Source: an uncultured delta proteobacterium (GTDB lineage Bacteria; Desulfobacterota; SM23-61). Taken from it: a stretch of 64,000 nt of DNA. This document shows, piece after piece, positions 1-64,000 of this stretch (within the stretch, counting starts at the first letter, position 1; every line of letters starts with the position of its first letter). Where the stretch lies: NCBI GenBank assembly GCA_963760605.1, contig CAVXFA010000062.1, positions 6,174 to 70,173 of the forward strand. Direction: 5' to 3'. The notes beneath the pieces were generated by a model, which saw only the letters and a list, made by a program, of their open reading frames with translations, was not told the origin of the DNA and made no database searches. A program made the translations under genes and the position numbers.

Positions 1-1077
1 TGACATCAGGTTCGGTGGATTGCGGAAGTTTTTCCTCAATTTATGCCACACCCCTATGAAACGGATGCGATCTAAGTAAGCCGCCAGCTCCCCGGATATT
101 TTTTCGGAGCTTGCCCGAATTTCCTCTCCCTCTGATTTCAGATTTTGGGCAACGAGGCCCAGCCAGTCGCGGAGGACCTGAAAGCAGTCTTTCTGGTAAA
201 ATAGGACTGCGCCTTCTTCCTGGCCCAGCAACCTTGAGACACTGCGGCCGGTGCCGAAGGGAACGCGGTTAGAGGGCCGGGCAGAGGGGTAAACGACCGT
301 CCCTTTAACTTGAGCAATTCCTCCTGTCTTGGCCAGGTGCTGCAGGAAATAGAAATCTTCCCCAGCCTTGCGAACGTTCATCCCCCCTATCCGCGCATAA
401 AAACCGGCTCGGCAAGCCATGGCGCTCCCAACGGTATGGAAGGCATAGGGCGAACCTGCCCGGGACAGGCCCAGCACATAGGCCCTCAGAAAAAGCTCAT
501 ACCGCCTGATCGCCCTATCCTGTTCGGGGGTAGGACCTCGCTGGTGACAAAACGGGATGACTGCCCCCGGAACTTTCGATCCCTGGAAATGTCGCATCAA
601 GGAGGGCAGATAGTCCGGGCGGACAAGGGTGTCCGCATCCAGAGAGATCAGCAGCGGATCGGCCTGCCTGTAATTGAGGCGAGTCAGAGCAAGGTCGAAG
701 CCAATTTTCCGGGCTAATCCAACCCCTCCTTTAGCTGGCAAATCAAGCCCTTTGGAGGCGGCGTCCACCCAGGCAAATAGCAGGCCGCTCAGAAAAGAAT
801 CTCCTGCGGCCAGCCTTTGCAAAGTATGCTCGTTGTCCAATTTATCGGAGAGAGGCGCATCCCGGCGATGGTTAACGACCACCAGGATCAAAAAATCGGA
901 CAGGACATCTCGCGGGTTTTGGGCCAGGGATTGAAGAGTCGCAAAGAGGCTATCACTTTCTGCGAGTGCGGGAATGACCACGGCCCCGGTGAAATCTTCT
1001 CGCTCGATGCCGGCGATATTCCACGGACCATCAGGGCCGCGTGTTTCTAAATATTTGGCCATGTGAGGGGGAATCAT
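1..1077 (-). CDS. glycosyltransferase family 2 protein; its 3' end runs off the window start
   Basis: Own translation of the minus strand from the ATG at 1077: MIPPHMAKYLETRGPDG...VVIPALAESD...FLILVVVNH...ISLDADTLV (GT2-like DxD region). The frame stays open to position 1. It is absent from the ORF track only because it is edge-truncated. Confidence 0.55.
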   Translation of the reverse strand, partial: MIPPHMAKYLETRGPDGPWNIAGIEREDFTGAVVIPALAESDSLFATLQSLAQNPRDVLSDFLILVVVNHRRDAPLSDKLDNEHTLQRLAAGDSFLSGLLFAWVDAASKGLDLPAKGGVGLARKIGFDLALTRLNYRQADPLLISLDADTLVRPDYLPSLMRHFQGSKVPGAVIPFCHQRGPTPEQDRAIRRYELFLRAYVLGLSRAGSPYAFHTVGSAMACRAGFYARIGGMNVRKAGEDFYFLQHLAKTGGIAQVKGTVVYPSARPSNRVPFGTGRSVSRLLGQEEGAVLFYQKDCFQVLRDWLGLVAQNLKSEGEEIRASSEKISGELAAYLDRIRFIGVWHKLRKNFRNPPNLMS

Positions 1078-1086
1078 ACTTGGAGG

Positions 1087-1985
1087 TTATGAGCCTTCTA
1101 ATTCTTGCAAAATAGTCGCCGCTGGGTCGGCACTCCCGTCCACCCAGTGGATCAATATCCCCTGACGTTCCAGGCGGCGGAACCAGGTCTCCTGGCGCTT
1201 GGCAAACTGGTGGATGGCGCTGTTGAGTTTCTGGAACATATCGTTTCTGGTCAGCTCGCCCTTGAGGAACTGGGCCACAAACCGATATTCCAACCCATAG
1301 AACTCCAATGTCTCGAAGAGACTCCCTTTTTCAAAAGCCCCTGGACTTCTTCGATCATTCCTCGGTTCAGCCGTTCTCGAAGACGCTGCGTAATTCTTTG
1401 ACGCAGGGTTCTTCTGTCAAACCTTAATCCGAACACGATCGGCTCAAGCTCCGGAAGAAGAGGTAGATCCTGGTCTCTTTCCCCGCTGAATTCGGCGATT
1501 TCAATGGCCCGCGTCAAGCGTTCGCGGTCTAGCAGATCGGTGGTATTATGCAGTTTGGGGTTGGCTCCCTTGAGACGGGCAGCCAGATTTTCGATGGAGA
1601 GAGCGGTAAGCTCCTTGCGCAGCTTGGGATTTTCGGGAACCTCCAGGAGCCGGTATCCCCTGAGTGCGGCGTCAAGATACATCCCTGTCCCTCCAACTAG
1701 AAGGGGGATTCGGCCGCGCGACTGGATCCCCGTGAAGGCCTCCAAAAATCGACGTTGGAACTCAAAAACGTTGAACTCATAACCTGGATCGACAATGTCG
1801 ATGAGATGGTAAGCAACAGAGCCATATTCCTCCAGGTCCTTGCCAGTACCGATGTCCATTCCCCGGTAAACTTGCCTGGAGTCGGCAGAAATAATTTCCC
1901 CATCTAGGGCGTGGGCGATCTGGACGCCAACTTTCGTCTTCCCTGAAGCCGTGGGACCCAATATAACTAAAAGCTTGAATTGCAA
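1087..1985 (-). CDS. miaA: tRNA dimethylallyltransferase MiaA, with an apparent frameshift near 1250-1310
   Basis: ORF 1251..1985 begins MQFKLLVILGPTASGKT (P-loop) with ...DSRQVYRGMDIGT. The MiaA C-terminus continues in another frame as ORF 1087..1308 (KRQETWFRRL). Confidence 0.8.
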
Positions 1986-2561
1986 ACCAAATATCCTTTT
2001 AAAAATATCACGTTAGAAATATCAAGAGGCCCCATAGATAATTTATTAAAGAAGATTTGAAAAAAACCCGATAAAGAATGGGGAGCGTCAAAACCATATT
2101 TGGGAGATTCAAGCCCAAATGACTCTCCCTCATTCAGGCGGTGGGGGGTAGGGTTGCCCCGCCCTGCCCCCCCAATTCCTCAACCCCAAACCTCGGGAGG
2201 TCAGGTCTTTCCTCCTTTCGACTGGCCTCCCCCAACCTATTATTCCTATTATTTCTTACTATCACCCAAAAAACAATCCAGGCCAAGATTCCGGCCTTTT
2301 TTCTGGCAGAGCATTTCACTTGTTTCCTGGAATTCTTTTATTCCAATTGGCCCCCTCAAATCCTCGCGCCTTGAACCCTGTTGATCTTCTGCCTTTCACT
2401 TAACCCTAGAACCCAAGAATCCTTGAACCCATTTTTTCTTTATGCTATGATTCCTGCGCCCTTACTCCCTCAAGCGGTCGCCCAAGCGATCGTGGCAGAA
2501 AGAGAATTGCGCCCGGCTTTCAGCTTGGTAACTTTAACATTTAGCTTTAAAGAGACTCCCC

Positions 2562-4308
2562 ATGACGGACGTCAAGGCGCCCAAGAAAGATTTTCCAGCC
2601 TCCGTTAGCATCCCTATCGATAATGTCGCCCAGGCTTACCTGGAGCTCCTCAGGGATCGAGGGGTCAAGTATTTCTTCGGGAACGCGGGTACGGACTTCG
2701 CACCTCTGGTGGACGCCTTCGCCCGCTTCGCCGTCGAAGGAAAAGATTTTCCCAAGCCTATCTTGGTGCCCCATGAATTCGCGGCCGTCAGTATGGCCCA
2801 TGGATTCGCCATGGTCACCGGAGAACCTCAGGTGGTAATGGTTCATGTGAATGTCGGGAACTTCCAACGGCCTGACCGGGGTCATGAACGCTTCCCGGGC
2901 GAACATTCCTTTGATCTTCACGGCCGGCAGGACACCGATCACGGAGGGGGAGGTCAAGGGGGGGCGCAACCTGTATATTCACTGGGCGCAGGAATCCTTC
3001 GATCAGGCATCCATGCTGCGGGAATATGTCAAGTGGGATTACGAACTGAGAAATTTTGCCCAGGTCGAAAAGGTGGTCGATCGGGCGCTGAACATCGCCA
3101 AGTCCGAGCCCAAAGGGCCCGTGTACCTGAGCCTTCCGCGGGAGGTTCTGGTGGAGGAGCATCGCGAGTTTACCTACACTCCCTCAACCCCGAAAATCTA
3201 TGCCAAACCAGGGCCAATCTCCGAGGCCATTCAGCAGGCCGCTAAATTGTTGAAAGATGCGCGGAACCCTTTGATCATTACATCCGCAGTAGGGAAGAAT
3301 CCGGCGGCGGTCGAAGAGTTGGTAAAGCTTTGCGAGTCTTTTGGGATTCCGGTGGCCATCGCCTTGAGCAACCTTTACTTGAATTTCCCGACAGAGCACC
3401 CCCTGCACTTGGGGTTCGACCCCATGCCATACTTGGGGAAGGCCGATGTCATCCTGGTGATCGAATGCGATGTTCCCTGGTTCCCCATCAAAGCCAAACC
3501 CATGCCCGGTGCCAAGGTCATCCAGTTGGGCATTGACCCTTTCTTCTCTCGTTACCCCATGCGCACCTTCCCTGTGGACATTCCCATTTTTTCTGATCCA
3601 GAAGCCGGGCTGCGGTCTTTGAGAGAAGCCCTCACGGTCCATCAATCGAAAAAGAGGAAGACCATTCAGGAGCGGTTCGAACGATGGTCCAAAGAACACC
3701 AGGCTCAAAGAGCAACCTGGAAAGCGATGGCTGAAAAATATAAAAAGGAACGTCCGATCGATATGGAGTGGCTATCTTATTGCGTGGGCCAGGTGCAGGA
3801 TGGGGATACGGTAATCATCAATGAATATGACTTGCGGTCCCATCAAGTCCAAATGGATAAACCGGGTTCCTTCTTTGGCGGCCCCCCGGTCAGCGGCCTG
3901 GGGTGGTGCTTCGGAGCTGCCTTGGGCGTTAAACTCGCGCGGCCGGAGTGCATCCCGATCGTCTGCATGGGAGACGGGACTTATCATTTCACCGCTCCCA
4001 CGGCTTGCCATTTTGTGGCCCAGAATCTCCCCGTCGTGGTGGTAGTTTTCAACAACCAGTGCTGGAACGCCGTGAAAGGATCGGTCATTGACCTTTACCC
4101 ACAGGGCTGGGCTGTGAAGAAAAATAATTTCATCCTCTGCGATCTTGAACCCTCGCCCGCATATGAGCAGGTGGCAGAAGCCTTCGGGGGTTATGGGGAG
4201 AGAGTGGAAGATCCCGGTCAGATCATTCCGGCTTTGAGACGGGCGGTGAAGGCCGTCAAGGAAGAAAAGCGCCAGGCCCTTCTCAATGTGATATGCAAGC
4301 ATCCATGA
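2562..4308 (+). CDS. thiamine-pyrophosphate-dependent enzyme (acetolactate synthase / benzoylformate decarboxylase family), frameshifted near 2860
   Basis: ORF 2562.. holds the N-terminal TPP-enzyme domain (VKYFFGNAGTDFAPLVDAF...MVHVNVG). It continues in frame +1 as ORF 2851..4308 (GTSNGLTGVMNASRANIPLIFTAGR ... C-terminal TPP-binding GDGTYHF). An extra G in a GGG run at ~2863 explains the shift. Confidence 0.75.
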
Positions 4309-4311
4309 TTT

Positions 4312-4346
4312 CCCTATCCCTCTTCCCATGGGGGGAGAAGGATAGG
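4312..4346 (+). terminator. GC-rich hairpin downstream of the TPP-enzyme gene (CCCTATCCCTCTTCCC atg GGGGGAGAAGGATAGG)
   Basis: Imperfect inverted repeat directly after the stop at 4308. It belongs to a recurring CTCCCCC-loop-GGGGGAG hairpin theme. Confidence 0.35.
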
Positions 4347-4436
4347 TTGAGGGGGCCAAGCCCTTAATTTGAGAAAATAATTTTCCGCGTTTATCTGCGA
4401 AAATCTATGACCCAGGTAGTTTGATCGGAATCTGGC

Positions 4437-5351
4437 ATGCGAATCTGGATTTTTTTGGTTATCATTATTTTGATCCTAGCGCCGCCCCAGGGAGTTACGG
4501 GCAAAGAAAAGGGAAAAATGGAACAAGAAATCAATCTCCCTTCAGAAGCCGCAGGCTGGAAGTGGGACCGGAAGGACCTAAATTATAATCGCCGGACCAT
4601 CTTCGATTATATCGATGGTGCAGGGGAACTATACCTGGCCTATAACTTCCGAGGTGTTAGGGTCCGCCGGTTCGAAAAACCAGGCCAGCCGCCCATCATT
4701 GCTGAACTGTTTGATATGGGGTCCTCAGAAGATGCCTATGGGATTTTTTCCTTCGAGCGCCAGGACGAAGATGTGGGCATCGGCCAGGGGTCGGAGTTAG
4801 GTGGAGGGCTGCTGAGATTCTGGAAGGGAAAATTTTTTGTCAGCGTGTACGCAGAGGGGGAAGGTCCGGAAGTAGAATCGGCCATTCTCACCTTGGGACG
4901 GGAAGTGGCGGAATCCATCAAGATGAGTGGTCCGGCCCCGAAATTGATCAGCGTCCTGCCGGACGGGAAAGCCGGGCTTGTTGAAAAAAGCATCCGCTAC
5001 CTTCACAGCCATGTCCTGCTGAATCAGCGTTTTTTCGTTGCCAATCAAAACATTCTGAATCTGAATCAAAAAACAGAGGCGGTGTTGGCCCAATACCTGC
5101 GCGATCAAAAAAAGGTCCATCTGCTCTTGATCCGATATCCCGCCGAAAAGGAGGCCGAGGCAGCCCTCGTAAGTTTTAAGAAGGCTTATATGCCCGAAGC
5201 ATCTGAAAAATACTTTCTGCAAACTGAAGACAAGAAATGGACGGGCGCGAAAAGGCAAAAAGAAGTTATCTTGATTGTTTTTGGAGCTTCTAAAGAGAAG
5301 GAAGCAGAAGAAATCATCGATCTGGCTGAAAAAAAGATAGGAGCAAATTGA
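4437..5351 (+). CDS. hypothetical exported protein
   Basis: 304 aa ORF with a hydrophobic N-terminus (MRIWIFLVIIILILAPP). No recognisable family. Its stop overlaps the next gene's start (ATGA), indicating an operon. Confidence 0.5.
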   Translation: MRIWIFLVIIILILAPPQGVTGKEKGKMEQEINLPSEAAGWKWDRKDLNYNRRTIFDYIDGAGELYLAYNFRGVRVRRFEKPGQPPIIAELFDMGSSEDAYGIFSFERQDEDVGIGQGSELGGGLLRFWKGKFFVSVYAEGEGPEVESAILTLGREVAESIKMSGPAPKLISVLPDGKAGLVEKSIRYLHSHVLLNQRFFVANQNILNLNQKTEAVLAQYLRDQKKVHLLLIRYPAEKEAEAALVSFKKAYMPEASEKYFLQTEDKKWTGAKRQKEVILIVFGASKEKEAEEIIDLAEKKIGAN

Positions 5352-5854
5352 ATAGGGCTGAAGAAAGGGCGATTACCCGCCGAGACTTTCTCCGGGCGGC
5401 TGCCGGGGTGACTGTGGCAACAGCTCTGGGGACTGGAATTGCAGGCGAAGCCGGGGCAGAGAAAACAGCCAAAGTTGTCTTGATCCGTGACCCGCAGGTT
5501 TTGACCAAAGAAGGAGAGGTCCAGTCCGAGGTCATTCAGTCCATGCTGGATGAGGCGGTCAAGGCCGTTCTTGCCGAAAATGAGCCTCTTCAGGCCTGGC
5601 GCAAGCTCTTCAAAAGCTCAGATGCGGTGGGGATCAAGAGCAATGCCTGGGGGAAAATGCCGACCCCCAAAGAACTGGAAGCTGCCATCCAGCGCCGTCT
5701 GCTGGATGTGGGAGTTGCGGGAAAAAATATCGCCATCGACGACCGCGGGGTTCTGCACAATCCGGTATTCCTCAACGCCACCGCTAAGGATAAGATTGGG
5801 ATTGGAATTCTGGGGCTACCCTACGCAACGCAGTTCAACCTTTCGGGAGGTTAG
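5348..5854 (+). CDS. TAT-signal protein, possibly a short DUF362-like N-terminal domain
   Basis: Twin-arginine motif TRRDFLRAAAGVTVA. The following KVVLIRD...AVGIKSNAW resembles the start of the DUF362 proteins at 38713 and 46610. Confidence 0.45.
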   Translation: MNRAEERAITRRDFLRAAAGVTVATALGTGIAGEAGAEKTAKVVLIRDPQVLTKEGEVQSEVIQSMLDEAVKAVLAENEPLQAWRKLFKSSDAVGIKSNAWGKMPTPKELEAAIQRRLLDVGVAGKNIAIDDRGVLHNPVFLNATAKDKIGIGILGLPYATQFNLSGG

Positions 5855-5856
5855 AG

Positions 5857-7077
5857 ATGGAATCAGTGAGGGAAGTTTGGGGCTTTGCTACGTGCGGAGA
5901 ATTGCTTTTTGGGAACCATGCTGTTAAAAAAATCGGGAAGATGGCCAAGCGTCTCGGAGGGAAAAAGGTTTTGATCGTAACCGATCCCGGTATCCGGGAT
6001 GCGGGTCTCCTGAAATTTGTTCTTGAACCTCTGCAAGAAATATCGATGCCGTTTGAAATTTACGATCGAGGTGAGCCAGAGCCATCCATCGAAAAAGTTC
6101 TCGAATGCACCGAGTTCGCCAAGAAGGGAAACTACGACCTGATCGTGTGCCTCGGAGGCGGAAGCGTCATTGACTTGGGAAAAGCCACGTCGGTCCTAGC
6201 CACATATGGAAAACATCCCAACGACTACTTTGGGGAGGGAAAAGTTCCCGGTCCGGTCAGGCCGATTGTGGCCATCCCTACAACAGCCGGCACGGGGTCC
6301 GAGGTATCCCCCTCGGCTGTCCTCACCGATACGAAGGCAAATGTGAAAAAGGGAATCTCAGACAACAAACTCAGACCGACTCTATCCATTGTGGACCCGC
6401 TATTAACCTTGTCCTGCCCACCCCAGGTCACCGCAGCCACAGGGATCGATGTTCTTGCTCATGCGATTGAATCGTATATGGCCCTCAACTTTGCTTATCT
6501 CCCCTTAAACCCCGGTGAGGAGGATACCGTCCTTTATCACGGGTCCTATCCGTTGACAGATTGTCTGGCTTTGAAGGCGATCGAATTAGTCGGGCAGAAT
6601 TTAAGGACGGCGGTCGATCAGGGTAAGAATTTGGAAGCAAGAGTCAATATGGCTATGGCCAATGTGATGGCGGGAATGGCCTTTTCCAACTCCGGTGTAA
6701 CTGCCGTCCACGCCATGGCCTACCCCCTGGGCGCAGTCTCCCAGGCCCCCCACGGGATGGTGAATGGGTTGCTCCTTCCCCATGTGATGGAATATAATCT
6801 ACCGGTTCGGACGAAAGAATTAGCGGATGTAGCAAAGGCCTTAGGTGAAAAAATCGAAGATCTCTCCCCCAGGGAAGCAGCCCGCAAAGCCATCGCAGAG
6901 GTCAATGAAATCATCCGGAGCATCGGCCTCCCCATCCGTATGCGGGACATCGGCGTGAAGGAGAAAGACCTCCGGCCCATGGCGGAGGCCACGATGCTGG
7001 TGACTCGACTGTTGCGCTCCAATCCTCGCAGGGTGAGCGTGGACACCATTGAGGAAATTTATAAGCATGCTTTCTAA
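5857..7077 (+). CDS. iron-containing alcohol dehydrogenase family protein
   Basis: Carries the signature of the iron-containing ADH family (DLIVCLGGGSVIDLGKA...AIPTTAGTGSE). 406 aa. Confidence 0.85.
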   Translation: MESVREVWGFATCGELLFGNHAVKKIGKMAKRLGGKKVLIVTDPGIRDAGLLKFVLEPLQEISMPFEIYDRGEPEPSIEKVLECTEFAKKGNYDLIVCLGGGSVIDLGKATSVLATYGKHPNDYFGEGKVPGPVRPIVAIPTTAGTGSEVSPSAVLTDTKANVKKGISDNKLRPTLSIVDPLLTLSCPPQVTAATGIDVLAHAIESYMALNFAYLPLNPGEEDTVLYHGSYPLTDCLALKAIELVGQNLRTAVDQGKNLEARVNMAMANVMAGMAFSNSGVTAVHAMAYPLGAVSQAPHGMVNGLLLPHVMEYNLPVRTKELADVAKALGEKIEDLSPREAARKAIAEVNEIIRSIGLPIRMRDIGVKEKDLRPMAEATMLVTRLLRSNPRRVSVDTIEEIYKHAF

Positions 7078-7108
7078 GCCCGCTTTCGGGTGAAAGGCCG
7101 GAGTCCTC

Positions 7109-7894
7109 TTGGAAAATCGACCCCATTTAGAAATTTATAACCTCTCCCTCTATTTCGGGGGGGTTCAAGCTCTTCATCACGTCGATCTGAAAGTCAAGAT
7201 GGGTGCGCTTTTCTCCCTCATCGGCCCCAATGGGGCTGGGAAAACGAGCCTGATAAACTGCATCTCAAAATTCTATGAGCCCAATGAAGGGAAAATTATT
7301 TTTAAAAACCGGGAAATCACGAACCTCCGACCTCACCAGGTGGCCCGTTATGGAGTATCGCGAACCTTCCAGAATATCGAACTCTTTAAAGGAATGACCG
7401 TCCTCGATAACATAAAGTTAGGGAGACACATCCATCTCCGATCCGGTCCCCTGGCTGGCATGCTCTATTTAGGAAAGGCCAAAAAGGAAGAAGAGGCACT
7501 GGAAGAGTTTCTCGATCGGGAGATTTTAGATTTTTTGGGGTTGACCCATATCAAGAGTCGAGTTGTGGCCACGTTACCTTACGGGCTCCAAAAGAAGGTT
7601 GATCTGGCGAGAGCCCTCTCCGCTAAACCTGAATTTCTAATTCTTGATGAACCCGTGGCGGGGATGAACCGGGAAGAAACCCAGGATATGATTAAACATA
7701 TCTTGGAGATCAAAAAGGCCTGGGGATTGACGGTGTTCCTCATCGAACACGATATGGAGATGGTGATGAACATCTCCGACTGGATCGCGGTGATGAATTT
7801 CGGGGAGAAAATGGCCGAAGGAACACCGGATGCTGTCCAGAAAGACCCAGAGGTAATCCGAATCTATTTAGGGCATTCCTCCACGGGTGGCTGA
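7109..7894 (+). CDS. livG: branched-chain amino acid ABC transporter ATP-binding protein
   Basis: Walker A LIGPNGAGKTSLIN, signature motif, LivG-type length. First gene of a liv-like operon. Confidence 0.8.
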   Translation: MENRPHLEIYNLSLYFGGVQALHHVDLKVKMGALFSLIGPNGAGKTSLINCISKFYEPNEGKIIFKNREITNLRPHQVARYGVSRTFQNIELFKGMTVLDNIKLGRHIHLRSGPLAGMLYLGKAKKEEEALEEFLDREILDFLGLTHIKSRVVATLPYGLQKKVDLARALSAKPEFLILDEPVAGMNREETQDMIKHILEIKKAWGLTVFLIEHDMEMVMNISDWIAVMNFGEKMAEGTPDAVQKDPEVIRIYLGHSSTGG

Positions 7895-8798
7895 GGAGAA
7901 AGAGAAGAAAATCATGGATCTTTTGATCCAAGTCCTTATTGCGGGGATTACAATAGGCAGCATCTATTCCCTCATAGCCATCGGGGTGGTCCTGATCTTT
8001 AAGTCCAGCGGGGTGATCAATTTTGCCCAGGGTTCTATGGTCATGGTGGGGGCTTTCATTACCTATGCCCTAGTTGTTCAATTCAAAGTTCCCATTTTAA
8101 TCAGTCTTCTTCTCGCCTTCCTCATTTCCGGGGTTATGGGGATGATCATAGAACGATCTGTTCTCCGGTATCTCACTGGCGCTTCCCTCATTTCAATCAT
8201 CATGGTGACGCTGGGCATCTCCTATGTCTTGGACGGAGGAGCGCTGGCTACCTGGGGTTCAAGTAATTTCACCTTTCCCAAGTTATTTCCTTCTTTTTCT
8301 ATTCAGCTAGGGGGATTCAAAGTTTCTTCGATTTACCTCTGGAGTTTTCTAACCTCGATGGTGCTTCTCGTGATTTTTCTCCTCTTTTTTAAGTATTCGA
8401 AAATGGGCTTATCCATGCGAGCAGCCGCTGACAATCAAAAGGTTGCCGTAGTCCTCGGCATTAGCTCGAAAAAGGTCCTTTCCCTGACTTGGATCATAAC
8501 CTCGGCCGTGGCCACGGCGGGAGGAATCCTCCTGGCCAGTATCAGCGCCCTCCATGTCAATTTAAGCTATATCGGATTGATCGTATTTCCAGTGGTCATC
8601 CTGGGAGGATTGGATAGTATTGCCGGGGCCGCGGTGGGAGGTCTCATTGTTGGCGTTCTGGAGGCGATCTCGGGGGTCTACATTGCCCCGTTGCTCGGTG
8701 GAGCTTTCCAACAGGTGGCGGCGTTCGCCTTTCTCCTGATTATTTTGCTGATCAAGCCTTACGGACTGTTTGGGACAAAGGAAATCGAAAGGCTTTAG
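7887..8798 (+). CDS. livH: branched-chain amino acid ABC transporter permease
   Basis: Polytopic membrane ORF, LivH-like, overlapping the ATPase gene. Confidence 0.75.
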   Translation: MAEEKEKKIMDLLIQVLIAGITIGSIYSLIAIGVVLIFKSSGVINFAQGSMVMVGAFITYALVVQFKVPILISLLLAFLISGVMGMIIERSVLRYLTGASLISIIMVTLGISYVLDGGALATWGSSNFTFPKLFPSFSIQLGGFKVSSIYLWSFLTSMVLLVIFLLFFKYSKMGLSMRAAADNQKVAVVLGISSKKVLSLTWIITSAVATAGGILLASISALHVNLSYIGLIVFPVVILGGLDSIAGAAVGGLIVGVLEAISGVYIAPLLGGAFQQVAAFAFLLIILLIKPYGLFGTKEIERL

Positions 8799-8800
8799 TC

Positions 8801-9838
8801 ATGGTGAGACGCAATAAGGAAAAACAATGGCCCTATTATTTGATCTTCTTGGGGGTCTTTTTGATCTTTCCTTTCAGCCTTTTCCAGTATACAAAATATA
8901 TCCTCTTCCTGGTCAATATGACGGCGATCGGCGTGATTGGAGCGCTGGGGCTTAATATTCTGACGGGGTATACGGGTCTTATTTCCCTCGGCCAGGCTGC
9001 TTTTATGGGGGTGGGGGCTTATACCGTGGCCATTCTCAGCACCCGGGTTGGCCTTCCCCTCTGGGTTAATTTACCGGCTGCGGGTGTGGTCACGACCTTT
9101 GTGGGAATCCTGGTCGGGACCCCTTCTCTGCGATTAAAGGGATTCTACCTGGCCATGTCCACTTTGGCTGCGGAGTTCTTACTTGAATATGTCTTCAAGA
9201 ACTGGGAGAGTATGACGCGGGGAATTCAGGGCTTATTCATCACTCCCCCGCAGATCTTTGGAATGCCCATAAACAACGATCGGGTCTTTTATTTCCTTTC
9301 CGTCACCTTGGCCATCCTGGCCGTTATCGGCACCCGAAATCTGTTCCGGACAAATGTAGGCCGTGCTTTCATCGCCATTCGGGACCGCGACATCGCCGCG
9401 GAATTGATCGGGATCGATGTTTTTAAATACAAACTCGTTTCCTTTGCCATCAGCTCTTTTTATGCGGGTGTGGCCGGAGGCCTTTGGTGTTATTATATGA
9501 CGATCATCAATCCCGAGGCCTTTCAACTCTCCATCTCCATCGATTATGTCGCCATGATCATCGTCGGCGGAATGGGAACACTCTGGGGGTCTGTTTATGG
9601 AGCAGCGTTTGTCGTCCTGTTACCGGAGGCTATTCAGCGAATCATGGAAGTTCTCCAACCGGTTCTCCACATGGAATATACCTTTGCCGCCTTCAAACAA
9701 ATTGTCTTTGGTTTCATCATTGTCGTTTTTCTTATCTTTGAACCCAAGGGTTTATCAGAGATCTTTTCCAGACTCGGGAACAAGATCTCAAATTTAAGGA
9801 GAAAGGAGGATAGGGTAGCCAGGGGTCCTGGAGAATAA
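8801..9838 (+). CDS. livM: branched-chain amino acid ABC transporter permease
   Basis: Second polytopic permease, LivM-like. Confidence 0.75.
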   Translation: MVRRNKEKQWPYYLIFLGVFLIFPFSLFQYTKYILFLVNMTAIGVIGALGLNILTGYTGLISLGQAAFMGVGAYTVAILSTRVGLPLWVNLPAAGVVTTFVGILVGTPSLRLKGFYLAMSTLAAEFLLEYVFKNWESMTRGIQGLFITPPQIFGMPINNDRVFYFLSVTLAILAVIGTRNLFRTNVGRAFIAIRDRDIAAELIGIDVFKYKLVSFAISSFYAGVAGGLWCYYMTIINPEAFQLSISIDYVAMIIVGGMGTLWGSVYGAAFVVLLPEAIQRIMEVLQPVLHMEYTFAAFKQIVFGFIIVVFLIFEPKGLSEIFSRLGNKISNLRRKEDRVARGPGE

Positions 9839-11043
9839 TGAAATTACAATCTTTTTGGAAAGGAGGGCATGTAATGGGGAGATTGCTGAGCTTCATAGTG
9901 ATCTTCGTTTTGGGTTTCCTGGGGGTTTCCGCCTATGCTGGAGAAATCCCGGTGGGGGTTTATGGAACCCTAACTGGAACGGATACGGATGTCAATGGAA
10001 TGTCGTATGGCCCGAAAGATTGCCTCACCTATGCCAATGAAAAATTTGGGGGGGTCATGGGCCACAAATATGTTCCCGTTCTACTCGATGGAAAGAATCA
10101 AATTCCGGAAGAGGTAAAGGTTTTCAAGAGGCTGGTGGACATCGATAAAGTAGTGGTAGTCAACGGCTGGTCGACAGGCGGGACCAAGGCCTTAAGGGAT
10201 CAGATCAATAACATAATCAAGATTCCCTTTCAAGCCCAATCTCTCTCTCGGGATGTCCTGGATCCTGTGAAATACCCGTATATATTTCTCCTGGGTCCAA
10301 CTTACGAAGACCAGGTCATTATCGCCATGACCTGGGCAAAACAAAAAGGGGCGAAAACCTTTGTGTTCCTCCATGCGGATATAGAGTATGGCCGGGCACC
10401 GTGCCGGAATGCCGTGGAGCTGAAGATCCCTGAGAAACTGGGGCTGAAGGTTCTGGCAGATGTGGAATATCCCGGGACTTCTCCCGATCTGACCCCCCAA
10501 CTCTTAAGAATTAAAGAGTTAAATCCAGACTACGTTTACATTCAGGACTCTGTGAATAACTGCATAAAAATCCTGAGGGACGCTGCGAAGGTAGGGGTCC
10601 CGGCAAATAAGTTCATCGGGAACAATTATGATTTTAGCCATATCATCCCCGAAACTTTAGGGAAGGATGCTGAAAGTTTCAAGGCCATTCAGATCAACGC
10701 GGATTGGGGAGAAAATATCCCCATGATGAAAGAGATCGAGGAATTTAGCAAAAAGCATGAGATCGCTAAAAAAGACACCTACTATACAAAAGGATGGGTT
10801 CAGGGAAAGATCATTCATGAGGTGGTCTCGAGGGTACTCCAGAAGAGCGGAGGCAAAATTCCCGAGATTTCCCAGTTTAGGACAATGGTGAGGGACGAAT
10901 GGGAAAAATTGGCGAATTTTGATACTGCTGGCGGAACTCCCCCTCTCACGTACAGCAATCACCAAGGCCATTCGCAAGCCCGAATCCTGGAGATTAAGGG
11001 AGGGAAGTACGGATCCATCAGTGATTGGATTAAAACCCATTAA
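9838..11043 (+). CDS. ABC transporter substrate-binding protein, LivK/LivJ (Leu/Ile/Val-binding) family
   Basis: 401 aa ORF with a signal peptide. Its periplasmic-binding-protein fold fits its position inside the liv operon. Confidence 0.7.
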   Translation: MKLQSFWKGGHVMGRLLSFIVIFVLGFLGVSAYAGEIPVGVYGTLTGTDTDVNGMSYGPKDCLTYANEKFGGVMGHKYVPVLLDGKNQIPEEVKVFKRLVDIDKVVVVNGWSTGGTKALRDQINNIIKIPFQAQSLSRDVLDPVKYPYIFLLGPTYEDQVIIAMTWAKQKGAKTFVFLHADIEYGRAPCRNAVELKIPEKLGLKVLADVEYPGTSPDLTPQLLRIKELNPDYVYIQDSVNNCIKILRDAAKVGVPANKFIGNNYDFSHIIPETLGKDAESFKAIQINADWGENIPMMKEIEEFSKKHEIAKKDTYYTKGWVQGKIIHEVVSRVLQKSGGKIPEISQFRTMVRDEWEKLANFDTAGGTPPLTYSNHQGHSQARILEIKGGKYGSISDWIKTH

Positions 11044-11095
11044 GGGAATTTAAGAGGGGGAGGAGGGGACTCCTCTCCCTTACTTTAACTTCGGG

Positions 11096-11839
11096 ATGGG
11101 TCGTATGCTTCTTGATTTTAGGAATGTGGAAGTGCTTTATAGTAATGTCATCCTGGCCCTCAAGGGTGTGAGCATTGAGGTCTCTGAAGGGAATATCGTT
11201 ACGATTCTCGGTGCCAATGGGGCAGGTAAAACGACCATCTTGAAGGCCATATCGGGTATCCTCACTCTGGAGAATGGCCGAGTGAATAAGGGGGAAATCC
11301 TCTTTGAGGGCAGGAGAATCGATGGAATGGACCCGGCCGAAATCGCCCGGTTAAAAATTTCAATGGTCATGGAAGGGCGAGAACTTTTTCGTTCACTCAC
11401 CGTGGAAGAAAACCTGAAAGTGGGAACTCTTATCCGCAGGGATGATAAGAAAAACATCCGTCATGATTTTGATATTATCTTACAATACTTTCCCCGATTG
11501 AAAGAAAGGAAAAGGCAGATCGCCGGAACGCTGAGTGGAGGGGAACAGCAGATGCTGGTGATCGCCATGGCCTTGATGCCCCGGCCTAAATTACTGCTCC
11601 TGGACGAGCCCTCGTTAGGACTCGCCCCTCTGATGGCTGAGTTTGTTATCCGTGAGGTCAAGAATATCAATGAAAATTTGAAAACGACCATCCTCTTGGT
11701 CGAACAGAATGCTTCTCTCTCGCTCCCGATCTCCCAATTTGTCTATGTGATCACCAATGGCTTGGTCGCCTTGAAATCAAGTGCTGAGGAGATCAAAGTA
11801 AAAGAAATTAGCCATTATTATTTGGGGGTGAGTAGCTGA
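11096..11839 (+). CDS. livF: branched-chain amino acid ABC transporter ATP-binding protein
   Basis: Walker A LGANGAGKTT, signature LSGGEQQ, LivF-type length. Confidence 0.8.
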   Translation: MGRMLLDFRNVEVLYSNVILALKGVSIEVSEGNIVTILGANGAGKTTILKAISGILTLENGRVNKGEILFEGRRIDGMDPAEIARLKISMVMEGRELFRSLTVEENLKVGTLIRRDDKKNIRHDFDIILQYFPRLKERKRQIAGTLSGGEQQMLVIAMALMPRPKLLLLDEPSLGLAPLMAEFVIREVKNINENLKTTILLVEQNASLSLPISQFVYVITNGLVALKSSAEEIKVKEISHYYLGVSS

Positions 11840-11957
11840 ACATCAGGAGGAGGGTAAAATCCAAATAACAAAAAAATTGGATTCAAGACCCGAATTTAGC
11901 AAGGGCGAGTCTAAAATTTGAAAACCCCTCTCCGAGGAGGGGCCCAGGTTAAAAACT

Positions 11958-13034
11958 TCAGGCTGCTTTTTCCATCCACCCGTAAGGATCTTTTATTTTA
12001 CCGTAATGAATGCCCATAATATGGTCGTAAAGCTTCCGTGAAAGAGGACCCACTTTGCCCTCATTGATGAGGTATCTTTTTCCCCGGTGGGCCAGCTTGC
12101 CTACAGGTGAAATCACCGCCGCGGTTCCAGACGCGAAGATTTCCTTCAACTTTCTGGATTCCAGGGCTGAGATCACTTCCTCCAGGCTGATCTTCCGCTC
12201 GAAAACCTTCAGCTCCCAGCTGCGGGCGATGTGCAACACGGAATCGCGGGTTACCCCCGGCAAAATCGTTCCCTCCAGAGGTGGAGTAATCAACTCTTCA
12301 CCGATGTAGAAGAAGATGTTGCTGGTCCCCACTTCTTCGGCATATTTTCGCTCAATGGCGTCGAGCCAGAGCACCTGGGTATACCCCAGCTCGTGGGCCT
12401 CCTCCTGGGCCAGCAAGCTGGCGGCGTAGTTGGCCAAGGTCTTAGCTTCCCCGAGTCCGCCACGCGCTGCCCGGATATATTTCTCCGTGACATAAATATC
12501 TACAGGGTTGAAGCCCTGAGAGTAATAAGCCCCGACGGGCCCAAGAAAGATATAGAAAAGGAATTTTTCGGAGATCTGCACCCCCAACGCCGCCTCCGTT
12601 GCGATCATGTTCGGGCGGATATAAAGAGAGGTTCCCGGGGTGGAAGGGACCCAGTCTTTCTCCAGGCGGATCAGCTGCCGGGTGGCCTCCAGGGCGAACT
12701 CCACATCCAATTCTGGCATGCAAAGCCGCCTCGCGGAGCGGTTGATCCGTTCATAATTCATCCGCGGGCGGAAGAGGTAAATTCCGCCATTCGGCCAACG
12801 ATAGGCCTTTAAGCCTTCGAAGACTTCCTGGCCGTAATGCAGGACCAGAGCCGCTGGGTCTAAGGAGAGGGAATGGTAAGGTTCGATGCGGGGATTTTTC
12901 CATCCCTCTCCCTTCTGATAATCCATCAGGAACATATAGTCTGTGAAATACTTACCAAAGGGCAACTCCTCTCCGGGTAGGGGTTTCTTTTTCAATTTTT
13001 TTGGCGCCGCCTTGATGATTGGAATTTCAGCCAT
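11958..13034 (-). CDS. ilvE: branched-chain amino acid aminotransferase
   Basis: Class IV aminotransferase hallmarks: YFTDYMF...GQEVFEGLKAYR. Confidence 0.85.
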   Translation of the reverse strand: MAEIPIIKAAPKKLKKKPLPGEELPFGKYFTDYMFLMDYQKGEGWKNPRIEPYHSLSLDPAALVLHYGQEVFEGLKAYRWPNGGIYLFRPRMNYERINRSARRLCMPELDVEFALEATRQLIRLEKDWVPSTPGTSLYIRPNMIATEAALGVQISEKFLFYIFLGPVGAYYSQGFNPVDIYVTEKYIRAARGGLGEAKTLANYAASLLAQEEAHELGYTQVLWLDAIERKYAEEVGTSNIFFYIGEELITPPLEGTILPGVTRDSVLHIARSWELKVFERKISLEEVISALESRKLKEIFASGTAAVISPVGKLAHRGKRYLINEGKVGPLSRKLYDHIMGIHYGKIKDPYGWMEKAA

Positions 13035-13120
13035 ATAAAAAGCTCCCTTTGCGCGTTAGTCAAATCATAATAAATTTTTATATCATAAAAGATATCGGAA
13101 AGGAAGATGGAAAAAGATTC

Positions 13121-13867
13121 TTACACAGCCCTGGCCAGCGTCAGAACGTCTACCTGCTTCGCCCCGGCTTTCAGCAAGACCCTGGAGCACTCCTGCACTG
13201 TCGCTCCGGTGGTGAGCACGTCGTCGATGAGCAGGATATGTTTTTCGGCGATTACCTCAGGTCTGCGGACTTCAAAGGCACCGCGGATATTCTTCCGTCG
13301 TTCAGAGCCTGAAAGCTGGGTCTGAGGCTGGGTGTCGCGGGTGCGTTGAAGCGCCGTGAAATCCAAGGGAATGGAGTGCCGGCGACTAATGCGGCGGGCC
13401 AGGAGCAGCGATTGATTAAATCCCCGCTGCCGGAGGCGCTGGGGGTGAAGCGGTACGGACAGGATTAAGGCAAACTCCGAAAAAGGGAAATCAGCGTCCT
13501 TATACTCAGCCAGGAGAGTGCCCAGCGGCTTAGCCAGGCGGGAGGACCCCAGATATTTGAAGCGGGAGATGGCTTCCACGATCAGTCCTTCGTAGGGGCC
13601 GAGGGCTCTGGCCTTTGAGAAGTAACGCTCCTCGGTGAGACACCCGGAACAAAGATGATCTTCTCCCGGCGTTTCCCCAAAGCCCAACCCGCAGCGCGGG
13701 CAGCGAGGGTGGGAAAAGAATTTTATCCCCACGAGGCAATGGGGACAAGGGCGGTCATCGGGGTTTTCTCCTAAGCTTCCCCCACAGAGCAGGCATTTAG
13801 GCGGGAAGAAGAAATCGCCCAAGGCGCGCCAAAAAGGGCTCATCCGCCAGGGTTCTGCCATGAGCAT
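13121..13867 (-). CDS. comFC: ComF-family phosphoribosyltransferase
   Basis: N-terminal Cys-rich zinc-finger-like region (CLLCGG...CPHC...CPRCG) plus a PRTase motif LLIDDVLTTGATV. Confidence 0.75.
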   Translation of the reverse strand: MLMAEPWRMSPFWRALGDFFFPPKCLLCGGSLGENPDDRPCPHCLVGIKFFSHPRCPRCGLGFGETPGEDHLCSGCLTEERYFSKARALGPYEGLIVEAISRFKYLGSSRLAKPLGTLLAEYKDADFPFSEFALILSVPLHPQRLRQRGFNQSLLLARRISRRHSIPLDFTALQRTRDTQPQTQLSGSERRKNIRGAFEVRRPEVIAEKHILLIDDVLTTGATVQECSRVLLKAGAKQVDVLTLARAV

Positions 13868-14032
13868 TCAGCGATCAGGTTAGGGGTTTCGAGTTTCGCG
13901 TCTCTGGTTGCCGGTTGAAATTGTTATTCTTCAGCTACAAGCCATGAGCTACGAGCTATCCGCTACGAGCTTTGAACTGGGAGCGATGAGATTAGAAGGA
14001 GGTAATCGATCTCGAACCCCGCAACTCGCAAC

Positions 14033-14503
14033 TTATTTATGGTACGGCTCTCCGCGCAGGATCGTAAAAGCTCTATAAATCTGTTCCAGGAGCAGCATTC
14101 TGGCCAACCCATGGGTCAAGGTCATGGCAGAAAGAGCGAGGCAAAAATCAGCTTCCTCCTTCAGCGTGGCATCCAACCCATAGGGGCCGCCCACAATGAA
14201 GGCCAGTTCCTTGAGGCCGGAGTTGCTCCATTTTTCTAAGGAACGGGCAAAGGCTTCGGAGGAGAGAGGCTTTCCTCCCTCGTCCACCGCCGCAGTCATA
14301 GCATTGGGGCGGAGTTTTTCTCGGATCCTTCGTCCTTCCTGGCGCAGGATGTACTCCTTTTTCCCCTGGGAAGGGATTTTTTCTTCCGGGACTACAATCA
14401 GGTTGAGACTGGCATATCGCCGGATTTTTTCGGCATAGACCGCGCAGGCTTCCCTTACGAAAGGTTCCGAGACTTTGCTGACGGAAACAAGAGTTAGTCG
14501 CAT
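14033..14503 (-). CDS. rlmH: 23S rRNA (pseudouridine1915-N3)-methyltransferase RlmH
   Basis: SPOUT-type sequence of 156 aa, in the conserved position next to rsfS and nadD. Confidence 0.8.
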   Translation of the reverse strand: MRLTLVSVSKVSEPFVREACAVYAEKIRRYASLNLIVVPEEKIPSQGKKEYILRQEGRRIREKLRPNAMTAAVDEGGKPLSSEAFARSLEKWSNSGLKELAFIVGGPYGLDATLKEEADFCLALSAMTLTHGLARMLLLEQIYRAFTILRGEPYHK

Positions 14504-14892
14504 TATTTCCCCGGGGGACGAGTTCTTCGAGCCTTTCTTACAACCGGCAACTCGACCCTAGGGGCGTCGGACCAGAGCCTCTCCAGGTCGTAGAGTTCTC
14601 GAATCGGATGGTAGAAGATATGGATGACGACATCTCCATAATCCAGAAGAACCCAGCGTCCGTCGCGCTTTCCTTCGATGCCTAAGGGCTGAAGACCCTG
14701 CTTGCCCAATTTTTCTTCGATATGGGAGGCGATCGCCTGAACCTGGCGGTCAGAATTGCCGCTGGAAATCACGAAGTAATCGGTGAAAGATGAAAGACTC
14801 TTCACCTCCAGGATGGCCAGGTCAATGGCTTTGTGGTCCAGTGCCGCTTGGGCGCAGAGGAGAGCTTTTTCTTTCGAACTTGAGGAGATCAA
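14503..14892 (-). CDS. rsfS: ribosome silencing factor RsfS (Iojap)
   Basis: Motif LDHKAIDLAILEV...TDYFVISSGNS. Confidence 0.85.
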   Translation of the reverse strand: MISSSSKEKALLCAQAALDHKAIDLAILEVKSLSSFTDYFVISSGNSDRQVQAIASHIEEKLGKQGLQPLGIEGKRDGRWVLLDYGDVVIHIFYHPIRELYDLERLWSDAPRVELPVVRKARRTRPPGK

Positions 14893-15560
14893 CCTTCCGC
14901 TTCAGTATCCTTCGCTTGATAAAGTTTATTCTTGTATATGAAGGCTTCCGCCGGGGGGGGGATCAAGTACCTCACGGAGCGCCCCTTCTGAATATTCTCC
15001 CGGATCTTTGTCGAAGATATATCCAGGGCCGTAATCTCCTTGGGAAAGATGAAAAAACCTGAAGGATGGGCAAACCCGCCTTTTTGGGGATCATAACAAA
15101 AATTTCCTTCCGGTTCAACGGGAAGGTGCTCGGGGGAGAAATTTTTTTCGAAGCCCGGCCGCGTCATGACGATAAAATGGCAGAGGCTAAAAAGGGCCGC
15201 ATAATCCTTCCAGGTGTTGATCTCCAAGAAGGCATCCAAGCCGAGGATAAAGTAGAGTTGGGTATCCTCTCCGAACCGCTGGCGGAAATGTCCGATGGTC
15301 TGCACGGAATAGGACTTGCCCGGCCGCCGTAGCTCCACCTCGGAGAGAGCGAAGCGGGGGTTGTCGACAATGGCCAGCCGAACCATCTCGGCCCGTAAGG
15401 AAGCGGGAAGAATCTCTCCTTTATTTTTATGGGGTGGATCCGAGGCCGGGATGAAGATCACTTCATCGAGTTCGAAGGATTCACGAATCTCTTCCGCGGA
15501 CCGAAGATGGCCAAGGTGGATGGGATTGAAAGTTCCTCCGAAGAGGCCAATCTTCTTCAT
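14889..15560 (-). CDS. nadD: nicotinate-nucleotide adenylyltransferase
   Basis: Nucleotidyltransferase HxGH motif: [14 protein letters not shown]. Confidence 0.85.
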
Positions 15561-16840
15561 GTGCGGATTTGCCCGGAGCCGTAGACGATGAATTTGGTAG
15601 TCGTCAGTTCTTCGACCCCCATGGGGCCGAAGGCATGAAGCTTGCTGGTACTGATTCCAATCTCCGCGCCCAGCCCCAACTCGAAGCCATCGCTGAAGCG
15701 CGTGGAAGCGTTAACCAATACCGTCGAAGACGGAACCTCTCTGAGAAACCTCTGGGCATTGGCATAATCCCGGGTGACGATAGAATCCGTATGGGAGGAG
15801 CCATAACGGATGATGTGGGCGATGGCCTCATCCAGCCCCGCCACGACCCGCACGGCCAGGATCAAATCCAGGTATTCGGCGGTCCAGTCGGCCTCTTGGG
15901 CCGCTTTGATGGACTTCAGGATGCGCCGGGTCTCCGGGCAACCGCGGAGCTCCACGCCGGCGGCTTGGAATTTTTCAGCCATGGGAGGCAGGAATTGGGA
16001 AGCAATCTCTCGGTGAACGAGGAGTGTCTCCATGGCGTTGCAGACTCCCGGACGCTGAACCTTGGCGTTGTAGGAGATGGTTTGGGCCATTTCCAGGTCG
16101 GCGGTGGCGTCCACAAATACATGGCAGACCCCTTTGTAATGCTTGATCACTGGAATTTTGGAGTGGGAGACGACAAAACGGATCAAGTCTTCTCCCCCTC
16201 TGGGGATGATGACGTCGATGTATTCTTCTAATTGCAGCATCTCCTTCACAGCCTGACGGGAAGTGGTGGAAATAACCTGGATGGCTTCGGCCGGGATGGC
16301 ATGCTCCTTCCCGACCCGCTGCAGGATTTCGGCAATCGCCAGGTTGGAGTGGATGGCCTCGGAGCCTCCGCGCAGAATGACCGCATTCCCCGCCTTCAGG
16401 CAAAGCCCGGCGGCATCCGAGGTCACATTCGGACGCGATTCATAGATGATTCCGATCACTCCCAGGGGAATGCGCATCTTCCCCACCCAGAGGCCGTTGG
16501 GGCGTTTCCACATCTTGGTCACTTCCCCGACCGGGTCCGGAAGCAGAGCAATCTCCTTGAGACTATTCGCCATTCCCTGCAGGACACGATCGGAAAGGGT
16601 CAAGCGGTCGATCATGGCCGCGGAGAGCCCGGCTTTCCTGGCCGAAGTGACATCCCTGGCGTTGGCTTTTTTCAGTTTCGGGGCCGATTGAATCAAAGCT
16701 TCGGCCATTCCTTCCAAAGCTAAATTCTTGGTGGAAGTGGGAAGGTTAGCCAGGACGCGGCAGGCCTCACGGGCGTTTCGGGCCACCTGCAGGATTTCGT
16801 TTTTCGGGCTCATGGGTCTCTCCCGGGAAACATCATCCAC
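15557..16840 (-). CDS. proA: gamma-glutamyl phosphate reductase
   Basis: 427 aa aldehyde-dehydrogenase-like ProA, in conserved proB-proA synteny. Confidence 0.85.
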
Positions 16841-16841
16841 G

Positions 16842-16980
16842 AGTTACTAAGGAGTCCATAATTGACCAGACATATTCTTCCAAAATCTCCCCTGACCCCT
16901 CTTTTCCAAAGAGAAATCTCCCTTTTGTAAGGAAAGAGAGATTTGGTCTTCGGTGTCTATATAATTATACTGACTAATAA
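16842..16980. repeat. MITE-like ~140 bp repeat, copy 1 (inverted relative to the copy at 36636-36786)
   Basis: About 90% identical to the reverse complement of 36636-36786. Its ends form imperfect terminal inverted repeats (..GGAGTCCATAATTGACC.. / ..ATAATTATACTGACTAATAA). It sits in the proA-proB spacer. Confidence 0.7.
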
Positions 16981-17007
16981 GTTCCTTAACACAGCCTTCA
17001 TCGGAGT

Positions 17008-19244
<2,237 letters not shown>

Positions 19245-19297
19245 TCAAACCCCTGCGGCTTTCGATGTCCGTTGGCTGGCCTCTCATGGCCATGCGC

Positions 19298-19573
19298 TCA
19301 GATTTGAGCTCCTTCTACCGGGGGAGCATGTACGCTGACTTTCTGGCGCTTCCTGTCCAGCCGTTCGAAGGTGACGATGCCATCGACCTTGGCAAAGAGA
19401 GTGAAATCCTTACCCATCCCAACGTTTGTTCCCGGATGAATGCGCGTCCCGCGTTGTCGAATCAGGATGGATCCCGCATGAACCATCTGTCCCCCAAAGC
19501 GTTTCACTCCCAGTCTCTGACCGGCGCTGTCCCGGCCGTTCCGGGAACTTCCTTGCCCCTTTTTGTGAGCCAT
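19298..19573 (-). CDS. rpmA: 50S ribosomal protein L27
   Basis: [28 protein letters not shown]. Confidence 0.9.
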
Positions 19574-19605
19574 ACCAACCTCCTACTAAACCTTTCAAAA
19601 TGCCT

Positions 19606-19935
19606 TCATTGTACACTGATCTCTTTGATCCGCAGGGTGGTATAGGATTGTCGATGCCCCTGCCTCTTGGCATACCCCTTGCGTCGCTTCATCTTGAAGA
19701 CAATGACTTTCTTAGCCCGGCGCTGGGCCAGGATTTCTCCGACGATCTTAACATTGGGAAGCAGGGGCTTGCCCGCCAGAACCTTTTCCCCTTCCGCGTA
19801 GAGAAGAACGTCCTTGAACTCCACCGTGTCGCCAGCTTGGCCGACAATTTTTTCTACCCGAATGGTATCACCCGGGGAGATTTTGTACTGCTTTCCACCC
19901 GTACGGATTATCGCGTACAATTCCATCCTCCGCAA
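19606..19935 (-). CDS. rplU: 50S ribosomal protein L21
   Basis: MELYAIIRTGGKQYK... The real start is probably the internal Met at ~19923. Confidence 0.9.
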   Translation of the reverse strand: MRRMELYAIIRTGGKQYKISPGDTIRVEKIVGQAGDTVEFKDVLLYAEGEKVLAGKPLLPNVKIVGEILAQRRAKKVIVFKMKRRKGYAKRQGHRQSYTTLRIKEISVQ

Positions 19936-19963
19936 TTGAATTTAATATTTTATTTAAAGTTTT

Positions 19964-21526
19964 TTAATCTCTTTTGTCAACGGAAAATTGCCCGTTGCTG
20001 CTCTGGATTTCGAATTGCTCCAGATGGAAATCACTTTTGCCGCTGACGATGATCCGTTTATGGAAGCGCCTTTCCAGCCTTTCCACATCGCCCCGCGCCT
20101 CATCGTACAGGAAGCTGGCTACATTGGGATGGACATCCACCAAAATATTCTCCCCGCGCAAATCGCGGTTGTCCCTTTGGATCTCGCGCAAAATCTCCTG
20201 GCAGACGGTAGAACGGTTTTTCAGAAATCCTCGGCCCTCGCAGTAGAAACAGCGCTCGCTGAGGATTCGCCCCAGGCTTTCCCGGGTGCGTTTCCGGGTC
20301 ATCTCCACCAATCCTAACTCGGAGATCTTCAGGATGTTCGTTTTACTCTTGTCTTTTTTCAAGGCTTCGGCAAGGGCCTGGAAGACCTTCTCCCGACTGG
20401 ATTCCTTCTCCATGTCGATAAAATCGATGATGATGATCCCGCCGATGTTCCGCAAACGGAGCTGGTAAGCGATCTCTTTTACCGCCTCCAGGTTCGTTTT
20501 CAGGATCGTATCCTCCAAATTCCTCTTGCCCACATAACGCCCGGTGTTCACGTCAATGACGGTCAAAGCTTCGGTCATATCGATGACGATGTATCCTCCG
20601 GATTTGAGCCAGACTTTGCGGCCCAGGGCCCGGCTGATTTCCATCTCGATGCCGTAAAAATCGAAGAGGGGCTCTTCCTTTTCGTAGATCTCGATGGAAG
20701 ATTTCAACTGGGGCATGAAGGTCTCGCAGAAATCCAGGATCTTCTGGTATTCCTCCTGCGAATCGATGACGACCCGTTCTACCTCCTGGGTGAAAAGGTC
20801 CCGGATCGCCCGGAGAGTGATGTCCAGGTCTTTGTGGACCAGGCTGGGAACAGGGCTCGTGGCCTTGCGCTTCTGGATGTTGCTCCACATCTTCAGGAGA
20901 AAGTCCAAGTCCTGGAGCAACTCGCCTTCCCCCTTTCCTTCCGAAGCCGTGCGCACGATAAGCCCGCAGCCGGCAGGCTTGATGTGCTGCATGATTTCCC
21001 GCAGCCGGCGCCGTTCGGGTTCGTTCTCGATCCGCCGAGAGACGCCAATGTGATCCACCATGGGCATGAGGACCAAATGGCGACCGGGAAGGGAGATGTG
21101 CGAGGTAATCCGGGCCCCTTTGGTACCCAGGGGTTCCTTGGAGACTTGCACGAGAACTTCTTGCCCTTCGTGGAGCAGATCCTCGATCTGGAAGGGGGTA
21201 TCCAGCTCCAGGATCTCCTCTTCATCGCTTTCCTCGCTGGGGGCCAGCCCATTTCCATCGTCTTCGCGGGCGCGCATCATGAGTTCTAAATCTTCGAAGT
21301 CTTGATGGACGTCCGTGACGTAAAGAAATGCCGCCTTGTCTAATCCGACATCCACGAAAGCAGCCTGCATGCCCGGTAAGACGCGGACCACCCGGCCCTT
21401 GTAAATATTCCCAGTCATTCCCTGTTCGGAACTACGCTCTAAATAAAGCTCGACAAGGACCCCGCTCTCCAGCAGGGCAACCCTGGTTTCGCCCGAATTG
21501 ACGTTGATCAAAATTTCGTTGGACAT
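19964..21526 (-). CDS. rng: ribonuclease G/E family protein
   Basis: S1 domain plus RNase E/G catalytic core, 520 aa. Confidence 0.8.
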   Translation of the reverse strand: MSNEILINVNSGETRVALLESGVLVELYLERSSEQGMTGNIYKGRVVRVLPGMQAAFVDVGLDKAAFLYVTDVHQDFEDLELMMRAREDDGNGLAPSEESDEEEILELDTPFQIEDLLHEGQEVLVQVSKEPLGTKGARITSHISLPGRHLVLMPMVDHIGVSRRIENEPERRRLREIMQHIKPAGCGLIVRTASEGKGEGELLQDLDFLLKMWSNIQKRKATSPVPSLVHKDLDITLRAIRDLFTQEVERVVIDSQEEYQKILDFCETFMPQLKSSIEIYEKEEPLFDFYGIEMEISRALGRKVWLKSGGYIVIDMTEALTVIDVNTGRYVGKRNLEDTILKTNLEAVKEIAYQLRLRNIGGIIIIDFIDMEKESSREKVFQALAEALKKDKSKTNILKISELGLVEMTRKRTRESLGRILSERCFYCEGRGFLKNRSTVCQEILREIQRDNRDLRGENILVDVHPNVASFLYDEARGDVERLERRFHKRIIVSGKSDFHLEQFEIQSSNGQFSVDKRD

Positions 21527-22326
21527 GCATCCAGTTCCTTAAACTGTACCCGCAACTTTTGCACCGTGATCAAAGGCCGATCTGCCTCGGCCCAGCCGAA
21601 GATCAAATCGAGCGCTTCTTCCGGTCTCAGAATTCCTCCTTTGACCGCAGGCAGGACGATCTGCAGCGTGTGGTCATCTATAAATGAGAGGGATTCTACT
21701 GCCTCGTTCAAGTCTAGAAATTTGTTTTTCCTTGGCCAAAAAACTACAACCTTTTCCCCTTTCTGGAGAAGGCCTCCCATTTCTCCCAGGGGCCTTTGTG
21801 AATCTGGAAAGTGGATGATATACAATACATTAAAAATACTATCAAAAATGGATGGGGATTTCAAGGAAATTTCTTGGGTTTCCAAGATTTGGATCCCTGG
21901 GGGAAGAACGGCGTTTAACCGGGAAGCCGTTTCCTGGGTAGAGAGTTTGCCCGGGATGTGGGTATCGAGAAATTCAGCCCAGCTTTCATGACCAACCGGA
22001 AGGGCAGGGCCAAAAGAGACCTTAGGCAGAGGGTGGTGACCTTGGGAATAGACCAGAGGAATCTGAGCCCTGCGGAAGGCGCGGATCATCGCCTGGGCCA
22101 ATTCCAGATGGCCGAGGAATTTTGCCGGCCCGAATTTGGCAAACCGCGAGCGGAAGCGGCGAACGGGGAGCGCGGCCGTATTTAATTTTTGCGCCGGAGG
22201 AGAACTCTGGGACAAAACCCCTGTCCCACTGGCAATCCGGTTGCAGAACAGGTCGGCCTCATAGCAGACCCCGCAGCCGTTGCAGGAGGCGTGCGCGGCA
22301 ATCCGGCGGTCGGGAGGGCCTGGCAA
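21508..22326 (-). CDS. radical-SAM-associated DUF2344 (TIGR03936-like) protein
   Basis: KFGPAKFLGHLELAQAMIRAFRRA is the typical DUF2344 block. It lies downstream of the radical SAM partner. Confidence 0.65.
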   Translation of the reverse strand: MPGPPDRRIAAHASCNGCGVCYEADLFCNRIASGTGVLSQSSPPAQKLNTAALPVRRFRSRFAKFGPAKFLGHLELAQAMIRAFRRAQIPLVYSQGHHPLPKVSFGPALPVGHESWAEFLDTHIPGKLSTQETASRLNAVLPPGIQILETQEISLKSPSIFDSIFNVLYIIHFPDSQRPLGEMGGLLQKGEKVVVFWPRKNKFLDLNEAVESLSFIDDHTLQIVLPAVKGGILRPEEALDLIFGWAEADRPLITVQKLRVQFKELDACPTKF

Positions 22327-22360
22327 GGCCTTGCTTCTTTCCTCTTGCAGAAAAGTTTGC

Positions 22361-24056
22361 TCACGCGGGAATCCAGGTGGTCCCAGGGTAAGGTTTCATC
22401 CAGCTCCCTTGCCGAAGGGGTAAAAAGAAGGGTCTAGCCCGGCACTGAGGAAAAGCCTTCTCCCAGAGGTCATACCGGAAATGTTCCCCCCATCCGTCCA
22501 GCCGGCATCCGAGATGGTAAGCGGTCTCCAGGACCTTGCCCAGCCTGCGGTCGCCCCGGGCAAAGACCCCTTCCAGAAAGCTCAGCCGGGGATCGGCCCA
22601 TTTGAACCGCAGGCCCTGTCGTTCCAAGTTTTGCCGCAAGAATTGATGTTTCTTCCGTACTTCTTCCACGGAGCCTTGTGGTTCCCACTGGAAGGGGGTA
22701 TGGGCCTTGGGGATGAAGGTGGAGATGCTCACGTTGATCTGGGCCGAACCCTTGGCCCGCCGGGCACCCGCAGAGCTTTCTGGCAGAGAGAAACAATCCC
22801 CTGTAGGTCTTCCTCTCTCTCCGTAGGAAGGCCGATCATGAAATAAAGCTTGACCAGCCGCCAGTTAGCCGAGAAGACCTGCTGAATCGTGGAGAGGAGG
22901 TCCTCTTCCGTATTCCCCTTGTTGATGACCCGGCGGAGGCGTTCGGTTCCGGCTTCCGGGGCCAGGGTAAAGCCGGTCTTGCGCACCTCCTGGATCTTGC
23001 TGGATGAGGGATGGGGTGAGGGTTTCGACCCGAAGGGAGGGGAGAGAGACCGCCAGCCGCTCTTCGCGGTATTGCTCCAGGATCGAGGAGAGCAGAGGCT
23101 CAATGCAGGAATAATCCCCCGTGCTGAGGGAAAGAAGGGAGACTTCATCATAGCCCGTGTTTTTCAGTCCCTGCCTTCAACCAGCTGAAAAATTTTCCGG
23201 GGGGAACGTTCCCGCAGGGGGCGGTAGATCATCCCCGCCTGGCAGAAATCGGCACCCCCGGGTGCAGCCCCGGGCGACTTCGATATTCAGGCGATCGTGG
23301 ATGACTTCCATGAAAGGGAGGATGGGGCGGGAGGGGAAAGCTCCCTGATCTAGGTCTGGAAGGATGCGGCGCCGCACTGTGCGAATAGCCCTTTTTCAGC
23401 GGAATGATTTGTTTGATCGGTCCGTCGGAGGTCATATTCCAGCCGGAAAAAAGATGGGACGTATACGCCTTCAAGCCTGGAGAGCCTGCGCAGCAGCTCA
23501 TTTTTGGGTTCCCCGTCTTTCCCGGGAAGCGATGATCTCCCGGCAAATCTCCAAGAGCCACCTCTTCCCCATCCCCCAAGACGAAAACGTCAAAAAAGTC
23601 AGCCAGTGGCTCCGGGTTCGTGGCACAAGGGCCGCCGCCGATAATCAGCGGATCTTTCTCTCCGCGATCCGCGGCCTGGAGGGGGATCCCGGATAAGTGC
23701 AAGATGTTCAGAATGCCAGTATAATTGAGCTCATACTGCAGGGAAAAGCCGATGAGGTCAAAATCTCTTAAGGGCAGGGAGGATTCCAGGGAGGTTAAGG
23801 GAAGGGCTCGATCCTGGAGAAATTTTTCCATATCGGGCCAGGGTGCGAAAGCCCGTTCACAGGCGATCTCCCCAGTCTGGTTGAGGATGTGGTAGAGGAT
23901 CTGAAAACCGAGATGGGACATTCCCACCTCATAGACGTCCGGGAAGGTGAGGGCGAATTTCAGGCGGACGCGACTCAAATCCTTAACCACGGAGTTCACC
24001 TCTCCGCCCAGGTAGCGGGAGGGTTTGGAAACTCGAAGGAGTTCCTCTTTATTCAT
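22361..24056 (-). pseudogene. B12-binding radical SAM protein (TIGR03960-like), split by at least three frameshifts
   Basis: The pieces are ORF 23229..24056 (N-terminal B12-like domain, then nonsense), 23177..23377 (ARGCTRGCRF cluster motif), 22729..23151 (GFTLAPEAGTERLRRVINKG...YFMIGLPTE) and 22361..22732 (C-terminus), all in different frames. Confidence 0.65.
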
Positions 24057-24189
24057 AAAAAAATATTAACATCCCACATCGCGGGTGGCAAATGATTTGT
24101 CTTATGCTAAAATTCTTTACCGCAGAGGGCGCTGAGGGCCCGGCGTTTTCCAAAATCTCTGCGGTAAATTTTTTCCAATTGGAGCAAGG

Positions 24190-26011
24190 ATGCAAAGCAA
24201 AGAAGAGTTGAAAAAAATTCTGGCCCGGATTGATGGGCAAGGGTACAAGGCTTACAGGGAGATCGAGGGGACCTACGACTTCGGCGATTTTTTGATGTTC
24301 ATCGACCATGTGCAAGCCGACCCCTTCGCCAGTCCCACCCGAGTGCGTCTGCAGAGCCCTCAGCAGAAAGCCAAGTTCCCACCCGAGCTTTTTCAAAACA
24401 AAACACGGGCCATCGCCCTCCAAGATTATCTAACAAGGAAATTTGCTAAGGCGATCCGGGCCGTCGTCAAAGGCAACCGGGGTATCGGAGGAAGTGGAAA
24501 GATATCTGTAGATACCCCCGGGCAGGAAGTCTTGGAGAGGACTTCCTGCCTAGTGGACAAGGAGAAGGTAGAGGTGCGGTTTACCCTGGGTTTGCCCGCG
24601 GCCGGCCGAACCGTCCTGAGCCGGCAGGCGGAAGAAATGTTCTTCGGAGAAATTCCCAGGATTGCGGAGCAGTCTTTGTTCTATGAAAATCTGCCACCTG
24701 TAGAGGGGAAGCACCACGTGGACGTGGTGGAGGACCAGGAATACCTGCGGGACCAGCTCAGGCGAGAAAAAATGGATCTGCTTTATTGCCAACGGATCCC
24801 TTCTGCCGCGGATCAGCGGCATCGATGAACGGCCCCTAAAAACGGCAGAAGGGAGTGACCAGAAATCCGTCGTCTTATTCCAATCTCCCCGGGAGATGGA
24901 AGTTGAAGTGGAAACGCTTTACCGGGGAAAGATCAAAGGAATGGGCATCCCGGAGGGGGTCACGCTGGTCGTGGGGGGCGGCTTTCATGGAAAATCCACG
25001 CTGCTCAACGCCATCGAGAAAGGGATCGATCCTCACATTCCTGGGGACGGGCGAGAATATGTGGTCACTCACCCGGCGGCCGTGAAAATACGGGCCGAGG
25101 ACGGGCGGGCAGTAGAGAAGGTGGACATTCGCCCTTTCATTTCAAACTTACCGCTGGGGAAGGACACGGGCGAGTTCTCCACGGATAATGCTTCCGGGAG
25201 TACTTCCCAGGCAGCGAACATCATGGAGGCTTTGGAGGTGGGAGCAAAAGTTCTGCTGATCGATGAGGACACTTCGGCCACCAACTTCATGATCCGGGAC
25301 CAGCGGATGCAGGAGTTGGTCTCCAAAGAAAAGGAACCCATCACCCCTTTCATCGACCACGTCAAGCAACTTTACCAGGATCAGGGAGTTTCCACGGTGC
25401 TGGTCATGGGGGGGTCGGGGGATTATTTCGAAGTGGCCGACCGGGTGGTGATGATGGACGCTTACATCCCGAAAGATGTGACCCGGCGCGTGCGCGAAAT
25501 TGCGCAGAAATATCCCACCTTGAGAAAACCGGAGGGGAGGGAAAGCTTTGGGAAAGTCTGTTTGCGCATTCCCCTTCCCGAAAGCTTCGACCCCCAAAGG
25601 GGGAAGCGGGAGGTGAAGATTGACGCCAAGGGCCTAAAGACGATTGTTTACGGGAAAACGGCCATCGACCTCTCCCGAGTGGCCCAGGTAGTTGACGAGA
25701 GCCAAACCCATGCCATTGGGGACCTAATTCATTATTCTGCCACCCATTATTTCAACGGGGCGGTCCCGTTGGCCGAGGGCTTGAGGAGGGCCATGGCCGA
25801 TGTAAAGGAGAAAGGTTTGGATATCCTTGATCCCTACAAACGAGGAGATTATGCCTGCCCCCGGCTTTTCGAAGTGGCCGCGGCCATAAACCGCATGAGA
25901 ACCCTGAAAGTAAAAACCATAGTTCCGGGAACTAAAATTATAAACTCCAAACTCTTAGGCTCTAATAATGCTCTTGCCGCCGGTCATAGGGCTGTGTTAA
26001 AAGAAAAATAA
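24190..26011 (+). CDS. predicted ABC-class ATPase (pfam09818-like), frameshifted near 24830-24900
   Basis: ORF 24190..24828 looks like the N-terminal region. ORF 24896..26011 carries Walker A VGGGFHGKSTLLNAIEKG and Walker B LLIDEDTSATN. Together they give the expected ~560 aa architecture. Confidence 0.6.
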
Positions 26012-26036
26012 TTGCTCAGAAAGAACGGAGAATCCA

Positions 26037-26462
26037 ATGAATCTTAGAGCGCGCATCTACGTAGAAAACCAGAAAAAGAATGAACAGGCCAAATTCGAAA
26101 CCCGCCTAGCCTTCCTGAGAGAGAAGGGGTTAGATTCGGAGTCGATTCAGCGAGATGCCACCTTGCGAAGGATTAAGGCTCTGATCCGCAAGGCGGATTT
26201 TAGGCTGGCCAGAATCGCGGCGGAAGAAAAGCTGAACCAGGAGAGGGCGCAGGCCAAAGCGGCAAGATTAGCTGCCGAGAAAGCCGCGAAAGAAAAGCCA
26301 AAAGAGGAAGAGAAGGAGGTGGCGGGGGAGAAAAAGGGGAAGAAAGAAAAGAAGGAGCGAAAAGAAAAACCAGCCAAGCAAGAGAAACAGGAGAAGCCGC
26401 AGCAAAAGAAAGGAAAGGAAGAGAAAAAGGCGGCAAAAGCGGAAAAAGAAGGGGATCAGTAA
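26037..26462 (+). CDS. hypothetical Lys/Glu-rich low-complexity protein
   Basis: 141 aa. The C-terminal half is almost only K/E/A repeats. Confidence 0.4.
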   Translation: MNLRARIYVENQKKNEQAKFETRLAFLREKGLDSESIQRDATLRRIKALIRKADFRLARIAAEEKLNQERAQAKAARLAAEKAAKEKPKEEEKEVAGEKKGKKEKKERKEKPAKQEKQEKPQQKKGKEEKKAAKAEKEGDQ

Positions 26463-26539
26463 ACTCCACTTCTGAAAATTTTTTCAATTTTCCTTCTCTG
26501 ATTTCTTCTCCCTGAAACGGCTAAGGAAGAAAAGGGAAC

Positions 26540-26582
26540 AAGGCGACGGCATGAAATTCTTACGCTTTCATACCGTCGCCTT
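26540..26582. terminator. bidirectional hairpin (AAGGCGACGG ... CCGTCGCCTT, 10 bp stem) between the convergent genes 26037..26462 and hup
   Basis: Perfect 10 bp inverted repeat. A T/C-rich tract follows on the minus strand. Confidence 0.5.
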
Positions 26583-26603
26583 GTTTCTAAAGAAGGTACA
26601 ATC

Positions 26604-26894
26604 CTATTTTCTCTTCGGGGAGAGAATTGCTTTCAACGCCGCGGCTGGAACGGCCTTGACGACCTTCTTGGCCGGGATCTTGAGGGGCTGCCCAGTCTGG
26701 GGGTTGCGGCCAATCCGGGCCTTACGGTGTTGGACTTTCACCGTTACAAAGCCGGGGAGAGCTAGCTTATCCCCCTTCTTGATGATTTTTCCCGCCAAGT
26801 CGGCGAGCTCATCGAGAACGGCATTGGCCTGCTTCTTGGTGAGTCCGACCTTCTCGGCCAGATAGGTTACGACCTGCGTTTTGGTCATGGGCAT
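26604..26894 (-). CDS. hup: HU/IHF family DNA-binding protein
   Basis: GFVTVKVQHRKARIGRNPQTGQPLKIPAKKV (arm region RNPQTG). Confidence 0.85.
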   Translation of the reverse strand: MPMTKTQVVTYLAEKVGLTKKQANAVLDELADLAGKIIKKGDKLALPGFVTVKVQHRKARIGRNPQTGQPLKIPAKKVVKAVPAAALKAILSPKRK

Positions 26895-27333
26895 GAAACA
26901 TTCCTCCTTTCTGATTTAATGAACGGCACTTCTATAACTGCCCGCCTAGATATCTTTTTTTTGAGCCAAAGCGAGCGTTATTTCCCCTTCTTAAAACTGT
27001 GGCGATTAAAGGGGGCATTGCCTCACTGGGGATGACCTTTTTGCGGCAGCTCAAGCAGAATCCCATGGCCAAAATGAGCAGCCCCCCAGTGAAAATTTGC
27101 CGGATTTCCCTTTCTCTCCTTTTTGCCCGAAATTTAAAAGAAAGATTATATGCTGTTTTATAAGCTGTCAAGGGGAAAATCAAGCTCTGTCTCATTTTTT
27201 AAGGGGGGTGCCATTTCCTGTAATGTGCGCTTGGAGGATCCGTCGAAGTTCCCCCCATTGAGATCCGCATTGTAAGAGTACATAAAAATTTCCCCGTAAT
27301 GCCCATGACCCGTGCGACACCCACGAACCATGA

Positions 27334-27378
27334 AAATCCCCCCTTGCCCCCCTTTAGTAAAGGGGGGTGGGGGGATTT
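27334..27378. repeat. palindromic G6/C6 element, copy A (AAATCCCCCCTTGCCCCCCTTTAGTAAAGGGGGGTGGGGGGATTT)
   Basis: One of three near-identical ~46 bp palindromes; the others are at 37987-38034 and 55183-55228. This one is intergenic, upstream of the flavoprotein gene. Confidence 0.8.
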
Positions 27379-27503
27379 AGGGTATTTTCTAATAAAGTGA
27401 TAAGCAGGCAAACCGCCCCAGAGGAATGCATTTCCCCCTTGGCAGGAATAACCGAGTTTGCTAAGGTAATGGCAATGCCAAACGGGAAAGTTAGGAGGGG
27501 CGT

Positions 27504-28073
27504 ATGAGGGTCATAGGGATTTACGGAAGCCCGCGGCGGGGGGGAACACGGAACTCCTCCTCCGAGAGCTACTTCGAGGGTAGTCGGGACGCCGGGGCAG
27601 AGGTTGAGGAGGTATTTCTCCGGGAGCTGAAAATTACGCCCTGTTTAGAAATCTACGCCTGCCGGAAAGATGGGAGATGCCCGATTCATGATGATATGGA
27701 ATTCCTCTATCCCAAATTGGCAGAGGCTGATGTGGTGGCTTTAGCTTCGCCGGTCTTCTTTTACTCCGTCAGTGCCCACGTGAAGGCGGTCATAGACCGC
27801 TGCCAGGCCATGTGGGCCAAAAAATACCTGCTGAAACAGCCCATTGCGCCGGAAAAACCTGGGAGGAAAGGGGTTTTCCTCTCCGTAGGCGGTTCCCAGG
27901 GGAGTAAAATCTTTGACGGGCCGCTCCTGACCATGAAATATTTTTTTGATGCTCTGGATGTGATGTTCTACCGATCTCTTCTTTTTAAAAGTATCGACGC
28001 CAAGGGTGAAATCCTGGAACACCCTACAGCCTTGGCCGAAGCTTACGCCCTGGGAAAGGAATTGGCCACTTGA
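27504..28073 (+). CDS. NAD(P)H-dependent FMN reductase / iron-sulfur flavoprotein-like protein
   Basis: Flavodoxin-like fold (VIGIYGSPRRGG) with the compact Cys cluster CLEIYACRKDGRC. Confidence 0.7.
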   Translation: MRVIGIYGSPRRGGTRNSSSESYFEGSRDAGAEVEEVFLRELKITPCLEIYACRKDGRCPIHDDMEFLYPKLAEADVVALASPVFFYSVSAHVKAVIDRCQAMWAKKYLLKQPIAPEKPGRKGVFLSVGGSQGSKIFDGPLLTMKYFFDALDVMFYRSLLFKSIDAKGEILEHPTALAEAYALGKELAT

Positions 28074-28879
28074 GCGAAATTTCCTGGATAGAAAAATTTT
28101 CTGCGGCACAAGAGGAAGGTTCTCTGGAAGATTATCGGGGAAGAAAAGGGAACATTTTGGTCATTGCTCCCCATCCAGACGACGATGTCCTGGGGGCCGG
28201 AGGGACAATGGCCATGGCTTCGTCCCAGGGGAAAGGGGTTTTTTCAGTTTATATCACCGACGGCGGCGGCAGTCCTCGGAAGGATCAAACCATCTCAGAT
28301 GATGAAATGGCCGACCGCCGCCAGGAGGAAGCCATATCCGCCCTGCAAGCCGTAGGCGCAGTGGGTGGATTTTTCTTGAAAATGCCCAGCGCGCAATTGG
28401 AAAAGGAAATGGAGCGAAAAGCGGAGAAAGAGCTGGTGGAGATCCTCCAGTTTATCCGGCCTGAAGAAGTGTTTCTCCCTGCTCCCTATGAGCGACATCG
28501 CACGCATCAACGTTCCACCCATTTGTCCATCGAGGCTTTGCGCCGGACCGCGCCTCTGAAAACAATCCTCCTCGGCTACAGCCTCTGGGGTTCTTTCTGG
28601 GGGGAGAAAAAGAGGGTGGTGCGAGATATCACCCCCTTCATCAAGAAAAAACTAGGGGCGGTCATCGCCCACGCCAGCCAGATCGATTACAAAAATTACC
28701 AACAGGGCATCCTGGGTAAAAACAATTTCGAGGCCATCTTCTGGGAAAGCCACGAACCATCCAAAGCGGCTTTTGTAGAAATATTCTTGGACATGACGGA
28801 ACTACTGGAAAAGAGGGACCTGACCCTGGAAGCCTTCATGCGCCAGGATTTGGAAGCTTTCATCCAGGCCTTTTTATGA
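28070..28879 (+). CDS. PIG-L / LmbE family N-acetylglucosaminyl deacetylase
   Basis: ILVIAPHPDDDVLGAGGTMA signature. Confidence 0.8.
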   Translation: MSEISWIEKFSAAQEEGSLEDYRGRKGNILVIAPHPDDDVLGAGGTMAMASSQGKGVFSVYITDGGGSPRKDQTISDDEMADRRQEEAISALQAVGAVGGFFLKMPSAQLEKEMERKAEKELVEILQFIRPEEVFLPAPYERHRTHQRSTHLSIEALRRTAPLKTILLGYSLWGSFWGEKKRVVRDITPFIKKKLGAVIAHASQIDYKNYQQGILGKNNFEAIFWESHEPSKAAFVEIFLDMTELLEKRDLTLEAFMRQDLEAFIQAFL

Positions 28880-29054
28880 TTCGCGAGGCTCCTTTGCAGC
28901 TGGGCCTGGATAGAACCGGGAAAGATAGGTATAGAAAACTGGCGGTGGCAAGCTTGTCTCCCCTATTTACCCGGATAGATGATCGGAGTAGGATGAAGGA
29001 TAAGCCGAAAAGGGAATCAGGTCTGCGGGTGAATAGCTGAACTGGGGGAAAGAG

Positions 29055-29306
29055 ATGAAAGTGACTCGGGAGATCGTTTGTTCTAAGTGCGGAAAAAAAC
29101 AGATTAAAGATGAGGAAGAACTCTTGCGAGAGGATCTTTTTTGGCGGACTTGTGAGTTTTGCAACTGTTATGGTTTAGGGTTCGTCACCAGGCGGAAATT
29201 CACCATCCGGGAATGGATGGAAGCGCTATTTTTCACCATAGGCTTTCGGGTCACGGAGGTTGAGGCTTTTTTAAAAAGATTATTAAAGAACCATCCCCCC
29301 CTTTGA
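29055..29306 (+). CDS. small zinc-ribbon-like hypothetical protein
   Basis: CSKCGKK...CEFCNC, four Cys in two CxxC pairs. 83 aa. Its 3' end overlaps the convergent Smr gene. Confidence 0.35.
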   Translation: MKVTREIVCSKCGKKQIKDEEELLREDLFWRTCEFCNCYGLGFVTRRKFTIREWMEALFFTIGFRVTEVEAFLKRLLKNHPPL

Positions 29307-29583
29307 GGTCTACCTCTCGCTGGAACCTTTCCACCCAAGATTTCCCTTCCTTCTCGCACCACGCAGGAATCACTTCGCGGAGAATCCCCCTCCCTGCGGG
29401 GCTCCCCAGCCCTTTCCCATAAACGATCCGTACGGCCGAAAGTCCTGCCCGATAAGAAATCTTTACGAAATTCCTTGTCTCCTCCAGCGCTTCCTTCACG
29501 GAAAGCCCGTGCAGGTCCAGCGTGGGTTTGATATCCGAGGCGCCTTCCTCCCACAACTTTCTTAACAACCCTCTCAAACTCAT
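29251..29583 (-). CDS. Smr domain protein
   Basis: LDLHGLSVKEALEE...VRIVYGKG, the Smr/MutS2 C-terminal-type domain. Confidence 0.7.
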   Translation of the reverse strand: MSLRGLLRKLWEEGASDIKPTLDLHGLSVKEALEETRNFVKISYRAGLSAVRIVYGKGLGSPAGRGILREVIPAWCEKEGKSWVERFQREVDLKGGDGSLIIFLKKPQPP

Positions 29584-29709
29584 CGTCCTTCTTCTTTTTC
29601 AGGGTTCCAACCAGTTGACGTCAAATTCCTGCTAAGCATTTTATTGACTCTCTTCCCGGAACTTGATAACTTATAAAAAAGATCCAAATATGTCAACCAG
29701 TGAGTAAAA

Positions 29710-30240
29710 ATGAAAAGTGCATTCACGATTTTCCGGGTCAAAGTAGGATGGATGGGTCTGGTGGGGAATGAAAAAGGAGTTCAACGGATATTCCTCCCGG
29801 GCTTAAAGAAAGAAGAGCTGCGGCAGCGCATCCTTGCGGAATTCCCAGAAGGCCGTGAGGCGGCCGCTTTCCTGGGCCGGGCGAAAAAAGAATTAAGGGA
29901 ATATTTTTCTGGGCGCCGGGTGCGGTTCGATTTCCCTCTGGAACTCTCGGGCGCCACTCCCTTCCAGATGAAGGCCTACAAGATAATGGCTACAATCCCA
30001 TTCGGAGAAGTGCGCACCTATCGCTGGCTAGCCCAAAAGATTGGAAATCCCAAAGCCCTGCGCGCTGTGGGAGGGGCGAACGCCAAGAACCGCTGGCCTT
30101 TGGCGATTCCCTGCCACCGGGTGGTCGGTAGCGATGGACGCCTGACCGGGTTTTCCGCCCCCGGCGGATTGGCTCTCAAGTCCCGGCTCTTAGAGCTCGA
30201 GGGTATCCTGGTTGAGAAAAACTGCGTGCGGCTCCTCTGA
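29710..30240 (+). CDS. ogt: methylated-DNA-protein-cysteine methyltransferase
   Basis: Active-site IPCHRVV motif; GANAKNRWPLAIPCHRVVGSDGRLTGF. Confidence 0.85.
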   Translation: MKSAFTIFRVKVGWMGLVGNEKGVQRIFLPGLKKEELRQRILAEFPEGREAAAFLGRAKKELREYFSGRRVRFDFPLELSGATPFQMKAYKIMATIPFGEVRTYRWLAQKIGNPKALRAVGGANAKNRWPLAIPCHRVVGSDGRLTGFSAPGGLALKSRLLELEGILVEKNCVRLL

Positions 30241-30245
30241 ATTTT

Positions 30246-30989
30246 TTAAAGGTGCTCCATTCTCCTCAGGGCTTCTTTTTTTCCCACCGTCGCCAGGTAG
30301 ATGGCCGTTTCCTCCTGGCCATCGACCCCCACCACCTCGTTGACCTCATCATCAAAGAAGGCCGCAATGCCGCAGCATCCCAGGTTCATGGCTGTAGCCG
30401 CCAGGTAGAGGTTTTGACCTATATGGCCGCAATCTAAATAGATATACCGATAAGCTCGCTGATGGTATTTCTGGCGGGAACGGTGAATCACAGCCACCCA
30501 GATAAAAACCACTGCTGCGGTATGGACTACGTCCTGGTCCAGGGCCGCCTCCGCGATTTGCCCGGAGAAATCTCCTTGTTTTTTCATCTCCAGGGCGAAG
30601 TCTGCGATGCGCAGGAAGTAGATTCCGGGCTCTAATCCTTCTACCCGATTGACCATTAAATACGTATCGATGGGATGGAGGGCGCCGGCTGAAGGAGCTG
30701 TCCGGTACCAGGGAGACGAGGTGATCTCGGTGATTCCCTGAGTGGCCCAGAGGAGGGTAGAGAGCCCCGCTTTGGAGAGGGGCTCCCGGATATAGTCGCG
30801 GATCGAGCGGCGCTTCTGCAGGACTTTCCATAAGCTCGGTCCGTTATCAATCTGGGGCTGGAGTAAAGAGATGATCCCGAGTGAAGGGGTTTTTGGGGTT
30901 TTCGCGGGTTTTCCTGGCCGATAAGAAGGGCGGAAATATTTCGTCTCCTGTTGGAATCGTTGGCCAATCTTCTGTTCTGATATTTCCAT
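30246..30989 (-). CDS. SagB-type / nitroreductase family dehydrogenase
   Basis: Nitroreductase-fold sequence. The start was taken at the internal ATG (MEISEQ...), because the track ORF begins with TTG 22 codons upstream. Confidence 0.6.
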   Translation of the reverse strand: MEISEQKIGQRFQQETKYFRPSYRPGKPAKTPKTPSLGIISLLQPQIDNGPSLWKVLQKRRSIRDYIREPLSKAGLSTLLWATQGITEITSSPWYRTAPSAGALHPIDTYLMVNRVEGLEPGIYFLRIADFALEMKKQGDFSGQIAEAALDQDVVHTAAVVFIWVAVIHRSRQKYHQRAYRYIYLDCGHIGQNLYLAATAMNLGCCGIAAFFDDEVNEVVGVDGQEETAIYLATVGKKEALRRMEHL

Positions 30990-31091
30990 TCTCCACCTCC
31001 ATTGATGATTGCCTATCCTCGAGGAGAGTTTAGAGAGACCGAGAGAACATGTCAACCTCTCGGGGCGGAAAAAGGTTGACCCTGACTTTTC

Positions 31092-32351
31092 TTGATGTAT
31101 GATAGGGAGCGTATGGATGGCCGGCCTGAAAAATTTGAGAGCGCATTTATTTATTCTGATGAATTATCCAATTATGAATACAGTTCCACTCACCCTTTTA
31201 GACCCATTCGGGCCAAGCTGACCCTAGAACTTTGTCGCCGCTATGACCTGATCGAACATCCCTGGATTCGCATCCTCAAGCCATCGCCATTGGATTTTGA
31301 GGTCATGGCGGAGTTTCATGATAAATCATATCTGAAAGCTCTCCAGACGGTCGATGCTGCGCCCCTGGCCAGTGAACTCTGGGCGGATATACCCTCCGGT
31401 CAGGGAAGCGATTTTTTAACGATTGATCCAAAGATCCTACAATATGAGTTGGGGACGGAGGATAACCCGATCTTCACCGGGGTCTATGATTTTGCCGCCC
31501 TAGCGGCGGGAGCCACCTTCTCGGGGGCGAAGATGGTCGCATCCGGCGAGGTGCAGGTCGCCTTCAATCCCGTGGGGGGGTTCCATCATGCGGGCCGGGA
31601 CCATGCCGAAGGGTTTTGCTATGTGAATGATGTGGCCGTGGCCATTACCTACCTTTTGAAAGAGGGACTGCGCGTGGCTTTCGTGGACATCGACGCCCAT
31701 CATGGCCAAGGCGTCCAGGACGCCTTTTACCGGGATGATCGGGTGCTGGTCATTTCATTCCATGAGAGCGGCCGTGACCTCTATCCCTGGTCGGGTTTTG
31801 AGAATGAGATTGGAGAAGGCAAGGGGAGGGGATATACCGTGAACGTCCCCCTGCCGCCGAAAACTGATGATGAAGCATTTGTTCGGGCCTTCGGGGAGAT
31901 CGTTCCCCCCCTGCTCGAAGCCTACGCTCCAGACTTGGTTATTGCTGAGTTGGGAGCGGACACTCATATTTCTGATCCCCTTACCCATCTGAGCATGACT
32001 AATTTTGGCTATTGCCAGGGAGTGAAAAAATTGGCCGAACAGGCCCCCCGCCTCTTGGCCTTGGGGGGCGGGGGGTATGATGTATACAAAACTGCGCGCA
32101 GCTGGACTCTGGCCTGGGCGATCTTGAATCATTTAGAGCCCCGGGATGAGTACGTCGGGATCATCGGGGGAATGATGTTTGGACCGGAGGTTGAAGTTGG
32201 GGATCTCCACGACAAAACGGTCTACACCACGGGAGTGGTCAAAGAGCAGATCAACCGGGAGGTGGATCGAGTCCTGGATTCCATCAGGCAGACGGTGTTT
32301 CCCATCCATAAAATCGCCAGTCGCAAGGGGCAACTCGTAAGGGGCAAGTAG
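31092..32351 (+). CDS. histone deacetylase / acetoin utilisation (AcuC) family deacetylase
   Basis: DIDAHHGQGVQDAFY and GGGGY motifs of the arginase/deacetylase superfamily. Confidence 0.8.
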   Translation: MMYDRERMDGRPEKFESAFIYSDELSNYEYSSTHPFRPIRAKLTLELCRRYDLIEHPWIRILKPSPLDFEVMAEFHDKSYLKALQTVDAAPLASELWADIPSGQGSDFLTIDPKILQYELGTEDNPIFTGVYDFAALAAGATFSGAKMVASGEVQVAFNPVGGFHHAGRDHAEGFCYVNDVAVAITYLLKEGLRVAFVDIDAHHGQGVQDAFYRDDRVLVISFHESGRDLYPWSGFENEIGEGKGRGYTVNVPLPPKTDDEAFVRAFGEIVPPLLEAYAPDLVIAELGADTHISDPLTHLSMTNFGYCQGVKKLAEQAPRLLALGGGGYDVYKTARSWTLAWAILNHLEPRDEYVGIIGGMMFGPEVEVGDLHDKTVYTTGVVKEQINREVDRVLDSIRQTVFPIHKIASRKGQLVRGK

Positions 32352-32386
32352 TAAAAAGCATACTCCCGGGGACAACTCTTAGGCAC

Positions 32387-32492
32387 AATATTTTGAGGGA
32401 TTTTCTGATTGACAGGCAATTGACCTGTAACCTATACTGCTTCCATCACTTCATCTTAGGCTCCTTCCATCATGAAGCACGTTTCTATCATT
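32387..32492 (+). promoter_or_regulatory. promoter-leader cassette, copy 1
   Basis: TTGACA at 32409-32414, TTGACC at 32420-32425, TATACT at 32433-32438, then GCTTCCATCA, a ~23 bp insertion and CTTCCATCATGAAGCACGTTTCTATCATTT. It lies upstream of the Nramp-like gene. Confidence 0.7.
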
Positions 32493-32734
32493 TGCGAAAG
32501 AGAATGCAGAAAAGGGAAGTCATCTACAATATCCTGGGACCGGACAAGCTCCGGCAACGATAAGGTGTCATTGAGCGGGAGGTGTGAGGGACGGAAGATA
32601 CAGCCTGTGATAACTTCTTGGATACAGCAGTCTTCATCCCAGGCTTAATGTTGAAGGAAAGAAAGGAGGTGGATGGATCGAGTTCATTATATTCCTTTTG
32701 GAAGGCTGCTTCGGGAGAGTAAAACATAAAGGAG

Positions 32735-34309
32735 GTGCAAGAAATGGCTCAAGATAAGATCAAGGCTCCCCCATTAACCGATGCGATCAGGTCGGCAAAG
32801 CTGAAGGATATGATCAAGTTCTTCGGCCCTGGGGCCATTATGGCCTCCCTGACCATCGGATCCGGGGAGACCTTCTTTGCCTCTCGTGGCGGGGCAATCT
32901 TCGGCTATGCCATCCTGTGGTCCTTCGTCCTGGGGTGTTTCTTCAAGTGGGTCCAGTGCTACACTGCCATGCGCTACCTGACCATCACCGGAGAGCATCC
33001 TATAGACCGCTGGGCCCATTTTCCCGGCCCCAGAGGGTGGTTCCCCTTATTGCTGGGGGCCCTCAGTATCCTGTGCTTTCCTTTCTGGCTTTCTTTCTTG
33101 CCCTCTTTGTTGGGCACCCTTTGCAAATGGATGTTCCATTTCGGGGATCATCTCTGGTGGGGGACCTTCTGGATTCTTTTCTTTGTAACCCTGACACTTT
33201 TAGGGGGATACAATGTCCTGGAGAAGGCGCAGATCGCGATCCTTTCCCTCATGATTGTGGCGGTCCTCTTCTCCGCTGTCTACTTCCAACCCGACTGGGG
33301 TGCGGTCCTTGCAGGATCTTTTATACCCCGGATTCCGGACTATGCCCCCTGGATCTTGCAGAAGTATCCGGATGTCGCCGCCCGACCTCCGTGGGTCGAA
33401 ATTACCGTTTATATCGGGGCCATTGGCGGTGGGACCTACGATTACATTGGCTACGTGGGAATGCTTCGGGAGAAGAATTGGGGCGTGCTCGGCCTTCCGA
33501 ACCTGGCTGAGGTCCAGCAAAGGATCTACGAGCTGAAAGAGAAGGGAGAACGGATTCCCCTCTCCGAAGAGGAGGGGGATGTAAAGACGGCCCTGGCCTG
33601 GACGAAGGCACCAGCCATCGACTCTATCGTTTCCTTCGCCTCGGTCATCATTTTTGCCTCCGGATTCATGATTGGAGGGGCCCGCTTGCTTCACGCGCAA
33701 CAGTTGATCCCCTCCGGATTGAAGCTCTTGGAGTACCAGGCCCAATTCCTCACTCAAATTCACCGCTGGCTGCTTCCGTTATATGACATGGGGGTCTTCC
33801 TGGCGGTTGCGGGCACCGTCTATGGGGCCTACGAGGTCTATACCCGAACCGCGTATGAATGCCTGCGAACCGTCTTCCCCGGACTGCGCAAAATCACCTT
33901 AAAAAAGGTCCGTCCCTGGGTATGCCTCTATGTGGGCGTAGCGGGCCTCTTTCTTATGTGGATGACCCGCCTTTTCCCCCAGGTGAAACTGATCGACCTC
34001 CCCACGCCCGCAGGGATCATTGGGGGGGTCATGACCTGTGGGCTCTGGTGCTTAGCCATGATCTGGACGGATCGGAAATATCTGCCCAAGCCCTATCAAA
34101 TGAGAGGCTGGCTGGTCTTCCTGAACTGGATCGCCGGTATCGGTATGGCATTTATGGGTCTCAAGGCTTGGTGGGACTACGCGGTGGATAAGTTTCACAG
34201 CGGCTGGTGGGGTTATCTCTTCCTGGCTGCCATGGTCGTGCTCTCCATGATCATTACGGCGATCATCAGCAGCTACTACCGGAAAAAGGGAGCGGCAGCG
34301 GCATCCTAA
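32735..34309 (+). CDS. Nramp-like (divalent metal cation transporter family) membrane protein
   Basis: 524 aa polytopic protein. FFGPGAIMASLTIGSGE...GGAIFGYAILW resembles the Nramp GPG.../DPGN-type TM1 region. Confidence 0.5.
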   Translation: MQEMAQDKIKAPPLTDAIRSAKLKDMIKFFGPGAIMASLTIGSGETFFASRGGAIFGYAILWSFVLGCFFKWVQCYTAMRYLTITGEHPIDRWAHFPGPRGWFPLLLGALSILCFPFWLSFLPSLLGTLCKWMFHFGDHLWWGTFWILFFVTLTLLGGYNVLEKAQIAILSLMIVAVLFSAVYFQPDWGAVLAGSFIPRIPDYAPWILQKYPDVAARPPWVEITVYIGAIGGGTYDYIGYVGMLREKNWGVLGLPNLAEVQQRIYELKEKGERIPLSEEEGDVKTALAWTKAPAIDSIVSFASVIIFASGFMIGGARLLHAQQLIPSGLKLLEYQAQFLTQIHRWLLPLYDMGVFLAVAGTVYGAYEVYTRTAYECLRTVFPGLRKITLKKVRPWVCLYVGVAGLFLMWMTRLFPQVKLIDLPTPAGIIGGVMTCGLWCLAMIWTDRKYLPKPYQMRGWLVFLNWIAGIGMAFMGLKAWWDYAVDKFHSGWWGYLFLAAMVVLSMIITAIISSYYRKKGAAAAS

Positions 34310-34337
34310 TTCCAGATGAAGCCTCGTAAATGATCCC

Positions 34338-34398
34338 TAATGTTGCATAAATATTTGCAAGGTGCATGTTCGTCATTCCCGCAAAAGCGGGAATCCAG
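34338..34398. repeat. IR plus hairpin element, copy X (TTGCATAAATATTTGCAAGG ... TCATTCCCGCaaaaGCGGGAATCCAGG)
   Basis: Shares ~60 bp of similarity with 41991-42072. Both copies sit immediately after the stop of a transporter gene. Confidence 0.6.
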
Positions 34399-34627
34399 GC
34401 CCTTCTCAAGACACTGGATGCCTGCCTGCGCGGGCATGACGGAATGTGACTTCCAGTGGAAGATAGGAAAACTCGGGAAATCTTATTTGAAGCCTTTTAG
34501 CAAAAGGGTTTCGCAAAGATTGTTGTCAGTTTTTTGCAACGTTAGGGTGATATGAAGAGAAAGGGGGGCAAGCCTGACGGTCAGTTACAGGGCCAAAGAT
34601 CCAGAGCAGCAAGAAAAGATCGAAGAA

Positions 34628-34873
34628 TTGGCAGGGATTCGGGAGGCCTACCGGCATCAGAGGCGGATCTGGCTGTGGATGATGGGGCTTTCCCTGTTGA
34701 GCTCCGCCATGCTTTTCCGCCGATCCAGCACCTTGGCTATGATCTTTGCCATGCTTTGCCTGGCGCTGGGTCTTTTTCTGGTCTGGAAATACCTGAAATC
34801 CACCCGGGTGATCCACACGATCGATAAAGGCCTTTCCCCCCATCGGGTGGAAGAAAGAAAGGCTCAGAAATAG
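34628..34873 (+). CDS. small hypothetical membrane protein
   Basis: 81 aa with two hydrophobic segments, just upstream of the MFS gene. Weak call. Confidence 0.3.
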   Translation: MAGIREAYRHQRRIWLWMMGLSLLSSAMLFRRSSTLAMIFAMLCLALGLFLVWKYLKSTRVIHTIDKGLSPHRVEERKAQK

Positions 34874-34933
34874 GTCAGAAGAGGGCTTTATGCTGTACTC
34901 GGTAAGAGCGCCACGGAAAGGAGGAATCTTCCA

Positions 34934-36232
34934 ATGACCGCCGAGAGTTCCCGCACAACGCCAGACCCCAGCGCTCCCCGGCCCACCTATATGCGATACC
35001 GGGTGCTGGGCATGCTCTTTTTGCTTTCGATCATTACCTATCTGGACCGTGTCTGTATCGGTGCGGCTGCCCCTCTGATGCGGCGTGACTTGGGCTTGAC
35101 CCCCCTGCAGATGGGGGCAGTCTTCAGCGCTTTCTCTCTGGCCTACGGGATTTTTGAAATCCCCGGCGGATGGCTCGGCGACCGTTTTGGCCCTCGCAGT
35201 ATGCTCATGCGGGTCGTAGTCTGGTGGTCCGCCTTCACCATGCTCACCGGACGGGTCACCAGCTTCTGGAGCCTCTGGATCACCCGGTTCCTTTTCGGTG
35301 CCGGCGAGGCCGGGGCGTATCCGAACAGCTCCTGTGCCATCGCCCAATGGTTTCCGTTCGCAGAGCGGGCCCGGGCTCAAGGCGGTGTCTGGATGGCGAG
35401 CCGGTTGGGCGGTGCCATCGCCCCACTCCTTGTCGTCCCGTTGCAGGCGCAGCTCGGCTGGCGCAACGTGTTTTACATCTTCGGCGCGATCGGAGTGGTT
35501 TGGGCAGCCGGATGGTATTTATGGTTCCGCGATCGTCCGGAGCAGAAACGTGGGGTCAACGCCCTCGAGATTCAATTCATTCGCGAAGGCGCGGCTCCTC
35601 CTCCAGCGCATACCACCACCCCCTGGAGAGTCCTGGTAACCAGCGGGAATTTGTGGGCCGTAATTCTCATGTACTTCACCTATGGCTACGGGGTGAATTT
35701 TTACTTCTTCTGGTTGCCCTCCTACCTGGTGGAAGTTCGAGGCATCGAGAATTTCGCCCCCTATGCTGCATTGCCGTTTCTGCTGGGGGCTTTCGCGAAC
35801 GCCTTCGGAGGTTGGACCAGCGACGCGCTCGTTCGCCGGATCGGCCTGAAGTGGGGCCGCCGGACGGTTGGCCTGGTTGGCCAAGGGAGCAGCGTGCTTT
35901 TCGTCCTGCTCTCCTTCGCCTCCTGGAATCCGGTGTATGCCGTCATTTCACTCGCCATGGGGTTCGCCGCTGCCGACTTCATGCTGCCGAATTGCTGGGC
36001 GGTCTGTCTGGATATCGGCAAACGCCATTCCGGCACGGTAACTGGGTTCATGAACACCGCCGCCCAGATCGGTGGAGCGATTGCCCTCACCGTGATTGGC
36101 TATTTCGCGGGACGCAAACAGTGGAACATTGCGATCCTGACGATGGCCGTAGGACTCATGATCAGTGCATTGCTCTATTTGGTGATTGACGCGAGCAAAC
36201 CCCTCGTTAGGGAAGAGGGCAGTCCAGAGTAG
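34934..36232 (+). CDS. MFS transporter (anion:cation symporter-like)
   Basis: 12-TM-like sequence. Motif LDRVCIGAAAPLMRRDLGL...G.LGDRFGPR. Confidence 0.75.
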   Translation: MTAESSRTTPDPSAPRPTYMRYRVLGMLFLLSIITYLDRVCIGAAAPLMRRDLGLTPLQMGAVFSAFSLAYGIFEIPGGWLGDRFGPRSMLMRVVVWWSAFTMLTGRVTSFWSLWITRFLFGAGEAGAYPNSSCAIAQWFPFAERARAQGGVWMASRLGGAIAPLLVVPLQAQLGWRNVFYIFGAIGVVWAAGWYLWFRDRPEQKRGVNALEIQFIREGAAPPPAHTTTPWRVLVTSGNLWAVILMYFTYGYGVNFYFFWLPSYLVEVRGIENFAPYAALPFLLGAFANAFGGWTSDALVRRIGLKWGRRTVGLVGQGSSVLFVLLSFASWNPVYAVISLAMGFAAADFMLPNCWAVCLDIGKRHSGTVTGFMNTAAQIGGAIALTVIGYFAGRKQWNIAILTMAVGLMISALLYLVIDASKPLVREEGSPE

Positions 36233-36410
36233 CTTCCCTCAGAGGGGAAACCGTCCCCTTCCGGAACGACCTTATGGAAAATTAGGCAAGACTGATCCAG
36301 AAGATCTTCGCGTTCGATCTCCTGCCCTGTCCCGGATGGCCAAAGCAGAGGAGGCTAGTAAGCTTCATCTGAGGACCCTCAGCTTATTAGAAAGACCCTA
36401 GCCCCCACAA

Positions 36411-36490
36411 GATTTTGATCGATTTTTCGATTGACATGCAACTGACTTGTGTCCTATACTCCTTCGGTCATGAAGCATTTGTTTACGGTC
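36411..36490 (+). promoter_or_regulatory. promoter-leader cassette, copy 2
   Basis: TTGACA at 36431-36436, CTGACT at 36442-36447, TATACT at 36455-36460, then CCTTCGGTCATGAAGCATTTG. Upstream of the permease gene at 36866. Confidence 0.65.
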
Positions 36491-36635
36491 ACAACGCGGG
36501 TTGGGGAGCTGAGGCTGTAGAATGATGCTCCGTTGATTTTCTATATGATGCGGGTCATTCTCGAAAAAGCCCTCGCCGTTCATTATGATAAAACTGCAAT
36601 TGGGAGAAAATAGGGGGGCCAGAAGGTCCCCCTAT

Positions 36636-36786
36636 TTATTAGTCAGTCCATAATTATATAGACGCCGAAGACCAAATCCCTCCTTCCCTCCCTTTACAAA
36701 AGGGAGGAATTTCCCCTCTTTGGAAAAGAGGGGTCAGGGGAGATTTTGGAAGAATATGTCTGGTCAATTATGGACTCCTTAGTAAC
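36636..36786. repeat. MITE-like repeat, copy 2
   Basis: Inverted copy of 16842-16980 with a short internal indel. It sits inside the leader between cassette copy 2 and the permease gene. Confidence 0.7.
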
Positions 36787-36865
36787 TTCTCCTCCAAGAG
36801 ATAGCAGCCAAGGCTGGTGTGATTTATTCGGGGAATCAAGAAGAACGAAGATACCCTGAAGCGGA

Positions 36866-37861
36866 GTGGATTGGGTTATGCATGATATAGACACTCTAAT
36901 TTCCTTTGGACCTCATCGCGTTGCGATGGGAGCCTATCATATGTTCCTCCACTTATGGTATTATCTTATAATCGGGATTTTTATCGGGGTAGCATTTAAT
37001 GTCTTCATGCCGCCGGGAATGCTCAATCGGTTAAAGAAAAATGCTAGCGGAACAAGTGGCATCCTCGTCGCCACCCTTTTAGGAATCGTATCTCCCCTCG
37101 GTTCCTATGCCGCAATTCCTACCCTGGTTGCCTTTTTGAGAATAGGGATTCCTTTGGCTACTGTAATGGCCTTTCTGACCGCTTCGCCATTGATCAACCC
37201 TTACATGTTCACCATTACCTTTCAGATCCTTGGGCCCAAGATGGCATTTGCCCGGCTCTTATCGGCGATCTTTATAGGCGTTCTAACGGGCTTGGCCTTC
37301 AGGTATTTAGCGCATTTTCGGCCCTTTCAAAATGGCTCCGCAGCCATAGCAGTCCCGAGTTTTGCCAAAGAAATCACGCTATCTAAAGAAACTGAGCCAC
37401 GGGGCAGCTCTACCGCCTTGGGGACTAGAAGCGAAAAATTCGCGGGGATGGGGAATCCTGACAGGTGGAAGGCTTTCTTTAGGGAATGCTTTAAGATGAC
37501 TGGCTATGCGGGGAAATGGTTCGTAATGTCCATTATCCTGGCCGCAGTGATTGACGTTTACGTTCCAGCCGATTGGATCGTCAAATCCTTAGGGGGCCAC
37601 ACTTACTCTCTTCTGCTGGCTGCAGGCATGGCGATTCCCTTATATGTTTGCGGCGGGGGTGCTGTTCCTTTCATCTGGGAACTCATGCGGTCAGGGATGG
37701 ATCAGGGGGCAGCCTTGACTTTCTTCATTGCCGGGCCCGTGACCCGAGTCGCTCCGATGCTAACCGTGATCTCCTTATTAGGGTACCCCTCGTTTATCGG
37801 CTATTTCTCGATTTCGATGTCCGCTGCACTGATTCTGGGATTCCTCTACCATTTTGTTTGA
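36866..37861 (+). CDS. putative permease (COG0701 / ArsP-like family)
   Basis: 331 aa polytopic protein with the typical two-repeat permease architecture and a hydrophilic central loop. Confidence 0.55.
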   Translation: MDWVMHDIDTLISFGPHRVAMGAYHMFLHLWYYLIIGIFIGVAFNVFMPPGMLNRLKKNASGTSGILVATLLGIVSPLGSYAAIPTLVAFLRIGIPLATVMAFLTASPLINPYMFTITFQILGPKMAFARLLSAIFIGVLTGLAFRYLAHFRPFQNGSAAIAVPSFAKEITLSKETEPRGSSTALGTRSEKFAGMGNPDRWKAFFRECFKMTGYAGKWFVMSIILAAVIDVYVPADWIVKSLGGHTYSLLLAAGMAIPLYVCGGGAVPFIWELMRSGMDQGAALTFFIAGPVTRVAPMLTVISLLGYPSFIGYFSISMSAALILGFLYHFV

Positions 37862-37986
37862 AATGAGGGCGATTGGCAATTTTGGGAAGGAAGGATTTAC
37901 GATAGAAACATTACGATAGAAACATCTTGACCTGGATCAGCCGGTGATATAAACTAAATGCCACTTTTTTCGTTAGAAAATACTCT

Positions 37987-38034
37987 AAATCCCCCCACCC
38001 CCCCCTTTACTAAAGGGGGGCAGGGGGGGATTTT
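37987..38034. repeat. palindromic G6/C6 element, copy B
   Basis: AAATCCCCCCACCCCCCCCTTTACTAAAGGGGGGCAGGGGGGGATTTT, upstream of the small exported protein gene. Confidence 0.8.
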
Positions 38035-38124
38035 CATGGTTCGCGGGTGGCCAAACGGCCATGGGTAGTTTTGCCGAAATGCTCGGGGCTGATGGCTCTT
38101 TCTGCTTTTGAGGGGAGAAGTCGC

Positions 38125-38529
38125 ATGATATCGAAAAATATGTGGCTGAGAGCCTCCTTCCTGGCAGTTGCCTTGTTCATGCTCCTTCCGGCGAGTGGTT
38201 CCTCCCAGCCCCAGATCGCGGTATCCGATTTCACGGTCCTGGACTGGTTCAAAGCGGTCAAACTAACCTGGCAGGCCTCAGCCTCGGAAGGGGGAGAGGG
38301 GATCTTCGAGATTTACCGCAGCGACAAGAAGAACGGTCCTTATACGCTGGTACAAGAGGTTCAACTCGGGGATAAGCAATTCATCGATGTCATCACTAAG
38401 ACCTATTCGTTCTTGGACAAGAGGCTGGAGCCCGGCCATAGTTATTACTATAAACTCGCCTTGAGGGGGACGGATCAGACCTTTGGCCCCTTCCGAGGTC
38501 TCGCCTCCGGGGCCCCCCCTGGAACTTGA
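38125..38529 (+). CDS. small exported FN3-like protein, paralog 1
   Basis: Signal peptide MISKNMWLRASFLAVALFMLLPASG. The mature part (FKAVKLTWQA...YRSDKKNGPY...HSYYYKLALRG) aligns along its full length with the ORF at 47920. Confidence 0.6.
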   Translation: MISKNMWLRASFLAVALFMLLPASGSSQPQIAVSDFTVLDWFKAVKLTWQASASEGGEGIFEIYRSDKKNGPYTLVQEVQLGDKQFIDVITKTYSFLDKRLEPGHSYYYKLALRGTDQTFGPFRGLASGAPPGT

Positions 38530-38712
38530 TGTGCGGGATACGAAACTTCACCGGGGGGGATATCCGGTAACGACCGCAGTCTCTCAGGGAGAAAGGGGGT
38601 GATGGGGAAGAAACCTTCCAGGTAGTGGACTCGAACCATGTAGTTGATTCGAGGTGTATGGTTTTTCTTTGACAACGCGGAGAACGATATTCAGAAAGGG
38701 GGAAGAACGATC

Positions 38713-39840
38713 ATGAGAAAGGCGATTTTCCTGGCAGGATTGTTTTTGTTGGTGGGGGCGACCCTCGCCTTTGCGGGGCCTACTGTCTCCATCGTGAAGT
38801 CGGATAATCACGAGCTTTCCGGGGAGCAATGGAACTTCAGCATGTACGATTTCAGCAAGCGATGGGAGACCACCTGGACCCCCGAGAGCGAGGCATACAT
38901 TGAGAAGATGGTGCGTCAAGCCGTGGACCTGGCAGGCGGCCTGCCGGTGAAGAGGGGAGACAATGTCATCATCAAGGTGAACCTGGTGCAGGATGCCTGG
39001 TATGTCCTTTCCATGGAGCTGACCAAGAACGATATCGACCCGATAAAATATCCGGTTCCCGATCAAAAATACATCAACCACCTGATGCAATCGATCCTCA
39101 CGGATGCCCGGGTGGCCAAGGCCGTATGCAAGATCGCCCAGGAAAAAGGTGCCGGCAGTGTCTCCATTATCGAGGGACCCAATGCCGGACTAACGGCCGC
39201 GTACTACCTGGTCTACGGGTATAAGAGTTGGGCAGACAAGATGGGCGTTAAGCTGCTCGATCCGGATGTCAATTGTACCCTCAGCAAGTATTACCCCAAG
39301 ACGAAAACTCAGGCTCTGCCCGAGTATACGCTTCCCGATCAATGGGTAAAGGCCGACGTTCGGATTTCCATCGGCAAGATGAAGACCCATGATAATTCCG
39401 GAATCAGCTTGACCCTCAAGAATGTGGCGGTGGGCATCGTTCCCCGCTCCGTCTATGGGGCGATCAAGCTGGGCCTGCCCCATGGCAACATGCATCATGT
39501 AGTGGCCGATGTGAACTCCATCTGTCCTGCTACCTTCTCTATCGTGGATGGGTTATGGGGCATGGAGGGATGGGGTGCCTTCCACGGGAAGCCCGTCGCC
39601 TCGGACCTCATCATTGCCGGCAAGGATGGAGTGGCGGTGGATGCCGTGGGTGGGATGTGCATGGGCGTCTTGCCCTGGATGATCGGAGGCATCCGGGAGT
39701 GCAACAATGCCGGGATCGGTAGCTACGAAAACATCAGCGTCGTAGGGACCAAGCTGGAAGATGCGATAATCCTTTATATGCCGGTACCCCCGGGCAAGCA
39801 TCCCGACTTAACTGCCTCGGGTGTGCTTGGCTGGCGTTAG
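38713..39840 (+). CDS. exported DUF362-domain protein, paralog 1
   Basis: RBS plus ATG (MRKAIFLAGLFLL). AVDLAGGLPVKRGDNVIIKVNL is the DUF362 core. 376 aa. Confidence 0.6.
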   Translation: MRKAIFLAGLFLLVGATLAFAGPTVSIVKSDNHELSGEQWNFSMYDFSKRWETTWTPESEAYIEKMVRQAVDLAGGLPVKRGDNVIIKVNLVQDAWYVLSMELTKNDIDPIKYPVPDQKYINHLMQSILTDARVAKAVCKIAQEKGAGSVSIIEGPNAGLTAAYYLVYGYKSWADKMGVKLLDPDVNCTLSKYYPKTKTQALPEYTLPDQWVKADVRISIGKMKTHDNSGISLTLKNVAVGIVPRSVYGAIKLGLPHGNMHHVVADVNSICPATFSIVDGLWGMEGWGAFHGKPVASDLIIAGKDGVAVDAVGGMCMGVLPWMIGGIRECNNAGIGSYENISVVGTKLEDAIILYMPVPPGKHPDLTASGVLGWR

Positions 39841-40049
39841 GCCGAGCCCGAAGGGTTTGACACTCCGTAAGAAAGGCAAAGAGGGGGGCGGCAAACAATG
39901 CAGCTCCCCTTTCTTTTTTCCCCTAAGCCGAAGGATTGAAGAGCCGGGCTCTATGTAATGCCGCTTGACGTAAACCAAAACTTGTGACTAAAATTAAAAA
40001 AATTTGTGCCTCCATGGGGTGTAGGCAGAATATAATTGTATTCATGATG

Positions 40050-40738
40050 TTATGATCATCAAATTAGATCATCTTGAAGTTATATTCGATAGTGGCCGGG
40101 AGACTCTGAAAGTCCTGGACATTCCTCATTGGCAGGTTGAGGAAGGGGATCAGGTAGCTATCTTTGGCCCCTAGGGTTCGGGCAAGTCCACGTTTCTCCA
40201 TGTTCTGGCCGGACTTCTTCCTGTATCGAAAGGGACGCTGAGCGTGTGCGGGCACTCTCTGGAGGGGATATCAGAGGCGGCCAGGGATCGTTTCCGGGCG
40301 AAGTATATTGGATATATATACCAGAATTTCAATTTGTTGCAAGGATATACGGCCCTGGAAAATGTCTTGATAGGGGTGACCTTCTCGGGGCGAAGGGGTG
40401 ATTTTAGGGAGGCCGAAGACCTGTTGGCCGAGGTTGGGCTTTCCCATCGATTGAAATATTATCCCTCCCAGATGTCCTTCGGTGAGCAGCAAAGGGTCGC
40501 TGTGGCCAGGGCCTTAGCGAATCGGCCTAAGCTTCTCTTAGCTGACGAGCCGACCGCTTCGTTACATCCGGTCAATAAGGAGGATGTCCTCAGGCTGTTG
40601 CGGGATATCTGCACAAGATACGGCTGCACCCTTGTGCTGGTCACTCACGAAAAGGAGGTCATCTCCTTGTTCGAAAAGACCATCCCTTTCCTGGAGTTTA
40701 ACCGGGTTTATCCGAACCATGAGGTGAGCCGGCCGTGA
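40050..40738 (+). CDS. MacB/LolD-type ABC transporter ATP-binding protein with an in-frame TAG inside Walker A
   Basis: Own translation from the ATG at 40050: MIIKLDHLEVIFDSGRETLKVLDIPHWQVEEGDQVAIFGP*GSGKSTFLHVLAG... The TAG is at 40131-40133. The paralogous fragment at ~43.85 kb has TCG at this position. The downstream part matches track ORF 40244..40738 (signature LSGGEQQR-like, Walker B LLLADEPT). Confidence 0.7.
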
Positions 40739-40752
40739 GTTTTTGGAGGATT

Positions 40753-41986
40753 ATGCTAAGGAGCTTGAGAGCAGCATCGCTTTTCCAGCGGTTTGGCTGT
40801 GATCAGCATTGCCCTGGGGATCGCCCTATTGGTCGCGGTTTACTCACTGAGGGAACAGTCTCATAATACCTTTACTCAGGTGGGGCTTGGGGTAGATGCG
40901 GTACTGGGCCCCCGAGGGTCACCGCTGCAGATCATCCTGAACTCCCTTTATCATCTGGAAGAAATGCCGGGCAAGATCAAATGGACCTATTTCAAGGAAG
41001 TGGAAAAGGACCCTCTCGTTGTCCAAGCAATTCCTTTTGTAGTAGGCCATTCCTATCGGGGTTTCAGAGTCAATGCGATTGACCGAAGGTTTCTGACGGA
41101 CTTTGAATATCTCCCTGGAAAACGGTTCTCCTTTTCTGAGAAAGAAGGGGGGCAGGGGCGTCCTTTCGGGGCACCTAACGAGGCGGTTGCCGGGTGGGTG
41201 GCCGCCAAGAGCTTGAAGCTAAGGCTTGGAGATGAGTTCAGTCCAGTTTGTGGGGTTCAGGAGGGCGGGCTGGTGCATGAGGAGGACAGGCTTTCCTTTG
41301 TGGGGATTTTAGCTCCGACCGGAACGCCGCATGATCGGGCGATTTATATCCCATTGGAAACCTTCTATGGGCTGGCAGGGCATCCACAGGAGACGAAGAT
41401 CATGGCGCAAGCGGAGGAACACCGGGAGATCAGTGGAGCCTACATCAAGATTAGGCGCATCCGTGGAGGCGCCTTGCATCCCGGCATCCAGGGTCTAAAG
41501 TTCGCGATCAACCAGTCGGACCGTAACCAGCTGGTCATTCCCAATGAAGTGATTCCTCGACTCTTTAACATCGTTGGCTGGGTGGATCGGGTGCTTATTG
41601 CCATAGCGGCTATTCTGACGGCGCTTTCGGCGCTATTCCTGTTCTTTTCTTTGCTCTCTGCTTTGAGGGAGAGAAGGCGGGATTTGGCTTTGTTTCGGGC
41701 GCTGGGGGCGACTCGGAAGACGGTTATGGGTCTGGTCATATTTGAGGCCCTGATCATCAGCCTTTTGGGCGGGATCTTGGGTCTGCTACTGGGTCACGGG
41801 TTGATCAGCATTGGCGCCCATTTTATTAAGGTAGAGACAGGGGTTAATTTCTCGGGGAGTTACCTGAGTCTGGCTGATTGGCTGGCGGTTCCGGGCACAG
41901 TCCTTTTGGGTTTAATGGCTGGTCTATTGCCTGGGATTCAGGCTTATCGCCTGGGAGTTCTGAAGAGCCTTTCACCCATATCTTAA
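40753..41986 (+). CDS. FtsX-like ABC transporter permease (MacB/LolC family) with a frameshift at its 5' end
   Basis: MLRSLRAASLFQRF (frame of the ATG at 40753) fits the N-terminal cytoplasmic segment. TM1 onward (LAVISIALGIALLVA...) is in frame +1 from ~40793. The C-terminal FtsX domain is intact. Confidence 0.65.
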
Positions 41987-41990
41987 CCGA

Positions 41991-42072
41991 AACGTTGCAT
42001 GAATATTCGCAAGGAGAAGATTTGTCATTCCCGCGAAGCTTGTCCCCGCGAAAGCGGGGAGCGGGAATCCAG
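41991..42072. repeat. IR plus hairpin element, copy Y
   Basis: AACGTTGCATGAATATTCGCAAGG..TGTCATTCCCGCGAAGCTTGTCCCCGCGAAAGCGGGGAGCGGGAATCCAG, with nested hairpins. It parallels 34338-34398. Confidence 0.6.
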
Positions 42073-42126
42073 TAAGGATCCAAAGCCCTACTAACAGATG
42101 GCCCAGAAAGGATTTAGGAAGAAGGT

Positions 42127-42702
42127 ATGAAAGTCAAAGCTTATTTCGTTGCGATTCTCGGTTTAGTTTTTTTCTTTCTGAGCCTGGGTATTTGGAATAT
42201 CTCTGAGGCGCAAAAGAAACCCGACAAGAAAGAAGGGAAAGGGGATGGGGTGCGGGTGATTGAAGAGACAGGTCCATTGGGACATAAGACCATCGGGATC
42301 GATGAAAGCTCAATCGTCCAGGATCCCAGCAAAGAGCTTTTACTTACCTATTCCGCCCTCATGACCTGGCAATATGATACAAAAAGCAATCCGCCCCCTC
42401 CTGGGGGGATAAAAAAATTAGACGGCCGGAAGGTCCGCATTACCGGGTTCATGTTTCCCCTGCAAGAAGGCACATCCATTCAGAACTTCTGCCTCTTGCG
42501 CACCACCCAGACCTGTTGCTATGGACCGCGCCCACAATACAACCAGTATATCTTCGTGGAGATGGCCAAGCCTACGGCTTTTCACCGTCTTGATCCTGTC
42601 ACCTGCGTGGGAAAGCTGAAAGTGGAACCCACTCCCGAGGAGGGGTTTATCTACCGCATGGAGGGTGAAATATGCGAATCCGTTTCCGCAAAAGAGAAGT
42701 AA
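42127..42702 (+). CDS. DUF3299-domain exported protein, accessory component of the MacB-type ABC module
   Basis: Signal peptide plus the conserved LLRTTQTCCYGPRP region. Confidence 0.55.
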   Translation: MKVKAYFVAILGLVFFFLSLGIWNISEAQKKPDKKEGKGDGVRVIEETGPLGHKTIGIDESSIVQDPSKELLLTYSALMTWQYDTKSNPPPPGGIKKLDGRKVRITGFMFPLQEGTSIQNFCLLRTTQTCCYGPRPQYNQYIFVEMAKPTAFHRLDPVTCVGKLKVEPTPEEGFIYRMEGEICESVSAKEK

Positions 42703-43033
42703 TAGCCATTGCGACAGGGACAATTATTGGGCTGCTTTTTCCGTAATCTGAAATCCGCAATCATAAATGGGCTGCCCCGGGCAGGGGAGATCCAGCCTTT
42801 GGCGGGGCAAAATCGGCCACGAATACCCTTTTCCTAAACTGCAGGCTCCATCCCAAAATAGGATAGCCGGGACAGAAAAATATTCGAATTAACCTCCTTG
42901 GCCCCCTCATCTTTTGAAAACCGCCATTTTGATAGGCTACTGTTGCAAAAATTACGTGGTAGTTTAAGAGGCGACAAGACTAAACTAAAAAGCTAGAGTG
43001 CGACTTCGGATTTAAGGCTCCCGGATCCTTTCC

Positions 43034-43945
43034 TCAATCTTTGAAATAACCTGCTGAGCTTTGGTTCTCAGTACAAAATAATCCAGCTCGTTGTCCTGAT
43101 TCTTTGATCCAGAGATCTCCTCTTCTTTGCCTTGCCATTCGACGAGCTTCAATCGGAGGAAGGGCAAAGGTCTGGCTATTTCCCCCCATTGCCAATACAT
43201 CCAATGTTACCATCATCAGCTGATGATCCTCACTTCTGCTGATAATTCCCGATAATCGCTCGGTCAATCGGGGATCACCGAGGGCATTCAGGATATAAGG
43301 GACTTCCATTTTCCTCTGGAGATTGATCTGGTCATACCTTTCCCAAATCCGATCGGCTATGCGAGTTGACCCGAGTTTGGCCAAGCTATGCGCGACGAAC
43401 AAACGGGTCTGAAATTCAGCTGAGCGAACCCCAAATGTGCTAAAGGTAACCCTCTTGACCAATTCGGACAAAATTTCCTCCAGCAAGGGAACCGAGTCGG
43501 TGTCCTTTAATTCGACAACATATCCTGCAGCCCTGATTTGGAGTGGGGGATTATCATTAGACTTCAAGCTTTCCCGGATGGTCGGCAGGGCGGCTCTTCC
43601 CTCTTTTTCATAAAGGATCCTTAGAGCATACAATGCTCGATTTTGATTTTCTTTTGCTAGCTGACCCGCCGCGACGCAAGCAGCACACCCCTCTGCGTTA
43701 CTTCCCCAGGAAAGCGAGAAGAAAAGGACCATAAAAAGAAGCCAGAGAAAGATGTTCTTCTCCAGGGAGTGCTTGCACACGGTGAGCTTTCCCTTCGATA
43801 TGGGAAGAAGGCCGGCTAGGATATGAAGAAAAGTGGACTTGCCCGAACCCGAGGGGCCAAAGAGGACTACCTGATCGCCTTCTTCTGCCTGCCAACGCGC
43901 AATGTCAAGACCCTTCAGAGTCTCCCGGCCACTATCGAATACCAC
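43034..43945 (-). CDS. chimeric ORF: a duplicated N-terminal fragment of the ABC ATPase (~60 aa) fused to an exported helical-repeat protein
   Basis: The N-terminus VFDSGRETLKGLDIARWQAEEGDQVVLFGPSGSGKSTFLHILAGLLPISKGKLTVCKHSLE is ~85% identical at DNA level to 40077-40250. It then runs into a signal-peptide-like stretch NIFLWLLFMVLFFSLSWGSNAEG and ~230 aa of helical repeats. GTG start; no upstream homology beyond the cassette. Confidence 0.5.
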   Translation of the reverse strand: MVFDSGRETLKGLDIARWQAEEGDQVVLFGPSGSGKSTFLHILAGLLPISKGKLTVCKHSLEKNIFLWLLFMVLFFSLSWGSNAEGCAACVAAGQLAKENQNRALYALRILYEKEGRAALPTIRESLKSNDNPPLQIRAAGYVVELKDTDSVPLLEEILSELVKRVTFSTFGVRSAEFQTRLFVAHSLAKLGSTRIADRIWERYDQINLQRKMEVPYILNALGDPRLTERLSGIISRSEDHQLMMVTLDVLAMGGNSQTFALPPIEARRMARQRRGDLWIKESGQRAGLFCTENQSSAGYFKD

Positions 43946-43971
43946 TTCCTGCTTCTTTGAATGGAAATACT

Positions 43972-44050
43972 TAGAAAATCTTTCGTGATTGACATGAAAT
44001 TGAGTTGTGTTCTATACTGCTTGCATAATGAAGCAGGTTCTTATCATTCT
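43972..44050 (+). promoter_or_regulatory. promoter-leader cassette, copy 3
   Basis: TTGACA at 43989-43994, TTGAGT at 44000-44005, TATACT at 44013-44018, then GCTTGCATAATGAAGCAGGTTCTTATCATTC. Upstream of the heme-PD40 gene. It abuts the truncated ATPase fragment on the other strand. Confidence 0.65.
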
Positions 44051-44117
44051 CCTATCTATTGAGACTGCGGTCGCTTAGCATTTTCGCCCAAACCACCTTT
44101 TTCCCTGGAGGTCTGTC

Positions 44118-46181
44118 ATGAAAAGTCACCACCATATCTTTGCAGTTGCCTTTTTTCTGGGCTTCCTGGCGCTTGTCCCGATGGAATCTGGAGCCTACTT
44201 AGATCAAATCAAGGGCAAGAAGGGACCTACGGGGGACGTGGTCCTCCAGGTGGGAGCCATGCCCGTCCCCCTTCCCTCGCGGCGTCAAATCATCGATGCA
44301 GATAAGGGGGCTTTCTGCCTGCAATGCCATCGGATGCCGTATCCCACGGCCCCGCAAAAGCCAGCAAAGCCGGGCGAAAAGGCATTGTCTTCGGTTCAAG
44401 TTACCCCTCCGGGAGGATGGCGGCTCCTGACACCCCTCACCGGCTTCAACGCGATAGCCGGCGGATGGAGCCCGGATGGAAAGCACATCGTCTATTCGAT
44501 CAATCTCTTCGAGAAGGATTGGGATATCTGGGTCATGGATGCGGATGGCAAGAACCGGGCTCCCCTTATTTCGGGCTCGGCGATCAAAATGGCGCCGGAT
44601 TGGAGCCCGGACGGCAAATTCATCGTCTTTCAATCGAATCGCTCGGGAAACTTCGATATATGGATAATGGAAATAGCCACCAAGAAGCTGACCCAACTGA
44701 CCAACGAGCCAAGTGAAGAGACTATGCCCAGATGGTCTCCCGATGGGAAGAAGATCGTCTTCCAGTCTAATCGGTCTGGCAACGAGGATATTTGGACGGT
44801 GGATATCGCAACCGGCCAATGGACCCAACTAACCAACAGCCCGGCCAAGGATGAGAATCCTGTCTTCAGTCCCAACGGGCAGCAGATCGCCTTCGTCTCA
44901 GACCGAAACGGAAAGAAAGATATTTTTGTCATGAACGCTGATGGAAGTGATCAGAGAGCTCTCACCTCAGAACCCGGGGATAATATCGCTCCTCATTGGA
45001 GCCCGGATGGAAAGAAGATCATCTTTTCCCGCAAGGGTGCAGATAACAACCTGCATCTCTGGGTGATGAATGCCGATGGATCGGAGCAGATCCGCCTGAC
45101 GACCCATCCCACCTCGCAGATCGGTCCCTACTGGAGCCCGGACGGAAAGTGGGTCATCTTCACTTCCAACATCCGCGGCAACTGGGATGTCCTCCTGATG
45201 CAGGTGGATGCCTCCATGGTCGATCCATCTCGCAGCCCGCTCAAGCGCTTGACCGATAGCGAGGCCCGGGAGGTGGGCGCCATCTGGAGCCCGGATGGGA
45301 AGAAGATCGCCTACAACTCGGATGCGAATGGACATTGGAGCATTTGGACGATGGGTCCCGATGGTAAGAACAAGCGCCAACTGACCGGAGACGATGAGGA
45401 CGCCGGCTGGCCTTCCTGGAGCCCGGATGGGAAGAAGATCCTTTACTGGGGCTGCCGGGATGGCAACCAGGATGTCTGGGTGATGGATGCGGATGGATCG
45501 AACAAGAGGCGGCTGACCGATCATCCGGCATTGGATGGGGACGCGCAGTGGAGCCCGGACGGGAAGAGGATCGTCTTCGTCTCCGAGCGCACCGGCAAGG
45601 GTGATATCTATGTCATGGATGCCGATGGGTCAAACCAGAAGCGCCTGACCTTCACCGATGCCCTCGATTGGACGCCTTATTGGAGCCCGGATGGGAAGAA
45701 GATCGCCTATGTTTCCAATCAGACCGGGAAATGGGAGATCTGGGCATTGGACGTGGAGACCCTGGAGGGCAAGCACCTCACGCCTGATTCCGGTGGCAAC
45801 TTTGTGCCGCGGTGGAGGCCGCCGGATGGGAGTCAGATATGCTATGTGGGATGGCGAGGGGGTGAGTACACCATCAAGGGCAGTTTTGATGTGGTGGTCA
45901 TGAACGTGGACGGCAGCGGAAAGAGGGAACTGGCCCCGTCCCCGTTCGACGAGCGATCATCGCGTTGGAGCCCGGATGGTAGCAGGATCGTGTTTTGGTC
46001 CTGGCGAACCGGGAGCCCGCAGATCTATGTGATGAATGCGGACGGAAGTGGCTTAAGACAGCTCACTGACAATCTGGCCTACAATGTCTTCCCCTCCTGG
46101 AGCCCGGATGGAAAGAGGATTGCCTTCGAGTCTGACCGCATGGGCAACTTCGACATCTGGGTGATGGAAGTGCCGGAATAG
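44118..46181 (+). CDS. periplasmic TolB-like protein with 13 PD40 beta-propeller repeats and an N-terminal CxxCH heme-binding motif
   Basis: Signal peptide, then GAFCLQCHRM (CxxCH), then 13 repeats of the ..WSPDGK.I.F.. type. Confidence 0.7.
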   Translation: MKSHHHIFAVAFFLGFLALVPMESGAYLDQIKGKKGPTGDVVLQVGAMPVPLPSRRQIIDADKGAFCLQCHRMPYPTAPQKPAKPGEKALSSVQVTPPGGWRLLTPLTGFNAIAGGWSPDGKHIVYSINLFEKDWDIWVMDADGKNRAPLISGSAIKMAPDWSPDGKFIVFQSNRSGNFDIWIMEIATKKLTQLTNEPSEETMPRWSPDGKKIVFQSNRSGNEDIWTVDIATGQWTQLTNSPAKDENPVFSPNGQQIAFVSDRNGKKDIFVMNADGSDQRALTSEPGDNIAPHWSPDGKKIIFSRKGADNNLHLWVMNADGSEQIRLTTHPTSQIGPYWSPDGKWVIFTSNIRGNWDVLLMQVDASMVDPSRSPLKRLTDSEAREVGAIWSPDGKKIAYNSDANGHWSIWTMGPDGKNKRQLTGDDEDAGWPSWSPDGKKILYWGCRDGNQDVWVMDADGSNKRRLTDHPALDGDAQWSPDGKRIVFVSERTGKGDIYVMDADGSNQKRLTFTDALDWTPYWSPDGKKIAYVSNQTGKWEIWALDVETLEGKHLTPDSGGNFVPRWRPPDGSQICYVGWRGGEYTIKGSFDVVVMNVDGSGKRELAPSPFDERSSRWSPDGSRIVFWSWRTGSPQIYVMNADGSGLRQLTDNLAYNVFPSWSPDGKRIAFESDRMGNFDIWVMEVPE

Positions 46182-46220
46182 GTTCGCAAAAGAAGAGAGC
46201 GTCCTGAAGGCTTAGGCGGC

Positions 46221-46340
46221 AATATTTGAGCGATTTTTTAAATTGACATGCAATTGACTTGTGTCCTATACTGCCTCCGTCGTCACTTTTTTTTCATTCC
46301 CTATGCCGCTTCCATCATGAAGCACGTTCCTATCATTTAC
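46221..46340 (+). promoter_or_regulatory. promoter-leader cassette, copy 4
   Basis: TTGACA at 46243-46248, TTGACT at 46254-46259, TATACT at 46267-46272, a 34 bp insertion, then CTTCCATCATGAAGCACGTTCCTATCATTT. A perfect hairpin, CTTCTCCCCCA gtt TGGGGGAGAAG, follows at 46366-46390. Confidence 0.7.
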
Positions 46341-46609
46341 ATAGAAAATACCCTAAATACCCCGGCTTCTCCCCCAGTTTGGGGGAGAAGGAAAGGGTAA
46401 GGGGAAAGAGGGATTTTTATCATTCGTGGGCGCCAAGCCGTCAGGAATGATGAGTTATGAAATGGAGTTTCCAAAAGGTACCAATACGTTGCCTCCAGGG
46501 GGGGTTTTAGGCCCTCTTGGAGGCTTTTGTATTTGGGCCTACGATAATGTAAGATTAGGCGGAAGACAAGGAAATCTGGTTCGCAACTTAAGGAAAAGGA
46601 GGAAGTAGC

Positions 46610-47772
46610 ATGAAGAAGTGGCACATTGTTGCTGTTTGTTTGTTGGGACTCTTGTTGCTGGCATGGTCTCGAGCCGCTGTGGCCGGACCTAAGGTGGCCA
46701 TTGTCCAAGGGAATGAAAAGATATTGAAAGGTTCAGTGATCGCCCCCGAGCGATGCTGGGCTATCTGCCCAAGCATCCGGAAGGTGGACGCGAGGACCTT
46801 GGCTGGACCTTAGAGTATACGCCAGAGAGCATTCAGGAAGTTGAGAGGATGGTCCGTAAGGCCGTTGATTTGGCGGGTGGATGGCCGGTTAAAAGCGGGG
46901 ACACGGTATTTATCAAGTTCAACGCCAATAACGATCAATGGTATCTGTTATCCACTGGTCACGGGAATGCGGAGGACTTCGCTGCCACGAACACGGATGG
47001 CCGGATCGCTAGAGCAGTCGCGCTCTTGTGCAAGGAGTCGGGGGCCAGGAGGATCATTATCGGCGAAGCCCCTGGACTCGCCAACGCTATTCCATCCATG
47101 AGAGTGTGGGGAGCCGAAATGGCGGTTAAGGAGGCGGGAGCTGAGCTCGTTGACCTTGACAATGTGCCTTACAGATGGGTCAAAGCCCCGCATGCCCTGG
47201 CAGCTGCGGAGTACGCTATACCTGCAGTAGTGCTGGATGCGGATGTAGTGATCAGCGTGGCAAACCTGAAGACCCATGGCTTTGCGGGCACTACAGGGGT
47301 CTTAAAGAACATCGGTATCGGCGTTCCTCCCAACAAGGTCTATGGTGCTCCTAAGACAGGATTGCGTCACGATGTGCTGCGAAGACCCAAAGTGATGTAT
47401 GCGATATCGTGAAGGCTAAGTATCAACATCTTAGGCGCCATCTACGGTGGGGAAGGAGCTGGGCCTACGATGTGCAAGGGTATTTACCAGGGCATAATTC
47501 TTGCCGGTAAAGATCCAGTGGCCATAGATTACGTAGGGAGTGCCTGCATGGGTGAGAATCCAGAACGTTTCGGCTACCTGCGAATAGGCCAGCGAGATCG
47601 GTCTGGGCACATACAAAGACATCCAGGTGGTTGGCAAGAGTATCGGGGAAGTCATGAAGCAATATGCGCCACTTCCAGGCCATGGACCCGGCGCTTTTGG
47701 AGAAGTTTGGGGCTGGCCGTAAGATTCGCCTTGGATGAGGGGGAGGACGTAGGTTCTCCCTCCCTCATGTAA
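46610..47772 (+). pseudogene. exported DUF362-domain protein, paralog 2, broken by at least two frameshifts
   Basis: Signal peptide ORF 46610..46813. The core AVDLAGGWPVKSGDTVFIKFN is in ORF 46753..47412. The C-terminal part is in ORF 47470..47772 (AGKDPVAIDYVGSACMG). It aligns with the 38713..39840 protein across all three frames. Confidence 0.6.
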
Positions 47773-47832
47773 GATGAGGGGGCGCCATAGAGTATGACAC
47801 GCCCTCTCACCGTAGCATGCCTGAACTTTTCT

Positions 47833-47863
47833 GCCCTCCCCATTACACGGGGAGGGCTTTTTA
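47833..47863 (+). terminator. rho-independent terminator (GCCCTCCCC attacac GGGGAGGGC TTTTT)
   Basis: Perfect 9 bp GC stem followed by a T5 run, after the DUF362 paralog. Confidence 0.7.
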
Positions 47864-47919
47864 ATTGCAGACCATAGATCGTAAGAGGCTAAGAGGTCCT
47901 TTGTATCCTTGAAGGGAGG

Positions 47920-48336
47920 ATGGATTTGATGTCAAATTATCTGAAGACCCCACTCTTGGTGCTGGCTCTGGTGGTTGCTTTAGTGGCCTTCCTTCCCGGG
48001 GTGGGATTTTCTCAAGAGAAAGTCTCGATATACGATTTCTACGTTTTCAATTGGCTGAAAGCCGTCAAGCTGAATTGGAAGGCTGCCGCTCCCGAGGGCG
48101 CAGAGGGAACCCTCCAGGTTTACCGGAGCGATAAGGAAAACGGTCCCTATTCGCTTGTGCAAGAGATAAGACTGGGCGACCGGGGATTCATCGATGTCAT
48201 CACAGGGACCTATGTCTTCTTCGACAGGAAGGTGGAGGCCGACCACAGCTATTACTATAAGCTGGGGCTGCGGGGGTCCAGTCAAAGTTTGGGTCCCTTA
48301 AGAGGACTCGCCCGCAGCGGCCCTCCTGGGACTTGA
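47920..48336 (+). CDS. small exported FN3-like protein, paralog 2
   Basis: About 60% identical to the 38125..38529 product, including the conserved C-terminal tail GP(F/L)RGLA..PPGT. Confidence 0.6.
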   Translation: MDLMSNYLKTPLLVLALVVALVAFLPGVGFSQEKVSIYDFYVFNWLKAVKLNWKAAAPEGAEGTLQVYRSDKENGPYSLVQEIRLGDRGFIDVITGTYVFFDRKVEADHSYYYKLGLRGSSQSLGPLRGLARSGPPGT

Positions 48337-48353
48337 AAGACCGTCACATTATG

Positions 48354-48436
48354 AATATTTTGAGCGGTTTTTTGATTGACATGCAATTGACTTGTGCCCT
48401 ATACTGCTTCCATCATGAAGGAAATTTCTATCCTTA
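48354..48436 (+). promoter_or_regulatory. promoter-leader cassette, copy 5 (most compact copy)
   Basis: AATATTTTGAGCGGTTTTTTGA, TTGACA at 48376-48381, TTGACT at 48388-48393, TATACT at 48400-48405, then GCTTCCATCATGAAGGAAATTTCTATCC. It sits 20 nt ahead of the cupin gene start. Confidence 0.7.
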
Positions 48437-48456
48437 GCGCCAAGGAGGGAACAGAA

Positions 48457-48936
48457 ATGAAAAAGGTAAGCCTATTGGCCATGGCCGCCCTGGTCATCTT
48501 TACTATGATCTGGGCCATATCATCGGTGCAAGCCAAAGAGCCCTACGCAACAGCCGAGGAATATAGCAAGTATATCGTCAACAAGGGTTCTGTTCCTTGG
48601 ACCGAGCTGGTGCCTGGGGCCAACACCCATCTGGTCTGGGGAGATCGGGTCATGGTGAGCTTACTTACCATGGCTCCCTGGACAACCTTTCCCAGGCATA
48701 CTCATGAAGCAGAGCAGATCATGATCGTCCTGGACGGTTATATGGACGAGATGATCGAGGGAAAGCTATATCGGATCAAGAAGGGAGATGTAATCATATT
48801 GCGCTCCAATGTCCCGCACGGCGGCTACCTTTATGATGTCCCCTGTGTGGTGATCGACATCTTTGCCCCGGTTCGCCCCGACTACATCGAGAAGACCAAG
48901 AAGCAGGGCACCTATGATGTGATCATTCCGAAGTAA
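48457..48936 (+). CDS. exported cupin-domain protein
   Basis: RBS AAGGAGG at 48442-48448, then ATG. Signal peptide MKKVSLLAMAALVIF. Cupin motifs PRHTHEAEQIMIVLDG and NVPHGG. Track ORF 48394 uses an upstream GTG that lies inside the cassette. Confidence 0.65.
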   Translation: MKKVSLLAMAALVIFTMIWAISSVQAKEPYATAEEYSKYIVNKGSVPWTELVPGANTHLVWGDRVMVSLLTMAPWTTFPRHTHEAEQIMIVLDGYMDEMIEGKLYRIKKGDVIILRSNVPHGGYLYDVPCVVIDIFAPVRPDYIEKTKKQGTYDVIIPK

Positions 48937-48982
48937 AGGGCGAGACTCCTCCACCCGGCTCACTAATAGTTTCTGCGTAAAT

Positions 48983-49024
48983 AAAAATCCCCATTTCTAT
49001 GGAAAGAAATGGGGATTTTTATTC
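48983..49024. terminator. bidirectional rho-independent terminator (AAAAATCCCCATTTC tatggaaa GAAATGGGGATTTTTATT)
   Basis: 12 bp perfect stem flanked by A and T runs, between the convergent cupin and MFS genes. Confidence 0.8.
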
Positions 49025-49083
49025 CCATACGGATCTAAGATCAAAAACGGATGTATTCGGTTCTTGGGCCTAAAGAGTTCAAG

Positions 49084-50280
49084 CTATCTCCTTTTAGCGC
49101 TGCTCAGAAAAAGCCAGAGAAGCAGAGCCGCTAAGAGGGCCAGGGTGGCGCCAAAACTGAAGGCCGCTTTTGAACCGACTTTCTCCCAGAGCAAGCCCAT
49201 CAAAAGGCTTGCCGGCAGGGTGCTAATACCGATGGAGAAGTGATACAATCCGTAAGCCGTGCCCCGCAAATGCGGCTCGACTAAATCGGCCACCAGAGCT
49301 CGCTCTCCACCCTCCGTCAAACCGTAGAAGAGACCATAAATTGCAAAAAGGGTCCAAACCATCCCGGAAGTTTCAGCCCAGCCGAAAGCCCAGTAAACAG
49401 CGCTGTAGAGCAGCCAGCCGGCGATGATCACACCCCTTCTGCCCAGACGGTCGGAAAGGATTCCACCCGGAGTGGCGGATAAGGACTTGACCAGATGGAG
49501 AACCATCCAGAGGATGGGGATGAGAGAAACGGGGATGCCGGCCTCTTTGGCTTTTAGAAGCAAGAAGGCATCACTGGAATTTCCCAGGCTGAAGAGGATG
49601 AGGATAAAAAGAAAGACCTTAAATCGGCTGTCAAAGGGTCGAAGGGTCAACTGGATTCTCGCCGCGGCGACCCGGGTTGGGGTTGATTGTCTCTCGCTCA
49701 CCCCCCGGATGAGAATGATCAGAGCAACCAACCCGGGTAGGTAAGCTGCCCAGAAGATAAGGCGGTATTGTTGAGTGATGAAGGTGAGAAAGAAAAACGC
49801 AATCAACGGCCCCATTACGGCCCCGGCATGGTCCATGGCCCGCTGAAAGCCGAAGGCTTTTCCATGTTCCCCCCCGAGACAGGAGTCTGCAATAAGCGCG
49901 TCCCGGGGGGAAGTTCGAATCCCTTTTCCCACCCGGTCAAGAAAACGGATAAGCAGCACGTGCCACCCCGCCGTAGCCGCAGCCACTAAAGGACGAGTAA
50001 AGGTGGAAAGCGTGTAGCCGAAAACGACCAGGGATTTTCTCTTTCCTATGCGGTCAGAGACCCAGCCGGAGAAGAGCTTGAGCAAAGAAGCGGTGGCCTC
50101 GGCAACGCCTTCTACCAATCCAACAAAGGTCGTTCCCATTCCCAAGACGGAAGTTAAAAAGATGGGAAGCAGGGGATAGATCATTTCACTACTTACGTCA
50201 GTGAAAAGACTGACCAACCCCAAGGAATAAATATTTCGGCTGAAACCGAAAATTTTCTTGTCAGAATTTGTTTGAGGCAT
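49084..50280 (-). CDS. MFS transporter
   Basis: 398 aa. 12-TM-like, with MFS motifs. Confidence 0.75.
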   Translation of the reverse strand: MPQTNSDKKIFGFSRNIYSLGLVSLFTDVSSEMIYPLLPIFLTSVLGMGTTFVGLVEGVAEATASLLKLFSGWVSDRIGKRKSLVVFGYTLSTFTRPLVAAATAGWHVLLIRFLDRVGKGIRTSPRDALIADSCLGGEHGKAFGFQRAMDHAGAVMGPLIAFFFLTFITQQYRLIFWAAYLPGLVALIILIRGVSERQSTPTRVAAARIQLTLRPFDSRFKVFLFILILFSLGNSSDAFLLLKAKEAGIPVSLIPILWMVLHLVKSLSATPGGILSDRLGRRGVIIAGWLLYSAVYWAFGWAETSGMVWTLFAIYGLFYGLTEGGERALVADLVEPHLRGTAYGLYHFSIGISTLPASLLMGLLWEKVGSKAAFSFGATLALLAALLLWLFLSSAKRR

Positions 50281-50605
50281 GACTGGCCAAGGAGTTGTTT
50301 TCTTTCCGCGTTTTACGGGTGCTCAGCCGTGAAAACTTTCGAAATAAATACCAAATTAAAGGGGAAAAGACAAGTTTAGGCCTTTTCTACCGTCGGTCAT
50401 TCGGAGGAAGCCTTTTCAAAGGTAGATTCCCAGGGGGGTAAAAATTGGGCAACAATATGGAAAATTTAATAAAATTTAATATTTTCCGATAATTAAAATT
50501 AGGGTATAATTCTCAACGGGTATATTCTTGGAATTTTTTCCAGGGGCGCTGAAATTACCATTGAGCTTCGGATAAAGAATGGAACAAATGTCAATACGGC
50601 ATTAA

Positions 50606-50659
50606 CCCCCCTCACCTCTATCCTCTCCCCCCGATGGGGGGAGAGGGGAGGGTGAGGGG
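50606..50659. repeat. large GC-rich palindrome (CCCCTCACCTCTATCCTCTCCCCCC gat GGGGGGAGAGGGGAGGGTGAGGGG)
   Basis: Imperfect ~24 bp inverted repeat in the 520 bp spacer upstream of gspE. An AT-rich tract lies nearby at 50440-50520, with TATAAT at 50505-50510. Confidence 0.6.
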
Positions 50660-50823
50660 ACAATTGTCAAAGAACTAAATGCGTTTGTATCAGCTTACCT
50701 CTCATTGTAGGTAGCTTTTGGCTCAAGTAATTCTGCACCTGCCGCTGCCAGTTTAAGGTGCTGTCCTAACCCTTTTTAGCTACCCGATGCAAAGGGTGAG
50801 TGGGTTCTGGATGGGATGTAGAA

Positions 50824-52533
50824 ATGGCGAATATGAATAAGCAAATTGTTTCCTATCTGGTCGGGAAGGGAATGATTCGAAGGGAGGACGTGGAAGCAGC
50901 GTTCCCTTCGGGGCAATTTCCGGAGGATTTCTCGTTCGAAGAATATCTCATCAAACCCGGGCTGCTCACTCCTCAAAAATTTCGATCCGCCCTGGAGGAA
51001 TTTTTTGGAGCTCCGTTCGCTTCGGAGGATGACTTCCCCAAAGAACCCATGCTCTTTGATCAATTATCCGTGCAATTCATGAAAGAGGCAAAGTTCATCC
51101 CGGCCTATCTGGAAAATAATACTCTGACGGTTATCATGAGCAACCCTTTGGATTTTTACATTCTCGACGCCATCCGGGTGGCTACAAACCATGAAATCAA
51201 AGTTTTGGTCGGCCAAGAGAGCGAGATTCTGCAGGCCATAGAACGCTCCTACGGGTCGGGCCCGACCTCCATGGAAAAAATTATTGAGGATATCGATAGC
51301 ATCCCAGAATATCGGGCAGAAGACGAAGAGAACGTCGACCATCTCCGAGATATGGCCTCGGAGGGACCCGTCATCCGGTTGGTGAACCTGATCATCAGCC
51401 GGGCGATTGAGAGAAGGGCCAGTGACATCCATTTTGAGCCTTTCGAGGATCATTTCCGAGTCCGGTATCGCATTGACGGGGTCCTCCATGATGTGGAATC
51501 ACCGCCCAAGCGCCTGCAAGCCGCGATCATTTCGCGCGTCAAAATCATGGCCAAATTAAATATCGCCGAGAGACGTCTCCCCCAGGACGGTCGGATTATG
51601 CTCCGGGTGAAGGGTAAGGAGATCGATTTTCGGGTTTCTTCAGTTCCCACGATCCATGGGGAGTCTACCGTTTTGCGGATTTTGGACAAGAGCAGCATCG
51701 TCCTGGACATTGGGGTATTGGGTTTTCCAGAAGACACCCTGGAAGAGTTTCAAGGGCTCATCCAAAGCCCCCATGGAATCATTCTGGTCACCGGGCCCAC
51801 CGGGAGTGGAAAGACCACTACCCTTTACTGTGCCCTGCAAAAGATCAATTCCTCAGAGAAGAAAATCATCACCGTAGAGGACCCGGTAGAATATCAATTG
51901 CGAGGAGTCAATCAGATTCAGGTCAAGCCAGCCATCGGGCTCACCTTCGCCAATGCTTTACGTTCCATCGTTCGCCAGGACCCGGATGTAATCCTGATCG
52001 GAGAGATTCGGGATGCCGAAACCGCGGAAATCGCTATTCATTCAGCCCTGACCGGCCACTTGGTGTTGAGCACGCTGCACACCAATGACGCCCCCAGCGC
52101 CATTACCCGGCTCATTGATATGGGAATGGAGGATTACCTTCTCTCTTCCACCATCATCGGAATTTTGGCTCAGCGTTTGGTGCGGGTTGCCTGCCCTTCT
52201 TGCTCGGAGCCCTATTCTCCTGATCCGGCAATCATGAAGGAGATGAAGCTGGCAGGAGTCGGTCTGGAAGGTTCGAAAATCCATGAGGTCAGGGGATGCG
52301 AAAAGTGTTCGAACACGGGGTATTTGGGGCGGACGGGAATCTATGAATTTCTCAAAATTTCTGACGACATCCAAAAGCTCATCTTAGAAAAAAAGGATTC
52401 TAACATCATCAAAGAGGCGGCCCGCAAGAAGGGCATGAGAACCCTAAGAGAGGAAGGCTGGTTGAAGGTCATACAGGGGGTTACCACCGTTTCCGAAATC
52501 TTGCGGGTGACCCAGGAAGAGGAGATCCTTTAA
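50824..52533 (+). CDS. gspE: type II secretion system ATPase GspE
   Basis: N-terminal T2SS-E N-domain. Walker A GPTGSGKTTT, Asp box and His box. C-terminal tetracysteine CPSC...CEKC. Start placed at MANMNKQ. Confidence 0.85.
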   Translation: MANMNKQIVSYLVGKGMIRREDVEAAFPSGQFPEDFSFEEYLIKPGLLTPQKFRSALEEFFGAPFASEDDFPKEPMLFDQLSVQFMKEAKFIPAYLENNTLTVIMSNPLDFYILDAIRVATNHEIKVLVGQESEILQAIERSYGSGPTSMEKIIEDIDSIPEYRAEDEENVDHLRDMASEGPVIRLVNLIISRAIERRASDIHFEPFEDHFRVRYRIDGVLHDVESPPKRLQAAIISRVKIMAKLNIAERRLPQDGRIMLRVKGKEIDFRVSSVPTIHGESTVLRILDKSSIVLDIGVLGFPEDTLEEFQGLIQSPHGIILVTGPTGSGKTTTLYCALQKINSSEKKIITVEDPVEYQLRGVNQIQVKPAIGLTFANALRSIVRQDPDVILIGEIRDAETAEIAIHSALTGHLVLSTLHTNDAPSAITRLIDMGMEDYLLSSTIIGILAQRLVRVACPSCSEPYSPDPAIMKEMKLAGVGLEGSKIHEVRGCEKCSNTGYLGRTGIYEFLKISDDIQKLILEKKDSNIIKEAARKKGMRTLREEGWLKVIQGVTTVSEILRVTQEEEIL

Positions 52534-52540
52534 AGGAACG

Positions 52541-53755
52541 ATGGCCGAATATCTCTATAAAGCCACCACCCTCAGCGGAGAAACCGTGGAAGGTTCGATG
52601 GAGGGAAAGGACGAGAAGACGATTGTCCAGAGCCTGCAGCAACTTGGCTATATTCCCATTCACATCGTCTCTTCCGAGGAAAAGGGGGCTGGCGGGCGGA
52701 CGTCTTCCTTTTTGCCCCGGCGAGTCGGGGTGAAAAACCTGCTGGTTTTTACCCAGGAGCTCTCCACGCTGGTTTCCGCGGGTTTGCCCATCGACCGCAG
52801 CCTCCAGATCTTGGGATCCCTGACAGAAAACCGCAGACTCAAAGAGGTGGTGCAGGACATTTTAAAGCAGATCGAGGGAGGAAACTCTCTGGCCGAAGCC
52901 CTGGAGCACCATCCCCGGATTTTCTCCAGACTTTATATCAATATGGTCAAGGCTGGAGAAGCGGGAGGATTCTTAGATGTGATCTTGTCCCGACTGGCCA
53001 AGTATCTTCAAAGCACCAAAGAAATCAGAGAATACCTCATCTCCGTCATGATCTACCCTTTGATTTTGACGATGGTCAGCGGGATCTCGATGACCATTCT
53101 GGTCGCTTTTGTCATCCCCCGATTTGCCAGAATCTTTGCCGATATGAAGCAGGCCATCCCCCTGCCGACCCAGATCATGCTCTCGATCAGCCAGTCTGTC
53201 AAAGATTACTGGTGGGTGGGCCTGGGAGCCATCGCCTTGATCTACTTGGGGCTGAGAATGTACACCCAGAACGTGGAGAGAAAATGGCGCTGGGATCTCT
53301 TCAAATTGAGATGGGTCGCCATCGGAGATCTTATCAAAAAGGTAGAAATTGCCCGCTTTTCCAGAACGCTGGGAACCTTATTACAGAGCGGAGTTCCCAT
53401 TTTGCCGGCCCTAAACCTGGTAAAAGAAATCTCCCAAAATCTGGCGATTTCCAGGTCCATTGCCCATATCCATGACCGCCTACGAGAGGGCAAAGGAATC
53501 TCTAAATCCTTGGAGGAGACCAATATTTTCCCGCCGCTGGCCGTCCACATGATCGGCGTTGGGGAGGAAACGGGAAGGCTCGATGAGATGTTGACCAAGG
53601 TGGCCGAGACGTACGAGGAGAATGTTCAGACCACAGTAAAAAGGTTTGTATCCTTGTTGGAACCTCTGATCATCCTGGTCATGGGGGTGATTGTGGGGTT
53701 CATCGTGATCTCCATGCTCTTGGCCATCTTCAGCATCAATGAGATCCCCTTTTAA
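52541..53755 (+). CDS. gspF: type II secretion system inner-membrane platform protein GspF
   Basis: 404 aa with two GspF repeats and three TM segments. Confidence 0.85.
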   Translation: MAEYLYKATTLSGETVEGSMEGKDEKTIVQSLQQLGYIPIHIVSSEEKGAGGRTSSFLPRRVGVKNLLVFTQELSTLVSAGLPIDRSLQILGSLTENRRLKEVVQDILKQIEGGNSLAEALEHHPRIFSRLYINMVKAGEAGGFLDVILSRLAKYLQSTKEIREYLISVMIYPLILTMVSGISMTILVAFVIPRFARIFADMKQAIPLPTQIMLSISQSVKDYWWVGLGAIALIYLGLRMYTQNVERKWRWDLFKLRWVAIGDLIKKVEIARFSRTLGTLLQSGVPILPALNLVKEISQNLAISRSIAHIHDRLREGKGISKSLEETNIFPPLAVHMIGVGEETGRLDEMLTKVAETYEENVQTTVKRFVSLLEPLIILVMGVIVGFIVISMLLAIFSINEIPF

Positions 53756-53775
53756 TCTATTCTGGAGGAAGAGAG

Positions 53776-54210
53776 ATGAAAGAATGGGGGCATCGAAGAG
53801 AACGAGGGTTTACGCTGGTCGAAATTCTGGTGGTCATCATCATTATTGGGTTGCTGGCCGCCTTGGTTGGACCAAAATTATTTGGCAAAGTCAGCGTAGC
53901 CAAACAGAAGGCGACGAAAGCGCAGATTGAACTCTTCGGGACCGCCCTCGATGCCTTGCGGCTCGACGTGGGGAGATACCCAACCACCGAGGAGGGAATG
54001 AAGGCTCTGCGGGAGAAACCTTCTGGAATGGATGGATGGAAGGGCCCCTACCTTCCCAAAGAAATCCCGGTCGATCCCTGGGCAAGGCCATACCTTTACA
54101 AATGCCCGGGGGAACACGGTGATTACGACCTCATTTCTTACGGGCTCGACGGCACAGAGGGAGGGGAGGGAGAGAACCAGGACATCGTCAGCTGGAAGGA
54201 TATTGGGTAG
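53776..54210 (+). CDS. gspG: major pseudopilin GspG
   Basis: Prepilin motif G|FTLVEILVV, and the GspG-specific C-terminus ...DPWARPYLYKCPGEHGDYDLISYGLDG. Confidence 0.85.
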   Translation: MKEWGHRRERGFTLVEILVVIIIIGLLAALVGPKLFGKVSVAKQKATKAQIELFGTALDALRLDVGRYPTTEEGMKALREKPSGMDGWKGPYLPKEIPVDPWARPYLYKCPGEHGDYDLISYGLDGTEGGEGENQDIVSWKDIG

Positions 54211-54704
54211 TGAAAAACCGGGGATTTTCCCTCATCGAACTGGTCATCGTGTTGATCCTCCTCAGCCTCTCGATCTCCTTGGTGACGCCAGCTTTCTCCC
54301 GTTTTTCCAAGGGGATCGAGCTGAAGGCCGCTGTCAAAAAAGTTTCGGGGATCCTGCGCTATTATCGCAGCGAAGCCGTCCAAAAGGGGAAAGTCCAACA
54401 GGTTCTTTTCGATCCTGATTTGAGGGAAGTCAGGGTCCAATCGCCGGAACCGGCTGAGGATCAAGAAGGAACTGAGAAACGAGAAGAAAAGAGCTGGCCA
54501 AAGAAGTACCCTCTTCCCGAGGGGATCCAGATGAGGGAGGTGAAGATTGCTTCTCCGCAGTATCCCGCTGACTCGCCGGCGATTGAATTCTATCCCAACG
54601 GAGGATCGAACGGGGGTTCCATCCTTTTGGATCGACCGGACCATAAAGGATATCGGATCAAAGTTTATTTTCTCACGGGGATGGTGGAGATCGAGGGATC
54701 CTAA
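54210..54704 (+). CDS. gspH: minor pseudopilin GspH-like
   Basis: Prepilin N-terminus RGFSLIELVIVLILLSL. Confidence 0.65.
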   Translation: MKNRGFSLIELVIVLILLSLSISLVTPAFSRFSKGIELKAAVKKVSGILRYYRSEAVQKGKVQQVLFDPDLREVRVQSPEPAEDQEGTEKREEKSWPKKYPLPEGIQMREVKIASPQYPADSPAIEFYPNGGSNGGSILLDRPDHKGYRIKVYFLTGMVEIEGS

Positions 54705-54707
54705 AGG

Positions 54708-55118
54708 TTGTCGCCAATGAAAAATCGAGGATTTACGTTGATCGAAATCGTGGTAGCCATGGCCATCTTAGGGGTGGGGTTGATTGCGATCATCGAACTC
54801 TTTTCCGGGGGACTCCGTCTGGGAAGGGCCTCCGAAGAATATACGAGAGCAGTTGGTTTTGCCCGGATGAAAATGGAAGAATTCGCCTTAAAAGACCATG
54901 TGGAAGAAGGGAATGAGGTAGGGGATTTTGATAAAGACTTTCGTTGGCAGGTGGGGGTGAAAAAGCTGGACATTCTTCCCGCAGAAAAATTTACAGAGTT
55001 TCGACCCCCTGTCGAGCTTTATCAGATTAAAGTGAATATCATCTGGAAGTCCGGCTCCCGGGAAAGGTCTGCTGGAATTGAAACCTATAAGACGGTCAAA
55101 GTGGAGAACCAGGGATGA
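54708..55118 (+). CDS. gspI: minor pseudopilin GspI-like
   Basis: RGFTLIEIVVAMAILGVG. 136 aa. Confidence 0.65.
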   Translation: MSPMKNRGFTLIEIVVAMAILGVGLIAIIELFSGGLRLGRASEEYTRAVGFARMKMEEFALKDHVEEGNEVGDFDKDFRWQVGVKKLDILPAEKFTEFRPPVELYQIKVNIIWKSGSRERSAGIETYKTVKVENQG

Positions 55119-55918
55119 ACCGGGAGTTGACCCCGTTGTTGAATGAATTTTCCATGACGGATAGGTCACCCGCGAGCTATGAAAATCCCCCCCTGCCCCC
55201 CTTTGGTAAAGGGGGGTTGGGGGGATTTGGGTTTACCCTGATCGAAGTGATGGTCGCCTTTACGGTCCTTGGTTTTATTCTGCTCATCATTTTTGGAGTT
55301 TTCCGCCTGGGCCTTTCCGCCTGGGAGAAAGGGGAGTCTATTAAAGAGGAGTATCAGAAGGTGCGGATTATTTCCCAGTTGATCTCCCGGCAGATCAAGT
55401 CCATCGTTCCTTATAAAATCAAGACCCAAAAAGCAGAAGGGGATTATCTGGCCTTTGAAGGGAAAGCCCATTCTTTAAAATTCGTCTCTGCCCTCTCCCT
55501 CAAGGCAAGACGGCCCGAAGGTTTTGTCTATGCCGTGTACGAGTTTAAAGAGGGGGGCAGAGAGGGAGGGCGCTTCGTTCTTTACGAGGAGAGGGCCCTC
55601 AACAGGGATTTTATGGAAGAGAATCCCAAGGAGGAGTTGGGGGTTTCTCTATTAGAAGAAATTTCCGAGATGCGCTTTGAATATTATCAGGAGGAAGACC
55701 CAGAAAAGGAACAAGCCGGCGGATGGCTTACGGAATGGAATGCCAAGGAAAAAAGGGAATTACCCAAAGCACTCAGGATGACCCTCATCCATAAGAAGGG
55801 AAATGGGGAGAAGGAAGAATCCCCGATCCTCCTTTTGGCTTCCCTTCCTTCCAACCGATTTGAAGAAGTAAGAATAGGCCCCAGCCGGAGGGTTATTCCT
55901 CAGCGGCCTCCGAGATAA
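55115..55918 (+). CDS. gspJ: minor pseudopilin GspJ-like; the real start is probably at 55154 or later
   Basis: GFTLIEVMVAFTVLGF prepilin core. The annotated N-terminus reads through palindromic element copy C. Confidence 0.6.
   Translation: MNRELTPLLNEFSMTDRSPASYENPPLPPFGKGGLGGFGFTLIEVMVAFTVLGFILLIIFGVFRLGLSAWEKGESIKEEYQKVRIISQLISRQIKSIVPYKIKTQKAEGDYLAFEGKAHSLKFVSALSLKARRPEGFVYAVYEFKEGGREGGRFVLYEERALNRDFMEENPKEELGVSLLEEISEMRFEYYQEEDPEKEQAGGWLTEWNAKEKRELPKALRMTLIHKKGNGEKEESPILLLASLPSNRFEEVRIGPSRRVIPQRPPR
55183..55228. repeat. palindromic G6/C6 element, copy C
   Basis: AAAATCCCCCCCTGCCCCCCCTTTGGTAAAGGGGGGTTGGGGGGATTT. It lies in the gspI-gspJ junction, inside the apparent leader-peptide coding region of gspJ (it translates in frame to NPPLPPFGKGGLGGFG). 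Confidence 0.8.
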
Positions 55919-55936
55919 AAAAGTTTAAAGTTTAAA

Positions 55937-57025
55937 GTGAAAGGTGTAAAGTGTAACGAGAAGAAGGGGGGAGAGAGGACGAGCGTGGTTTTTCAACGGA
56001 GCTTGGCCATTTTGCGGAAGGAAATGGGTGTGGCCCTGATCATGGTCCTTTGGGTGATGACCATTCTTTCCGTGATTGTTTTAGAATTTAGTTATGCCAT
56101 GAGGACAGAGGTTAATATTTCGAGAAACTATCAGGAAGAACTTCGACTCTACGCCCTGAGCGAGGGCGGGGTTGAGCGAGCCATCGCCGAGCTGGTCTAC
56201 AAACAAGACCCGAGAATCCACCAAATGAGGAAGACCCCAGAGTTCGAGGAGATGCCTGCTGATAAGAGAGAGTGGGTGACCGACGGGAGGAATTACTCGC
56301 TGGCTTTCGAAGGGGGAGAATGTGTGGTCCGAGTGATGGGTGAGGCGGGCAAGGTCAATATTAATCTGATCTCCGATAGGACCCTGCGAAAAATCATTAC
56401 GAACTTGGGCTGGGAGGGAGAGGCCAGGGACATCGTGGTTGATTCCATTCTAGACTGGAAGGATCCGGGTGATTTCCACCGCTTGAACGGGGCCAAAAAT
56501 GACTATTATCAATCCCTCAAAGAACCCTACAATTGTAAGAATGGCAACTTCGATTCCGTCGAAGAGCTCCTTCTTGTTCGAGGGGTCACTCCTGAACTAT
56601 TTTATGGGAGAAAAGAAAACAAGAAAGGAGAAGAAGGAGTAAAGGCTGAACCGATTGGATTGAAAGATCTCTTCTCCATCTATGCGCCGGGAGAGCAGAT
56701 TGACATCAACAGTGCCACTCTGCCCGTGTTAAGGGTCGTTTTGGGTATTCCCTATGAAGTTTCTCGACTCATCGTCAAGGCCCGGGAGGAGAAGGGCTTC
56801 GAAAACCAAGGGGATCTTCTGCAAAGGGTGCCAGAACTTACCCCTTTCTTCGGAGAAATCAGGGGGTTGATCCTTTTCCAAGCTATGACGCCCTATTATT
56901 CGATCGAGTCAAAGGCCAAGAATAAAGAGAGGGAATCCGTTCGAGGATTGAAGGTGATTGTCAAAATAGATCCCAATGAGAAGGGGGCACATAAAATCAT
57001 TCAATGGATGGATTCCTTCATTTGA
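55937..57025 (+). CDS. gspK: minor pseudopilin GspK
   Basis: GVALIMVLWVMTILSVIVLEF. 362 aa, a typical GspK size. Confidence 0.7.
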   Translation: MKGVKCNEKKGGERTSVVFQRSLAILRKEMGVALIMVLWVMTILSVIVLEFSYAMRTEVNISRNYQEELRLYALSEGGVERAIAELVYKQDPRIHQMRKTPEFEEMPADKREWVTDGRNYSLAFEGGECVVRVMGEAGKVNINLISDRTLRKIITNLGWEGEARDIVVDSILDWKDPGDFHRLNGAKNDYYQSLKEPYNCKNGNFDSVEELLLVRGVTPELFYGRKENKKGEEGVKAEPIGLKDLFSIYAPGEQIDINSATLPVLRVVLGIPYEVSRLIVKAREEKGFENQGDLLQRVPELTPFFGEIRGLILFQAMTPYYSIESKAKNKERESVRGLKVIVKIDPNEKGAHKIIQWMDSFI

Positions 57026-57105
57026 TGGCCGGCTGAATCGCCTCTCCACTCGATGGAGGGTTCGAAGAGGGTAAAATTCGCCCATGAATCGCGGGAAAAT
57101 TTCTT

Positions 57106-58530
57106 ATGGTAATTTTTAATACCAGCTTGGGGATTGACTTTAGAGAAAACCATCTCATTCTTACCCTCCTGAGGAGGTCCTGGGGAAGGATCCGGCTGGT
57201 AGATTACAGGATCTACCCCCTCTGGTCTGAGGATCAGAAAGAGGTCCGGGAGGCCCAATGGATTAGCCTGATCACCACTTTCATCTCCAAACATCAGATC
57301 AACAAAGAAAGAGTGTCCGTTTCGATCCCGCGGGAAAAGGTGGTTGTCCGTTTCATCCGTCTGCCGCTCGCCACCAAGGAAAACTTAAGAAAAGTTCTGG
57401 AATACGAAGCACCCAAATATACCCCCTTTGACAAGGAGGAGATCTATTTCGATTATCAGATCCTCAAAGAGGAGAAGGAATGGCTCCACCTAATTGCTGT
57501 TTTTGTACAGAAGCGAGAATTGGATCCTTACGTAACCTTATTGAAGAAAATCCCCATTCAACCCCTATCCATTCAAATTCCTTCGGTGGGTGCACTCAAT
57601 CTTTTCTTTTATCACGAAGGAGGGAAAGGGCGAGAAATTTCTGTGCTGCTCGACGTGAGTGAGCCATTTTTTGAGATGAACCTCATCCAAGGAAAGGATT
57701 GGAAAGAGAGTTTCCATCTGCCCTTGCCATCGGAAAATAAGGAAGAGAAAATCATTCAAACTTTTGAGCGAGTCGAGTTGAACGGGGATGATCGACCTCC
57801 AGCAACTTTCTTCGTATACGGACTGGACATCGCCGAAAGCAAGCTTCCGGCCTTTGAAGAAAGAGAACCCGTGAAAGAGATTTCCCCTCCTCCGCTGGAC
57901 CGCATCGAGGTCAGGAAAAACGAATCGAGACCGGATTATATCTATGCCTCTATCGGTCTGCCCCTGCAAGGGCTGACGAAAACGCCCGTGGGTCTCAACC
58001 TCCTGCCATTCGAGATGAGAAAAAAAGTCAGGCAATTCGGGAAGCCTCTCTTCATGGGGTTGATCGCCTTGGCCTTGATCCTGAGTTGCACATGGGGGAT
58101 GGGGGTTTATAGCGGCTACCGGAATGCCTTGGACGTTCTCCGGGCCGAGGTTAAAAAAAGAAAGCCGGAAGTAGAGGCCATTGAAAAATTACAGAAACAG
58201 AGGGGGGAATTGGCCCAAGAAGTAGCGGAATATGAGAAAATCACAACGGGGGAGTTCAGTAAGATAGAGATTTTGAAGGAGTTGACCCAAATCTTACCCA
58301 GCACGGTCTGGATCTGGAATATTAAATATTCAGCGGGAGAGATCGAGATGAGCGGGTTTGCAGATTCGGCCTCTGATTTGATCCCCCTGCTGGACAAATC
58401 CCCTCTTTTTGAGAAGGTCGAATTTTTGGCCCCCGTGACCAAAGAGCGGGAAAGAAGAATCGGCGCAGAGAAGGAGAAGGAAAGGTTCAAAATCAAAATG
58501 CGATTAGAAGGGCGGGGGGCAAGTTCTTGA
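57106..58530 (+). CDS. gspL: GspL / PilM-like assembly protein
   Basis: N-terminal actin-like PilM/GspL cytoplasmic domain (LGIDFRENHLIL), a single TM and a periplasmic domain. In gsp operon order. Confidence 0.6.
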   Translation: MVIFNTSLGIDFRENHLILTLLRRSWGRIRLVDYRIYPLWSEDQKEVREAQWISLITTFISKHQINKERVSVSIPREKVVVRFIRLPLATKENLRKVLEYEAPKYTPFDKEEIYFDYQILKEEKEWLHLIAVFVQKRELDPYVTLLKKIPIQPLSIQIPSVGALNLFFYHEGGKGREISVLLDVSEPFFEMNLIQGKDWKESFHLPLPSENKEEKIIQTFERVELNGDDRPPATFFVYGLDIAESKLPAFEEREPVKEISPPPLDRIEVRKNESRPDYIYASIGLPLQGLTKTPVGLNLLPFEMRKKVRQFGKPLFMGLIALALILSCTWGMGVYSGYRNALDVLRAEVKKRKPEVEAIEKLQKQRGELAQEVAEYEKITTGEFSKIEILKELTQILPSTVWIWNIKYSAGEIEMSGFADSASDLIPLLDKSPLFEKVEFLAPVTKERERRIGAEKEKERFKIKMRLEGRGASS

Positions 58531-59129
58531 AGAAATGGTCTTTCTGGGAAAAAGGGAAGATTTCTCAGAAGAAGTTGCTCTGGGGGGTTGTTGGAGTCAC
58601 CGGGGCCATCCTGATCTACCACTTTGGCATCGTCTCCCTGGTCGCTGCGCAAAAGAGAGCCGATGAGGAGATCGCTCTCAAGCAGAAGCTTATTTTGAAG
58701 TACGCCGAGGTGACGGGAAATCGAAAAACGTTCGAAGAAGTCCTGCAGCGGACCCTGGAACAGAAGGAAGAGATTGCCAAAAAGCTTCTGCCCGGAGGGA
58801 CCCCCCAACTGGGAGCCGCCCATCTTCAGGATATCGTGAAGCGGCTTTCCGAGAAGAATGGGATTGCCCTGCGTAGCTTTAGAATATTGGAAGCAAAGGA
58901 GATCGGGGTCTACAGGAAGATTTCTCTGCAAATCGATTTCAACCCGATCAGCAGCATGATGAGCCTTGGCCAATTTATTTATGATCTCGAAAACCAGGAA
59001 AAGAAATTGATGATTTCCGAGATGGATCTCCTGATCTTCAACCCGCGGATGCCCAATAACATCCAGGGGAATCTGGTCATCTCTGGATTGATGAAAGGGA
59101 GCAAATCCAAAGAGAAGGGGAGGGAGTGA
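58527..59129 (+). CDS. gspM: GspM / PilO-like protein
   Basis: 200 aa with an N-terminal TM and a coiled periplasmic domain. In gsp operon order. Confidence 0.55.
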   Translation: MKKWSFWEKGKISQKKLLWGVVGVTGAILIYHFGIVSLVAAQKRADEEIALKQKLILKYAEVTGNRKTFEEVLQRTLEQKEEIAKKLLPGGTPQLGAAHLQDIVKRLSEKNGIALRSFRILEAKEIGVYRKISLQIDFNPISSMMSLGQFIYDLENQEKKLMISEMDLLIFNPRMPNNIQGNLVISGLMKGSKSKEKGRE

Positions 59130-59902
59130 TCATGCCTTCCCGGTACGGGGTCATGGGCTTTCTCCTTTTCTGCGTCGTCCTCCTCTTGGCTTATAAGAAT
59201 TATGAAATCTGGTCCCATCCCTTGGAGTGGGTCCCCAAAAAGGAGGCGGTCAAGAAGCCGGAGGCGAAAAACGAGAGCCTGGCGACCGAGGGGCGCAAAG
59301 AGCCTTCCCCTCACGAGGCCATCCTGGTGATAGCCGAAAAGAATATTTTTAACCCCGACCGGATAGAATTCCCCCTTCTACCGGTAGAACAGGCGAAACC
59401 CCTGGTCCGGCCCCAAGTTATTTTGTATGGGGTGATGATCGCGGGCGGTTACCAAACTGCCTCCGTCGTCAACCCGGGGAGACCCCTGCATAAGGGAGAA
59501 AGGGAGATCAAGACCCTAAAATTGGGGGATCAAATGGGAGACTATAAATTAACAAAGATCTTACCGGACCGGATTACCTTAGAAGCGAAGGAAGATTCAT
59601 TTGAAGTACTTCTCTTCGATCCCAAGTTTCCCAAAAGACGACCGGAGATGAAAACAACGGCGAAGCCGGCCGAGGTAACGAGCCCTCTGCCAGTTCCGGC
59701 ACCGGTTCCCCCGCCGACCCCCGCAGTGCCCCGACCCACTCTTCCCCCAGTGCGGCCAGTACCCCTGGAGCCCACGAGAGAAAGCGTGATCGAAACCCCA
59801 GCACCCAGGCCTGTGACGCCCACACCGATGCCCGATCCGGGTGTCTGGACGGGCAGAAGGCCCGTGCGGCCCCGTGCACCCGCAGAAGGTGGGGGGAGAT
59901 AG
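59126..59902 (+). CDS. GspC / PilP-like secretin-interacting protein with a Pro-rich C-terminal tail
   Basis: N-terminal TM, NIFNPDR motif, HR/PilP-like beta domain, then PLPVPAPVPPPTPAVPRPTLPP. Confidence 0.5.
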   Translation: MIMPSRYGVMGFLLFCVVLLLAYKNYEIWSHPLEWVPKKEAVKKPEAKNESLATEGRKEPSPHEAILVIAEKNIFNPDRIEFPLLPVEQAKPLVRPQVILYGVMIAGGYQTASVVNPGRPLHKGEREIKTLKLGDQMGDYKLTKILPDRITLEAKEDSFEVLLFDPKFPKRRPEMKTTAKPAEVTSPLPVPAPVPPPTPAVPRPTLPPVRPVPLEPTRESVIETPAPRPVTPTPMPDPGVWTGRRPVRPRAPAEGGGR

Positions 59903-62161
59903 ATGTTGGCCGAAAGGAGTCCATGGAGGATGAAAATAAGGAGTTGGTTATGGATGGGATTTTTCATTCTGTTCTTCATGGTTGGAACCTTCAGTTGTGC
60001 GGGTAAAAAGGTGCAATTGAAGGAGCAGCCTCGGGCAGAGACCCTCCAGCCGCAAATAGAGGAGCGCCCAGATCAGCTCTCTAAGGAGAGCGCTGCCGCA
60101 CCTCCACCTCCAGAGCAAGAAAAAACCATCCTTGGCGAAAGAGCTGAGGTTCTCAAGCAGGAGAAATTGCCAGAGCCTCGAATTCCTGCCCAACGGGCAG
60201 AAGGGATTCCCCCCACTTCACCTCCTCCCCCTGCCGCGGCAAAACCATCCGAGCCGATCAGGGGCTCAAAATTCGTCTTGAATTTCGACAATGCCGATCT
60301 CTATGAGGTGATCCGGGTCATTTCTGAAGTGATGAAAATCAATTACATCATCGACCCCAGGGTCAAAGGAATTGTTAATATCCATACCTCAGGCCAACTT
60401 TCCAATGAGGAAATCTTCCCGATCTTCCAATCCATTCTGGAATTGAATGGGGCCACTGCGGTGCAGAAAGGGATTCTTTATGAAATCGTCCCCTTCGCGG
60501 ATGCTAAAAAAATATACACCTCTCCATTGACCGCCAAAGAGGCGGGAAAAACCCTGGCTGAAGAAAGGTACACCATCCAGATCATTCGCTTAAAATACAT
60601 TCCGGCGGCCGAAGTCTCCAAGATGATCAAGCCTTTCCTCTCGGATGGGGCGGATATCGTGGAACAGCCTTCCCAGAATATCCTCATCATCGGCGACATC
60701 GCCTCCAACATCAGAAAATCCCTCGACATCATCGACCTCTTCGACGTCGATATCTTTGCCGATATGCGGGTCAGGATCTACCCCATTTTCAATGCGGATG
60801 TAAACGAGGTTGCCAAGGAGATGGAACGGATCTTCTCTTCTTTCGAAGTTTCCTTGAAATCAGCCCGTGGCGTGGGGATCACCTTCACCCCCATCACTCG
60901 AATTAATTCCCTCCTGGTTGTGAGTTCGATCCCCCAGATCTTCGAGAGAGTAGAAAAATGGCTTAGGGAGCTTGACAAAATTGCAGGCGAAGGAACGAAA
61001 ATAAACGTCTTCGTTTACTATGTCCAAAATGCGAAGGCCAAGGATTTAGCTGATGTCCTGAAACAAGTTTATATAACCGAGAAAAGAGTTGAATTGAAAG
61101 AGAAGGGCGTGGCCCCTGCGGTGCCCAGAGGAGTGAGACCTCCCTCAACGCCTGCCCCATCCACCCCGAAGGAGGAAGGGGTTTTACCAGCGGGAGCGGT
61201 TCCTGAAGGAGAAATCACCATCGTCGTCGACGAGACCACCAATTCCTTGATCATCCGAGCCTTTCAGCGGGATTATAAGGCCATCCTGGAAACAATTAAA
61301 AAACTCGACCTCTACCCCAAACAGGTGTTGATCGAAGTTCTGTTGGCGGAGGTCACTCTCGACGAAGCGACCAAATATGGCCTGGAATTTTCCACGTTTA
61401 CAGCAGGGGATTATTCAATTCAGATGGGAGGCACGCCCTTTCTGGGACTCGTGCCTACTCCGGATGCGTTTTCTTCGGGCCTCCGGTACTCAATCGTTTC
61501 GGCGGGCAAACTCGCCGCCGCTATTCATGCCTCGGCTACGGAAAATCGTTTAAAGGTCATCTCCTCCCCCCATATCCTGGCTTCGAACAACAAAGAAGCC
61601 AGAATCCAGATCGGGTCCTCCGAACCTATCCTGACCAATACATACACGACCCCGGGAGCACCGACCACGGACACCACGGCCATTGTATCTACTGGAATTG
61701 TAACAGGGACGATCGAGTACAAGGATATCGGTGTACTTCTGAGTGTCACCCCGCGCATCAGTGATGCCAAGCTGGTTACCCTGGAAATATCGATCGAGCA
61801 GAGCACGGTATCCCAAAAAAACCTGGGGAATCTCGCGAATGTCCCCTTTTTCCCGAAAAAGACGGCCAAGACATCTCTTTCGATCATGGAAGGCCAGACA
61901 ATCGTCATCGGGGGAATGATCGAAGACTCCAAGAATACCACCAAAACAGGGGTTCCTTTTCTAAGCAAAATTCCCATCCTGGGCGCGTTGTTTGGTTACC
62001 ATACGAATGAGAATATTTCGACGGAGACGATCCTCCTGATGACTCCTCACGTGATTACGGAGTTACAAGAATCGAATGAAATAACCAAGGAATTCCGGGA
62101 AAAAGTGCAAGAGCTCAAGAAAGAGTTCGAAGAGAGAGGAAAAAAAGAGATAAAAAAGTGA
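59903..62161 (+). CDS. gspD: type II secretion secretin GspD, likely a lipoprotein
   Basis: Lipobox GTFSC. Pro-rich linker, N0 to N3 domains, and a C-terminal secretin domain (VPFLSKIPILGALFG). Confidence 0.85.
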   Translation: MLAERSPWRMKIRSWLWMGFFILFFMVGTFSCAGKKVQLKEQPRAETLQPQIEERPDQLSKESAAAPPPPEQEKTILGERAEVLKQEKLPEPRIPAQRAEGIPPTSPPPPAAAKPSEPIRGSKFVLNFDNADLYEVIRVISEVMKINYIIDPRVKGIVNIHTSGQLSNEEIFPIFQSILELNGATAVQKGILYEIVPFADAKKIYTSPLTAKEAGKTLAEERYTIQIIRLKYIPAAEVSKMIKPFLSDGADIVEQPSQNILIIGDIASNIRKSLDIIDLFDVDIFADMRVRIYPIFNADVNEVAKEMERIFSSFEVSLKSARGVGITFTPITRINSLLVVSSIPQIFERVEKWLRELDKIAGEGTKINVFVYYVQNAKAKDLADVLKQVYITEKRVELKEKGVAPAVPRGVRPPSTPAPSTPKEEGVLPAGAVPEGEITIVVDETTNSLIIRAFQRDYKAILETIKKLDLYPKQVLIEVLLAEVTLDEATKYGLEFSTFTAGDYSIQMGGTPFLGLVPTPDAFSSGLRYSIVSAGKLAAAIHASATENRLKVISSPHILASNNKEARIQIGSSEPILTNTYTTPGAPTTDTTAIVSTGIVTGTIEYKDIGVLLSVTPRISDAKLVTLEISIEQSTVSQKNLGNLANVPFFPKKTAKTSLSIMEGQTIVIGGMIEDSKNTTKTGVPFLSKIPILGALFGYHTNENISTETILLMTPHVITELQESNEITKEFREKVQELKKEFEERGKKEIKK

Positions 62162-62240
62162 AATTGGAAAGCGGCTCATTTTTCGACCCCCGCTATTTTC
62201 CTCATGACGATCCTCAGCTTCCTCTCTGGTATTCCAAACC

Positions 62241-62933
62241 ATGCCCAAAAAAATATTCATCATCGAAGACGAAAAGGACATCCGGGAGCTTCTGGAGCTT
62301 TACCTGAAGCGGGAAGGGTATGGGGTCCAAAGCGCCAAAGACGGGGAGGCAGGGTTGCAAAAGATTGCCAAGGAGCGATTTGACCTTATCCTGCTCGACC
62401 TGATGCTTCCCCAGATGGACGGGCTGGAAGTGTGCCGGATTCTAAGGTCTCAGCCGCAAACCGCAGACCTCCCCGTGATCATGCTTACAGCCAAGACGGA
62501 AGAAGCCGACCGCATCGTCGGGTTGGAAATGGGCGCGGATGATTATATCACCAAGCCCTTCAGCCCCCGGGAAGTCGTGGCCCGGGTGAAGGCGCTTTTC
62601 CGGCGGCTGGAGAAATCAAAGGCGAAAGAGATGAGGTACGAATACGGAGGAATCCTTCTGGACCTGTCGCAGCACGAAGTTACCTATCAAAAAAAGGTTC
62701 AGAGCCTGACCGCCAAAGAATTCAAGCTTCTGGAGTATTTGATGGTCAATAAAGGGCGAGTTCTTTCCCGGGATCAGCTGCTCAATGAAGTCTGGGGCTA
62801 TGATTATTTCGGCACCACTCGCACCGTGGACGTTCATGTTGCCCGTCTGCGCCAGAAATTTCCGTTGCTGGATAAGTCCCTGATCTCCATCAAAGGATTA
62901 GGATACAAACTGCAAGAGGAACCATCGAAATGA
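62241..62933 (+). CDS. phoB: OmpR-family response regulator, PhoB-like
   Basis: Receiver domain (LDLMLP..DG) plus a winged-helix domain. LTAKEFKLLEYL...RTVDVHVARLRQK parallels PhoB. Confidence 0.75.
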   Translation: MPKKIFIIEDEKDIRELLELYLKREGYGVQSAKDGEAGLQKIAKERFDLILLDLMLPQMDGLEVCRILRSQPQTADLPVIMLTAKTEEADRIVGLEMGADDYITKPFSPREVVARVKALFRRLEKSKAKEMRYEYGGILLDLSQHEVTYQKKVQSLTAKEFKLLEYLMVNKGRVLSRDQLLNEVWGYDYFGTTRTVDVHVARLRQKFPLLDKSLISIKGLGYKLQEEPSK

Positions 62934-64000
62934 TGAGAGGCGGGTCGAGGTTGCGCTGGAAATTTATTTTCCTCTACCTGATCCCCGTATTCAGCGGCCT
63001 CTGGATAGCCGGTTTTTTTATGAGTCCGGACTCCGGGAGTTTCTGGCGGATCCTTTTTTCTTTTTTGATCGTTGCGGCATTCTTGATTCTGAATTTAGGG
63101 ATTTCCCAGATGCTGATGAGACCTCTGGGAGAAATCACTGAGGCCGTCAAAAGGTTCACGCAGGGGTTCTTCAGCTGGAGAATTCACCTGCAGCATAAAA
63201 AAGATGAACTGGGAGAGCTGGGGAGTAACCTCAATCTTATGGCGGAAGGCATCCAAGAAAAAATCCTGTGGCTTTCCAAGAATCTGGCCGAATCCCAGGC
63301 TCTGCTGGCTGGTATGGAGGAAGGGGTTCTCGTCTTGGACCTAAAGGGCCGGGTGCAGAAAATAAATGAGGCAATGGAAACCCATGTTTTTTCCCTATCG
63401 CCTGCCGATGTGGGCAAACATTACCTGGAAGTTTTTCGCGACCCAGAGCTAAACGATCTCATTCAGGCGACCCTTGCCAGCAAGCAGGGCCAGCGGCGGA
63501 GTCTTTCTCTTCTGGGTCAACCTGGAAGATTCTATCATGTCCAGAGTTCTTTAATTCAAGATCCTGGAAGCGGCGTGGGGGGAGTCATCGTCGTCTTCCA
63601 CGATGTAACAGACCTGAAGCGCTTGGAACGCGTTCGCCAGGAGTTCGTGGCTAACGTTTCCCATGAATTGCGTACTCCCCTGACGGCCATTAAAGGATAC
63701 GTGGAAGCCCTGTTGGATGGAGGACCGGGAAATTCCGCGCAGGCGGAGCAGTTCCTGAAAGTCATCGATCGGCATGCCAGCCGGATGGACAAGATCGTCT
63801 CCGATTTGCTTCTTCTTGCGGAACTGGAATCTCCCGATTGGTCCCTGCAGAAGGAAGCCATCCCCATCCCGGAGTTAATTCGCTCGGCCGTGGATGCTCT
63901 TCGTCCCATGGCGGAATCGAAAAGGCAAACCCTCCAACTTCGGATCCCTCCGGAGCTTGCATCCATCATGGGCGATGGACAAAAAATCCATCAGGTGATC
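62930..64000 (+). CDS. phoR: sensor histidine kinase, PhoR-like (3' end runs off the window)
   Basis: Own translation from the ATG at 62930 (ATGA overlap with phoB): two TM segments, HAMP, PAS-like region, and H-box FVANVSHELRTPLTAIKGY identical in type to PhoR. Confidence 0.7.
   Translation, partial: MMRGGSRLRWKFIFLYLIPVFSGLWIAGFFMSPDSGSFWRILFSFLIVAAFLILNLGISQMLMRPLGEITEAVKRFTQGFFSWRIHLQHKKDELGELGSNLNLMAEGIQEKILWLSKNLAESQALLAGMEEGVLVLDLKGRVQKINEAMETHVFSLSPADVGKHYLEVFRDPELNDLIQATLASKQGQRRSLSLLGQPGRFYHVQSSLIQDPGSGVGGVIVVFHDVTDLKRLERVRQEFVANVSHELRTPLTAIKGYVEALLDGGPGNSAQAEQFLKVIDRHASRMDKIVSDLLLLAELESPDWSLQKEAIPIPELIRSAVDALRPMAESKRQTLQLRIPPELASIMGDGQKIHQVI

Follow-up and report, generated by a model that had tools for sequence, protein, structure and literature searches.

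A conserved CxxCH module, possibly a haem-c attachment site, precedes the PD40 double propeller of an uncharacterised family of exported proteins

The 64 kb window, the whole stretch of DNA analysed, includes a complete ORF that begins with an ATG at position 44118, ends with a TAG at 46179–46181 and encodes a protein of 687 aa containing 4 Cys and 11 His. A signal peptide followed by one CxxCH motif and 13 repeats had been described in the original prediction, and all of these were found in the ORF (Table 1). The N-terminus, MKSHHHIFAVAFFLGFLALVPMESGA followed by Y, reads as a Sec signal for SPase-I, with a putative cleavage site that was placed by eye and not by a dedicated predictor. The n, h and c regions of this signal were kept in the alignment of the homologs, an AF2 model places a helix at residues 5–19 within it, and no lipobox Cys was seen when the signal sequence was read. 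All of the homologs inspected had either signal or lipoprotein N-termini. A Tat signal was considered for the sequence SRRQII and rejected, as the cleavable hydrophobic signal precedes it and no h-region follows.

Table 1. Positions of the gene, its upstream elements and the segments of the encoded protein in the window
Feature	Position	Strand	Basis
Promoter cassette, copy 3 of 5, 62 nt element	43967..44028	+	Direct-repeat family D2, alignment A1, pattern search, promoter scan
Hairpin CTGCTTgcataatgAAGCAG then T-rich run GTTCTTATCATT, at or just past the predicted transcription start	44017..44046	+	Terminator-like match
Shine-Dalgarno GGAGG, 7 nt 5' of the ATG	44107..44111	+	Sequence reading; kept in L013 and L014
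Complete ORF, 687 aa, exported CxxCH and PD40 double-propeller protein	44118..46181	+	ORF reading, Pfam/NCBIfam scans, AF2
Putative Sec signal peptide, residues 1–26, cleavage between ESGA and Y	44118..44195	+	Sequence reading
Conserved module with the haem motif, residues 47–80, MPVPLPSRRQIIDADKGAFCLQCHRMPYPTAPQK	44256..44357	+	Alignments A2, A7
CxxCH, C67-L-Q-C70-H71, presumed covalent haem-c attachment site with His71 the presumed proximal ligand	44316..44330	+	Sequence; retained in homologs
Pro-rich tether, residues 72–100, RMPYPTAPQKPAKPGEKALSSVQVTPPGG	44331..44417	+	Alignment; AF2 pLDDT <50 over most of the tether
Propeller 1, six PD40 blades, residues ~101–362	44418..45203	+	Repeats, AF2; missing in sister family
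Inter-propeller linker, residues 363–374, VDASMVDPSRSP, strongly conserved	45204..45239	+	Conservation profile, alignment A7
Propeller 2, seven blades, residues 375–687	45240..46178	+	Repeats, AF2; common to sister family

The cassette upstream of the gene, noted previously as copy 3, is indeed the third of five 62 nt copies and includes –35 and –10 sequences of the sigma-70 type. These form a TTGACA-18-TATACT promoter at 43989–44018 (TTGACA at 43989–43994, TATACT at 44013–44018), and a second TTGAG/TTGAC is contained in the 18 nt spacer. The promoter scan scored 11 of 12 consensus matches for this copy, and a pattern search of the window with the cassette found five sites, compared to an expectation of zero. 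The hairpin is kept in all five copies and upstream of the orthologous gene at locus L013, and could be an operator or an attenuator. A search of the whole window against Rfam matched no family, and the hairpin thus does not belong to any known class of riboswitch or leader. When 53 homolog loci were searched, the full cassette was not found in any and only the L013 ortholog was preceded by a partial copy. As it is missing at most orthologs, the cassette is a feature of the lineage represented by the window and not of the protein family.

Other copies of the cassette in the window precede genes for an Nramp-type transporter, an SO_0444/ArsP-type permease and two DUF362 proteins. Genes for ABC/FtsX/DUF3299 proteins, a HEAT-repeat protein, a DUF362 protein, a cupin and MFS transporters neighbour the gene studied here. 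DUF3299 corresponds to ZrgE of the Zur regulon (PMC9817125), and the ZrgBCE-like operon (ABC, DUF3299) adjoins the gene both in the window and in a Methylomirabilota MAG (L005) in which the ABC genes share 83–85% aa identity with those in the window. Upstream sequence of 1.5 kb or more was available for 31 loci, and the genes nearby included an ArsP/SO_0444-like permease (nine loci), DUF362 (eight) and Peripla_BP_6 (eight), with near-identical contigs counted separately. Many loci have neither a permease nor a DUF362 gene, and one lineage adjoins amidases and porin/PstS genes. Papers on DUF362 were searched and were uninformative. The L009 locus includes DtxR/FeoB-like ORFs, identified by sequence reading only. 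Taken with the shared cassette, the neighbours point weakly, and with low confidence, to envelope metal homeostasis or a redox-stress response.

Neither cytochrome-maturation genes nor further CxxCH proteins were found in the 64 kb window, and the capacity of the host to attach haem c is therefore inferred from related lineages only. An ORF with eight CxxCH motifs is located ~4–6 kb upstream of tandem genes of the family in an NC10 MAG (L007), which suggests that the NC10 lineage makes c-type cytochromes.

As originally reported, the protein contains a single canonical CxxCH. It is found at residues 67–71 in the context GAFCLQCHRMPYP, and is the only CxxCH among the ORFs of at least 100 aa in the six frames of the window. 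From the composition of the protein, ~4e-4 such motifs would be expected by chance. Haem-c maturation systems recognise this CxxCH spacing, in which the two central positions may hold any residues. The motif is part of a module of ~35 residues with the consensus P.P.PSRRQIIDADKG..CL.CHRMPYPTAPQ, and P49, P53, S54, R55, R56, D60, K63, G64, C67, L68, C70, H71, P74, Y75 and P76 are invariant in the 16 full-length members of the family. Mean conservation over the module was 0.81–0.85, on a par with the best blades, compared to 0.49 for the flanking linker. The Pro-rich tether behind it runs into the first propeller strand, WRLLT. AF2, run without a cofactor, modelled residues 22–96 with a pLDDT of ~40 and predicted neither a fold nor docking for the module. 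No second axial ligand was conserved within the module in alignments A2 and A7.

Pfam and NCBIfam scans of the protein found no cytochrome domain, and no entry in Pfam, NCBIfam or the PDB covers the module. Sequence searches of the PDB using the whole protein, the module alone or the N-terminal domain of the sister family described below returned nothing significant for the module. Its P.R...D..KG..C..CH pattern was matched to haem-binding segments in the Geobacter GSU1996 hexahaem fragment (3OUQ) at a non-significant E value of 3.7. Searches of the literature found no paper joining PD40 with CXXCH and nothing relevant for TolB-like proteins together with haem and a propeller. The earlier statement that the protein could not be assigned to a characterised family thus stands, there being no curated family, solved structure or paper that covers the module.

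The 13 repeats of the (W/F)SPDG type start at residues 117, 162, 206, 250, 294 and 339 in the first propeller and at residues 390, 434, 478, 522, 566, 617 and 661 in the second. Pfam PD40 matched with an E value of 1.6e-125, with 12 stretches scored separately, and the repeats are also visible in the DNA as a direct-repeat family. The repeats had been judged enough for two propellers, and the AF2 model made with a 66-sequence alignment (mean pLDDT 81, pTM 0.70) agrees, with one propeller of six blades and one of seven. In single-sequence mode, the pLDDT was 65 overall and <50 for the N-terminus. The linker between the propellers includes the invariant residues S366, M367 and P370, and a short helix is modelled at residues 365–368. 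Propeller 2 contains an atypical long blade, WRPPDG...GWRGGEYTIKGSFD, at residues 566–595, that was modelled poorly, with a pLDDT of <50 for residues 539–585. Foldseek searches against the PDB retrieved generic propellers only and no haem protein.

Homologs were examined for loss of the CxxCH, which would have made its presence here fortuitous, and the opposite was found. Family members were counted using the PSRRQII part of the module, which is independent of the CxxCH, as the anchor, and the motif was present in 57 of the 59 copies recovered from 54 loci. In one of the two exceptions (L002) the sequence is CGKCL, a CxxCL, and the gene is split into two overlapping ORFs; in the other (L053), there is a frameshift directly behind CLQC. 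The two central residues vary freely (LQ, LL, LV, LK, LA, LM, LT, LR or FQ), as is expected for a haem motif. The loci are from Methylomirabilota/NC10, Desulfobacteraceae and unclassified MAGs. The 16 full-length members are 61–83% identical to the window protein, which follows the same plan of signal peptide, CxxCH module and 6+7 PD40 blades in a family where the length is ~685–700 aa. Its closest relative, at L013, shares 94% identity over the N-terminus. A look-up of the exact sequence of the window protein found no existing record. In a profile search of the full library, there were also more distant relatives with a CxxCH before a PD40 propeller, namely P0146 (CASCH), P0200 (CANCH), P0251 (CYACH), P0263 (CWDCH) and P0269 (CYSCH).

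The P0269-like proteins form a sister family that is also uncharacterised and includes a member labelled Anaerolineales (P0272). Like the window protein, they carry a homologous module, P-[ST]-R-x-x-I-[IV]...C-x-x-C-H-R, directly before a seven-bladed propeller. Unlike it, they have only one propeller and an extra domain of ~90–400 aa upstream of the module, and some have lipoprotein-type signals. All 21 members with the TLPTR anchor and an intact N-terminus include the CxxCH. On the counts in the two families, the CxxCH of the window protein is not fortuitous. Using hhalign, the sister family aligned to propeller 2 only (E 7.8e-59, 32% identity, residues 370–687). This suggests that the CxxCH module and a seven-bladed propeller were probably the ancestral core and that propeller 1, which is missing from the sister family, was probably inserted later between the module and the ancestral propeller.

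Five of the longer members of the sister family include a second CxxCH, located within the extra N-terminal domain. Three of the members with two CxxCH were scanned, and the extra domain of one of them, P0286, gave a sub-threshold match to Cytochrome_P460 (E 6e-5; 23.9 bits, cut-off 27). Besides His71, the hhalign alignment shows no His or Met that is kept in both families. H330 had been considered as a universal ligand and was dropped when the residue that was invariant in 8 sequences was found not to be invariant in 16.

Comparison with known systems revealed only partial similarities. The description of the protein as TolB-like holds for the type of blade and fails for the remainder, as the protein has no TolB N-terminal domain and its gene is not found among tol-pal genes. 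TolB (TIGR02800; PF07676 blades) is likewise periplasmic with PD40-type blades, propeller 1 is six-bladed as in TolB, and TolB chains were the best PDB sequence matches (~E 1e-29 to 1e-32). However, TolB has one six-bladed propeller rather than two propellers with 13 blades, and has no N-terminal CxxCH module, whereas the window protein lacks the TolB_N alpha/beta domain (PF04052) in the Pfam scan. The gene for TolB is found in a tolQRA-tolB-pal-cpoB cluster, whereas the ORF map of the window includes no tol or pal genes. Tricorn protease (1K32; Foldseek E 1.6e-20) shares the tandem arrangement of six- and seven-bladed PD40-like propellers, and homologs of the window protein carry precomputed Tricorn_N and Tricorn_2nd Pfam labels. 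However, tricorn is cytoplasmic and has no haem motif, and the Pfam and NCBIfam scans found no PDZ or protease domains in the window protein.

In cytochrome cd1 nitrite reductase and NirN, a c-haem attachment site also precedes a beta-propeller in a single periplasmic polypeptide. NirN (6RTD) was a weak PDB match to the propeller part only (E 2.5e-4), and the match to Pfam Cytochrom_D1 (PF02239) was insignificant (E 0.078; 11.9 bits, cut-off 25.5). In these proteins, a full class-I cytochrome c domain extends over ~100 aa and is His/Met- or His/His-ligated, and the propeller is eight-bladed and binds haem d1, in contrast to the module of only ~35 aa and the 6+7 PD40 blades found here. Hydrazine synthase alpha (NF052339) is another periplasm-type polypeptide in which a PD40-like propeller and c-type haem are found together, the haem of the window protein being predicted only. 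It was matched via the blades only, scoring 72.6 bits where the cut-off is 800, and differs in that its haem domains are behind the propeller and it is part of a three-subunit complex, partners for which are absent at the window gene. In the published structure of hydrazine synthase, the haem is reportedly catalytic and not merely an electron carrier.

The explanation that we favour, which we rate somewhat above an even chance, is that the window protein is a periplasmic or extracytoplasmic protein combining a c-type haem with a double propeller and representing an uncharacterised family. After Sec export and removal of the signal peptide, Cys67 and Cys70 would be joined to one haem c by a cytochrome-c maturation system, and His71 would be the proximal ligand. 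Within the module, the invariant Arg, Ile, Asp, Lys and Gly would presumably wrap the haem edge and the propionates, and the proline-rich tether would link the module to the six- and seven-bladed PD40 propellers. Because no His or Met besides His71 is conserved across the two families, the haem would most likely be five-coordinate or have a family-specific or exchangeable distal ligand; in the window family, Met367 of the linker is the best candidate, though a speculative one. Such coordination would suit a haem that is held over a propeller face and binds ligands or is catalytic, rather than a cytochrome that simply shuttles electrons. One possible role, proposed with low confidence, is to sense a metal or small molecule that the neighbouring transporters handle, or to convert it by redox chemistry, in the periplasm. 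The lack of a curated cytochrome domain, of a conserved second axial ligand in the module and of cytochrome-maturation genes in the window, the low pLDDT of the module, the CxxCL of one homolog (in a broken gene), the heterogeneous gene context and the absence of the cassette at most orthologs are points against this explanation.

The module could instead bind Cu, Zn, Fe or Ni through a Cys2His site carried by a flexible arm at the N-terminus. The protein would then hold no haem and would act in the periplasm as a metal chaperone, buffer or sensor, together with the transporters encoded nearby. We consider this unlikely, though it accounts for several of the observations. The module is predicted to be disordered, as are many metallochaperone arms, and a distal haem ligand is not conserved. 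The context includes an Nramp family transporter, an SO_0444-like Cu/Zn efflux permease, the ZrgBCE-like ABC genes with DUF3299 and, at L009, the DtxR/FeoB-like ORFs, and suits a Cys2His metal site equally as well as a haem site. However, the module offers only three conserved potential ligands and includes no fourth Cys, His or Met, and the exact C-x-x-C-H spacing with free central residues is kept across two families that are ~30% identical. The second CxxCH in some members of the sister family, one of them in P460-like surroundings that scored below threshold, also argues against a metal site. A further point against a metal site is that the two Cys of an exposed CxxC in the periplasm are normally joined in a disulfide.

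Less probable again is a module that binds no cofactor and serves as a docking peptide or plug, stapled by a CxxC disulfide and with a structural His, for a partner or for the protein's own propeller, the whole being a periplasmic scaffold or receptor like other PD40 double propellers. The closest relatives of the propellers, which are sensor-type wHTH-TM-PD40 proteins and proteins annotated as 'Tol biopolymer transport system component', have no cofactor, and both the generic nature of the structural matches and the absence of an AF2 fold for the module are compatible with such a peptide. However, a disulfide staple leaves the strictly kept His after the second Cys (57/59 and 21/21) unexplained. 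Arg55 and the Ile-Ile pair, common to both families, are typical of haem-binding segments, though this is a resemblance only.

It is very improbable that we are dealing with a conventional TolB, a TolB paralog or the propellers of an S9/tricorn-type peptidase in which the CxxCH is fortuitous. In favour of this are the best PDB matches, which are TolB, the tricorn and S9 peptidases found by Foldseek and a score of 626 bits (cut-off 343) for the NCBIfam TolB propeller equivalog TIGR02800. However, five partial matches, all within model positions ~171–399, add up to this score, the TolB_N domain and tol-pal genes are missing, the ORF stops right behind blade 13 with no peptidase, PDZ or other catalytic domain, and the conservation counts refute a chance motif.

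If, as we favour, haem c is attached to the module, a bolder proposal can be made, which we regard as doubtful. The CxxCH module and the seven-bladed propeller may be the core of an unrecognised class of periplasmic haem-c enzymes, with a five-coordinate, substrate-accessible haem over the PD40 face, at which a metal ion or a small N- or O-species would be oxidised or reduced, partnered by a COG0701/SO_0444-type permease and DUF362. This suggestion comes from the P460-like extra domain in one member of the sister family and from the presence of the family in NC10 bacteria.

Among the proteins in which c-type haem and a beta-propeller are joined are redox enzymes that rank with the most unusual known, namely cd1 nitrite reductase, hydrazine synthase and the quinohaemoprotein dehydrogenases. 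The minimal module of ~35 residues described here is presumed to attach haem, is invisible to all curated domain libraries and is kept before PD40 propellers in two related families with members in Methylomirabilota/NC10, Desulfobacteraceae and Anaerolineales MAGs. If the haem is real, this would be a new cytochrome architecture and would help to show what the many proteins annotated as 'Tol biopolymer transport system component' do in environmental genomes. It would also correct a likely misannotation as TolB, since the TolB equivalog model is passed by summation over the repeats. The recurrent neighbours, namely the SO_0444/ArsP-type permease, DUF362 and the ZrgBCE-like ABC system, are poorly understood, and a redox partner for them would inform envelope metal homeostasis in uncultured anaerobes.

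The ORF for the CxxCH-PD40 protein is intact and preceded by a ribosome-binding site (positions are collected in the table). Its product is exported, and begins with what reads as a typical Sec signal, MKSHHHIFAVAFFLGFLALVPMESGA/Y, without a lipobox. The (W/F)SPDG-type repeats number 13, the first six at residues 117, 162, 206, 250, 294 and 339 and the remaining seven at residues 390, 434, 478, 522, 566, 617 and 661. Pfam gave a PD40 match (E 1.6e-125), and the same scan found no cytochrome-like domain. The signal, CxxCH and 13 repeats of the original prediction are borne out in full by the 687-codon ORF, the motif scan and the PD40 match. From the four Cys and 11 His present, a chance CxxCH would be expected ~4e-4 times, and no second CxxCH was found in the window when ORFs of at least 100 aa in all six frames were scanned. 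The protein has two PD40 propellers, both confident in an AlphaFold2 model built with a 66-row alignment (mean pLDDT 81, pTM 0.70): residues ~101–362 form six blades and residues ~375–687 seven. pLDDT fell below 50 at N-terminal residues 22–96 and in an atypical blade region (539–585).

A whole-protein search returned thousands of PD40 proteins, and the N-terminus was covered only in P0001 and P0002, both of which keep C-L-x-C-H. A search with the first 113 residues, followed by a module-alignment scan of genome and metagenome collections, produced 53 loci, from MAGs labelled Methylomirabilota/NC10, Desulfobacteraceae, 'Pseudomonadota' and unclassified bacteria. The CxxCH is strictly conserved, in a constrained 35-residue module with the consensus P.P.PSRRQIIDADKG..CL.CHRMPYPTAPQ. 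In 16 full-length members with overall identity of 61–83%, P49, P53, S54, R55, R56, D60, K63, G64, C67, L68, C70, H71, P74, Y75 and P76 were invariant; conservation in the module (0.81–0.85) equalled that of the best blades, and the preceding linker was variable (0.49). Against circularity, copies were counted using the PSRRQII anchor alone. Loss of the motif from homologs would have marked it as fortuitous; the opposite was found, with CxxCH present in 57 of 59 anchored copies. The exceptions were P0121 (locus L002), which has CGKCL and a gene split into two overlapping ORFs, and L053, with a visible frame shift directly past CLQC. Both x positions varied freely among family copies, as they do in genuine haem motifs.

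Several MAGs and metagenome contigs have two or three tandem paralogs, every copy complete with a signal peptide and a CxxCH module. In three short variants (P0137, P0141 and P0149) the final one or two blades immediately follow the CxxCH module, or just the PSRRQ portion of it, which looks like the outcome of repeat-mediated deletion within the gene or of collapse during assembly. An Nramp-like gene adjoins the short copy in L009, with DtxR-, FeoB- and CDF-like ORFs, assigned from reading their sequences only, upstream.

A full-library profile search detected more distant proteins with CxxCH ahead of a PD40 propeller (P0146, P0200, P0251, P0263 and P0269), in which Pfam found no domain beyond PD40. 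Using P0269 as the query led to a sister family of ~37 single-propeller proteins, with one member, P0272, carrying the Anaerolineales label, and CxxCH-R was present in 21 of 21 members with the N-terminal TLPTR.I.P anchor. The module and propeller 2 are homologous with this family: in a profile–profile alignment the sister propeller matched residues 370–687 (32% identity, E 7.8e-59), including the idiosyncratic blades. The conserved unit is therefore the CxxCH module plus a 7-blade propeller, and the 6-blade propeller 1 lying between them would most simply be a later insertion. Five longer sister members (P0281, P0286, P0287, P0289 and P0296) have a second CxxCH (C[IVM]GCH) ~240 residues upstream, in an extra, uncharacterised N-terminal domain with the motif GW.LQGFIED..G.LRPQ..EET..C.GCHGG.G.TTDS. 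This domain had no PDB or NCBIfam match; in P0286 it gave a sub-threshold match to Cytochrome_P460 (E 6e-5, 23.9 bits vs cut-off 27). Apart from His71, no His or Met was conserved across both families. Within the window's family Met367 is invariant; it lies in the strongly conserved linker between the propellers, VDASMVDP, and is the sole attractive candidate for a distal ligand.

Matches to cd1 nitrite reductase, NirN and hydrazine synthase alpha were insignificant or confined to blades, and a peptidase was rejected as the ORF ends past blade 13. Structural neighbours were generic tandem propellers (2YMU, tricorn beta6–beta7, TolB), with no haem protein among them. The module alone had no significant relative in the PDB; its resemblance to the haem-binding segments of 3OUQ, a hexahaem fragment of Geobacter GSU1996 (P.R...D..KG..C..CH), was non-significant (E 3.7). 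A literature search found no paper on a PD40/CxxCH protein. The original view that the arrangement fits no characterised family therefore stands, with no curated family, structure or paper describing it.

The window gene was predicted to be driven by cassette copy 3, and TTGACA-18-TATACT does lie inside that copy; the cassette is ~62 nt long and occurs five times. Every copy has this promoter, with a second TTGAC 11 nt past the first. Downstream are a hairpin (TGCTTC-catcat-GAAGCA) and GTTTCTATCATT. A conserved ATGAAG could start a tiny leaderless ORF (MKQVLIILLSIETAVA in copy 3). The cassette had no Rfam match; a partial copy precedes the ortholog in L013, a close relative, and the remaining 52 loci yielded no copy. 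The window gene looks monocistronic, because the next cassette begins 40 nt past its stop codon. The other units behind cassettes comprise an Nramp-family and an MFS transporter; an ArsP_1 permease, most similar to the SO_0444 Cu/Zn-efflux family (139 bits, under the cut-off of 300), with a small secreted protein and DUF362; a second, frameshifted DUF362 with a paralogous small secreted protein; and a secreted cupin. The second DUF362 is in two ORFs, apparently through a frameshift or as a pseudogene, and its N-terminal signal region may be in a separate ORF. The paralogous small secreted proteins, each following a cassette-driven unit, have no family match and could form part of the same functional module; L009 holds a homolog.

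Directly upstream of the window gene is an ABC ATPase/FtsX permease/DUF3299/HEAT set with 63–85% aa identity to an intact, collinear operon that adjoins the ortholog of a Methylomirabilota MAG (L005). The set shares its combination of ATPase, permease and DUF3299 with ZrgBCE, which in Vibrio is under Zur regulation (PMC9817125). In the window this operon is rearranged, and L013 lacks the ~4-kb ABC block that separates DUF362 from the PD40 gene; the rearrangement could be a real inversion/insertion or a mis-assembly. Of the homolog loci, 31 extend at least 1.5 kb upstream; among these, not de-replicated, an ArsP/SO_0444-like permease (usually adjacent and divergent) and an uncharacterised small secreted protein were each near the family gene in nine, and DUF362 and a ~740-aa Peripla_BP_6 protein each in eight. 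Another lineage has tandem paralogs beside amidases and porin/PstS genes. In an NC10 MAG (L007), an 808-aa ORF with eight CxxCH, by its motifs a putative multihaem cytochrome c, lies ~4–6 kb upstream of tandem CxxCH-PD40 genes. This context hints at metal or redox homeostasis in the envelope, but is not uniform.

Elsewhere in the window, a stretch of 81 nt is directly repeated (81% identity). It includes a G-run/C-run hairpin, CCCCCCTTGCCCCCCTTT..AAAGGGGGGTGGGGGG, and could represent a small mobile or REP-like element. Its second copy is within an ORF adjoining type II secretion pseudopilin genes.

Positions of features in the window and in homolog loci
Feature	Position	Strand	Remark
CxxCH-PD40 ORF	44118-46181	+	intact, 687 codons
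Ribosome-binding GGAGG	7 nt 5' of its ATG	+	read from sequence
Single CxxCH	44316-44330 (residues 67-71)	+	motif scan
Window-gene promoter TTGACA-18-TATACT	43989-44018		inside cassette copy 3
Cassette copies	32387-32448, 36409-36470, 43967-44028, 46221-46282, 48354-48415		~62 nt each
Possible leaderless ORF of cassette copy 3	44028-44078
Rearranged ZrgBCE-like operon	40244-43945
ATPase Walker-A N-terminus	43945-~43760	-	in frame with HEAT-repeat gene (to 43034)
Remaining ATPase, FtsX permease, DUF3299	40244-42702	+
Second DUF362	46753-47412, 47470-47772		two ORFs
Possible signal region of second DUF362	46610-46813		separate ORF
Small secreted proteins	38047-38529, 47920-48336		homolog at L009 14869-15303
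81-nt repeat	27303-27383, 55152-55232
ORF holding second repeat copy	55115-55918
Tandem paralogs	L001 7807-12099; L003 2-5077; L006 10001-14285; L007 7227-12080; L018 4726-9130; L019-L021
Short variant P0137	L009 9977-10552
808-aa ORF with eight CxxCH	L007 1115-3541

We consider it somewhat more probable than otherwise, from sequence, that this is a propeller protein with covalently bound haem c and that it represents a new family. After Sec export, the host maturation system would join haem covalently to C67/C70, with His71 as proximal ligand. The module may fold only around its cofactor, which would explain its low AlphaFold2 confidence, and a Pro-rich tether would keep it near a propeller face. 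The haem would be five-coordinate or have a lineage-specific ligand (Met367?), and so be ligand-accessible. The protein might act on or sense something that the co-located or co-regulated transporters handle, for example a small oxidant or the redox state of a metal ion; any specific functional statement is doubtful. The main rival, that CxxCH is a Cys2His metal site, is fitted equally by the metal-related neighbourhood and seems unlikely. Less probable still is that the module is a docking or disulfide element free of cofactor. That it is an ordinary TolB whose motif is fortuitous can essentially be discarded: neither a TolB_N domain nor a tol-pal neighbourhood is present, despite 626 bits to the NCBIfam 'equivalog' TIGR02800 (cut-off 343), a sum of five partial matches that all fall in the model's propeller half. 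Through this summation, automatic pipelines could mislabel this and many other multi-propeller PD40 proteins as TolB.

Proteins combining haem c and propellers are already known. The minimal unannotated CxxCH module before PD40 propellers, in two families across several lineages, is without a curated family, structure or literature. The window protein would be ordinary if no haem is attached, and of greater interest if it has a catalytic haem.
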